A DNA stretch of 61,743 bases, filler included, from Nemertoderma westbladi (lineage: Eukaryota > Animalia > Xenacoelomorpha), in assembly GCA_032718475.1 (NCBI GenBank). It is 3 parts of 3 records of this genome, joined end to end, with 100 filler letters (N's around TTAATTAATTAA, not from the genome) between each part and the next. Parts side by side here need not be neighbours in the genome. Positions count along the whole stretch, not along the records: positions 27,264 to 55,134 come from JAUCBJ010003799.1; 2 more parts are not named here. One strand, given 5' to 3'. The notes below the pieces were generated by a model, which had not been told where the DNA came from, made no database searches, and saw nothing but the letters and a program-made list of their open reading frames with translations. Below, in pieces: positions 1 through 61,743 of the stretch. Made by a program: the position numbers and the translations under genes. Positions within the stretch are counted from its first letter, which is position 1. The number at the start of each line of letters is the position of its first letter.

Positions 1-43
1 CAATGAATTACTTTATTGAGGATAAAAAAAACTAGTAGTAACG

Positions 44-582
44 TACGGTGGCTGATTGCGGTCAATATTTCCATTTTTTACATTCTTTTTCACCCGGGTG
101 AAAAACATTTATCACCCGGGTGAAAAACATTTATCACCCGGGTAAAAAACATTTATCACCCGGGTGAAAAACATTTATCACCCGGGTGAAAAACATTTAT
201 CACCCGGGTGAAAAACATTTAACACCCGGGTGAAGAACATTTATCACCTGGGTGAAGAATATTTCTCATCCGGGTGAAAAACATTTATCACCCAGGTGAA
301 AAACAATTATCACCCGGGTGAAAAATATGTAAATGTTTAACTATTGACTTTCGTTTATTGTTTTGGTTAGAATAACATGCCACTGTAACCTGATCCTTTC
401 CCTTCATTGATTATTAACATTGGTCGAGATATTTATTCACCAAGAGTGAATTTGGATCAAAATGAGCTTTCGATATTATTTATAAGGAAACTCACTCCAT
501 GTGTTCAGAGTTCTGACACATTTTTTCACCCGGGTGAAAAACATTAAAAATTGTAAATAATTGGTCGCAATTAGCCACCGTA
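44..582. mobile_element. Non-autonomous DNA transposon (MITE) with TACGGTGGC...GCCACCGTA termini, IS3EU-like end signature
   Basis: ~27-bp imperfect TIR (tacggtggctgattgcggtcaat / attggtcgcaattagccaccgta) flanked by direct repeat gtaacg (38-43, 583-588; extendable to tagtaacgta). Internal ~22-bp tandem repeat. Confidence 0.75.
86..325. repeat. ~22-bp minisatellite with palindromic core TCACCCGGGTGA (~11 copies)
   Basis: Unit tcacccgggtgaaaaacattta repeated; one further core copy at ~521-541. Confidence 0.9.
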
Positions 583-758
583 GTAACGTAACAATAAAAA
601 TGGAACAAACTAATTATTAGATTATTAAATTTTTTTAGTAATACAGTTTATAAAATATTAATTGCAATTTTGGATGTGAAAGAGGCTGATTCTGGGTTAA
701 TATAATAATAAATTATTAAATAATTAATTAATTAAATTAATTATTAATTAATTGGTCT

Positions 759-994
759 AGGCGGGGTAGCTCAGTTGGTTGAGCGCCGGGCCTGCAATCT
801 ATTGGTTGTAGGTTCAGCCCCGCCAGGGTCCACTCAGCCTTTCATCCACTGGGGTCGATAAAATGAGTACCAGTTAAATAACTGGGAGAAAATCTTGGGA
901 TAGGAGTAGCGCCCACCCCTACCCTCGGGTAGCAGCTATCGAAAGAGGAGCCTTCGGGTCGTCTCCGGCTTCGGCCGACTGTTTGCTTGCTTGC
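759..994 (+). mobile_element. tRNA-derived SINE with conserved central domain and (TTGC)n tail
   Basis: A box tagctcagttgg, B-box-like ggttcagccc, central tcagcctttcatccactggggtcgataaaatgagtacc motif (resembles Deu/Nin-type SINE cores), ttgc tail, 7-bp TSD ttggtct (752-758 / 995-1001). Confidence 0.8.
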
Positions 995-1265
995 TTGGTC
1001 TGGCTTTAAGGCAACTCGTTGGAGAGAGGTAACGTGGAGGTCATAGCCATTAGCATTCCTGATAAGATGTCTAAGAAAAATATATGCATAGTCTTACTAC
1101 TACTACAGTACTAAGATCGGCATGCTGCATTGCAACTGCATTTTTAAGAATGCTGTCTGCCAGCATGTGCATCCGAGGATCTAGGTCCCACAGGACGAGA
1201 GTAGCACGATTGGCAGACACGGGAATCCGATCGGCAGTCTCCTCGGCGGGCCTGGAGTCAGGGTA

Positions 1266-1361
1266 GCTCGTGAGGATCTCGAGGCTCTGGGGAAGGATTA
1301 CGAGGAGGTCGGAGTTGATAGTGGCGGAGTCGAAGATGAGGAAGGAGAGGAGGATTACTAG
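1266..1361 (+). pseudogene. Alpha-tubulin C-terminal fragment
   Basis: Translates AREDLEALGKDYEEVGVDSGGVEDEEGEEDY*, matching the alpha-tubulin tail; upstream in-frame sequence is not tubulin. Confidence 0.75.
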
Positions 1362-2649
1362 ATGAAACCTTTACAAACTCTATTCAATCAGCCGTTATTT
1401 CTAGAACAAGTAGATTAGTGTTATATCTTAAATCTGTGTTGATATATTAGTATTATTGAATTCATTGTATTATTTTGGGTAAAAAAAAAGTTTAATCTTA
1501 CTATTAAATTAATTTATTAATAATAATAATAATTTTCAAGAAATCCTTGTCAGCGGATTATACTGTAGGGACTGAACGGGTTTTCGTAGATACAGTAATA
1601 TGTGTTGTGGGCGACTGTACCACTAGATTTGTCTTATCACCTTACCGCACCGCCATGCCGGTCAGGGGGCCTGCTGAGGGGAAGATTGACATGAAGGAAC
1701 GTGGTAAGCGTCGTCATGATCTGTAATAATCAATTTGAAAGAACTTAAAAAGTAAAAAAAACTATTTTTTACAGTTTGTGTGTAATTTGGCATTAGAGAG
1801 ATAAGTTTGAAGCAGTAGGTCATTTTTTAACTTTTCAAGTATAGTAAGATGAATCCAGTATTCAGTAGAAAAATACTAGTATGTTTAAAACCTGCCACTA
1901 CACACTACATTAATTAGTAATCTTATTGCATATTACCACAGATGATGTATTACACCATGTACACCTAATTAACATTCTGAGAACAATTTTACTTGATAAT
2001 TTTAGCCACATAATGGCCGGCCGGGCAACTCTTGTCAATGTTCAGTGTTGGAGTCAGCACAGACAGGTGCAGTCCATGATTCAAGAAGCTTTATATCCAA
2101 TGACTTCCATCATCAGTGTAAGATTTCAAGGCAACATTATCTGTATAACCTCATGTCATCTTTGACATTTTTGATGTTTTAATATAAATAATGAATTTTG
2201 ATATCTATTACAGAATGTGAAATTGCAACCTATTATTTATAGATACATATTATGTATATTGACTTTAACATATAATATCATGTGATATAATATTACCGAC
2301 CTCAGTTGTCTTTGACAACACACAAGGCTGACTGACTATACTGTACGCTAAACGTTGAAACTTATTTACCGGGTTCTATCCTCAATAGAACGGTTAAAAT
2401 TATTCGCTCTCTGGAGAATTTCAACATTTTATATATTAATACATAAGCACACTAACGCATACAATTTATTTTATTATTAATTTAATATTTTCATGTCTAA
2501 AACGTATTGAAATATCAAATATGTCTGCAAATTTTGCAAATAAATGAATTCGAAATGCAAGCAATAATCATTGCATAAGACTATCGAATGACTGTAATAT
2601 TATATATATGTATTGAGTACATTTATTATGACCACATCCTTAAACTAAC

Positions 2650-2877
2650 CCTAATATCAATGACTAGGTTGTAATCTTTTAGAATATCATCTCTTGCATT
2701 GATCTCTGCCAGTCCGAATTCGACGCCATCTGATACGGATTTGGAACTCCAGACGTCTCCAGACATAGATATCAGCCCTCCCAACCTCACTTCGGACTTT
2801 TCTCCGCTTGTACATAATATATTGTAAATCTTTAGCAGTATGTGAGTGAGACACATAATATTCTTTATTGCGGACAT
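2650..2877 (-). CDS. First coding exon of a GABA-B-like class C GPCR paralog (leader + start of Venus flytrap domain)
   Basis: ATG at 2877; ...EVRLGGLISMSGDVWSSKSVSDGVEFGLAEINARDDILKDYNLVIDIR resembles the GABA-B VFT N-terminus; phase-0 donor GTTAGT at 2649. Confidence 0.7.
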
Positions 2878-3157
2878 TTTTGGGAGGTAAAACTAACTTA
2901 TGATTGGGTTGAACTTGTTTTCCTCCTTGCAAACAAAAAGCGGACAGAGAAGCACCTGAATTCACATTCCAAAACAAATCTTTTAACCACAATTTATTTA
3001 TGATTAAACAAACAAACCAAATAAATTTACAAAACAGATCATATTCCAGTATTTGTGCTGACCATTATCCAGACCTCACCTAACATTCATATAACAAATT
3101 TTGCTATCCTATTACCAAAGTTAAATCCAAAGTAATCATGTAATGTTTTTACTTTTT

Positions 3158-3392
3158 GAGACAGGGGGGGGGGGGGGGGGGGGGGGAACTGGACGCAAAA
3201 CCCGCCTTGGCGAATTAATATCCCGCCTCAATGTTAAATTCTCAATTTAGAGAAAGGAGCAGGTTACAGTGGCACGTTATTTTAACCAAAACAATAAACT
3301 AAACACAATAGAACAGGTTACAATTTTATTTTTGAGAGTAACCAGCTGTTATTTGCGTCCAATTTCCCCTGGAGAGGGATGAGTTTCCCCCC
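3158..3392 (+). mobile_element. Poly-G-ended MITE family copy (ACTGGACGCAA termini, shared core)
   Basis: Similar to 17545-17797 (reverse) and 58872-59118; core aaaggagcaggttacagtggcacgttattttaaccaaaacaataaac. Confidence 0.7.
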
Positions 3393-5529
3393 TATCTTTA
3401 CTTTTTAATATAATTGCCCTTTCTCTTTCTGGCCAAGGGCAGTGGCCATTCTACGATTAGTACGCCTACAATATTACCATGAAATACTGGTCCTATATGT
3501 AAGGATTATTAAAATTAAGATACTGTTAATTCAAACAATATGTTGAAGGTTATGTTACTTTCATATAAACTCATGCTATCTAACCCACGTGAATTAGGAC
3601 ACTCTCCATTAAACAACCAATGAGATAAAGACCAAGCTTAACATGCCTCTCTCTATTCCGCCCTTGGTTTTCAACCTTACCGAACAGGCGAGGCGGAGTA
3701 ATAAAGTATCCTGCTTAGTGTTTTATTGTATTATAAGTGTTTGAAGGTTATCTATATTTTATTATTTAGAATGAGGAAACAACCAAGAACCTAAATATTA
3801 TATTCCCGTTCACGCCCACATTAACAGAGTAAGTAAATCCTCCGGCTTCGCTCTTTGAATGCTGATAAGAAAGCCTCGCAATGAATCGAATGCGGCAAAA
3901 TGTCGTCACAAACACCCCGCTGATGGTAATAATTTATTATTGAGGATAATCAATAGAGTTCCACATAAAAAAATAAATAATATAAAAATAAATTTATCCA
4001 TTACATAAATATATACAAGCACCCCCCATCCCCAATGGATACACACATACGTAGATAGTTGATTGTTTCAAGGTACATGGTCTCCCCCACCTTCTCTGCT
4101 GGGAACAATTAATTCACTTTGATGTATCCTAAATCTCTCCAGGCCTGGATCCTTTGGAATCAGAGACGCTGTTAATTTACTGAATTGTGATGTTCGGATT
4201 AAACAGTCCGACTACGCTCGCATAACGTGAGTCATTGGAAATACAGACACAGACATCACAGGTTAATTTATTCTTATCCATGCTCGGGCTCAGCATTTAA
4301 AGAATATATTGACTTTCGAGGATTTCTAGACAGTTTTGGTGACTGATTTTTTAAAAATAAATTTTAAATCTTATGATGACATGCTCTATTGAACTATCAG
4401 AATTTTGACTACATAGAATGTTTTCAGTGAGTCCAGATAATCATCTCGAGATACAAGTACTCCAGTTCTAGACACTGACACTCTCTCAAACTCCATCTAT
4501 CAGTATTGTATTAATTAAGTAGGCCTAGTCGAGCCACATATACGGTGAACGCTTGCAGGATATAATTGAAATCAAAAGTGAAATTAAATGTTATTGTGTC
4601 CCTCTGGAGAAGACCATATATACCATGAAGTACACGTTCGTGGGGCCTTCGCGCAGGACGAGGCTCAGTTATCAGATACAGATTAAAATTTACCAATTCT
4701 ATCCCAAAATCGGTACTTAAGAAATTTAAATAATTAAGTAAGAAATTTAACCAAATTGTCAATAAGAATAAATTAAAGGAGAGAGGAAAGTTCCCTCCCT
4801 CGGTTCGAGTTCCACCTGTTTGTAAAAACCTTTTCAGTAAGAAGCCATTTACATGTTATAGGAGTAGTACAGGATACTTCACTATCCACAACCTCTTCCA
4901 TCACACCATTTGAAACCCAGTCTTGAATCTCATCAAGTTTAGCTGGAAATCCACTGTAGTGAAAACTTCATCAATACCATAACATACAGGTTTACTATAC
5001 TCGAGAGCACAAAGGCGCAAGCATCCGGTCAAACTGGCATTTATCTATATAATTATACATTCATTAAAAACTTATGTTTAAAATAATTATAAGCGTCTGA
5101 AAACAGTAAAATCATAAATTAAAACACGTATTCAAAGTTTATAATGTAGCACGGGAGGGGGGATGGTTTCAAACATTAGGAAAGTTTGTATTTATCGGAT
5201 GCCATGGATTTCCCGAATGCGGTTGTGTCGCACAGCGAACGGAATGTTTGTCTGCTCGAGGCAGCTAGATATGAATTCACCATTATTCTTCGTACACCAT
5301 GGTGATGGTGGTTGGGACTGGAATCGTGAGTTTAGACTATTCTTACTATAATAGTATAATTATAGATTGTCAATGATTTGAGACCTGGCAGAGGAAAGGA
5401 TAGCGTGGCATTGCGATACAAACTACGTATCCCAGCGTGTTTCGAGTAATTGAGTGGTTGTTGTAACATAATACTGAGAGCTGTGGAGCGGAATACTCGG
5501 GCATTCTTTCACTCTTATCTTAATATGAG

Positions 5530-7660
5530 TCCAGCTATTGACTTGTAAGCTTCACTGGAAAGGGGAAGTGTCTCTGTTACGTAATGTGGAGTATCATTAC
5601 TGACATAGTTGCGGACAAAGCAGATTTCGAAGTTGCTTCCTATAGTGAATGTCAAGTGTTTCTATCTGTCTTCAGTTTAATGAGCCAACAATAAATTTAA
5701 TTCCAAATAATATTGACGGTTCTGCAATTGATTTCCACAGAGTAATAACAGTACGTAAATTTAATGAGCGAACGTTCCAGGATTGTTTGACGAAATTGAC
5801 ATAGATGATAGATACCATCCTGATACACCGTTCCCGAGCATCAGTTCCACTTCTTGTTATTACTACACCAAGGAATTTGATTGCATCACTCTCATGAATT
5901 AAGTTGGAGTTTACATTTATTAGTGATTGGTGTGTAATTGTCGAAGTATATATCCACTTTGTCTTTGAGGATTCTATAGTTAGGTTTAGTTTTCTGCTTT
6001 CAATTAAAACAACTGTTATTATTTGTTCAAGAACTGTTGATGATGGGGCCATTAATAGTATGTCATCAGCATAATTAGCTGCACCAAACCACACAGAACC
6101 TATGTGACAGCCAAGGCCTTTTTCACATAGTGCATTCATAATATCCTTAATATATATGTTGAACAGGCACGGAGAAGCCAATGAGCCCTGTTTTACACCT
6201 TTATGTACTGGTATTCCTTCGTCTATGATATTACCATCAGAATTTGGAAAAACCAAGGTTTGTGCGTAATAATCTAATAAGACGAGCGCTACATGTGGAT
6301 TTAATATGTCCTTTAGATTTGTGAACAAAACACTGTGATCAACATCATCAAATGCGGATTTTATGTCTAGTTGGCAAACGTATATTGGTGAGTCTCGCTT
6401 TCGATAGAATTCGATACATTCTAGGATTGCTCCAATGACCATATCCGAACTAATATTCTTCCCGAACCCTTATTGGTAGTCACTCAAGTTTCTGGATTTA
6501 GACAAGTCATCCTGTAAGAATAACTTTAGAATTACACCTTCAAATACTTTAGCCAAGAGGCTAACCGTAGCAATGGGTTGGTATGATTGTATTAATGATG
6601 AGTCTCTGGCATTTCCCTTATAGAAGTGCGAAATGATTGTTGCACCAAATGAACTAGGAACCTGACCGAGGGCCAAACTGGAATTTATTATATGAGAGAT
6701 CGAGTTTCAATGGATTTGAATGCAAAACATGTTCCACAACCAGTGATTTGATATCCGGAGACTTTCCAAGTGAGAGGCTTCCTATGATCGCTTTATTATT
6801 AACTGGAGAGAGTGTAATTAGATCTATATCTTTTCGCATCAACTCCGCTCACCTCGTATACTTCGTATGTCTTCGGTAATTGTTTCATTTCGCCTATGAT
6901 AATTTTCACTAAGCTTTCTCTGAACATCTTCAGGTATCGACTTTTCGTTGGGCTTAATGAGAAACGCCCAAAATTTCTGTGGGTTTGTTATAAAATGCTT
7001 AGTTACTGAATGAAGTGCTCTGTGTTTCATTTCTTTTATCATGTAATTTCTGTATCTTTTGATCAACTTTTTTGACTCATGATAGACTTCTTTTTTCTGT
7101 TGTTTAGTCTCTATATTAGAGTCCTCTTTCCAAGTCGTGTAGAGTTTCTTCGACATCTTTATTCGATCTCGCAGTTCTCCAGAAGCTACCCATGGATATT
7201 TACGTGGTCTCAATTTTCTCCTGTTAGTTGGTATATTGTTAAGGGCTGCAACCAATATAATATTCTCAACAGCAGTTGTGTATCTTTCTAGCTGCTCAAT
7301 GGACCACATTGTAGAGGCGGGAGTATAGGCATTATTTATTGCTAGGAGTTCAGCATCCGCTGTTTGTCTATATCTTTCTAAACTTGACTGAGAAGCTTTC
7401 TTCCATTAAATTTAGTTTAATTTATTGATCTTTGTGTCTTTGGTTTACTTCTGTTGTTCGCTCCCTGAATTTCTGAAATTGGGTATGTTATTGTGGATGT
7501 TATTGGTGACTGGTCTGCACAGTCAGCCCCTTCCCTTTCATGAACTATCCCCGATATCACTCGATTGCATTGTGATAAATGTGTTACTATGTGATCGATG
7601 TAGGGGATACCAATCTCCCCTCTATAAAATGTACTGGTAGGACCACTAAAAAAATTTCGA
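5530..7660 (-). mobile_element. Decayed non-LTR retrotransposon (LINE) ORF2, reverse transcriptase region
   Basis: Frameshifted ORFs 6839-7309, 6654-6842, 6470-6676, 5672-6442 with RT motifs LDIKSAFD, GVKQGS..SP, NYADD, KFLG. Confidence 0.9.
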
Positions 7661-8129
7661 GTATCAATTGCTGTTAGATATTGCGTTGCTTAAAGTTGTA
7701 AAAATGTTTGCCCCTGGCTGTTGGCTTCTTTCCATTGCATCGACTACCTCCCTGAATATTGCCAATGTCTGCGTTTGCATGTGGCAATGTGGGTAGGTAC
7801 TAATAAGTCCCTCAATCATGTTGTTTACATTGTCGTATTGGACGTTCATTTTCTTCAAATACAGACTTGGTTTTCCATCAGTATCTGAATCTATTCTTCC
7901 CCCAATATTAGCTTTAGATTCATTGCTATTCACAACCATGTGTCTAGTATTAGTACATAATTTGCTCATTTAATCCTCTTCAATATTATCGCGATCTCTC
8001 ACATCATTAAATATTGAGTTTTCATTTTTTGTTCCAATATTGCTTGTTAAATTTCTCACACAAGCTCACTCACGCAAGTTTTATTATCACTGACTACCAC
8101 CTCACTTTCAATACCAGTTCCCTTAGAAC

Positions 8130-10560
8130 ATCTTCACAAATCCCGCACATGGACATTAACAATATATGCTACATGTCTTACAAAAACTACCGATCCATCC
8201 TGACCAATTAGACGACCAGGTCCATGCCTACCGATCCGATCCATCCTGACCAATTAGACGACCAGGTCCATGCCTACCGATCCGATCCATCCTGACCAAT
8301 TAGACGACAAGGTCCATGCCTACCGATCCGATCCATCCTGACCAATTAGACGACAAGGTCCATGCCTACCGATCCGATCAATCCTGACCAATTAGACGAC
8401 CAGGTCCATGCCTACCGATCCGATCCATCCTGACCAATTAGACGACCAGGTCCATGCCTACCGATCCGATCCATCCTGACCAATTAGACGACCAGGTCCA
8501 TGCCTACGATCCGATCCATCCTGACCAATTAGACGACCAGGTCCATGCCTACCGATCCGATCCATCCTGACCAATTAGACGACCAGGTCCATGCCTACCG
8601 ATCCGATCCATCCTGACCAATTAGACGACCAGGTCCATGCCTACCGATCCGATCCATCCTGACCAATTAGACGACCAGGTCCATGCCTTCCGATCCATCC
8701 TGACCAATTAGACGACCAGGTCCATGCCTACCGATCCATCCTGACCAATTAGACGACCAGGTCCATGCCTACCGATCCATCCTGACCAATTAGACGACCA
8801 GGTCCATGCCTACCGATCCGATCCATCCTGACCAATTAGACGACCAGGTCCATGCCTTCCGATCCGATCCATCCTGACCAATTAGACGACCAGATCCACG
8901 CCTACCGATCCGATCCATCCTGACCAATTAGACGACCAGGTCCATGCCTACCGATCCGATCCATCCTGACCAATTAGACGACCAGGTCCATGCCTACCGA
9001 TCCATCCTGACCAATTAGACGACCAGGTCCATGCCTACCGATCCGATCCATCCTGACCAATTAGACGACCAGGTCCATGCCTACCGATCCGATCCATCCT
9101 GACCAATTAGACGACCAGGTCCATGCCTACCCATCCATCCTGACCAATTAGACGACCAGGTCCATGCCTACCGATCCATCCTGACCAATTAGACGACCAG
9201 GTCCATGCCTACCGATCCATCCTGACCAATTAGACGACCAGGTCCATGCCTACCGATCCGATCCATCCTGACCAATTAGACGACCAGGTCCATGCCTACC
9301 GATCCGATCCATCCTGAACAATTAGACGACCAGGTCCATGCCTACCGATCCGATCCATCCTGACCAATTAGACGACCAGGTCCATGCCTACCGATCCATC
9401 ATGACCAATTAAACGACCAGGTCCTTGCCTACCGATCCGATCCATCCTGACCAATTCGACGACCAGGTCCATGCCTACCGATTCATCCTGACCAATTAGA
9501 CGACCAGGTCCATGCCTACCGATCTATCCTGACCAATTAGACGACCAGGTCCTTGCCTACCGATCCGATCCATCCTGACCAATTCGACGACCAGGTCCAT
9601 GCCTACCGATCCATCCTGACCAATTAGACGACCAGGTCCATGCCTACCGATCCGATCCATCCTTACCAATTAGACGACCAGGTCCATGCCTACCGATCCG
9701 ATCCATCCTGACCAATTAGACGACCAGGTCCATGCCTACCGATCCGATCCATCCTGACCAATTAGACGACCAGGTCCATGCCTACCGATCCGATCGATCC
9801 TGACCAATTAGACGACCAGGTCCATGCCTACCCATCCATCCTGACCAATTAGACGACCAGGTCCATGCCCACCGATCCGATCCATCCTGACCAATTAGAC
9901 GACCAGGTCCATGCCTACCGATCCGATCCATCCTGACCAATTAGACGACCAGGTCCATGCCTACCGATCCGATCCATCCTGACCAATTAGACGACCAGGT
10001 CCATGCCTACCGATCCGATCCATCCTGACCAATTAGACGACCAGGTCCATGCCTACCGATCCGATCCATCCTGACCAATTAGACGACCAGGTCCATGCCT
10101 TCCTATCCATCCTGACCAATTAGACGACCAGGCCCATGCCTACCGATCCATCCTGACCAATTAGACGACCAGGTCCATGCCTACCGATCCGATCCATCCT
10201 GACCAATTAGACGACCAGGTCCATGCCTACCGATCCATCCTGACCGATTAGACGACCAGGTCCATGCCACCCTTTTGATTTATCATCCCTCCAATAATAT
10301 ACCAGTTCTCCAGGTTGAAATGGTGCACACGATTTCTCAAAGCCCTCCTTACTTTATCAACAGACTCGGCTTCAATATATGGGTTTTATGTAATAACTCG
10401 AGGTGCTGGCGAATACCTTCAAAATAACTATCTTTATCGTTCAGGGAAGGAGGATTACCTGAAGTTACATATAGCAACCGTGGCGTAAATCCACATGTAT
10501 CACTTCATGTATTCTTGGCTAATAATGCATAACTCAATAGTGCTGTCATTGATCCTACTT
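8130..10560 (-). mobile_element. LTR-retrotransposon integrase C-terminal remnant split by the minisatellite
   Basis: Minus strand gives YIEAESVDKVRRALRNRV..FQPGELVYYWRDDKSKGWHGPGRLIGQDGSV before the array and GQDGSVVFVRHVAYIVNVH after it (GPY/F-like module). Confidence 0.7.
8187..10268. repeat. 41/46-bp minisatellite (~45-50 copies)
   Basis: Unit cgatccatcctgaccaattagacgaccaggtccatgcctac, with or without an extra cgatc. Confidence 0.95.
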
Positions 10561-11037
10561 CCTCCAAGGAGGATAACTAGCTGTAAAAATAATCATAATT
10601 CGAACATTTTTCGCAATGTCATCGGTTATTATATATATCTTTTGGTTTTCCATTGTTTTAATTTTAGTATTGATTTACTGTGATTTAAAGTCAACTAAAG
10701 ACTTGCCAAAAAAATACGTCAATAAAACGCGGAATAACTGGTAATATAGTAAACGAGTTTTAAATGACGTGGCTCAAGGGGTGGTTAAATGCAAATCCAA
10801 TCTGGGCAAATTTATATTATTCGTCTCAATGTTAAATTATAAATTTAAGGGAAAGGATCAGATTACTGCAATGTAGCACGTTATTTTACCAAATCAATTA
10901 ACCAAAGTCAATAGAACAGGATACAGTTTCAATTTTGTGTGTAATCAGCTGATATTTTCGTCGAAAATACCCCCCCCCCCCCCCCATCAATATCTGGGCT
11001 CAAGAACGTAATAATTATTTTGGACTGTTATAGAGTT

Positions 11038-11290
11038 TGAGGGGCGAGCCACGAAAGTAAGCGAGCTTAGCATACGGGTACCACTAACACAATCGGTGTG
11101 TCTGTTGATCTGTTATTTTGTTGATCTGTTATTATCTTATATTCAATTTTAAACGTTAATAACTCGGCCAATCTTTGATGAAATCTATCCAAACTTGGTA
11201 CACATGTTGTTTGGCAAAAGTTTAGAAATTTTCCAAGTAGAATTTCCGTGTGGCCTCCGAAAAGCTAAGATAATAGCAGTTAATTAGTTA
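11038..11290 (+). repeat. Interspersed repeat (possibly Helentron/DINE-like non-autonomous element)
   Basis: ggggcgagccacgaa..gcgagc..gcatacgggtacc head matches 43580-43630 (reverse) and 40136-40155; aaacttggtacac...tttagaaatt shared with ~58500-58560. Confidence 0.5.
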
Positions 11291-13020
11291 ATTAAGTTGA
11301 TTACGGTATAAAACAGCATTTTGTCTGTAGCCCTTTATTGGAAATTAATTATTTTATAGTATAAGATTTAAATAATTATACTTAAAAATTATACAGCTTT
11401 AATTCTCATATCCCATTCCATTATAGTTTTTAATTAGTTCAAGTGTTTGCTTTAAGAAATGTGTTTTTATTTGATCTAAAAGTTATTAAAATACCCCGTC
11501 AGCCGTCACTCTTTACTCCCCGCTCCCTTATTCTAAGGCATGCTTGCTATTGCGTAGCCTAACCAGTCCAACCACCAGCTAACTAACCACTACTCATTAG
11601 GCAGTCTTGTAATGAGCCAGACTAATAAGAGAGCTTCCTTGGTTATTGCTGTCTTGTGTTTACCTTACAAAATTATTGGCTGAGTATTTAATTGTGATTC
11701 TTTAGAATAATTCGCTAAATAATTTCGTTGAGGTGTTGACATGATAAATTTATGTTTCAATATCAATACTATCGGCATAAGGTAAGTTTTATATTTCTTA
11801 CAAATTGGGTCGCCTCCACACCTAAAATATGTAATATATTACTTTATGAGTTTAACATGTTACCAATAGCATGAGTTTATCTTTGATCTATGATTTCTTA
11901 GTTGGTTAAATAAATTAAATAATATGCGATCTTTAATTATTTTTGCTAGAAATTTGTGCTTTTTGTGTATTTGTGAATCGCTTCCAGTTGTATTTTGAAT
12001 TATATTAAAAATAAATATAACATATTACTTTTAAATCACAAACGGGGGGGCTTTATTCTCATCTCTTTGTGATTTACTGGTGTTTGGTTAAATTTCTTAA
12101 ATACCGAGTTTGTGATACAGTAGAATCGATGTCTTCCGATGTCATCCGATGTTTTTATTAGGCTAACTGAGAATGTATTATGTGGAAATAATTAGTGTTT
12201 TTTATTTTATTTATTTAATACAGTTAGCCCCCTTCGCAGAATAAAAAGCTCTTTGGGGCCGTTTCTCAGGTTGCGTTTAGGGATAGCCTTTCACACATCC
12301 CACTAATTGTGATTTGTATCTTAAGCGACTGTGTATTACAGATGGGCGGGAGGCAGTTTTTTGGTTGATGCAAGTCATTCTTGTTGGTTTGCATCTTCCA
12401 ATCTTTATCTGTTTATTGGAGTCTGTGTAAGACAGGTTTGTTTAAAGCCATCTTGATGGCGTTCTAGTATAGTCAAATGATAGTTGTATGTGTAAAGTAG
12501 TGTAAAGTACATAATACTAACAACATAATATTGCACTGGGCAACACCTGTCCTCTTGTACACAACATGATAGGCTGACCTAGTTAGTGTTACCGAAACAC
12601 GTAAAGTGACAGACCAAACCCTTTGATTAGCTTTCTATTATTATGAACGAAATTATGTTAAAATATTAAATTATAATTTCATTATCACTTCAACTCCAGT
12701 AATTAATTGAAAAGCTCAGACAGTCCCAGGTAATTCGACCCTGTCGAATCGACAGGGTGATTTCTGAGATTATTAACAACTCTCGGTGCTAGGTTGACTC
12801 AATGCGTGTGCAGTAAATATCATGATGAATGTTTTCTTATTTTATTAGTCAGTTCACATGTTTAAATAACCCCAACAAAACAACACAATGCACTGCACAG
12901 CATATTGATATTAAAGCTAGTAAATGAGGAGCCTGGTGTCCTTTATTGCTTGCAGGAAAAACTCTATTATAGTCTCGCCTTTCCAGCCAAAGCAGATCTA
13001 TTTATTAACTATTGCATTAC

Positions 13021-14726
13021 TCATTCAACGTCTATAGGTCCATCAATAAATTCCCTACCCGATGATGGCTGCACATTTCTAGAACGTTTTAGATTCACAT
13101 TTCCAACTTTATTAGTGAAAACCAGGCGAAATTTTGGTATGAAAACTGTAAGAATTGATAGCGACGTGCAAACAAATATACTCGAGCCGGATATGGCGAA
13201 TCGTATTGTTGGTAGATTATCCTGAAAAAGATTGATTGGGACTCCGATACCGGCTATTATAGCCAAAGTGTATATGCATATACCTATTTCTTTGCTGTCG
13301 TTTAATTCATCTATTTTTATTTTTCGTGACTCGAGAGCAAGAAAAGTCCCATATATGAGAAAGATCCCCTTGTATATATAAATTGCTCCGAGCCAATATA
13401 GAAAGTTATTGGAGAGACATCTTCCTCGTTGATGGACTGTAATAGTGTCCATCTCTACATCGCTAATGGGATCTCCATGTTGATCTATTTTCCACTCCGG
13501 GGCGTCAGTAATCATCCAAGGTACCAATATAGCCATGTCAACAAGTAACAACACAGTTACCATTGCAACTAGCTTTGCATCTTTAATGATGATTCGTTTC
13601 CCTGCGGCGTTGTGCATGATGGCATTTATCCGCCACGTTTTAGCAAATAATGCACCATAGCCGATAGTGAATCCAAGAGCTAGTGTGAATGTCTGAGCAC
13701 AACAGATCCCAGATTGCGTATCAACGGACCTATTTGTAATTCCCATTAGCACTATAGTAATATAACATAAAATTGCACCAATGGCAACAAAACCATTCAT
13801 TGTCGGACTAGAGAGTTTGATGACCTTTTTATTTCTGTAAACGAAGTTAAGAATGAATAATGATAAGCTGGTAGCTATACCAAGATTGTATATACAAGGA
13901 ATATCCATAGTGGTACTCCAAATTGTTGGATTTTCTCTAACATGGAGTCTAAAGGAATTTTACTTCCTGTGAATTGTATGTTTCGTTCTAAAACTAAACC
14001 TCTAAATTCATCATATGCACCCAGGAACACTTTTTGTAGACCATCATTTGTCTTAAGGAGCTGTTCTATACGAGTAATTCCTCCACGCCTCTGACCTTGG
14101 GACAACCAGCATCGACCACTCATTCCTTCAAAGTCTACCATATCCATAGCAACAAGAAATACATCTCTGATGACTTGGTTGTCATAGTTGAAATCCAAGA
14201 TAGATTTACCTTCATTTTTTAATATATTTTCTGATATATTTAGAGCGAACGCAATAGCCCAGACTGAATCGTAACCAAATGATGCAAATTCTTTGTCTAT
14301 AGTGTGTGTGGGATCATCTAAACTTGTTAAGAAATCTTTCAGTGTATCAGAAGCATCTTTTCCTGATATAGTTATTGTTGGGTATGGGGAAAGTGTTGAT
14401 GCACTAAGAGCGAGTGAGTTATTCACCATAATATACATCATTGCGATAGTGCAGTTTGTCTCATCGACATTATAAGTGTACCACAGGTTTGACCACCATC
14501 CAGGGACGAAATATACATACTTTGCTCCGTACATTCCCATGTAGTAGGCCATGCACATCACCTGTCTCGCAACCTGTTGGTACATCTGTAGAATAATAAT
14601 TCTAGCATCAGATTTTTTTACAAGCTGCAGGGCGAGAGTGGGATCCAGTTTGAAGTTGCCTCTGATAACCTCCACATCATCATCTTCAAGGCTTTCAACG
14701 AGTTGGTCATCCGCGAGAGTAAATAT
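13021..14726 (-). CDS. GABA-B-like class C GPCR, large terminal exon (VFT lobe 2 + 7TM), interrupted by a frameshift near 13880-13890
   Basis: Acceptor ttttctccccAG at 14727; IFTLADDQLVESLE.., SDARIIIL, GYDSVWAIAFAL, FEGMSG; 7TM motifs KLSSP..N, GALFAKTWR, YKG..L, LNDSKEIG, VFIPK; stop at 13021. Confidence 0.88.
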
Positions 14727-15539
14727 CTGGGGAGAAAATAAAATAATTTCTGTATTGCATATTGTTATGGTGTATGTTTGCTTATGGCCTACAAGGCTTG
14801 ATGTTTTGAGGTGGGATATTGTAGGTACAATATTAAACGTTTATTTTTAATTTTTAGTTTTTTAATCAATGAGACTAATTTGGTAAAAAATAAATAATAA
14901 CACTAGGCCTATATTTTACACTCCCATAATCTTCTAGTTATAGACTGCAGAGAGGTTCATTCTTCGGGCAAATAAAAATCGAGATAAGTAATATTATAAA
15001 TTCTGAGATATATGTATATACTTACACTTAGTAAGCAATGAGCATGGTATAATTAACTTTAGTATGGGTAAGTATGATTTGATTAGAATTTAATTGCGTC
15101 AATAGTTAAATAATAATTTTTTTATTATTGGTATTATTAATTCGCACGAGACGACAAATATATGAATAAAATTAATAAAACTTATACAGCAATAAGATTA
15201 AAAAGGAACTAGTCCTAGGCATGTACACGTTAATTAAAATTTATGTCAATAAGCATATAATTATAACGAAAATACTAATAAAATATCAATTAATGACACA
15301 CAAGGGAAAATGATAGGCCACAGGTAAATTTTTTAACCGATTGATGTTGAAGTAGTTCAGAATGAGGTCTTGCTTAGATTTAAATGTTCAGGACGAACTA
15401 TAACAGTCAATATGAAGTCTCATGAAATGTCCTGCGTAATTAATGTCAAAACGTTATAGAAGAAACTTTTTGCTATAATCGTAAGATAGCAGATGGATCT
15501 TCGAAAATTAGTGAGCCATTCACTTCAAGGAATGTTTGA

Positions 15540-15740
15540 TTGCATCCTTTTGGTTGGTTCAGACCCGGGCAGTACGACCATTTAGTTTTGGATTCCTCGA
15601 ACTTTAGTTTCACCCGTGGCTAGACCTGCATTCAGAGTACCTATTGTCCGCTCCAACTCAGCCAGCGTCCTGCCAAATACGAGGAAGTCATCCGCATATA
15701 CCAGCATAGCTATCCACATACTAATAAAATTGTTGTTTCC
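15540..15740 (-). mobile_element. LINE RT fragment
   Basis: Minus strand AMLVYADDFLVFG; no surrounding ORF. Confidence 0.55.
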
Positions 15741-16984
15741 TGGAAATGGGGAAATGGATTTGGCTATATATATAATGAAGAAGATTGGTGATAGCAGTCA
15801 GGCAGTGAGGTTGTTTAATTCCACGTACAAATTTAATGCGATCTTTATCAATGATGTTGTAGAACTTTAGTTGGGATGTTGTACAGATGTAGTAACTGTT
15901 ACCGTAGTGACCAAAGCTACTGGAGTGTTTGTGTTATTTCAAAATTTGGTGCCGGGTATATATAAAAATTATAAACTCTAATGGACAAATATTCCAAAAA
16001 GTCCCGGACGCCGTGTGCAAAAACTGGAACACTAAAAAGTTAAAAATAACAAAGTTACAGCGATTTTTAATGACGACTAAACACAAAATCGCCTCTCTCA
16101 GTGCTTTAATGGGGCCCAAATTCCAAGAATTCAAGTACAATCTGGCTCCAGGTAGAGTTCCTGGTTGCCAAGGGACAAATGCCTGAGTGGCACAGTTCAG
16201 CCTAGCACAAGCCTGAAAAGGATTCAGGCTAGAGTGACACTAGGCGTCACAAAGGAGGGGCCCCAAGCCGAGCCGGTCAGCATAGGGTGAATCTGAAAAG
16301 GATTCGACCGACATTAGTCGACAGCCTAATTTTAGACTGACCAGACAGACGGGTATCAAACCTAGTTCTGGGGGGTTAAAATCTAAATAAATTCTGACTG
16401 ACTAAATAATTTGTACATACTATATGCTTATTGTTATAAAAACTCATTTGATTATTATTATTGTGAATATTCTATTTATATTGGTGCATTGGGGACTTCC
16501 ATATATTTGAAATCAGTGTGTATCAGCACAAAGAGAACTTGATCAGTTAGAATTAAAATTGATGATTCAACCCAACTTGTTCTTTTACTTAAATTACTTA
16601 GGTTTACCGAATTTAAAAAAAATTCAGTACCTTAATATAGATATAGTACGTTATCGTTCACCAATCGCTTGTAGCTGGGCTTAATTAATTTCATAATTTA
16701 CAGATTTATGAATTTTCAATTTACAATTTAAGTTGGCCTAATTAATTTATCATTTATGGACGGACACGGACAGGAGGCTAACAATTACCTACAGTACCTA
16801 ACTGCATTAACTGCAGTAGTTACCAGTACACAGGGATGGTTAAAACCTAATTTTTAAAAAAACAAAATTAGGTTTTTTCTTTAATTGAATAAAACCTTAT
16901 AAAACCTAATAAAACCTAAAAAAACCTAATAAAACCTAAATTTTCATACAAAAATTAAGAAATTTTTCGAGAACCAATGACTTA

Positions 16985-18496
16985 CAGTCCCAATCCCAAT
17001 AAACATTAACTTGGTCATTTTGGCGGCCAAAATTACCAAAATGGCCAAGTAAAAACTGCGGTATTCATGAAAGGAACTGCTGCGGCACGTTGGCTTGTCA
17101 ATCACAGCCAGTGAATACAGGCTGAGTGTAAGTAAAGCCCAGCATGTTGGCGCTGAGGTAGAGTTCTGAGGTAGAGTTCTCTCTACTTTTAGGTAGAGAG
17201 AAAGGCTCCAGTGTAGTAATGGCTGGGCTCGCCACTGTAGTAAACATGCCTGTAAGAGTGCAGTGTGAGGCGCCCGCCCTAACTTATTATTTTCTACATA
17301 TTTTTTACTAATCTAATAATTAACACACCTTTACCTGTCACTTAGGTTATAAGCAGTGTGCTAGCACTTGCAGCGTAATAATTAATTATTTACTTTAATT
17401 CTATTCGATTGGTAATAAAAATAACAAGTTCATATATTTAATTTGTAAAAATTCTTTAAAATATGAGAAAAATACTTTACATAGATTTTTCTTTATTTAG
17501 CTGTTTAGTACGCTATAATATAAATGCTCTCATAAATACAGTTAGGGGGGGGGGGGGGGGGGGGGGGGGGGACTGGACGCAATAAAAATTCATCACTCTC
17601 CAGGGGAGATTTGACGTAAATAACAGATGATTACTCTCAAAAATAAAACTGTAATGTTCATTTATGTTTAATTTATTGTTTTGGTTAAAATAACGTGCCA
17701 CTATAACCTGCTCCTTTCCCTAAATTGAGAATTTAACATTGAGGCGGGATAATAATTCGCCAAGGCGAGTTTTGCGTCCAGTTCCCCCCCCCCCCCCTGT
17801 CTCGATAAATAATAATTACATCATCATAAATTCACCCAAATATGCCGACTCTGTTGACTGTTAGCACAAAGCCAGATCCTCGAATTCAGACCCAGCTACT
17901 AGAAATAGGCCGCGCTAATCTGAATTTCATCAGTATACCGAACTCGTTCGAGACTGAGTGTCGCTATTTAATAGCTACCTCTCGCCCTGTCACAGACCCA
18001 GCTTCTAACTATAAAACTATAATTATGACGCCTTCATACAGAACACGTTGCCATTTCATAATGACTCTAAACTAAACCAAAGCTACACAAAGGAAAAGGT
18101 GAGAAGTGATTATCTAATAATAACACACAAAATCCGATTATTATACATACTCCTCCAGTCCTCCTTTTAACAAAGCCGCATTCAACTAACTCCCTTATTA
18201 CGTATTAGCCTGTGCTGTATGCCTCAATGGGTGGTCTTTACTACAACTGAAAGGCCCGACTCAGCTCCAGGTAAGTTAACAATCTGTCAATAATAAAAAT
18301 GAAAGCGAGCCGACATTTAGTCAGAGCAACCAAATGGATGTCCAAGGAGACGGGCTGTCTGGACTTGACTGAGTCGAGTTAAATCGCTTCGCCAAAACGA
18401 CCAAGTAGCCCATAGGAATACACTACATTTTTTTGGCGATTTTGGTCATTTTGGCCGCCAAAACGACCAAGTTAATGTTTATTGGGATTGGGACTG
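16985..18496. mobile_element. Non-autonomous Tc1/mariner-like element nested in the hAT element
   Basis: ~55-bp TIR cagtcccaatcccaataaacattaacttggtc... / ...gaccaagttaatgtttattgggattgggactg with TA flanks; right arm recurs at ~60705-60877. Confidence 0.8.
17545..17797 (-). mobile_element. Poly-G/poly-C-ended MITE, third nesting level
   Basis: (G)n-actggacgcaa ... ttgcgtccagtt-(C)n inverted ends; shared core in reverse orientation. Confidence 0.75.
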
Positions 18497-20149
18497 TAAT
18501 TGCTGTTTTGAAGGTTGTAACACCCACTAAATCGACCATTGCGGTTTCATTGCGCCTATTCTCAAGTCTGTGAAGCAATTGCAAGTATGACTTATTAACT
18601 TATAATAATCTCACCAAACTATGGCAAAACTATCGTACACGTACAGTACCGGTACTGCAGTTAGCCCCAAGACGTTACAGACTGACAGACAGACAGAAGG
18701 GTGTTTTTATTCTTTTTACTGTTTTATGGGTGTAACTCGAAAAATCAACCCTCATTACCGATGGAATAAAAACTTTCACCCACCTGCCCACGGGATTACA
18801 TTTTTTAAAAACATTTTAAGTGATTACATTTGCAAATTAGCTGAAATACTACAGGAATTTATTAGACTGTTAGATGTATTAAATTACCGCTATAGGCCTA
18901 TGTCATAATTATTATACAATGGCAGAATGGAATACCAGTAATGGATTCCAATTCCATATTTATCAGTATTTCCAAACCAACTCCAAAAGTTGAATTTTAA
19001 AAAAAGTTGAATTTTAAACCCTTCTCCAAAAGTTGAAATTTAAAAAATAAAGTTTAAATTTCAACTCAGTTGTAAGTAAATAGAACTCCCCGACTGGATA
19101 ATCTGCTAATGTCTAATCGAACCGTCTTTGAAGGTCTAGCACTCTAGCACACAACGAAATGTGAGGTTTTTCCCCCATACCCAATAATTAGGCCAACGGA
19201 TTGCACTCTCGTGGCAGACTGGAATAAAACCCAATAAAACCTAATAAAACTTAATAATTTTTACACTAGGTTTTTTATTAAAACCTAATAATAAAACCTA
19301 ATATTAAAACCTAATTGCCATCCCTGCCAGTACAGCAGTAAAGGCCTGGAGTGGTACAGTTGACGTGTACAATCATAGCATTTACAATTTTTTACAGTAC
19401 CGATACCTGTACCAGTCCGCCAGTCTGCCAGTACCAGTACCATTACCAGTTTTGGTGTATGTGTTGATGTGTTGTATAGTCCTATTACTGTATTAGGCTA
19501 CCGTACTGCAGTACACAATATTAGGCTACCGGTCTGCCAGTACCTGCAAACTGAAACATTTAAAAGTTTACACTGCCATGCAGACTGTACCAGTAGATGA
19601 GACCTGTCCTGTAGTGCTGCTGTCAGACTGTTTGTATGAATCAGCTGCACAGAGTCAGTCAGTCAGTCAGTGACTGTAAGTAAGTACTGCAGTATGCTTG
19701 ATGCTTAAGCTGTACTACAGTCTGACAGTATAAGTATGTCAGTGTAGTGTAAATCAGTAAATAATTGGCCAGAGTAGAATATGCACGACATATAATACTT
19801 TATTACAAAATTAACTCTGGCAATATTTAAACTGGAGCCGGAGCAGAAGCTGGAGGTGCCAAAATGGCCGGAGCCAGAGCAGGAGGCCGGAGCTTTGATC
19901 GAGCCCTAGTTAGTAGCCATTAAGAATCAATTAGTACAGTAACTATTCACCATCAGCTCTATATTCAGTTATGTTAACAATTTCAGTTATCAGCGAACAA
20001 TACAAATTTTTATAATGATGGGATTAATTTTTATAATAATGGATTTATAATTTCTGATAGTTCTGGAAAAGCAAGTCACACTCTAATTTATTGAAGGCGC
20101 TCTGGATATCTAACTGAGAGATGTATAAAGATTGGCCGCATTATCTTTG

Positions 20150-21700
20150 ATAATTAATAAATTCTAGAACAGCTGCGATAATTATGTCCAAACTAATCTT
20201 CCTTTGGTATGCAACTACTTAGAGGCTCGGGATGACCAATGACGGTAGACAGTAATGTAATACAACACCCTCGAAGATTTTCCTAAATATCCATTCGGTA
20301 GATATTGGATGATACGATTTTGGTGATAAAATTGGTCGATTTTTCCCTTGTAGAAGCTAGTGGTTAGAGTTGTGCCAAACATAGATGGAAGTTCACCGAG
20401 ACTAAAGCAGGCATTTATAAGATCCTCAAGTTCCCCTGTGATAAAGTCCATATCAAGTGACAAAATGTTCTCAATTGTGAGCCCATTTGCATCTGGAGAT
20501 TTCCCAAGTGAGATGGAGTGTATGTATAGCATGGTGAACAGTGAGTGGCTTTCGATATGACTGGACATGTTGCAGCATCAGCTTTGGACTGCAATTTGGC
20601 CTGAAGAGACTTCAGTTTAGTAGAAGCATCCGGATTTTCTTTGTTTATGTCGATTAAGTCCACCTTGATAATTTCCTGAGCCAGAGGGGAAGGAGAAGAT
20701 TTGTACTTACTGTTGAAGAATCGCCAGAATTCCTTGGGCTTGCTAGACAATTTGCTTGCATTGACCCTCAACCTCTTGGATAACATGTTCTTTAAAAGAA
20801 AGTTCTTCAAGTGACTTGTGGCACGACGAGACTCTCTAAATGGCTCCTTCTATAAGCTAGTGTCAGACCTTCCATCCTGCCACCACAGCTGGGTTCTTTC
20901 TGGCAGGTTTTCGCGCAATTACAAAGCAGAGACGATTGTATTCGGTGGTTCTTTGTTTTCTGAGGAAAATGACAATGTTTGAGGTGGGTTACAGCTGCCT
21001 TTAAGATTGCGTTTTCCAGTGTGTTTGCAAACTGTCCTAACTCTGTTGCAGACCAATTAACGGCGTTTGGAGGCAAGTCTTTATATGTCTTATACTTCCA
21101 CAGTAAAAGAAACAGCTGAAAGTTCTCTATATGTCGACTCTGTACCTTATTCCAAGCGATTTTTACAGGTCTAGAGCTCGCCAGTTTTTGAGATGGATTT
21201 GTAGGCAGATCCGCGACCGTTCTAAACTGACAGTCTGTGAAAATGGGGTCGTGATCAGAGTTGAGTGCTAGATCAGCATCCGCCACTCTGCCTTTGATAA
21301 CTTGCTCAAATACATGTTGAGTAGTTATGATGTGTTCTATGTACGATACGCCTGTGCCTCTAGGAAAGCTGATGCAGGGTCCCATGAATGGCCCAGTATA
21401 CGTGTCGATAGCAATAAGGTCTTGACTATGAAGGAAATCGTTTAGACGGACACCTTATCGCCTTGACCCTATTATGTCTGGGCCCCTGGAGATTGCCAAG
21501 ATCTGACTTTGTATCAGCCAGGATGATTGGTATGGCTGTATCGTACAGGTCCACTAGCGAAGTCAGTCTACCAATGAATGTTTCAAACACATTAAATCCT
21601 TGGAGGAGTCTGGGAAGTAGCAGCTCAAGATTGTATAAAGTTGAGGGTAATCATGGAGACGTGCATTTATCCCTACAATGTCATCATACGAAGATATACA
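20150..21700 (-). mobile_element. Decayed LINE ORF2 (APE endonuclease end + linker), related to 5530-7660
   Basis: SYIEHII..SDHDPI endonuclease motif; PKEFWRF; SLGKSPD and FYKG motifs shared with the 5.5-7.7 kb element; frameshifts. Confidence 0.8.
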
Positions 21701-22386
21701 GTATATCGCTAAAAACATACCATCTGTATATTAGTGCAACGCCACCACGTACAACGCCACACACTCTCAATATTACTGAAATTAATAAATTTCATTCACA
21801 AATTCTTGTAAAACTAGTGTTTGTTTTTGTTATACATTACCGTAATGTCAACTTATCAGCGTTCTCCACTAACTCAGGTTTTGCTACAATAATAGGCTAC
21901 GCCGCTCCTCCAACCATTGCATGCAGTATATCATATAGTTTATTGTATTAATGTGTTCTGTAGTATTCTGTGCGATATGTAAGAACTTCACGACTCTGTC
22001 TATTTTTAAATTTGATTAACCATAATTTTTTTAGTGCTCTGGAGTATTATATTTGCAGAGATTTAGTTATATTGTATGAAATTCGACCCAACCATATATA
22101 ATAAAAATGAGTATGACATATTGCAAAATTGCAATTATTGCTCCTTAATTAGCTGTTCTGATTGTCAGTATTGTTTCATAAATTCCAATAAACGTAGGAA
22201 AACTACTTTTAATTGTTTTGTGTTAATAGAATGTATTTAGTAAAGCAATAACTTCATCCATCATCACCACCAACTTGCTACTTATCGCGATTTTTATTAA
22301 TAAAAATGTATGTCCCCCCCCCCCCCCCCATTCATGTAATTAAATAAATTTATTATCAATCTATTCTAGGAATGTTTTTGTCTAAC

Positions 22387-22545
22387 CTCTTCGAGTTGAA
22401 CGAGAGTGGCGACACGTTTCCATTTGAACTTTCGTATGATGTTTATTCTGGGTTGGTTCAGTTCCAAGTCTGTTGGATAGATTCCTATATGGAGAGGATA
22501 TTGGGCTCGGTTTATCAGTGCTGGTGAACCGGAGACAGGTGATAC
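22387..22545 (-). CDS. Internal exon of the GABA-B-like GPCR (VFT ligand-binding region)
   Basis: 159 nt, phase 0/0, acceptor cttctAG and donor GTTAGA; VSPVSGSPALINRAQYPLHIGIYPTDLELNQPRINIIRKFKWKRVATLVQLEE aligns with the GABA-B SYGSSSPALSNR..WKKIATI segment and joins in frame to 14726. Absent from the ORF track. Confidence 0.85.
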
Positions 22546-23199
22546 CTAGAAGAGGACAGACACAATGAGACGCCCATGTGATACCTAGAAGAGGACAGAC
22601 ACAATGAGACGCCCAGGTGAAGAATACCAGGTTTTAAGTTTTTCGTTGAATTGTCATTGGAATATTTATATATGTATTTTTATTTAATAAATAATTTTGA
22701 GTATAATTTAGATTCATTAAATTTCCCCATATCGCTTATCATAATAGCGCTTATTTTGTGTTTTATAGCGCTCATTTTGTGTTTTAATGCGCTTATTTTG
22801 TGTTTTATACTATACTTACACCCTGTGACATTGATTGAATTAAGTCTAGCTCGAATTCAGCGTAAGTCCAGGTTCTATAGCATAGGTAATATAAGTCGAG
22901 CTTAATAATATCAAAGAGCAGAAAAGAAGAATGCTTAATGATAGTAACAAACACCACATTGGAAAAGTTGAAGTTGAAGCTGCGGACTTGTCAATACTTG
23001 AGCAGATTGAAAGCGTAACTGGACAATATACATAATAACAACAGTCATAGTGGAGTAAAAGCATAGCGCGACATACAACTCCTTCAACTTAATTGGCTTG
23101 GAACACAGAATAGGGCAGCTAGTGTGCGGGGATATGAATTGATGGATACAGACCACCAATTAATTGTATTAAGCATTGTAATATCGGCGAATTCATCTT

Positions 23200-24135
23200 C
23201 CTATTTATCTTAACTATGACTTTTAGCTTCAGTACTGAGATTTATCCCCATGGGCTGGGCGGTGGTGGTATATGCTTTGCTTGAGTTCATCCTTCCCTGA
23301 CCTATGATGAGCCAGCAAGTGTGTGCAATGTGCACAGAGGTGACAGCCATTACCAAAAATGTGTTATCTGTTATCCAAAGCAATGGGTTATTTTTTTCCA
23401 TAGATATGACCTCATTTGAAATGAAATTTGTCAGCAATACGTGATATTTGTATTTGTATTTTCGAAAGCGATTCTTTCTATGCTACTTACAAGTACCGGT
23501 AATGCTGCAATATGGTTCTTTAACCACATTGCTGAATTGTGGTTCTGTGATAGTAGTGTGTCGCCACCCCACCACTTAGAGTTGCCACACAGATTATGGT
23601 GTGGCCATTCGAAATAAATTGTGCCTGGGATTATCAATAGTATCCAGCAGTCTGGTTGTAGAAGCGTACTTACGCCGCAGCAGATTTTATAGTAAAATCC
23701 ATTGACATTAATTACGTGCGATGGATGTGGCAGATTGGCATTGGAGAGCACACTATATTCGTAGTGACGCGCCACAGTTTATATGAGTTGTCCAAAGAAA
23801 CGGCCACCATCTCTACCTTGGATGTAATCCGCATGCATAAAGCAATTCAACGTTTCCAGTTGTAGAGATGAGCATAGTACCCAGTTCTTTGTTGTGAGAA
23901 CAACATCACGTTAGCAGAAACTGTTTATGAACTCTAGGCTGATCTCGGTAAACTAAGACGTCGGATTTAGATGCCTGCCTCTTCGGCAAAATTTCATTGC
24001 CTTTGACTTTACTTCAGGTTAGCTGTAAGACAGTTCTCTTAGCAATAGTTTGATAAATCATTTAAAGCATTTTGTATAGAATCAATGGATTTTCCATACA
24101 TTACCAGGTCCTCGGCGTAAAGTAATTCATAAAGA
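23200..24135 (-). mobile_element. Highly decayed LINE RT/C-terminal fragment
   Basis: LYELLYAEDLVM (YADD-like) at ~24100-24135; Cys/His-rich remnant near 23300-23360. Confidence 0.45.
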
Positions 24136-24259
24136 GGCTGACATAGTAAAGTAACAAAATAAACAAAACCTTCAACATTTCAACACTGCATTCTTGTGAA
24201 ACTAATAATGCATCAAATCGTTGCTGATCTCCAAATTGACACTCCTCAAGGGTGGAGTG

Positions 24260-25713
24260 TCAGGTTATTCACACAGCGGCGATGTGCAACACATTGAGTC
24301 CTCCATGGGTCAGGTTATTCACACAGCGGCGATGTGCAACACATTGAGTACTCCATGGGTCAGGTTATTCACACAGCGGCGATGTGCAACACATTGAGTC
24401 CTCCATGGGTCAGGTTATTCACACAGCGGCGATGTGCAACACATTGAGTCCTCCATGGGTCAGGTTATTCACACAGCGGCGATCTGCAACACATTGAGTC
24501 CTCCATGGGTCAGGTTATTCACACAGCGGCGATGTGCAACACATTGAGTCCTCCATGGGTCAGGTTATTCACACAGCGGCGATGTGCAACACATTGAGTC
24601 CTCCATGGGTCAGGTTATTCACACAGCGGCGATGTGCAACACATTGAGTCCTCCATGGGTCAGGTTATTCACACAGCGGCGATGTGCAACACATTGAGTC
24701 CTCCATGGGTCAGGTTATTCACACAGCGGCGATGCGATGTGCAACACATTGAGTCCTCCATGGGTCAGGTTATTCACACAGCGGCGATGTGCAACACATT
24801 GAGTCCTCCATGGGTCAGGTTATTCACACAGCGGCGATGTGCAACACATTGAGTCCTCCATGGGTCAGGTTATTCACACAGCGGCGATGTGCAATACATT
24901 GAGTCCTCCATGGGTCAGGTTATTCACACAGCGGCGATGTGCAACACATTGAGTCCTCCATGGGTCAGGTTATTCACACAGCGGCGATGTGCAACACATT
25001 GAGTCCTCCATGGGTCAGGTTATTCACACAGCGGCGATGTGCAACACATTGAGTCCTCCATGGGTCAGGTTATTCACACAGCGGCGATGTGCAACACATT
25101 GAGTCCTCCATGGGTCAGGTTATTCACACAGCGGCGATGTGCAACACATTGAGTCCTCCATGGGTCAGGTTATTCACACAGCGGCGATGTGCAACACATT
25201 GAGTCCTCCATGGGTCAGGTTATTCACACAGCGGCGATGTGCAACACATTGAGTCCTCCATGGGTCAGGTTATTCACACAGCGGCGATGTGCAACACATT
25301 GAGTCCTCCATGGGTCAGGTTATTCACACAGCGGCGATGTGCAATACATTGAGTCCTCCATGGGTCAGGTTATTCACACAGCGGCGATGTGCAACACATT
25401 GAGTCCTCCATGGGTCAGGTTATTCACACAGCGGCGATGTGCAACACATTGAGTCCTCCATGGGTCAGGTTATTCACACAGCGGCGATGTGCAACACATT
25501 GAGTCCTCCATGGGTCAGGTTATTCACACAGCGGCGATGTGCAACACATTGAGTCCTCCATGGGTCAGGTTATTCACACAGCGGCGATGTGCAACACATT
25601 GAGACCTCCATGGGTCAGGATATTCACACAGCGGCGATGTGCAACACATTGAGTCCTCTATGGATCAGGTTATTCACACAACGGCGATGTGCAATACGTT
25701 GAGTCCTCCATGG
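24260..25713. repeat. 50-bp minisatellite (~29 copies)
   Basis: Unit caggttattcacacagcggcgatgtgcaacacattgagtcctccatgggt, nearly invariant. Confidence 0.95.
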
Positions 25714-26297
25714 GGCGCAAATCTAGCCCGCCCCCCTACACACCTCAACCTCTTAGGTTTCCTGCCTTCCTTTGCGACGCCCTTCACAACTTAAGCCTCT
25801 CATCACATGATTTCTGATAACATAGTAAATATCAATATGTTCCACCTGTACCTGATAGAGCGGGAGACTAATAATATCACTACTACTATAATAGCGCAAA
25901 ACTATGACTAAGTTGCTAAATTGCCAATTATTATAATTTATTATTTGTACTTATATATAATAATATTATATAATAATTTATTTATTGATCCTTAAAACCA
26001 GAGAATTTATGATAAAAAATTGCACTGGGCATTCAATGTATACACACTAAATGATTATTTGGAACAATAGCGTCAGTGTACAGGAGCAACTATGTTACTC
26101 CTATGTATGTAATACCGGAAATAAGACATGTACAGTAGATATAATAAATAAATACAAAAAAATTTAGTTGAGCACAAATATTACTACCCCCCCCCACCCC
26201 CGCTGAACCATGCAGAAACCTTGGTTTCGTTATGGAGCAGTTACCCCCCCCCCCCCCCCCCCCCCCCTCCCTCTGGCAGACAATAAAGAGCCTCCAG

Positions 26298-27163
26298 CTA
26301 AGTTACTTCTTCTCGACTGTATTTACTTAGAAATATATTTTTCAAATGTCGTTTAAAAGTTGCAAGGTTTGGTGACTTGATTACATCGATATGGAGCGAA
26401 TTCCATAATTTTACCGATTTCACAATTATACTATCGTGACCAAACCTATTTTTAGATTTTGGAATAACGATATTCCCAGTTCGTGGATTTAACCTAATAT
26501 TGTTTTTTGCTAAAAACGGCAGATCCAAAGTTTTAAAAGCTTCTGTAAGCTTATGCATATATTTGTAAAAGTATATAAGCGCATAATATTCTCGAACTGC
26601 AGAGAGTAACGGAATTTCGCCTTTCTGCCTCAACTCCGTTCCACTGCTGTCGGTAATTTTCTTCCCGAAAATAGTGCGTAATGCGTAATTTTGTACCTTT
26701 TCAAATTTATAAAGCAGTTCCTTTGAACCATGTTTGTCATGGAGAGACACAAGCAGCTGACAACAATAATTATGATAGGGCATAGTAAGCGTTTTATATA
26801 ATTGCAATTTAGTTTTATTGGGCAATTGACCCTTTATTATTCGTAAACAAGAAATGGTAAGAGTCATTTTTTGGATCATTTTCCCTATGTAATCTTTCCA
26901 ATTTAGCTCGTTATCAATGTTCACTCCCAGATATTTTACTGATGGAGATTGTGGAATAGGTTCAGGGCAGCCTACATTTAATTTTATGGATGAGAAGTCA
27001 GCTCTATTTTCTGGGCTGATTTGCTTCGGAGATAAAAGGAGAAATTCCGTTTTGTCTGGGTTCAGTTTCAAATGAGAATCATTAAATATTTTTTGAATTT
27101 TCTGAACATTCGACTCTAACAATTTTGTAGCTTGTTCTGGATCTGAGTCAGCCACATAAATAA
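26298..27163 (-). mobile_element. CR1/L2-like LINE ORF2 3' end, cut by linker
   Basis: LKLNPDKTEF, VKYLGV.ID..LNW, KLWNSL...SPNLATFKRHLK motifs. Confidence 0.85.
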
Positions 27164-27263
27164 NNNNNNNNNNNNNNNNNNNNNNNNNNNNNNNNNNNNN
27201 NNNNNNNTTAATTAATTAANNNNNNNNNNNNNNNNNNNNNNNNNNNNNNNNNNNNNNNNNNNN
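27164..27263. other. Artificial contig linker (44 N + TTAATTAATTAA + 44 N)
   Basis: Six-frame stop linker; identical structure at 55135-55234. Confidence 0.95.
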
Positions 27264-27289
27264 AACCATACCAGGCTTCGCATATTGAT

Positions 27290-27470
27290 TGCATCGATAA
27301 TGATAGTTATAATGATCGCCAGACTGCGTTTAGGAAATATATTTAAATAAAAACAGGACGAGCGCAACGAGGCTTATAATGAAGACGAGTACTGCGTTTG
27401 TTATTCTAAATTTTAATTTGTTTCTCATAACTGAGCCTCGTACTGCGCGTAGTCCCCACGAACGTGTTCA
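27290..27470 (-). repeat. Interspersed repeat (cacgttcgtggggccttcgcgcag family)
   Basis: Reverse complement matches ~57650-57690 and ~57895-57990; partial copies at 4632-4680 and ~43305-43330. Confidence 0.6.
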
Positions 27471-27863
27471 CTATATCTCATTATATTGTGCTCTATATTA
27501 TAATCATTAATGCTGGTAAGGTTCCTTGGTATGTAAAGTAGATCTATTATGAGAGATTTACGAAAAATATCAAATCGTCATGGGGTATTATTTTACCCCA
27601 TGTTACCGGGGCGGGGGAGGGCTAATGTATTCTTTGTATTCAGTTATTCTGTTATTATCAGATTGTAGTTTGTTTAACTTATATAGATAGGCCTATGTCA
27701 GAGTCAGTACCAGTCTGCCAGTATATGTTTAAATCAAGGACTACTATAATAGTAATAAATAAGGTAGTAAATATGTTAACAGGTTTACTGGTTTAATTTT
27801 GCTAAACACTGTCTGACTGTAAGCTAAGATATAAGTCCGTACGGGTATTATTTATATGTAAAT

Positions 27864-28405
27864 ATGACGACTCGACTACATAATATATTATCTGCTTTGT
27901 GTTTATTAATATACGCCATTGTTACCGGTGGGCGATGCCTGTAAATGCGAAGCAACAACCAAAAACTCTTTTACAAACCTAACGAAACCAGAACAGTGCG
28001 AGAATGGGTTGAATTCGACGAAGTTAAACAATAAATACAACTCGAATACGGTTGATATGGTGTGGATTCCTAAGAGTGATGTTATGTTAGGGACTTTAGC
28101 AAGCAGTTTACCGAGGGGAGTTGTAGCTACGTATAGGGGGGACGGAGAACAGCCAGTTCGTAAAGCGACCGTTAGCGGATTCTATCTCGATAAATTCGAA
28201 GTTTCTAATAGGAAATTCCGTGAATTCGTAGACGCCAAAGAGTTCGTTACAGAGGCTGAAAGGTTCGGAGATTCGTTTGTTATGGAGAATTATTTATCTG
28301 ATGAGGTGAAGGCCAGTATTACTGAGGCTGTGGCGGCGGCGCCGTGGTGGCTGCCGGTGGCTGGAGCCACGTGGTTGCACCCTGAAGGCTCGGGCAGTGA
28401 CATCG
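27864..28405 (+). CDS. SUMF1: Formylglycine-generating enzyme exon 1 (apparent 1-nt frameshift at ~27930)
   Basis: ATG 27864 gives signal peptide MTTRLHNILSALCLLIYAIVTG; shifted frame GDACKC..., DGEQPVR, FYLDKFEVSN, VTEAERFGDSFV, AAAPWWLPV..WLHPEG; donor GTTAGT at 28406 (phase 1). Confidence 0.88.
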
Positions 28406-28975
28406 GTTAGTGGGTTTACTAATAGCAGGTCTAAGGGTCGTGGTCGACGTACCGGTAACAATAATAGTTGACCGCCAAGTATATATGAACGTAAAATGAT
28501 TAAATGAGACGGGGGGGGGGGGGGGGGGTGGGTGGGAGGGGCTGACACTGACGTAATTTACGACGGCGAATCGCAATTAAGGGAAAGGAGCAGGTTACAG
28601 TGGCACGTTACTCTAACTCAAACAATAAACAAATGTCATCATAACACTACATGCACTAGCATATCACACGGATTTCATTTTTATGAGTAATCAGTTGTTA
28701 TTTGCGCCGAATATCCCCTGGCTGCCTGGATATTTATAATTTTTTTTTCTGCAATTCTACTGTAGGCCGAAATTGGGACAAATTAAAATGTGTTGTGAAT
28801 TTGGGTTAGGAGTGTGAAAATTTCACGTAATTTTGTGAGAAACCCTTATTACTACTACTAGCTGTAACTGGTGGATAATCCCCTCTCAGCCTTTGTTATA
28901 TAAAACGACGTCTGGAATTAACAAAAGTTCAATTTGTCAAAAGTTTCAATATTATGAGCTAGGGAATTTTTTTTT

Positions 28976-29207
28976 ACTGCACTGCACTACTACTACTAGG
29001 TCGAGCGAACTCGGACAGCACTGCACTGCACTACTACTACTAGGTCGAGCGAACTCGGACAGCACTGCACTGCACTACTACTACTAGGTCGAGCGAACTC
29101 GGACAGCACTGCACTGCACTACTACTACTAGGTCGAGCGAACTCGGACAGCACTGCACTGCACTACTACTACTAGGTCGAGCGAACTCGGACAGCACTGC
29201 ACTGCAC
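28976..29207. repeat. 44-bp tandem repeat (5 copies) of an RTE-like LINE 3' end plus CACTG spacer
   Basis: ctactactactaggtcgagcgaactcggacag is identical to the 3' end/(TAG)n tail of the LINEs at 36958 and 41552/41622. Confidence 0.85.
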
Positions 29208-29386
29208 AAATGTTTTTATATGAAACAAATATTGTGAAATATATCAATAAACATTGAAACTTTCTCTCACTAATATTAATTTTTCTATAGTTGTTGGTAT
29301 CTAAACTAGTAAGAGAAAGTCTTTCCCTCAACTGGTTTTTAGAAATCCTCATCACCCAACACTTCAATACAACCAGCCAGATAATA

Positions 29387-32185
29387 TTACAGAACGATAA
29401 ATTACCTGCATTCGAGTGATCCCGCATCTTAGATTACAGAACTATAAATTACCTGCATTCGAGTGATCCCGCATCTTAGATTACAGAACTATAAATTACC
29501 TGCATTCGAGTGATCCCGCATCTTAGATTACAGAACTATAAATTACCTGCATTCGAGTGATCCCGCATCTTAGATTACAGAACGATAAATTACCTGCATT
29601 CGAGTGATCCCGCATCTTAGATTACAGAACTATAAATTACCTGCATTCGAGTGATCCCGCATCTTAGATTACAGAACTATAAATTACCTGCATTCGAGTG
29701 ATCCCGCATCTTAGATTACAGAACTATAAATTACCTGCATTCGAGTGATCCCGCATCTTAGATTACAGAACGATAAATTACCTGCATTCGAGTGATCCCG
29801 CATCTTAGATTACAGAACTATAAATTACCTGCATTCGAGTGATCCCGCATCTTAGATTACAGAACTATAAATTACCTGCATTCGAGTGATCCCGCATCTT
29901 AGATTACAGAACTATAAATTACCTGCATTCGAGTGATCCCGCATCTTAGATTACAGAACTATAAATTACCTGCATTCGAGTGATCCCGCATCTTAGATTA
30001 CAGAACTATAAATTACCTGCATTCGAGTGATCCCGCATCTTAGATTACAGAACTATAAATTACCTGCATTCGAGTGATCCCGCATCTTAGATTACAGAAC
30101 TATAAATTACCTGCATTCGAGTGATCCCGCATCTTAGATTACAGAACTATAAATTACCTGCATTCGAGTGATCCCGCATCTTAGATTACAGAACTATAAA
30201 TTACCTGCATTCGAGTGATCCCGCATCTTAGATTACAGAACTATAAATTACCTGCATTCGAGTGATCCCGCATCTTAGATTACAGAACGATAAATTACCT
30301 GCATTCGAGTGATCCCGCATCTTAGATTACAGAACGATAAATTACCTGCATTCGAGTGATCCCGCATCTTAGATTACAGAACGATAAATTACCTGCATTC
30401 GAGTGATCCCGCATCTTAGATTACAGAACTATAAATTACCTGCATTCGAGTGATCCCGCATCTTAGATTACAGAACTATAAATTACCTGCATTCGAGTGA
30501 TCCCGCATCTTAGATTACAGAACGATAAATTACCTGCATTCGAGTGATCCCGCATCTTAGATTACAGAACGATAAATTACCTGCATTCGAGTGATCCCGC
30601 ATCTTAGATTACAGAACGATAAATTACCTGCATTCGAGTGATCCCGCATCTTAGATTACAGAACGATAAATTACCTGCATTCGAGTGATCCCGCATCTTA
30701 GATTACAGAACGATAAATTACCTGCATTCGAGTGATCCCGCATCTTAGATTACAGAACGATAAATTACCTGCATTCGAGTGATCCCGCATCTTAGATTAC
30801 AGAACGATAAATTACCTGCATTCGAGTGATCCCGCATCTTAGATTACAGAACTATAAATTACCTGCATTCGAGTGATCCCGCATCTTAGATTACAGAACT
30901 ATAAATTACCTGCATTCGAGTGATCCCGCATCTTAGATTACAGAACTATAAATTACCTGCATTCGAGTGATCCCGCATCTTAGATTACAGAACGATAAAT
31001 TACCTGCATTCGAGTGATCCCGCATCTTAGATTACAGAACTATAAATTACCTGCATTCGAGTGATCCCGCATCTTAGATTACAGAACTATAAATTACCTG
31101 CATTCGAGTGATCCCGCATCTTAGATTACAGAACTATAAATTACCTGCATTCGAGTGATCCCGCATCTTAGATTACAGAACTATAAATTACCTGCATTCG
31201 AGTGATCCCGCATCTTAGATTACAGAACTATAAATTACCTGCATTCGAGTGATCCCGCATCTTAGATTACAGAACTATAAATTACCTGCATTCGAGTGAT
31301 CCCGCATCTTAGATTACAGAACGATAAATTACCTGCATTCGAGTGATCCCGCATCTTAGATTACAGAACGATAAATTACCTGCATTCGAGTGATCCCGCA
31401 TCTTAGATTACAGAACGATAAATTACCTGCATTCGAGTGATCCCGCATCTTAGATTACAGAACTATAAATTACCTGCATTCGAGTGATCCCGCATCTTAG
31501 ATTACAGAACTATAAATTACCTGCATTCGAGTGATCCCGCATCTTAGATTACAGAACTATAAATTACCTGCATTCGAGTGATCCCGCATCTTAGATTACA
31601 GAACTATAAATTACCTGCATTCGAGTGATCCCGCATCTTAGATTACAGAACTATAAATTACCTGCATTCGAGTGATCCCGCATCTTAGATTACAGAACTA
31701 TAAATTACCTGCATTCGAGTGATCCCGCATCTTAGATTACAGAACTATAAATTACCTGCATTCGAGTGATCCCGCATCTTAGATTACAGAACATAAATTA
31801 CCTGCATTCGAGTGATCCCGCATCTTAGATTACAGAACGATAAATTACCTGCATTCGAGTGATCCCGCATCTTAGATTACAGAACGATAAATTACCTGCA
31901 TTCGAGTGATCCCGCATCTTAGATTACAGAACTATAAATTACCTGCATTCGAGTGATCCCGCATCTTAGATTACAATTACCTGCATTCGAGTGATCCCGC
32001 ATCTTAGATTACAATTACCTGCATTCGAGTGATCCCGCATCTTAGATTACAGAACGATAAATTACCTGCATTCGAGTGATCCCGCATCTTAGATTACAAT
32101 TACCTGCATTCGAGTGATCCCGCATCTTAGATTACAGAACGATAAATTACCTGCATTCGAGTGATCCCGCATCTTAGATTACAAT
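29387..32185. repeat. 47-bp minisatellite (~60 copies) in SUMF1 intron 1
   Basis: Unit attacagaac(t/g)ataaattacctgcattcgagtgatcccgcatcttag. Confidence 0.95.
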
Positions 32186-33074
32186 TATCCCAAATCATTT
32201 CCTATTTATTCAATATAATTTCGTATTTATTTGCTGTTAATATTCCGATTGCGACACATCCATCTTTATATTACAGTATTAATAGTAAAATAAATTTGAC
32301 ATTAATAGCAGATTGACCTTGGGAAGTCTGTCCAATACCCGATGCAATTATTCAACAATAATGCGGTTTAGTTTCCCATTATCCTTTCCAACTCGCCTAC
32401 AAGCTGTTGTGTCTGTGTGAATACCCCCCCCCCCCCCCCCCCCCGTTTCACGTCCCTAAATCTCTTGAATTAATGCAAACAGCTCCAATGAAACGTTTTT
32501 ATTGAATTGCTATTCATATAAATATTTAATAACGTTCAAGTGGTTGTGTCCCAAGGCGAATACAATAGCCACGGTTATGAGATTCTGAGTTATTTAATTT
32601 GCGTGTTAGTTGTGTTTCCGAGGTGGCGGGAATGTTTCTTGTATTCCGGTGTCGTTCTGGGTTGACAGTTCGGGGTGGGGGGGGGGGGGGGGGGGGGGAT
32701 TGTTGGGTGTCTTTCGTAAGTAAAAAATATATATCTCTCTAATAATATATTTACTGTATGTTTGAGGATTTTCTTTCCAGGTGAACTTTATCTCAAAATT
32801 GCATTCCCCTGTTACCACTTATTATCACATAATCTTCATGTTTTCAGTTTCAGATTTCTTTTCTACGTAAACTGTTTTTAAGGGCCCTGAAAGTTTTTTA
32901 TTTTTATGGGGGAGTTTGTAAAATTGTGGCTTTTAACTCTTATATAACTCACTATGTCCCCTAATGAACCATGTCCAATGAACCTAATGCACCATGTCCT
33001 CAATGTAATTAATGAATTATATACATTATTTCCCGTATAGCACACATACTTCAGATTAATTACAACATTATTTA

Positions 33075-35834
33075 CCCGCTAATATTTCCCCCTTACACAG
33101 ATTCCCGATTAATTCCACCATTTTCCCGTTAATATCTCCCCCTTTCACAGATTCCCAAATAATTCCACCATTTTCCCGTTAATATTTCCCCCTTACACAG
33201 ATTCCCAAATAATTCCACCATTTTCCCGTTAATATTTCCCCCCTTTCACAGATTCCCAAATAATTCCACCATTTTCCCGTTAATATTTCCTCCTTACACA
33301 GATTCCCAAATAATTCCACCATTTTCCCGTTAATATTTCCCCCTTACACAGATTCCCAAATAATTCCACCATTTTCCCGTTAATATTTCCCCCCTTTCAC
33401 AGATTCCCAAATAATTCCACCATTTTCCCGTTAATATTTCCCCCTTGCACAGATTCCCAAATAATTCCACCATTTTCCCGTTAATATTTCCCCCCTTTCA
33501 CAGATTCCCAAATAATTCCACCATTTTCCCGTTAATATTTCCTCCTTACACAGATTCCCAAATAATTCCACCATTTTCCCGTTAATATTTCCCCCTTTCA
33601 CAGATTCCCAAATAATTCCACCATTTTCCCGTTAATATCTCCCCCTTACACAGATTCCCAAATAATCCCACCATTTTCCCGCTAATATTTCCCCCCTTAC
33701 ACAGATTCCCGATTAATTCCACCATTTTCCCGTTAACATCTCCCCCTTTCACAGATTCCCAAATAATTCCACCATTCTCCCGTTAATATTTCCCCCCTTA
33801 CACAGATTCCCAAATAATTCCACCATTTTCCCGTTAATATTTCCCCCCTTTCACAGATTCCCAAATAATTCCACCATTTTCCCGTTAATATTTCCCCCTT
33901 ACACAGATTCCCAAATAATTCCACCATTTTCCCGTTAATATTTCCCCCCCTTTCACAGATTCCCAAATAATTCCACCATTTTCCCGTTAATATTTCCCCC
34001 CTTTCACAGATTCCCAAATAATTCCACCATTTTCCCGTTAATATTTCCCCCTTACACAGATTCCCAAATAATTCCACCATTTTCCCGTTAATATTTCCCC
34101 CCCTTTCACAGATTCCCAAATAATTCCACCATTTTCCCGTTAATATTTCCCCCTTACACAGATTCCCAAATAATTCCACCATTTTCCCGTTAATATTTCC
34201 CCCCTTTCACAGATTCCCAAATAATTCCACCATTTTCCCGTTAATATTTCCCCCCCTTTCACAGATTCCCAAATAATTCCACCATTTTCCCGTTAATATT
34301 TCCCCCTTACACAGATTCCCAAATAATTCCACCATTTTCCCGTTAATATTTCCCCCCCTTTCACAGATTCCCAAATAATTCCACCATTTTCCCGTTAATA
34401 TTTCCCCCTTACACAGATTCCCAAATAATTCCACCATTTTCCCGTTAATATTTCCCCCCTTTCACAGATTCCCAAATAATTCCACCATTTTCCCGTTAAT
34501 ATTTCCCCCCCTTTCACAGATTCCCAAATAATTCCACCATTTTCCCGTTAATATTTCCCCCCTTACACAGATTCCCAAATAATTCCATCATTTTCCCGTT
34601 AATATTTCCCCCCTTACACAGATTCCCAAATAATTCCACCATTTTCCCGTTAATATTTCCCCCCTTACACAGATTCCCAAATAATTCCACCATTTTCCCG
34701 TTAATATTTCCCCCTTACACAGATTCCCAAATAATTCCACCATTTTCCCGTTAATATTTCCCCCCTTACACAGATTCCCAAATAATTCCACCATTTTCCC
34801 GTTAATATTTCCCCCCTTACACAGATTCCCAAATAATTCCACCATTTTCCCGTTAATATTTCCCCCCTTACACAGATTCCCAAATAATTCCACCATTTTC
34901 CCGTTAATATTTCCCCCCTTACACAGATTCCCAAATAATTCCACCATTTTCCCGTTAATATTTCCCCCTTACACAGATTCCCAAATATTTCCACCATTTT
35001 CCCGTTAATATTTCCCCTCTTACACAGATTCCCAAATAATTCCACCATTTTCCCGTTAATATTTCCTCCCTTACACAGATTCCCGATTAATTCCACCATT
35101 TTCCCGTTAATATCTCCCCCTTTAACAGATTCCCGATTAATTCCACCATTTCCCCGTTAATATCTCCCCCTTTCACAGATTTCCAAATAATTCCACCATT
35201 TTCCCGTTAATATTTCCCCCCTTACACAGATTCCCAAATAATTCCACCATATTCCCGTTAATATTTCCCCCCTTACACAGATTCCCGATTAATTCCACCA
35301 TTTTCCCGTTAATATTTCCCCCCTTACACAGATTCCCAAATAATTCCACCAATTTCCCCCCTTACACAGATTCCCAAATAATTCCACCATTTTCCCGTTA
35401 ATATTTCCCCCCTTACACAGATTCCCAAATAATTCCACCATTGTCCCGTTAATATTTCCCCCCTTACACAGATTCCCAAATAATCCCACCATTTTCCCGC
35501 TAATATTTCCCCCCTTTCACAGATTCCCAAATAATCCCACCATTTTCCCGCTAATATTTCCCCCTTACACAGATTCCCAAATAATTCCACCATTTTCCCG
35601 TTAATATTTCCCCCTTACACAGATTCCCGATTAATTCCACCATTTTCCCGTTAATATCTCCCCCCTTACACAGATTCCCGATTAATTCCACCATTTTCCC
35701 GTTAATATCTCCCCCCTTTCACAGATTTCCAAATAATTCCACCATTTTCCCGTTAATATTTCCCCCCTTACACAGATTCCCAAATAATTCCACCATTTTC
35801 CCGTTAATATTTCCCCCCTTACACACAGATTCCC
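33075..35834. repeat. ~50-52-bp minisatellite (~54 copies) containing the SUMF1 exon 2 splice acceptor
   Basis: Unit cacagattcccaaataattccaccattttcccgttaatattt(c)n tt(a/t); the last unit runs straight into exon 2. Confidence 0.95.
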
Positions 35835-36009
35835 GTTCCGACCATCCCGTTCTCCACGTCAGCTGGAACGACGCCACTAGTTACTGTAAATGGAAGGGTA
35901 AACGCCTACCAACGGAGGCCGAGTGGGAGACCGGCTGTCGGGGTGGGTTGGAGGGGCGACTGTACCCCTGGGGTAACACAGACACTCCTAGAGGCAACCA
36001 CTACATGAA
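35829..36009 (+). CDS. SUMF1: Formylglycine-generating enzyme exon 2
   Basis: (D)[49 protein letters not shown]...HYM; acceptor CAG 35826-35828, donor GTGAGT 36010; phases match exons 1 and 3. Absent from the ORF track. Confidence 0.92.
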
Positions 36010-36030
36010 GTGAGTTTGGGTGGCTGCTAT

Positions 36031-36577
36031 CTTCGCTCGCGGGAAATCTTCGCCCAATAAACCGAAAGTGATTCCTGTTAGTTACCAATTGAGGGAAAGG
36101 AGCAGGTTACAGAGGCGGCTTTTTCTAACCAAAACAATAAACGATGTTGTTCTTAATTGAAGGAAAGGAGCAGGTTACAGAGACGGCTTTTTCTAACCAA
36201 AACAATAAACAATGTTACCAATTGAAGGAAAGGAGCAGGTTACAGAGACAGATTTTTTGAACCAAAATAATAAACGATATTGTTACCAATTGAGGGAAAG
36301 GAGCAGGTTACAGAGACGGCTTTTATAACCAAACCAATAAACGATCACTTTACTAATTGAGGGAAAGGCGCAGCTTACAGAGACGGCTTTTCTAACCAAA
36401 ACAATAAATGATGTTGTTACTAATTCAAAGAAAGGAGCAGGTTACAGAGACGGCTTTTTCTAACCAAAACAATAAACAATGTTGTTACCAATTGAAGGAA
36501 AGGCGCAGGTTACAGAGACGGCTTTTTCTAAGCAAAACAATAATTGTTTATTGGGTGAAGTTTTCTCGCGGGCGAAG
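36031..36577. mobile_element. MITE with ~32-bp TIR enclosing ~8 tandem copies of the shared core (~60 bp)
   Basis: cttcgctcgcgggaaatcttcgcccaataaac / gtttattgggtgaagttttctcgcgggcgaag; internal aattgagggaaaggagcaggttacagagacggc...aaccaaaacaataaac units. Confidence 0.7.
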
Positions 36578-36957
36578 TACCATCACTGAAGGAAGGTAAC
36601 TGTACCGCTTTATATTGTTTGATTGATTACCTCCTGTAGGGATTATAGGTATTCATAAGAAACAATCGATAAGTTTCTATTGTTAGTTGGGGCTGATTGA
36701 ATCGGGAAATATTAATGGACAGACGTGGTTGTTGTGTATCGCATAACTATTCGTGAGTTATTGGCAGGAGATTGTTTAGTTAATATTTCTAAATCTCATT
36801 CTTTATACAATATTGGAAGTCCCATACAGTTAATTTATTAAAACTCAGTTTCAAACAATGAAATCGTCCAGTATAATTAGAAGAGCAGCGAATTCTTACT
36901 GTAGAAAATATTGGTGTGTTTCTTTGTAGATCTGTAACTGTGTATCCAACATCTCTG

Positions 36958-37838
36958 TACTACTACTACTAGGTCGAGCGAACTCGGACAGTGGAAATGA
37001 GATCCTTCCAGGCTTCCCGATTCTCCATAGTTGTCGCAATCTCGTTTCTCCCAAGTTCAGTATCCCTTTCAAGTTGATCTATATATGTTATGGCCGGTCG
37101 TCCACGACTACGCTTTCCATGAGTTGGTTGCCAGAGAAGTAGATCTGGTATGACCTCGTCTTTACTTCGCCAGCAGTGCCCACTGAATCTTAATCTGCGT
37201 TCACGGAGGGTGGTTGATACAGGTGGTATTGTACCATAAAGCTCGGCGTTTGTCATGTGTTGTCTCCAGCTGATGTTTAGGGCTGCCCTTAGTAGTCTTG
37301 TGTAGCAACCATCAATTCGTTGTTCAAGTCATTTAGTCAGTGTCCAGGTCTCACTCCCATATAAAAATACACTTTCCACTGTGGCTCGAAAGAACTTAGT
37401 CTTCAGGTGCCTGGAGAGATCTGATTTCCAGATGGTATCCATTTTTGATAGAGCTACCCAAGCCTTTGCTTTCCTAACTTCTATGTCCTTTTTGCTACTC
37501 TCTATCCATGATCCAAGGTACTGGAAGTCATCGACCTTCCTTAGTTGATTATTATCAATGGTTGTCAAGTTCCCATCAACATTAAAGGTCATGAATTCGG
37601 TCTTTGTAGCATTTATATGCAATCCAACCTCCTTAGCAGCCCTCTCCACTTTATTTAGTAGAAACTGTGCATCTGCTAGCGTATTAGAGAGCAGGGCGAT
37701 GTCATCCGCAAAGTCGGTGTCTGTGACTGTAGTTGCCGGATATCTACTACTTCTGCGTTCTTGAAGTGTGAATCCCAGGTCTTCACCCTTTGTGGCCGTC
37801 CTCATTGCGTAATCCAGCACAATTACAAATAGATCACA
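36958..37838 (-). mobile_element. 5'-truncated RTE-like LINE with (TAG)n tail
   Basis: DTDFADDIALL, FQYLGSWI, FLYGSETW, RRLRFSGHCWR, GRP motifs; lies within a ~41-bp tandem repeat (36925-36958, 37839-37980). Confidence 0.9.
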
Positions 37839-38019
37839 ACATATCTGTATGTTGGTTTGTATATCTGTAACTGTGTATCCAACATATCTGTATGTTGGTT
37901 TGTATATCTGTAACTGTGTATCCAACATATCTGTATGTTGGTTTGTAGATCTGTAACTGTGTATCCAACATATCTGTATGTTTGTTTGTTTGTTCTTTTC
38001 CATGTTTTTTGCATGTTTA

Positions 38020-38895
38020 ATGCCCCGGAATATAGTGTCGTAATTCAGTGACACGCTAATTTGTCTTCAAATCATAATGAGATTGTATGAAATTTGAACA
38101 GAGATAGTTTCAACTCCCTCCTCCTTAGTTGGTGAACCAGAATTTTTATTTGTGCTTTCAATCTTTAGCTACAAGCGTTTGAAAAAGTGTCTCCGCCGAT
38201 ATTTCACCAGGTACACCGCAGTTATTATTCAACGTTTTATAGTGATTTGTAGATACTATTGGAAAGCTGACCGTAAGTTCCAAATATGTAAAAATATATA
38301 TCTTTGAATTTTGTTGGGAAATAGCTGTGATATGGGCATTCGAATGTTGCATATATTTGCTTCCGCTGCGGGACATTTATTATATTTAATAAAAACACCG
38401 TGTTCTAGAATATTTTGTTTATGTATGAATTTCCACGTACTAGTATTATTATTTTAATATTATAGCATTGTTGCCCAGCTACTTATGGAATATACAAACT
38501 GTTCTAGAACATTTGTGTATTTATAATATAAAATGGCCTGAATGCGAAGCAAATATGCCGACATGCAATACAACATTCGAATCATCGGCTATATATCTTG
38601 TCCATAACTCAACAATTTCCCAACCAAATTCAAATATTTTTACATATTTGGAATCCTTGCATGACCAGCTTTCCATTGGTACCAACGAACAGCTATGATG
38701 TATAAGAATAACTGCAGTACGACTGGTGCAATATCGGCGGAGACACTTGTTTTAAACGCTTCTAGCTAAAGAATGAAAACAAAATAAAAATTCTGGCTCA
38801 CCCAGTCAGTGGTCGGGAGATGAAACTCTCTATTTCAAATTTCATGCAATACCTGAATTTTGTACCTGAATTACGACACTGTCTGTATTCCAGGA
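38020..38895. repeat. Long degenerate inverted repeat (foldback/MITE) in SUMF1 intron 2
   Basis: Arms of ~350-400 bp, e.g. aagtgtctccgccgatatt / aatatcggcggagacactt and agtgtcgtaattcag / ctgaattacgacact. Confidence 0.75.
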
Positions 38896-39010
38896 TATTA
38901 CTGTATGTTTGTTTGTATTTCTGTATGTTTGTTTCTGTATATTCTTCCATACACGATGACCCTGTTATAATATTTTCCCAGTTAAACATAATATTATTTC
39001 TTATTTACAG

Positions 39011-39338
39011 TATTTGGCAGGGCGTTTTCCCCACCACCAACACGGGTGAGGACGGTTACCTAGCGACAGCTCCGGTTTCTAGTTTTCCCGCCAACGCTCT
39101 CGGCCTCCACCACATGGTAGGCAACGTGTGGGAGTGGACCGCAGACTGGTGGACCGCCTCGCACACCGCTGAGCCCGCGGTAGACCCAAAGGGACCTCGA
39201 GCCGGCACCGATAGGGTCAAGAAAGGAGGTAGTTTTATGTGCCATAAGGATTATTGTTACCGGTACCGTTGCGGTGCGAGGAGTCACGCGACTGCAGACA
39301 GCTCCAGCCACAATCTGGGTTTCCGTTGTGCTTTATAG
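39011..39338 (+). CDS. SUMF1: Formylglycine-generating enzyme exon 3 (catalytic C-terminus)
   Basis: Acceptor ttatttacAG; (N)[55 protein letters not shown]; stop at 39336-39338. Confidence 0.93.
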
Positions 39339-39339
39339 C

Positions 39340-39345
39340 AATAAA
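39340..39345 (+). promoter_or_regulatory. Candidate polyadenylation signal of SUMF1
   Basis: AATAAA immediately after the stop codon. Confidence 0.4.
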
Positions 39346-41551
39346 CAATTTATTCGCATCATTTTTTTTCGAATTTAATTTAAATCTGTGATTTTTCGTG
39401 TATTAATCGCCTGTGAATTTTATAACTTACAGTTCATGCCATTTGTGCTATAATCTAGGATCTTTATAAGACCCACTGTTTACTTTATAAGATGCCTATT
39501 ATATAATGTCCGAAATAAATTAAATAAATAGTTTATATATTTATATTCCCCTGAAATACGAATTTGTCCAAATATGACTGACTGACTGACTGATAATAAT
39601 CCAGGTTCAGGCACTTCCTGCCTGGCGATTTTGATGAAATTTTTCAGGTACTTGCTTTGGTGGTTCAAAATCGCGTTACAAAATTTCAGATCGATTCTAT
39701 GTGTGGTATTCGATATATTTCGTTTTTGGGATTATTTTCTTGCGAAATTAAAAGCAATGGTAAAAATAACAGCTGGTGTTTACGATGAAATATGGCTTAA
39801 TATGTCAGAGTTATACGTATAAAGCGTGTTGGTTGCCAAGTTTTACTAGTAGGCTATAAGGAAAGGCAATGTTTACTCACACATAAGCTGTGGGTTTCTA
39901 ATGTATTACCCCATAAGCTGATTGCTCTCCCAGTGCTTCCTAAGGGTAGATCTACAATAAGGAAACTAACTTTATTATTTGGCTCTATTCGTTGTTATTT
40001 ATCTGGTTGTGCATCATCATGGGCATTTTTTTATAAATATTCGGTAATCTTATATCTTGTAAACGTGCTTGATAATGAAATTATTTGCTTCATATCATAT
40101 TTTTGTTAGTGGTAGCTAAGTTGCATTTTTTATTATGTGGGGCGAGCCACAAAGTCTGCTAGTAAAATATAACATAATGGTTATACCCATATATTTACTT
40201 TCAGTTTCAATGTATCACTCCTGCCTATATAGCGATTAATACTGTAGAGATTAATGTGTAGATTTACTGTCAGGGTCTTATTATTTTTGACTTCACAATT
40301 TATATAATTATTCCTAATAATTTTTATTTGACCAAATTAATCCTGAGACCAAATCTGTTGCACTTGTTTTTCTTCACTTTGGCTTAGTTTTTATCATTGT
40401 TAACGTTGTTCACTGACATTATGGGTTCACTAATATTCAGTCAAACCTGCCGCCGATTTAATAAATTACATAACCCTTGATACATTTGCCTAACGTTAGG
40501 TGCCCGTGCCCGCGCCCGTGCCCGTGCCCGCTTAATACACATATACGTTATCTCATGGCAGGAGTAATACATTGATACTTCTATGTATTTATAATGAAAA
40601 TCAATATGAATTAATGAATTCATTATAGAGTAAATAGCTAATAAGCACAGAGGCGTGGATTAATTGTCTTATAACGCCCCAATAATTATCTCCATTATCA
40701 ATACCGGTTTCTTTGAGCAGATGTTTTTGTAAAATGTTTAGTGACAACCCAAGTTTCCTCTCACCCAACCAGCTGCCACAGAAACCGAGATCTTCACATA
40801 AGTTCTGGTTTATCGATAATTCTCATCCGTCATTTTGGCAATACGATAGTGTGAACAAGATTGTATAATTAATGCACATTAAGAGCCCAAAAGTGGCCTC
40901 AGAGCAGCACAGGATCTATAAGACTATTACGTCAATATAATATGAACGCAAAAATATATCGAATTTGTCTAAAAAACTGTCTGAATTATTTTTATTTGCA
41001 CCGGGAAAGATTGACGTTATTTCTAAAGTAGCAGTTAATGTCAGCCGAGAAATCGACCTACTTTAAGTAAAAAAATCCTTCAAAAAATCGTCTGTCCTAA
41101 TTAATATTGCAGGATTTACGATGGATCGTGACTTCCAGGGCCACTCCCTCCTACCTACGGGCCAAACGAGATGGAAGTGGGAGGGTACGCCTACCGGTAA
41201 GCGGTAAGCAACAAACGGTAACTCCAGAATCCATTAAGATCCGTCTCTAATGATTTATTTATAGGTTTAATCAGTCAGTAAATTATTATTGATCGAGAGA
41301 ATAAAAACAGCCGGGACGTTGTATCTCATCGAGAGAATAAAAACAGCCGGGACGTTGTATCTCATAGAAGTTCCTATTTTCTTTGGCGACTTCCTAATTA
41401 TCTCGAGACTCTAAAACTAATGATAATACTAAATGACAGTAGAATTATTCTACGGCAGGAGTTTTTGTTTCGTCTATAGTGAGGCGCAGATATTATAATA
41501 ATTATGTATTTTCTTCACGCGTGCATTCTAGTATGGTATAGTTTGAAGGGT

Positions 41552-42160
41552 TACTACTACTACTAGGTCGAGCGAACTCGGACAGTGGATATGAGACCCT
41601 TCCAGGCTTCCCGATTCTCCAACTACTACTAGGTCGAGCGAACTCGGACAGTGGAAATGAGATCCTTCCAGGCTTCCCGATTCTCCATAGTTGTCGCAAT
41701 TTCGTTTCTCCTAAGGTCAGTATCCCTTTCAAGTTGATCTATATATGCTATGGCCGGTCGTCCACGACTACGCTTTCCATGAGTTGGTTGCCAGAGAAGT
41801 AGATCTGGTATGACCTCGTCTTTACTTCGCCAGCAGTGCCCACTGAATCTTAATCTGCGTTCACGGATGGTGGTTGATACAGGTGGTATTGTACCATAAA
41901 GCTCGGCGTTTGTCATGTGTTGTCTCCAGCTGATGTTTAGGGCTGCCCTTAGTAGTCTTGTGTAGCAACCATCAATTCGTTGTTCAAGTGATTTAGTCAG
42001 TGTCCAGGTCTCACCCCCGTATAAAAATACACTTTCCACTGTGGCTCGAAAGAACTTAGTCTTCAGGTGCCTGGAGAGATCTGATTTCCAGATGGTATCC
42101 ATTTTTGATAGAGCTACCCAAGCGTTTGCTTTCCTAACTTCTATGTCCTTTTTGCTACTC
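41552..42160 (-). mobile_element. RTE-like LINE, 5'-truncated, with an extra short 3'-end copy in tandem
   Basis: Near-identical to the 36958 copy; two (TAG)n tails; near-TSD ttgaagggtt / ttgaatggtt. Confidence 0.88.
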
Positions 42161-44010
42161 TACTTGAATGGTTAGAAAATATAATTTACTACAATCTTTT
42201 TGAAAATTTCATTTCGCCCATTAATAAAATAATATAATGCATCAGTATGACTTTATAAGTCGATGCTACATGCTGAGAAGAGCGAGAGGTGGGCAGTTAG
42301 GCCGCGGCTCAAAGAAGCTAAGGCGGGCACCAATTTGTGGAGTAAATAGTCGACTTGCTAGGTCTATTGAGGACTAGCTTGTATCGCTTAAACACTACTG
42401 TGTGGTGCGGAGGGGGGGGGGGGGGGGTGGGGGGTGGCATTACGCAATGAAAATGTAACCATAATATGGGAAAATCGACACAATAACAGTAAATGACGAT
42501 AAAATTTTTTTTTTTTTTTTTGAACTTTATTGACTTTCGTGTATTGTATTTTTTTTAATAAAGTAACCTGATCCTTGCCCTTCATTGATGATTTAACATT
42601 GAGACAAATTCGTTGTTATGGGATTTGAGTAAATTCCCCCCTACCTACCCCTCCATCCTGTTTTCTATAAAGTAAGCGCACCATATTGAATCACTTCCTC
42701 TTCCGACCCTTATAACTCCATACATAAAACCCCTACCAATTTCTTCCCCTAATTCTTCCGTTAAAATCCATCAGAATTAAATAGAATCTCCTATCGAACT
42801 TTAAATACGAAACTCACTGAACAGCTAATCTTCCGCCGAAATCTAACGGCGACGAAATTTAAAATACACCTAAGTGATAAGCCGGTTCGACGCTGATAGC
42901 TGAAAGTCGAGCTAATTGGCCACTTACTGACTGTGTGGTTAGGGTCCCCCCCCCCCCCCCCCCCCCCCCTAACGTACAGTGTACCACAGAGGCTTAACGT
43001 ACTATGAGTAATTGGCCATAAATTCAGCCAAGTATCGTTTTCCCTTGCGGCTAATATTTGTTCATAAACTTGTTAGCGTTTTATATCGCTGTGCCTATTA
43101 ATAACTCCATCGAAAAACACAAAGTGCCGAATGTTGCCGACTTTATTACTAATGTTGCCCACTTTATTAATAATGTATTGTTGTTGGTCAGTTAGCAAGC
43201 TACGGTATGTAGGCCTATTAGTATTAGTATAGGCCTACTGTAAGAATGGTGCATTGTTTAGCGTAATGTGTCTTAACTAATTAATTAAAATTAATAAGTA
43301 CATACACGTTTATGGGGCCTTCGCGCAGAATGAAGTGAGCAAAGCCTTAGCAAATGCTCCATTAACGAATTTTCTGTTGTTAGTCAGAAGTCGTCAATAC
43401 AATACTCGTCTCCTTCATTTGCCTCGTTGCGTTCGTTTGTTTTACTAAACTTCAGATTATTTCTAAACTTTTGACGGACTATACACACGTACAAAGTTTC
43501 GTTTAATTTCATCAAGGAATAACCGAGTTATTAGTGATCAAAAATTTATGACGACATACAACGATGACAGACAACTCGTTAATGGCACCCATATGCAAAG
43601 GCTTCGCTCACTTCGTGGCTCGTCCCACAAAACGAATTAGTGAAATGATGAACATTGCTTTCTAATTTTTTCATTATCAACTTTTTGTTCCTTTATTCTG
43701 ATATTGTGATTAGTGGTAATAATATTACTGTATGTTAGCCGATGTGTTTTCGAGGTGTTGGTTATTAAATATTTATTATCCTGTAGGAACTAATTTATAA
43801 ATTACGCGATTCCTAAATTTGTACACTACCCGGTTAAAAAGTACGTATGTGAAGGGATTAGTCATACAATTGCAGCAATAAAAGATTAGTTATTTTCGGT
43901 AAAATAAACTTATAATTCGAGCTTAAGACACCTAGAACAGTTCCTATAATAGATATTGATTAGGTTATGACCTACTTCTGTATAAAATGTTATAATGGGT
44001 CATGATTGGG

Positions 44011-44080
44011 TCCCATCTCGGTGTAGTGGTTGCATTGAATCTCTCCGGAGGTCGCGGGGTCGATCCCCGCATGGGGGCCA
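44011..44080 (+). pseudogene. tRNA-like remnant (SINE head or tRNA pseudogene) ending in CCA
   Basis: tcccat / atgggg acceptor-like pairing, cggtgtagtgg A box, T arm gcggggtcgatccccgc; anticodon arm degenerate. Confidence 0.55.
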
Positions 44081-44084
44081 GGGC

Positions 44085-44190
44085 AGTATGCTGCAACTAA
44101 GCTGAACATACGAGGTCGGGAGATTGAATCGAAGGGCTTAAAGAAATCAACAAAGATAATAGCCAGTTGTCTGTCTTTTGGTAACCTACG
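44085..44190 (-). mobile_element. RTE-like RT fragment
   Basis: KDRQLAIIFVDFFKPFDSISRPRMF matches the 50189-51322 element; related 3' fragment at ~44440-44670 (+). Confidence 0.6.
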
Positions 44191-46033
44191 CTGACCAATC
44201 GACGGTCCGATTGATAACATCTCAATTACTATATTTCGGTTCGAAGTAGAAGGTTCGTCATATAAGATGGTAATTAGGCAATTATTGTCTGCAGTTTTAG
44301 AATTCTCGTTACCTCAGAATACAGAGAGTTATATTGATAATTGTGACATTGGAACATTCCTATCTATAATAATGGTTATGCTGCATTGCAGCTGAATTAA
44401 GAACAATTAAGATTGATAAGAGATTATCGATAATATTATTGCGCCGCCACAACTCCCTATCCCCCATGACTTTCGCGAGGTTATCCGCGTCATCACTTAT
44501 TGTGCTTTGGCACCGTCATGGAGCGAATAAGCATGGTGGACAGCCCATGACTTTCTTGAGACGCATCTTAAAGGACACTGGCCTTGAAGATGCGGATGAT
44601 CTAGCAAATGTCATGGGTGATAGGGAGTTGTGGCGGTGCAATTTTGTCGGCAAGCCGGCTCAGCATTCTTAATATAAACTCGATAATGAGTCAGAACCCG
44701 ATCATGTCATATGAACTCTAGGCCGACACCATTGAACTCTAGGCCGAGTCATATTATTTAGGACCATACCTTTTATATATATAAAATCGTTTACTACTAT
44801 ATAGTTCCCTACGTGGAACAAGGCAATAACAAGATTTGTCGCGTTTGTGTGAAAGAAATTTAATTTTATAATTACAATTTATGAATTACCTCTGGGAAAA
44901 GAGATTTAATTAATTATTGTGCGGTGTATTTAATTAACTTCAAACAGAAACCGCGTATATTTTTTGGTCAACATTTTTGCAGACCCCAGAAACTCATGCT
45001 GTACAGTTATTTTTTTTAGGACAAAAAACTATATTTAAAAAAAATCTTAGCTCAAAATCTTCTCTTTTATGACCAATTTTTTTTCAAAATTTGCCATGGG
45101 GTGTGTAATTGCCTACCATTTAAGGATGTAAGTTTGGGATGAAAAATTGGTTGTTATTCAATCTATGCAACCGCTACTCCACGGTGAAACTTTTAAATCT
45201 ATTTCAGATCAGAATTTTGCAGTATTTTATATATAACCATATTAATACTGTATAATATTTTAAACCATATATGATAATGATATATTACAGTATAACTATA
45301 AACAGACCCTTCTGTACTTACATCCATGAAGGGGAAAGGTTAATTATTGAAAAATACGCCAACAATTAAATAGCGCGCAATCTCATTATCAACGCCCAAA
45401 ATATTTTTAGTTTGAAAAAATATTTACCTGCGACTGACAAATGGTATTCATTAAAACGCTATGTGTGCCACGCCCTGCCTCTGTAAGACATAGAATGTCA
45501 CCCACCTTAACTGTATTATACAGTAGCTGATACAGTACACAACAGCTATAAATGTGTTTGATGTTATTAATTATGAAACTCTACCCATCTCCCCCCCCCC
45601 CCCCCCCCACCCCTCTCCCCCCCCCCCCCCTCTCCCTCTCCGTACTGGCAAATAAACGATTAATTTGACAACTTGGCCGGAATAATTGAGTTTGTGGTTT
45701 TCCAATTCTCAATCGCGTTTATCGACAGAGATATCTCCAGCCCAGCACTGCGCGAGTCGCTGCTTTACTGCGTCGTTATTTCCAAACTTAATTACGTGTC
45801 AGAGTTTAAACGAGAGGTTAGGTCAATAAAAAAAAAGTGTTGCTGATGAACTTTAGAGTTTATTGGTGGAGGGAAATGTGGGGGGGGGGGGGGGGGGGGG
45901 TGATACATTGTGTCCGAACGGTGAGTATAATTAATCATTAAAGCCATCGCTTGCAATCCTACTGTATTAGAGCACTTTATATTATGAAGAGGCGGTAAAA
46001 ATATAAAATTATCGTTTATAATACCGATGTAAT

Positions 46034-47602
46034 GAATGGGAGAATCATTTATGCTAGTTAAGCCAAGGAATACCTGTTCACCACCATGAGTGATCTTCCA
46101 CAGTAAACCCTTCCTCTCTGTTTCCTAAAGGAATACCTGTTCACCACGGGTGATCTTCCACAGTAAACCCTTCCACTCTGTTTCCTAAAGGAATGCCTGT
46201 TCACCACCATGGGTGATCTTCCACAGTAAACCCTTCCACTCTGTTTCCTAAAGGAATGCCTGTTCACCATCATGGGGGATCTTCCACAGTCCACCCTTCC
46301 ACTCTGTTTCCTTAAGGAATACCTGTTCACCACCATGGGTGATCTTCCACAGTAAACCCTTCCACTCTGTTTCCTAAAGGAATGCCTGTTCACCATCATG
46401 GGGGATCTTCCACAGTCCACCCTTCCACTCTGTTTCCTTAAGGAATACCTGTTCACCACCATGGGTGATCTTCCACAGTCCACCCTTCCACTCTGTTTCC
46501 TTAAGGAATACCTGTTCACCACCATGGGTGATCTTCCACAGTAAACCCTTCCACTCTGTTTCCTTAAGGAATACCTGTTCACCACGGGTGATCTTCCACA
46601 GTAAACCCTTCCACTCTGTTTCCTAAAGGAATGCCTGTTCACCACCATGAGTGATCTTCCTCAGTAAACCCTTCCACTCTGTTTCCTTAAGGAATGCCTG
46701 TTCACCACCATGGGTAATCTTCCTCAGTAAACCCTTCCACTCTATTTCCTAAAGGAATGCCTGTTCACCACCATGAGTGATCTTCCTCAGTAAACCCTTC
46801 CACTCTGTTTCCTAAAGGAATGCCTGTTCACCACCATGAGTGATCTTCCACAGTAAACCCTTCCACTCTATTTCCTAAAGGAATGCCTGTTCACCACCAT
46901 GAGTGATCTTCCACAGTAAACCCTTCCACTCTATTTCCTAAAGGAATGCCTGTTCACCACCATGAGTGATCTTCCTCAGTAAACCCTTCCACTCTGTTTC
47001 CTAAAGGATTGCCTGTTCACCACCATGAGTGATCTTACACAGTAAACCCTTCCACTCTATTTCCTAAAGGAATGCCTGTTCACCACCATGAGTGATCTTC
47101 CTCAGTAAACCCTTCCACTCTGTTTCCTTAAGGAATGCCTGTTCACCACCATGGGTGATCTTCCACAGTAAACCCTTCCACTCTGTTTCCTAAAGGAATG
47201 ACTGTTCACCACCATGGGTAATCTTCCACAGTAAACCCTTCCACTCTATTTCCTAAAGGAATGCCTGTTCACCACCATGAGTGATCTTCCTCAGTAAACC
47301 CTTCCACTCTGTTTCCTTAAGGAATGCCTATTCACCACCATGGGTGATCTTCCACAGTAAACCCTTCCACTCTATTTCCTAAAGGAATGCCTGTTCACTA
47401 CCATGGGTGATCTTCCACAGTAAACCATTCCACTCTGTTTCCCAAGTTGCCTTGGTTCCCATTTATCGACCACTGAAGGATGAAAGCCGGGGTTGGGCTA
47501 GGCTGCAGCATTTAAAGCACTGTGCCCAAACAGTGCTGCCCCATCTAGGGATCGAACCCGGGCTCCCTAATCGGAAGCACAGTAATCCACTAGACCAAGC
47601 TG
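46034..47602 (-). mobile_element. tRNA-derived SINE with internal tandem expansion
   Basis: Minus strand: A box tggtctagtgg, B box ggttcgatccc, ggctttcatccttcagtggtcgataaat core as in the 759-994 SINE; perfect 13-bp TSD ataccgatgtaat (46021-46033, 47603-47615). Confidence 0.85.
46065..47442. repeat. 63-bp minisatellite (~22 copies) inside the SINE
   Basis: Unit aaggaatgcctgttcaccaccatgggtgatcttccacagtaaacccttccactctgtttccta. Confidence 0.93.
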
Positions 47603-48291
47603 ATACCGATGTAATCCTAATGTATTAAATATAACTGGTAATTTATACAGCGGTTTTATAAATTATTTATTGTTTTTTTCCTGGCTGAGTATTTTGTCCA
47701 GGTGTTCGTGAATTTGGGGGGGGGGGGGGGGGGGGGTTGAGGGGTAGGTGGATGGATGCTGGGCCACTGAGGTGAAGTATATTCTGGGTCTCTCCTGTCT
47801 GAATTCTACCATTTGTCCTTATACTACTGTATAGTGATTTCATTTCGCACTTCATAGCTAATAATATAATCTGACCCTATTGGGACTCATCCAGGTACCT
47901 AGGATCCAAAGTTCCGCTTTTTTTTTAATTTCCAGAATATCCACGTTTAGCCTTCACATTTGAATGCTAGAAAGTTAGAAAACTTTTATGCGTAAATTCT
48001 GAACGATGGATCAGTGAAAGATACGTAAAACCAAGGTTGTTGCGATTAAAAAGATATTTAGTTACTACAGTAGACAGACATCTAGGCTACTATTTCTAGG
48101 CTTAATATAATACAATAACAGCTTTATAAAACAACTCTTCCTACCTGATATATCATCTGTAATATAACTCCACCATTCTGGCCAATCTGTATCTCTCCCC
48201 CCTGGATAAAGAGTACTGGTAGTGATATCTTCACCATCTGCAACAACAATATAATCAGGTCTAGAAAGTTAGTGATTTCAAATGTATTAGT

Positions 48292-50200
48292 TTATTCATG
48301 AATGTTCGCGCTTTGCGTTATTACCATACCAGTATATAAACCCTTTGCGTTATTACATCTAATTGTATCAGTTAAGTTAATAAGGCAGGTGTCTGTAGAA
48401 TATGATTTACGAAAACCGGACTGAAGTTCATAGATCAGATTTAGCCTACTAAGATGTGCCTCCAGCTGTAGAAAAACAGAACGTTCTAGAATTTTAGATA
48501 CAATACTTAAGATACTAACAGGTCTGTAATTACAGGGTTCTACTTTACTATTCTTTTTATACAGAGGAACAACCTTAGCTAATTTCAGTTCGTCTGGTAC
48601 TACATTATCTACGATAGAGTAATTAATAATAAAAGTAATAGGCACTTTAAGTACTTCAGCACCATCCTTAAGAAAACGGGCAGGTATTAGGTCTAGACCG
48701 GTACTTTTTGAGGCTGATAGGCTAAGTAGATTTTGAAAAACGAAATCCTCAGAAACGGGTTTTAAAAATAACTTTTCTGAATTTTGTAACTTTTCTAAAT
48801 AAAAATTATTTAGAGTTTCGGACCCTATACTATATTTATTACTTGATAACGGTAACTTCTTAACTAAATTAGAGGCAACATTAGTAAAATAATTATTAAA
48901 TAAATTACTAACTAGAGTATGATCATGAATCAGCTCACCGTTATCTTTCAGAACAATATTCGATTTAGATTTAAGGTTTTTATAACCTAAAGATTTTAGG
49001 GTAGACCATAGACTTTTAGGATTATCTTTATTCTCATTTATTTTGTTGTACAAATATTCAGATTTAGCTTTTTTTATTTCCCGTTGGACAAGGTTTCTAT
49101 ATTTGCAGTAATTATTATAATCAGCTAAAACACGGTATTTCCTAAATTTATACAAATAGTTATCTCTTTCTCTGATATTACTAAGAATACCCGAGGTCAT
49201 CCAGGGCTCAGTGCGTTGTTTAAGACTAATTTATTTAATTGGTGCTACAGTATTAAATGCCTTTAGAAATATATCTTTAAAAACAGTGTACGCAAGGTTA
49301 ATGTCACCGGTTCCCAGTCAAAATTAACTAATAAACTTAAAAAGCGTTCCTTGTTGTAATTTTTCATAGACCTAACTGTTACTGTTTTATGGTCCCCGAA
49401 AAAATATTTTTGGGTCTTTCTTGTGCAAAAAACTATAAAATGATCGCTTAGACCTATAGGTAAAACCCCAGATTGAGAAATAATATCGGTATTATTACAA
49501 AGGATGTGATCTAGTAAAGTAGAAGTTTTACTGGTAATTCTGGTAGAATCTCGAATAATTTGTTTTAAACCAAACAAATTTAAAATACTTTGGTACTGTT
49601 TACATATGGGGGATGCTTTGTGATGGTAACAGATATTAAAATCACCTAAGAAATATATTACACAGTCTGACCTAAGATTACATAAAATTGTATTTTCAAA
49701 ATTTTGCAAAAAATCCGATTGTTTAGGGGGTCGATATAAAGTACCGAAAAAAATAGGTTTAGTTTTTAGGAAGAAAAAGTTCCACCAGTAAAACTTCGTC
49801 ACAAGTCTCTAAATCTTCCCTACGATTAAAAGCTAAATCATATCGAATGTAAGTACAGACACCACCACCGTGTCTGTCCCTATCCTTACGTAAAACTACG
49901 TAATTATCAATATAAATTTCTCCATCAGAAACGCTATCATCGAGCCAAGTTTCAGAGATTGTTAAAACTGCTGGGTTGGATTTATTGATTAAAATACGAA
50001 TTTCGGAAAGTTTGGGAAGCAGAGATCTTGCATTTAAATGCAAAAAATTCAGACCTTTTTTCCTAAAAAATTTAAAAGTTTCACTCTCAGCATCACTTGG
50101 AGTTTGCAGAGACGATGTGAGGAATGAATCGTCGGTTTCTGTTTCTAAAATAGTATCATGAAAGGGAAGTTCGGTAAAAATACAGCTATTGCAGAGAAAA
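48292..50200 (-). mobile_element. CR1-like LINE ORF2 (APE endonuclease + RT N-terminus), frameshifted and 3'-truncated
   Basis: HLNARSL, ISETWL, RKDRDRHGGGV, YRPP, LGDFN, LDHI, SDH, NYRPVSIL, QSGFRKSYST. Confidence 0.92.
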
Positions 50201-51400
50201 CTTGGCACAAGATTGTTTCTGGTGGAGAATAAATTAATGATGGTTGATGCCATCAATGATGCTGACAACAGTAGGCAATCATCCCAGGCATGGAAATCGA
50301 TCAACTTGCTTACTGGGCGGAAAAGCCAACCAACCACCAAGGATAAGGCTGAATCACCAGCCGATCGCCTCAATGGTTGGAAGGCCCACTTTGAAAAGCT
50401 CCTCAATAATGACAGGGTATTGCCTGATAACTTTATAGAAGTAAAAGTGTCTGAGTCTGTACTCCCAGATATTCCCATTGGCGATATCTCCTTTGCAGAA
50501 GTGAAGGCTGCTACAAAGAGCATTAAGACCAATTGTACCAGTGGAGTAGATGGTGCTCCCCCTAAGGTCTTTAAAATACCTGAGTGTTTAAAGCTCATCT
50601 ATCCCATCATAGTAGACGTGTACAGAACAACAAGAGTCCCACAAGAAATGAAAACAAATAGGTTGGTGCCAGTTCTCAAGAAGGGCAACCTAACACTCTA
50701 TGGTTCTTTTCGGGGAATCTCATTAATCTCGATTGCTGCAAAGCTATACAATAGAATTCTATTAAATCGCATCAGGGATTCCATTGAGAGACTGCTCCGT
50801 GGAAATCGGAATGGGTTCCGTAAAGGTCGTGGGACCATGGAGCCCATTTTGGCACTTAGAAGGATAATTGAAGAGTTATCAAAAAAGAAAGACAGGCATC
50901 TGGCTGTTATCTTTGTTGACTTCTTCAAGGCCTTTGATTCAGTCTCTCGCTCACGTATGTTCAGCATACTTTCATTATATGGGATTCCTGACGAAATGAT
51001 TGCAGCAATCAGATCAGTATGCGATGGTTCGACAACATTTGTGTCTACTGTTGATGGTGACACAGAACCATTTGAAGTATTATGGGGAGTCCTCCAAGGA
51101 GAGACATTTGCGCCATTCTTGTTCATAATTGTGGTTGACTATGTTCTACGCATGTCCTTAGATCATCATAATGATGATGGGGTGATGGTAACTCCACCTA
51201 CTGGCTCCAGAAGTCGAGGAAATCCTGCCAAGTACCTAACTGATCTAGACTTTGCTGATGACTTAGGAGTACTCTCAAAATCACTAGAGGGAGCCCAACG
51301 GCTCCTCAGCTCCTTAGAATAGGCTGGTTCTAGTGTTGGTCTTTTTATTAACTCCAAAAAGACCAAAATTTTCACAGTTAACTTTGAAAGTCCTCAGAAA
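50200..51400 (+). mobile_element. RTE-like LINE RT fragment
   Basis: KKGNLT..FRGISL, NGFRKGR, FVDFFKAFDSV, GVLQG, DLDFADDL; premature stop at 51320. Confidence 0.9.
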
Positions 51401-51516
51401 GTCTCTGAACGGATGAGCATAAGCTCAATATAAACCCGACTTTATTGTACTAATGATCTCTTAAGCTATTTCGAGTACACTAGATTGATTTCGTAGCTTG
51501 ACACGATTGGCGACAA

Positions 51517-51795
51517 CTACCGCCACTGCTTCGGCACCGCTCCCCGTGTTGGATGGCTTTTCGTAGTAGCTGCGTCTATTTTCTCGTCGATCTTACCATT
51601 TAATTCAGCATATAGGTCTTCCTTAATTTTCTTCACAAGGACTTCATTGTTATCCTGTAGTACGGACGTTAGTGTTTCTAAACTGATTTCAGAATCTTCC
51701 TGAGTTCCGGCGAAGCTACCGCTTCGCACGATTGCTTCCGCAAGTTTATCTTTGTTGTATTTCCTGAGTAGCTGTTCTCGTGACATTTGTTTCAT
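51517..51795 (-). other. Possible LINE ORF1 coiled-coil fragment
   Basis: 92-aa ORF with heptad-like charged segment (LVKKIKEDLYAELNGKIDEKID), oriented like the CR1-like ORF2 nearby; no diagnostic motif. Confidence 0.3.
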
Positions 51796-51864
51796 TATTC
51801 GTATATTAAGACTATCTGTTTCCGGACAATCTCCACTAACTCCAGTTTCACTGTGGGAGTGTGA

Positions 51865-51985
51865 GTGTCAGGGGCTAGTGGCTAGTGGCTGAGCTGGTTA
51901 GCGCTACTGATGATGCCTGTTAGGCCGAAAACGTACGTATAGCGCTGGTTCAACCCCCGATGACGCGCTTTCTCATTTTTTTCCA
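51865..51985 (+). ncRNA. tRNA-like Pol III cassette containing a type I hammerhead ribozyme motif (core 51900-51946)
   Basis: A box tggctgagctgg; stem I agcgcta/tagcgct; CTGATGA; stem II gcct-gtt-aggc; CGAAA(A)C; palindromic gtac loop; GTA cleavage triplet; B box ggttcaacccc; T7 run at 51976-51982. Confidence 0.72.
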
Positions 51986-52267
51986 CTTCTGAACAAACCC
52001 ATAATATTACGATGAGATACTGCTTGACATTTTATTTGTTTAACATCTTAATGTACATAAATAATCGATCCTAGACATGTATTATATTGTACAATATAAA
52101 CTCTCTTTCTCTTTCTAAATTCAATACCGTAAGATATTTTAGATATTTTAGATAAATTTGTGCGTTGTAATCTCACTAGGGGGCGACCCCGTCACGTTAT
52201 CGTGTAAATCCATTTTAATAATAATAATAATAATAATAATTACACCTTTAGTTTTTTAAGGCCTCAT

Positions 52268-52345
52268 ACGGCGCAGTGGCGAAGTTGTTAGAGCGTTGGA
52301 CTTGGTACCGAGTTCAATCCTACTTTCCAGTGAATTATTTTTGGT
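52268..52345 (+). pseudogene. Degenerate tRNA-like/SINE head
   Basis: ggcgcagtggcgaagttgttagagcg..gagttcaatcc A/B-box-like motifs. Confidence 0.4.
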
Positions 52346-52751
52346 AGTAAGATGGGTAGTTCAAGAAGGAGACAGTTCATGCTTTAGTAGACGCGGATTT
52401 CGAGCTTGTTGCGTTAGTAACAACTTGGCCCGTAACTTTTTGAATTTTATCAATAATAATTGAATTTTATTACTCATGTTGTCGAAAGTATTGGGCACAG
52501 TGTGAAGCCGTGCCGAACCTTATGGGTTGAGTGGGTGGAAAAGCAAAGTGTAACAAATAAGTGTTTTATTCCGCTAACAAGTATTGGCGACTTTAACCGA
52601 AAGTAACCGGTAGCTCATAAGTTTCCACGTAAATATACAAACAAGCCAAGGTACCATCTTTGCCAAGTTTTTAGCAACCATGATCCAGGTTTTTAGTAAA
52701 ATTTATTCAGAACTCAAATTTAACTCAAATTTGGTCTAACAGAGTTCAAAT

Positions 52752-52967
52752 AACAAACAGTACAGTAGCCTAGTAATTTATAGGAATATATTTTCCAAGA
52801 CTTAAAACAAGGATTGTCTCACTAACAAACAGTACAGTAGCCTAGTAATTGATAGGAATATATTTTCCAAGACTTAAAACAAGGATTGTCTCACTAACAA
52901 ACAGTACAGTAGCCTAGTAATTTATATGAATATATTTTCCAAGACTTAAAACAAGGATTGTCTCACA
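52752..52967. repeat. 72-bp tandem repeat (3 copies)
   Basis: Unit aacaaacagtacagtagcctagtaattt...aaggattgtctcac. Confidence 0.9.
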
Positions 52968-53777
52968 TTTTCATACTTATTTAATTTATCTCCCATTGGA
53001 AAACATAATTAGAATAGAAAAGAGGATTTTATTTTGAGTGCGATAGTCAGATAATGCAAATGAGTTCGAGATATGTGTTTGATATAACCGATATTGTCAG
53101 TGTGTATCAATGGATGTGTCATTAGTAATGTATCAGCCAGTGAGCTGTTCCTAAATGCTTTGATTTCTGAGTATTATACAGTATGTGTATCTGCAAAGGG
53201 AATGTCTTTGTCAAATTAAACATAAGAAAGTTTATCACATGAACATCAAAACGCGTTTGGTAACACCTAATTAGAAATACTTTATTCGTTAAATGTGAAT
53301 TGGATATTTTTCTCTAATTTTCTGTCGGGAGGGCGGTTCAAAAATTTAAAATTTAATTATAATATATTGTTTCTGCATTATACAAAAAAATATTACCCCC
53401 CCCCCCCCCCCCCCAACCCCATTTGGGCCACCACATAGAAGGGGCACCTTATCTGTGAAATAGCAAACTAATAAAGTGACATTTTGGAAAAAGTCGTGAT
53501 TTAGTAATATTGAATCCCTCTGGTAGGAGGAGTCAGCCTGTTAATGATCTTTTGCTGTTGTCTTGGTTAATTCCCTCCAACTGCATTTCGAATTGATTAA
53601 GAGTTAATTACATTGAGTCGAGACAGTTTTGTGTTATTGAGACAGTAATGGTTCCATTGTTCTCGTAACTCGTGCGTCAATCGCCCACACTCCTCGCCCT
53701 GGGAACCCGCTGTAGGATGTGAGCTGCTGGGCGTTAGAAATACGAACATCGAGTCGTCAGAACTAGAAAGTCAGCAA

Positions 53778-54436
53778 GCTGGCTTTAAACGAACCTGTCC
53801 CTCAAACCAGTACCCTGAGTGAGCGAAAATGAAAACACGAAAATTGACATCAACTCAACGATAAAAACAACAGCTGCTGGTACTCATGTGGGCCTAGTAT
53901 GCTACTATTATTTATTGAATGGATAGGCCCAAACTGCATAGAATTATAATACTTGAGATTGTAATGTATTACACCACCAGCTTAATAGCTCTTCCCCCAG
54001 TGAATCCTATGGGAATATCTATCAGGTTACTACTCACTGCTATCGATATGATATATCGTCCCAACTACACTACGTTTGCCTATGGACGGTCTCCTTATAG
54101 CCAGCTTGCTGGCTTTAAACGAACCTGCCCCTCAAACCAGTACCATTAGTAACCGAAAATGAAAGCACGAAAATTGCCATCAACTCAACGATAGAAACAC
54201 CAGCTGCTAGTACTCATGAGGGCCTAGTATGCTACTATTATTTATTGAATGGATAGGCCCAAACTGCAGAGAAGTATATTACTTGCCAAATTTAATACTA
54301 TCTCACTCTAACCCAGACAGTAATCAAACATCAACTGTAAGTTTGTATAATGTATTACCCCACCAGATGAATAGCTATTCCCAGTGAATCCTATGGGAAT
54401 ATCTATAAGGTAACTTACTACTCACTGCTATCGCTA
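53778..54436. repeat. ~330-bp diverged tandem duplication (2 copies)
   Basis: gctggctttaaacgaacctg... begins at ~53778 and ~54108 with colinear downstream sequence. Confidence 0.8.
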
Positions 54437-55134
54437 TGTTAGGTGGGAGGCCAGGTAATTGAATTGTAGGCCCAGTGCTAGCGTAGCGAGGGTAGGGTCC
54501 CGGGACCCTACCGTGGAGATTCCCACTTACACTAACTCTGAGAGCATTTTGCCATCGTCAAGTTCCGTTAAATTAAAAAAATTATAATGACAAGTGCAAT
54601 AAACCGAATATTAGAAAATATTCGAAGTTGAAGTTGCTTTGGAAAGGAGCCCGACCCCAGACCAGATACAATCCACATTATCCCAGGCAGGTTGCCAAAG
54701 AAAATAAGTAGTAGAAAGGAGACCATATACCCCAACAAAGTGTTGTAGCCAGGCCTCCACCCACGTGGCACAGTGGTAGTGTACATTGGTAGTGTACACT
54801 ACCAATAATTCCCTCAGGCACCCACCCCCCCCCCCCCCCCCCCGCGCCCCCATGATAAGGCATCATAATATCATACAATGTTCTTAGAAAGCCAGCTTAT
54901 TACTTAGGCCTATATTATATAATCTCTCAACCAGTTTAATAGTCTGTAATGTAAAGCGATGAAATGGAGCCCAATTGACCACTGCAGGGGGCCGCCCACT
55001 GGCTCCTGCCTTAGGTTTCTGTGCTTTGATTAGACGACGTCGCTGTGCCTTGCCTGTCAAGCAGGGTTCAATATATTATACCAATGAAAGATAGCATAAA
55101 TAAGATAGGCACTCTGACTCTGATGTAATATAAT

Positions 55135-55234
55135 NNNNNNNNNNNNNNNNNNNNNNNNNNNNNNNNNNNNNNNNNNNNTTAATTAATTAANNNNNNNNNN
55201 NNNNNNNNNNNNNNNNNNNNNNNNNNNNNNNNNN
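55135..55234. other. Artificial contig linker
   Basis: 44 N + TTAATTAATTAA + 44 N. Confidence 0.95.
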
Positions 55235-55392
55235 ACTCGTTATTTTCGATATTTTTCATCTCGTGTTATTTTTACTCACGATATTTTTTAATCACGTTAA
55301 TTTTCAACACTCGTTATTTTTACTCTCGATATTTTTACTCTCGTTATTTTTACTCTCGATATTTTTCAAGTCTCGATATTTTTCACCATTAC

Positions 55393-55886
55393 CAGATGCA
55401 CAGCTTCTACTAAATAAAGTGGAGAGGGCTGCTAAGAAGGTTGGATTGCATATAAATGCTACCAAGACCGAATTCATGACCTTTAATGTTGATGGAAACT
55501 TGACAACCATTGATAATAATCAACTAAGGAAGGTTGACGACTTCCAGTACCTTGGATCATGGATAGAGAGTAGCAAAAAGGACATAGAAGTTAGGAAAGC
55601 AAAGGCTTGGGTAGCTCTATCAAAAATGGATACCATCTGGAAATCAGATCTCTCCAGGCACCTGAAGACTAAGTTCTTTCGAGCCACAGTGGAAAGTGTA
55701 TTTTTATACGGGGGTGAGACCTGGACACTGACTAAATCACTTGAACAACGAAGTGATGGTGGTTGCACAAGACTACTAAGGGCAGTCCTAAACATCAGCT
55801 AGAGAGAACACATGACAAACTCCGAGCTTTATGGTACAATACCACCTGTATCAACCACCCTCCATGAACGCAGATTAAGATTCAGT
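55393..55886 (+). mobile_element. RTE-like LINE internal fragment (same family as 36958 and 41552)
   Basis: Near-identical sequence (FQYLGSWI, FLYGGETW); ends where a cagaggcgtagc element begins. Confidence 0.88.
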
Positions 55887-55974
55887 CAGAGGCGTAGCGA
55901 GCCCTTCTGGCGCCCAGGGGAATGAAGCTGAGATAGCCCCCCCCCCCCCCCCCCCTCAATAATTTTAACTGTTG

Positions 55975-57030
55975 TTGAAAAGTGTAAAATTATTGGAAAA
56001 GGTAAAGAGTAAAATTATTGAAAAAGGTAAAGAGTAAAATTATTGAAAAAGGTGAAGAAAGAGTAAAATTATTGAAAAAGGTAAAGAGTAAAAATATTTG
56101 GAAGGTAAAGAGTAAAATTATTGAAAAAGGTGAAGAAAGAGTAAAATTATTGAAAAAGGTAAAGAGTAAAATTATTTGGAAGGTAAAGAGTAAAATTATT
56201 TGTAAGGTAAAGAGTAAAAATATTTGGAAGGTAAAGAGTAAAATTAGTGAAAAAGGTGAAGAAAGAGTAAAATTATTGAAAAAGGTAAAGAGTAAAATTA
56301 TTTGTAAGGTAAAGAGTAAAAATATTTGGAAGGTAAAGAGTAAAATTATTTGGAAGGTAAAGAGTAAAATTAGTGAAAAAGGTGAAGAAAGAGTAAAATT
56401 ATTTGGAAGGTAAAGAGTAAAATTATTTGGAAGGTAAAGAGTAAAATTATTGAAAAAGGTAAAGAGTAAAATTATTGAAAAAGGTAAAGAGTAAAATTAT
56501 TTGGAAGGTAAAGAGTAAAATTATTGAAAAAGGTAAAGAGTAAAATTATTGAAAAAGGTAAAGAGTAAAATTATTGAAAAAGGTAAAGAAAGAGTAAAAT
56601 TATTTGGAAGGTAAAGAGTAAAATTATTGAAAAAGGTAAAGAGTAAAATTATTGAAAAAGGAAAAGAGTAAAATTATTGAAAAAGGTAAAGAGTAAAATT
56701 ATTGAAAAAGGTAAAGAGTAAAATTATTGAAAAAGGTAAAGAGTAAAATTATTGAAAAAGGTAAAGAGTAAAATTATTTGGAAGGTAAAGAGTAAAATTA
56801 TTGAAAAAGGTAAAGAGTAAAATTAGTGAAAAAGGTAAAGTGTAAAATTATTTGTAAGGTAAATACTGAAAGAGTAAAATTATTTGGAAGGTAAAGAGTA
56901 AAATTATTTGGAAGGTAAAGAGTAAAATTATTGAAAAAGGTAAAGAGTAAAATTAGTGAAAAAGGTAAAGTGTAAAATTATTTGTAAGGTAAATACTGAA
57001 AGAGTAAAATTATTTAATTAAGGTAAAAGG
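55975..57030. repeat. Purine-rich ~22-bp minisatellite, probably inside a CAGAGGCGTAGC-headed DNA element starting at 55887
   Basis: Unit aaggtaaagagtaaaattatt(gaaa/tgg) with variants. Confidence 0.9.
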
Positions 57031-58871
57031 GAAAAGGCCGCAAATCACCACCGTACTATTTCGTAGTGTTTGGACTGTCCACCTTTTTCAAACACCCCTG
57101 TCGTGTTTTGTTGTGAATTGTATTGTTGTATTACAGTATTAGTACAGTATTATTGACACCAAAAGTAGCCGCATAACATAAGTAATTAATACTTAACATC
57201 ATAATTAGAAAATATAGTAAACATTTAAAATTTTGTTACAGTATGTTTAGTAGTATGTTCAGTATGTTTTGTATCTAGCGTGTACCGGACAATGGCACCG
57301 TGATATTTAACTGACTTTTCTCCAAGTCGTAGTCGAGTCCGTGGTATATAGTAATTTTCGTTTGTCATTTATCAGGTATTGCAAGAATGTACTGTGGATG
57401 TTTGTTGAAACCGTGATGTAATAAAAGTTTGTTTTTTGTTGTTGTGAATTAGTTTAGCCGTTTCAAGTAGATGCAGTTGTTCAATATTTTAATTGCAGAA
57501 TTGATTATATTAATTGGAATATTAATTATATAACGCGAATTAATGTTGAGGGTTTTTTTAAACCAAACTGATGCCATTTTATTGTGGTGGTGGCTGGAAA
57601 TTATTTAACGTTTTCTTATTAACTTTGATTTGAAGTCTTCACCATTATAACACGTTCGTGGGGCCTTCGCGCAGCACGAGGCCCAGTTATGAGATACAAA
57701 TTAAAATTGAGCGACTGTATCACAAAATCAGGTTTTGAGAAATTTACCCACACCACCAATCAATCAAAGAAAGGGGGACAGTACGTGTTCACCCCTTTTA
57801 ATCTGCACCCCCCCCCCCCCCTCCCCACCCACCAGTACTTTATAACTACCGATGCCTTAAATAGGCGAAGCCAGGTATGGTTTATAGGAATATAGTCTAC
57901 GCAGTACTCGTCTTCATTATATGCCTCGTTGCGCTCGTCGCTCGTCCTGTTTTGCATTAAAATATTTTTCCTAAACCAAGACTGACGATCTTTATACAGT
58001 TATAACTATGCGAAGTTTCGAAACTGTGCGAGTAACTGCTGATACATCTATGTGGAGATGTGTGATACAACGCCAACGCATCGTATGCCGATGTCAGGAT
58101 GTAGTAATATGGCTATTGAAATAACATTAAATCAATATATATAATATAATATAATAATAAACTATTTCAGATATAAGCCTACAACAGCCATGCCATGGAT
58201 ATACTATTTATGTCATTATATCTTCTGTCACATGGGATACTAAATAATAGGCCATGACAAGGATCTAGCCTGCAAAAATATCGTAGGCTGACTGCTGAAT
58301 TATCAAATATTACATTTTCCACGAATGCGGGGTCCATATTTAAAAGAAGATAAGTAGATTTTCGTAAATAATTGAATTGAAACATTATTTAATAATTAAT
58401 TAATTAATTATCGCTCAAGTCCCTGCAGCTTTTGTTTGTTTGTGGCTGCCTCTGGCTATGTTTGTTGCAGGAATGTTTGAACGCTAATAAGTCAGTCAAT
58501 CATGGATGAAATGGAACCAAACTTGGTACACTTGTAGTCTTAAAAAAATTTAGAAATTCTACACACAGACAGACTTCTACAGTTCCCCGGTCTGCCGCTA
58601 GGGGGCGAATTAACAGAAACGTAAAAATAGCTGTAATTATAGAACCAACGATCAGATTCATCTGAAATTTAGTAGTAGTTACCTAAGAGCATTGCTTAAT
58701 TAGAAATTCTACAGAGACTTTTACAGTTCCTGCCTGCCGCTAGTGGGGAATTGTTAGAGCTCCAGTTCAACGTGCTTAGCACGGTTTAATAAACAATAAA
58801 TTCATTTTTTATTCATTTACAGTAATTATAACAGTAAAATGCAATGTATTCTATTTTCTAGTAAAATCAAG

Positions 58872-59118
58872 AGACAGGGGGGGGGGGGGGGGGGGGGGAC
58901 TGGACGCAAATCCCATCTTGGCGAAATAATATCCCGCCTCAATATGTTAAATTCTCAATTTAGGGAAAGGAGCCAGGTTACAGTGGCACGATATTTTAAC
59001 CAAAACAATAAACTTTATTATTTGTTTACAATAAACAGTTTTATTTTTGAGAGTAATCAGCTGTTATTTGCGTCCAATTTCCCCTGGAGAGGGATGAATT
59101 TTTATTGCGTCCAGTTTC
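58872..59118 (+). mobile_element. Poly-G-ended MITE copy
   Basis: gagacag(G)n actggacgcaa ... ttgcgtccagtt; shared core. Confidence 0.75.
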
Positions 59119-60704
59119 CAAAAAATATATTAATTCCAGTTTTCAGAAAAATATCGGCTGTAAATACAATTTTACACAAGATGACAAGGGCGTTACATCC
59201 TGTTGTATAAGAAATATAAAAATGTAACATAAAATACAAGACTATCGGCTAATCGGGAGAAATAACTAAAACCTCCCCGACTGTAGTCCTCGAATAATTA
59301 CCATTATTATTATTCATAAAATAATTATCATCGCGGTCTCTTTGAATACTACCTGGTATTTTATCTCCAATATAAAGCGCTTCATTACTTCATCAATGTC
59401 GACTTCCGCAAATTCCGAGTATAAATAAATAACAATAACAAATTATAAACAGAATTATAAACAGATCGGAGCTATGCAGCTATCGGTATCTCCGCCCAAC
59501 ACAACCAACTCTCTATCCGCCTCGAGCATCGAGAATACGAGAAACTCGATCAAATACCTGCTTATTATCCCAGTATCCGTCCGTAGTCGCCGGACCGCTG
59601 CGGTTTATTCCCGTAGAACAGTAGAATTCCCACAGCTTCCGACCCAATTCGACAACGAATTCGCCTCACACTTTCGCGTCGCAGAGAACAGGAGAACATA
59701 ACCCGGGGGATACACATCTGCCCAACCTGCCAACGTTCACCCATTTCCCCCAGGCGATCCCAGGCTCCGGGCCGCCGCTAAATCCAGATCGCAATCCTCG
59801 TCGATTCGTCCTGTCGTCGACGTAAGTCGGACTCTTTCCACCTCACCGCACTCCAAGGTCTGAAGGTCAGAAGGTGGGAGGCCGGAGTGAGGCATGAGGA
59901 ACTTCGCAGTGGCCCGCATTACGATCCGACCGCCCGCCGAATTCCCAGTGTAGTAAATAGAATCGTACTGACAACGACAAGCAAGCAATTCCGTAGTATG
60001 TTAAAACAAATGGATCATTCCAAACCCCAATACCTATCAGTATATAGCTTAGGCTGTTAGTTAGGCACAGTTTAGGTACCTAACCTTATATAGCCACTAT
60101 AACCTTAGGGGCCGTTCACAAATCAGCTGACACTTTTTCAGGCCATTTTTGACCCCTCCCCCCCTCGTGTGATACCTTGATGACACTTTGGTTTGACCCC
60201 CCCCCCCCCCCCCCCTGCCCCTATGCTGACGCGTCAGCTTTAATATAATGCGATAAAAATAATTACAATGTCGTAAAGGCAGTACTTCTCAGGATTAATT
60301 ACTTCTTGATTCTTTTGAAAGTCTGAGTAATTCATAATAAAACTTGATTAAACACTTACAAATAAAAACTTTATTAAACACTAAATATGCAAACAGTATA
60401 TACACTACAATTACAGTACATCAAAACTTAATCATCGTCATCAGCCTCAACAAGGTAGAACAGAGAAGAGAAACTTATAAATACCTATACCTAATTACTT
60501 ACCTATATTACATACCCAATTGTGGATTTCCCATGTCTACTCTTCTCGATCGCCTATTTATACTGCAAAAGTCGTTAAATAATTAAACTGTATTATTTAT
60601 AATAACAAAATAGCAGGAGGCTACATTTGGATTTAGTCATTTTTGACGCCATGGGTCTTCTAGTGTTAAACATACAAGAAAACGTTTTGTACCTACACTT
60701 AAAA

Positions 60705-60877
60705 CTCAATTACCAAATAGATGGCCAAGGAGACTGAATGTCTGGACTTACCGGAGTCGAGTTAAATCGTTTCGCCAAAACGACCAAACAGCCCATAGAA
60801 ATACACTACATTTTTTTGGCGATTTTGGTCATTTTGGCCGCCAAAACGACCAAGTTAATGCTTATTGGGATTGGGAC
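60705..60877 (+). mobile_element. Right arm of the Tc1/mariner-like element at 16985-18496
   Basis: Near-identical to ~18325-18495. Confidence 0.75.
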
Positions 60878-61278
60878 AAGATTTGGGATAAGAGGATGCA
60901 AAAAGTACACATTTTTTTGTCTTGCTTTCGTATTTGTCTCGACTAAAAAAAAGTCTACATTTTTGCCTCCACTTAATAGTTCTTTTTAATGTTGTAACAA
61001 GTTAGGAACTTAACTATCTTGCTAGTTAGGAACTACCTTATTTTGTTTAATTGCCTACACTTTTCACTCAATTCGCCGCCCCCCCCCCCCCCCGCCCCCC
61101 TCCCCCTTCTAAACGTCTTTATGGGCACTGTTTTTGAAACAAAATTAAAATTTTGTAAAATTTTTCTTTAGAAACTTTCCACAGAGAACATTAAAAAAAT
61201 CACTGTGCTACAGTTTTTTAACTACTGTGGCAGAATTCCGCCATATTTATTTAAAAAAAAAATAAAAAGCAGGGAATT

Positions 61279-61390
61279 TTTGGACGTCCAAAAAACTAAT
61301 TTATGGACGTCCAAAAACTAATTTATGGACGTCCAAAAACTAATTTATGGACGTCCAAAAATTAATTTATGGCCGTCCATTATGGACGTG
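61279..61390. repeat. ~21-bp repeat with palindromic core TGGACGTCCA (~5 copies)
   Basis: ggacgtccaaaaactaatttat units; preceded by tactgtggc at 61223, resembling the terminus at 44. Confidence 0.75.
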
Positions 61391-61743
61391 TGTGGTGGCT
61401 TTTAAGAAATTGTTAAGTTCTGCTATTAATGCGCCATACTTATTGTATGACCCGGTTCATATTCTGAAGAACATTAGAAACAACCTTGCATCAATGGGAT
61501 GATGGTTCAAGATTATTAAACCATTCCAATACACTCTCAGTGGGACAGTAGGCCTATACAGTTCCTCCAGGTGTCATGAAATAGAAACGTTTATACCAGA
61601 TTGAGGAACGGGATAGTTGTACTTCCTCGCATCTACGGCTGGCTCCCAAGTTGACTTACTCTGCGACACATTTCGGTAATAATAAACAGAATGTTTCTTT
61701 GGCTTTAGCTGTTTTTCATCCAACAACTATAGGCCTTATGAAT

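What the first reader, a model, noticed from the sequence alone, without database searches (positions are those of the whole stretch)
51865..51985. Hammerhead ribozyme motif in place of the anticodon arm of a tRNA-like Pol III unit
Seen: A-box-like tggctgagctggtt, a perfect 7-bp stem I (agcgcta 51900-51906 / tagcgct 51940-51946) enclosing CTGATGA, stem II gcct/aggc, CGAAAAC, a palindromic GTAC loop and a GTA triplet, then B box ggttcaacccc, possible acceptor-like pairing gtgtca/tgacgc and a T7 run. Known: metazoan type I hammerheads with a minimal palindromic stem III cleave as dimers in Penelope-like elements, non-LTR retrozymes and schistosome Sm-alpha repeats. Inference: a self-contained, Pol III-transcribed ribozyme-SINE/retrozyme-like element; the A- and B-box segments could also pair (gagct/ggttc) to extend stem I. 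Caveats: U10.1-C11.1 mismatch and one extra A in GAAAAC, so this copy may be inactive or carry a homopolymer error.
Basis: partly seen in the sequence, partly recalled or inferred. Interest (0 to 1): 0.85.

Follow-up and report, generated by a model that had tools for sequence, protein, structure and literature searches.

The report
Hammerhead nested between tRNA promoter boxes
This is a lone, mutated piece of an abundant animal repeat in which a hammerhead self-cutting-RNA motif sits between the two boxes of a tRNA-type promoter; the family likely spreads through small RNA circles, and cutting would split its own promoter in two.

Summary
The motif is real at the stated coordinates. It has a complete type I hammerhead layout (0 in 100 window-sized shuffles) flanked by consensus A and B boxes (about 3e-6 by local shuffling).

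Public contigs show that 51853-52010 is one partial copy of a very abundant repeat. Other copies carry the canonical G10.1-C11.1 pair (86-99.8% of depth) and often canonical GAAAC, so this copy is probably crippled and the family probably is not. In a second organism label the family closes into a 341-nt circular contig. A 65-nt tandem derivative appears in three studies.

It is not a tRNA (no cloverleaf, no ARAGORN or Rfam hit). It is also not a plain SINE copy: no target duplication or tail was found, and the copy runs past both the predicted Pol III start and the T7 stop.

Best reading: a non-LTR retrozyme carrying Pol III boxes, like schistosome Sm-alpha, except that the ribozyme lies between the boxes. 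Cleavage and transcription are untested. The scan noted this layout before in this genome (e1-10614364, e1-10653974). I did not find it in eight literature searches.

The parts
51853..52010 (+). Partial solo copy (158 nt, GC 0.50) of a high-copy hammerhead repeat; about 147 of the 341 nt of the unit seen in run X5
   Evidence: Depth step and loose ends at 51853 and 52010 in X1, X3, X4; X5 joint 52010 to 51853 with 194 letters between; arithmetic
51865..51870 (+). 5' arm of the closing helix (pairs with 51961-51966); not in tRNA acceptor register
   Evidence: Pair probability 0.9-1.0 in 51865-51982, 0.65-0.83 in 51853-52010
51873..51879 (+). 7-nt tandem duplication present in this copy and absent from most others
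   Evidence: Left out in 74, 78 and 100% of depth in X1, X3, X4 and in the X5 contig
51886..51897 (+). Pol III type-2 A box; 51890-51895 can pair with the B box to extend stem I, leaving a GGUU bulge
   Evidence: Consensus match (consensus recalled); extension pair probability about 0.2
51900..51906 (+). Hammerhead stem I, 5' strand
   Evidence: 7 of 7 pairs, probability 0.64-0.82
51907..51913 (+). Hammerhead core C3-A9 (CUGAUGA)
   Evidence: no variant in these positions among the rows listed
51914..51926 (+). Stem-loop II; U10.1-C11.1 mismatch in this copy, G10.1-C11.1 in the family
51927..51939 (+). G12-A13-A14-A15.1 with one extra A, palindromic stem III (51931-51938), U16.1-A17; predicted cleavage after 51939
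   Evidence: one-A-shorter form in 50, 21, 4 and 1 contigs of X1, X3, X4, X5
51940..51946 (+). Hammerhead stem I, 3' strand
51947..51957 (+). Pol III B box, 61 nt from the A-box start and 7 nt behind the predicted cleavage site
   Evidence: Only strict B box on the + strand of the window
51961..51966 (+). 3' arm of the closing helix
51976..51982 (+). T7 run, predicted Pol III terminator; one T shorter in 10-22% of depth and in the X5 contig; its last Ts can also pair with 51857-51858

Best explanation
The stretch is a lone, partial and probably crippled copy of an abundant animal repeat that is likely a non-LTR retrozyme, whose unit carries a type I hammerhead motif between consensus Pol III A and B boxes. 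Shown: the motif, the boxes, high copy number, canonical core letters in other copies, and closed 341-nt and 65-nt contigs. Inferred: tandem units are transcribed as multimers, by read-through or another promoter because of the T-run. Neighbouring hammerheads pair through the 8-nt palindromic stem III and cut after the GUA, unit-length RNAs circularise, and a Penelope-type reverse transcriptase pastes partial or multiple turns back. The cut lies between the boxes, so a linear monomer would be promoter-dead, and only copies made across a ligated junction or from uncut RNA would restore A box-ribozyme-B box. This copy spans the cut site, with 87 nt before it and 71 nt after. Such copies are predicted to give a short Pol III RNA of about 110 nt ending at the T-run.
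For: Motif beyond chance. Summed contig depth over the element is about 3,200 and 1,900 times that of the upstream flank in X1 and X3. This is not a copy number, because overlapping contigs inflate it, but 120 and 108 contigs carry the family letter at 51960. The family restores G10.1-C11.1 and often GAAAC. Of 7 listed substitutions in the element, 51893, 51914, 51916 and 51935 keep or improve a predicted pair, and 51920 and 51960 lie in unpaired positions of the minimum-energy fold. X5 record 24 (371 nt) begins and ends in the same 30 nt, giving a 341-nt closed unit, within the 150-450 bp of animal retrozymes (PMC7229834 passages). A 65-nt closed derivative is seen in X3, X4 and X6. A short palindromic helix III that needs a dimer is the described norm for metazoan type I hammerheads (PMC4209133 passages). 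Neither end of the copy is the cut site, and no target duplication was found.
Against: No tandem neighbour in the window and no unit-length joint in the organism A runs laid; the 341-nt unit rests on one contig of depth 5.5 from another organism label. A closed contig cannot tell a tandem DNA array from a circular RNA. No Rfam hit. No fold-energy excess. No two-sided compensatory change was seen, and the X5 change at 51973 breaks a pair of the outer helix in the minimum-energy fold. The family is young and uniform, so an unchanged core is weak evidence of selection; 21 rows of the substitution table were not shown. The T6-T7 run conflicts with Pol III making multimers. No Penelope reading frame adjoins the copy.
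Confidence: 0.62

Rival explanations
1. It is a fragment of the terminal repeat (pLTR) of an autonomous Penelope-like element that carries a tRNA-derived module; the 341-nt unit would be a tandem pLTR piece.
For: Palindromic short stem III is typical of Penelope hammerheads (PMC6765202 and PMC4209133 passages). A 2026 preprint derives animal retrozymes from pLTRs (10.64898/2026.07.22.740005, part 1 of 5 read). No target duplication was found.
Against: The geometry is canonical (stem I 7 bp, stem II 4-5 bp), whereas the S. mansoni minimal type has helix II of 7-8 bp and helix I of 4-5 bp. The X5 contig closes on itself with no room for a reading frame. The flanking frames scanned are LINE-type endonuclease or reverse-transcriptase pieces, or have no usable match.
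Confidence: 0.13
2. It is a tRNA-derived SINE into which a hammerhead was inserted; Pol III makes a monomer of about 110 nt that a LINE enzyme retroposes, and the ribozyme is vestigial or regulatory.
For: Consensus boxes at a workable spacing, a helix closing the predicted transcript and a T-run right behind it. Sm-alpha is described as a SINE-like, Pol III-transcribed hammerhead element.
Against: Family similarity runs from 51853 to 52010 and, in other copies, further on both sides (loose ends), beyond the predicted start and terminator. No target duplication or A-rich or simple-repeat tail. Closed 341-nt contig in X5.
Confidence: 0.1
3. The boxes are inherited from a tRNA or SINE but no longer act as a promoter; they persist as pairing arms of the ribozyme domain, and Pol II read-through makes all the RNA.
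For: A and B segments can pair to extend stem I, and the common 51893 G-to-A variant turns a G-U of that helix into A-U. The T-run can pair in an outer helix (probability 0.57-0.72). Newt hammerhead satellites are reported as Pol II transcripts.
Against: Both boxes match consensus fully, the 51893 variant also keeps the A-box purine, and the extension is a minority fold (probability about 0.2).
Confidence: 0.1
4. It is a dead ribozyme relic spread as satellite DNA by recombination, with no RNA step today.
For: This copy has two core-adjacent defects; the 65-nt array looks like an ordinary short satellite; no fold-energy excess.
Against: The majority letters are canonical; a dispersed solo copy between unrelated repeats is easier to get by retroposition (inference).
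Confidence: 0.05

Closest known systems
Schistosoma Sm-alpha / Sj-alpha SINE-like hammerhead retroposons (seen only through passages of PMC6765202 and PMC2770079; the original paper PMC108972 is not held)
   Same: Non-coding repeat of a few hundred bases with a Pol III (tRNA-derived) promoter and a type I hammerhead; very many copies.
   Different: There the promoter is followed by the ribozyme and stays whole at the 3' end of a cut monomer. Here the ribozyme lies between the A and B boxes, the cut separates them, and a T6-T7 run follows the B box. Sequence relationship not tested.
Metazoan non-LTR retrozymes (PMC7229834, passages and Discussion read; bioRxiv 10.64898/2026.07.22.740005, part 1 of 5 and passages)
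   Same: Type I hammerhead with short palindromic stem III, unit of 150-450 bp, solo and tandem copies, no LTR features, likely Penelope-mobilised.
   Different: 'Pol III' and 'SINE' occur 0 times in the main text of PMC7229834; 'promoter' and 'tRNA' occur 0 times in the preprint. This copy is solo and partial. The 65-nt derivative is far below the reported unit range. Supplements were not read.
Penelope-like element hammerheads and the dimer-cleaving newt/axolotl satellite hammerheads (PMC4209133 and PMC7229834 passages)
   Same: Unstable palindromic helix III that needs a second copy.
   Different: Canonical rather than minimal geometry; no reading frame; tRNA-type boxes.
tRNA-derived SINEs (PMC5786205 passages, and established knowledge)
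   Same: Internal A and B boxes.
   Different: No LINE-like tail or target duplication found; the ribozyme sits inside the head. That paper notes that a ribozyme behind a SINE head would truncate it.

Membership tests
Type I hammerhead ribozyme | Core C3 U4 G5 A6 N7 G8 A9, U16.1, H17 | tested here: met
   51907-51913 and 51938-51939
Type I hammerhead ribozyme | G12 A13 A14 A15.1 without insertion | tested here: not met
   This copy has one extra A. The canonical form is present in 50, 21, 4 and 1 contigs of X1, X3, X4, X5. A different insertion, U13a, is described as likely tolerated (PMC3088659 section 8).
Type I hammerhead ribozyme | Paired 10.1-11.1 | tested here: not met
   U-C in this copy; G-C in 85.8-99.8% of depth in X1, X3, X4 and in the X5 contig
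Type I hammerhead ribozyme | Stems I and II form; stem III short and palindromic | tested here: met
   Pair probabilities 0.64-0.84; monomer stem III 0.02-0.03; intermolecular 8-bp duplex -9.8 kcal/mol
Type I hammerhead ribozyme | Rfam covariance-model match | tested here: not met
   None at gathering score or at E<=10
Type I hammerhead ribozyme | Site-specific self-cleavage | not testable with these tools
   Needs an in vitro assay
Non-LTR retrozyme | Tandem units, each with a hammerhead | tested here: inconclusive
   Solo in the window. Closed contigs of 341 nt (X5) and 65 nt (X6; same joint in X3, X4) imply tandem or circular forms in the family.
Non-LTR retrozyme | Unit of 150-450 bp, non-coding | tested here: inconclusive
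   341 nt in one contig of organism B; its other 194 letters were not shown
Non-LTR retrozyme | Linear and circular unit-length RNA in cells | not testable with these tools
   Only assembled contigs were available
Sm-alpha/Sj-alpha type | Pol III promoter boxes plus hammerhead in one repeat | tested here: met
Sm-alpha/Sj-alpha type | Promoter wholly upstream of the ribozyme | tested here: not met
   B box lies 7 nt behind the cut site; layout of the known element from the PMC6765202 figure legend
Sm-alpha/Sj-alpha type | Sequence homology to the schistosome repeats | not tested
   No such sequence was available from a tool
tRNA-derived SINE | A and B boxes at a usable spacing | tested here: met
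   61 nt start to start
tRNA-derived SINE | Target-site duplication and 3' tail | tested here: not met
   No repeat of the left junction at the right junction; longest matches 6-7 nt at unrelated places
tRNA-derived SINE | 5' end at the Pol III start | tested here: not met
   The copy starts 33 nt before the A box and other copies continue upstream
tRNA gene | Cloverleaf | tested here: not met
   ARAGORN 0; D 2 of 4, T 3 of 5, acceptor 4 of 7

The most novel reading that the evidence does not exclude
The element is a two-mode parasite in which one 70-nt sequence is both promoter and ribozyme. Dispersed copies make an abundant Pol III RNA of about 110 nt, closed by its own helix and ended at the T-run. 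Through the 8-nt palindrome this RNA acts in trans as the missing dimer partner that licenses cutting of long or circular unit RNAs. The cut between A and B box means that only circle-derived copies regain a promoter. The family has also shrunk to a 65-nt tandem hammerhead, well below the 150-450 bp reported for animal retrozymes in the papers read.
Probability: 0.18. Interest if true: 0.8.

Novelty: new variant of a known kind. Interest (0 to 1): 0.46.

Why it matters
How animal retrozymes are transcribed is not addressed in the parts of the two retrozyme papers that I read. A family with consensus Pol III boxes straddling the ribozyme, and a terminator right behind, makes that question testable with a template of about 120 nt. 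It also makes a sharp prediction: a promoter can be regenerated only by copying across the circle's junction. This particular copy is a degenerate fragment, the promoter-plus-hammerhead idea is known from schistosomes, and the scan has already noted better-preserved tandem examples in this genome.

Tried and rejected
Whole-genome search: no genome is held for this window, so copy number, arrays and target duplications could not be counted directly.

Expression: no RNA holder listed; X5 is only guessed to be RNA.

Second read-laying run: nothing laid from X7, X8 or X9 (organisms C, D, E), which is no proof of absence. Cross-species covariation could therefore not be tested, and no alignment or covariance model of copies could be built.

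Pattern scans: a family-specific pattern in metagenome contigs gave 0 hits. A generic A box-core-B box pattern gave 110 loci, 0 of 110 with a full hammerhead by my descriptor. A looser pattern in viral contigs gave 26 loci, none looking like a hammerhead when read by eye.

Rfam: only chance matches. Fold z-scores were uninformative.

Other hammerhead-like strings in the window (for example 57982, and the 63-nt array at 46065-47442) fail the descriptor. The weak BLAST match at 11554-11579 has no core.

Host naming: the receptor frame gave one hit at 36% identity to a sponge protein. The SUMF1 exon search at E<=1e-50 gave none (threshold too strict). The host is known only as an animal, by inference from gene content.

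Empty site: flank contigs of X1 and X3 stop matching at 51852, with 45 and 73 letters left over, and no joint into 51853-52450 was listed. An empty allele is suggested but not shown.

Papers PMC5785218 and PMC108972 are not held. Look-ups of earlier findings by sequence and by relatives returned nothing, so I could not confirm that this is the same family as e1-10614364.

Full report
Observation. Stem III is a perfect 8-nt palindrome (51931-51938). It barely forms within one molecule (probability 0.02-0.03) but gives an 8-bp duplex between two (-9.8 kcal/mol). My hammerhead descriptor hit only this site in the window and nothing in 100 Markov resamples on both strands. Both boxes together appeared in 0 of 200,000 shuffles of the element's own flanks. 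Against it: Rfam gave no hammerhead or tRNA match, ARAGORN none, and the fold is no more stable than shuffles. The box and core consensus motifs used are recalled, apart from the core definition in PMC3088659 (passage).

It is not a tRNA. In tRNA register the D stem keeps 2 of 4 pairs, the T stem 3 of 5 and the acceptor 4 of 7. The GTGTCA/TGACGC helix is well supported in the predicted fold but lies out of register. What survives of a tRNA is the two promoter boxes, 61 nt apart, with the ribozyme between them. The A and B segments can pair to extend stem I, but this is a minority fold (about 0.2).

It is one piece of an abundant repeat. No genome was held, so I laid public contigs: 8 of the 10 runs listed. 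In three runs labelled organism A, depth rises steeply over 51853-52010, and other copies continue with different letters on both sides. Summed depth is about 3,200 and 1,900 times the upstream flank in X1 and X3. That is not a copy number, but more than 100 contigs per run carry the family letter at 51960, so hundreds of copies or more is a reasonable inference.

G at 51914, which restores G10.1-C11.1, makes up 99.8, 99.8 and 85.8% of depth in X1, X3, X4. The one-A-shorter canonical GAAAC is listed at 38.5, 29.2 and 83.9%. These are lower bounds, because many contigs are clipped at the A-run with loose ends that read as the short form (table 7). Whether the extra A is a real minority or an assembly error cannot be told. 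PMC3088659 (section 8 read) reports natural variants with an insertion in this segment and with a mismatch at 10.1-11.1, so residual activity is not excluded. Of the 7 substitutions listed in the element, four keep or improve a predicted pair, two are in unpaired positions and one (51973, mainly X5) breaks an outer pair. None is two-sided, and 21 rows were not shown. This is weak evidence for structure.

Unit length. In X5 (organism B, RNA only by guess) a single 371-nt contig starts and ends in the same 30 nt and joins 52010 back to 51853 across 194 other letters: a closed unit of 341 nt. A closed contig means a tandem array or a circle. The window's copy covers about 147 nt of it. X6 holds a closed 95-nt contig, and the same intervening letters join 51930 back to 51898 in X3 and X4: a 65-nt unit with core, 5-bp stem I and no B box.

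Ends. No target duplication or tail was found. The copy starts 33 nt before the A box and ends 28 nt after the T-run, so it is not the copy of a Pol III monomer. It spans the predicted cut, so its template was uncut, ligated or DNA. Its neighbours are unrelated repeats and LINE fragments.

Mechanism (inferred). Described animal retrozymes are transcribed as multimers, cut by hammerheads that need a partner when helix III is short, ligated into circles, and probably copied back by Penelope enzymes (PMC7229834 passages and Discussion; PMC4209133 passages; preprint part 1 of 5). This family fits that cycle, and its layout adds two consequences. First, the cut falls 7 nt before the B box, so a linear monomer carries B before A and has no promoter; only copying across a junction restores it. 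Second, a T6-T7 run follows 19 nt behind the B box in organisms A and B. By established knowledge of Pol III this stops transcription at about 110 nt, so the boxes cannot simply drive multimers. Either Pol III reads through, or multimers come from elsewhere and the short RNA is a by-product or a trans partner. None of this was tested.

Comparison. It works like Sm-alpha/Sj-alpha and like non-LTR retrozymes. It is not filed as Sm-alpha, where the promoter precedes the ribozyme (PMC6765202 passages; PMC2770079 passages), and not as a SINE. Membership in the retrozymes is likely but rests on indirect evidence for tandem units. Eight full-text searches (listings and abstract starts seen) returned no paper describing a hammerhead between A and B boxes. 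PMC8557442, PMC5680766, PMC5786205 and PMC10886601 were seen as passages. Subscription papers, the original schistosome papers and all supplements were not seen and could hold such a case.

Earlier notes of this scan report the same layout in tandem arrays in this genome (e1-10614364, e1-10653974), promoter-then-hammerhead families (e1-10596620, e1-10615300, e1-10611281), and Penelope repeats with tRNA-like parts in other genomes (e1-10346720, e1-10336567), which prompted the first rival. These are unchecked AI notes, and I could not test them.

Verdict. A real feature and a new variant of a known kind. The family is more interesting than this damaged copy. Interest 0.46.

Noticed in passing
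runs X6, X3, X4 laid on window 51898-51930: A 65-nt tandem or circular derivative. X6 has one 95-nt contig (65+30, depth 152.6). The same intervening letters (first 30 shown for X6) join 51930 back to 51898 over 32 letters in X3 and X4, so three studies show it. It keeps GAAAC, a GUGC loop, GUA and a 5-bp stem I, plus the start of the A box, and has no B box. Three differing letters in the X6 match were not shown, so an intact core is not proven.
   Followed up: partly
window 52254-52400: A second many-copy repeat with an A-box-like start and a degenerate B box, probably a decayed tRNA-derived SINE; no Rfam hit.
   Followed up: partly
window 47470-47620, minus strand: Another A/B box pair (47597 and 47558) at ordinary tRNA spacing next to the 63-nt array, probably a tRNA-derived SINE head without a hammerhead.
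   Followed up: partly
window 48292-51400: Nested LINE pieces: an endonuclease plus reverse-transcriptase element on the minus strand, overlapped by a plus-strand reverse-transcriptase fragment at 50162-51322.
   Followed up: partly
window 51517-51795, minus strand: A 92-aa frame pointing away from the element, with no usable Pfam or Atlas match; contigs of X1 and X3 diverge from the window at 51852.
   Followed up: partly
window 27910-39338 (+) and 13021-14840 (-): Exons of a SUMF1-like gene, and a family 3 GPCR in long open frames.
   Followed up: no
run X4 laid on window 51880-51959: A variant with four letters inserted behind 51905 at depth 1108 in one contig, absent from the X1 and X3 rows; possibly another subfamily.
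   Followed up: no
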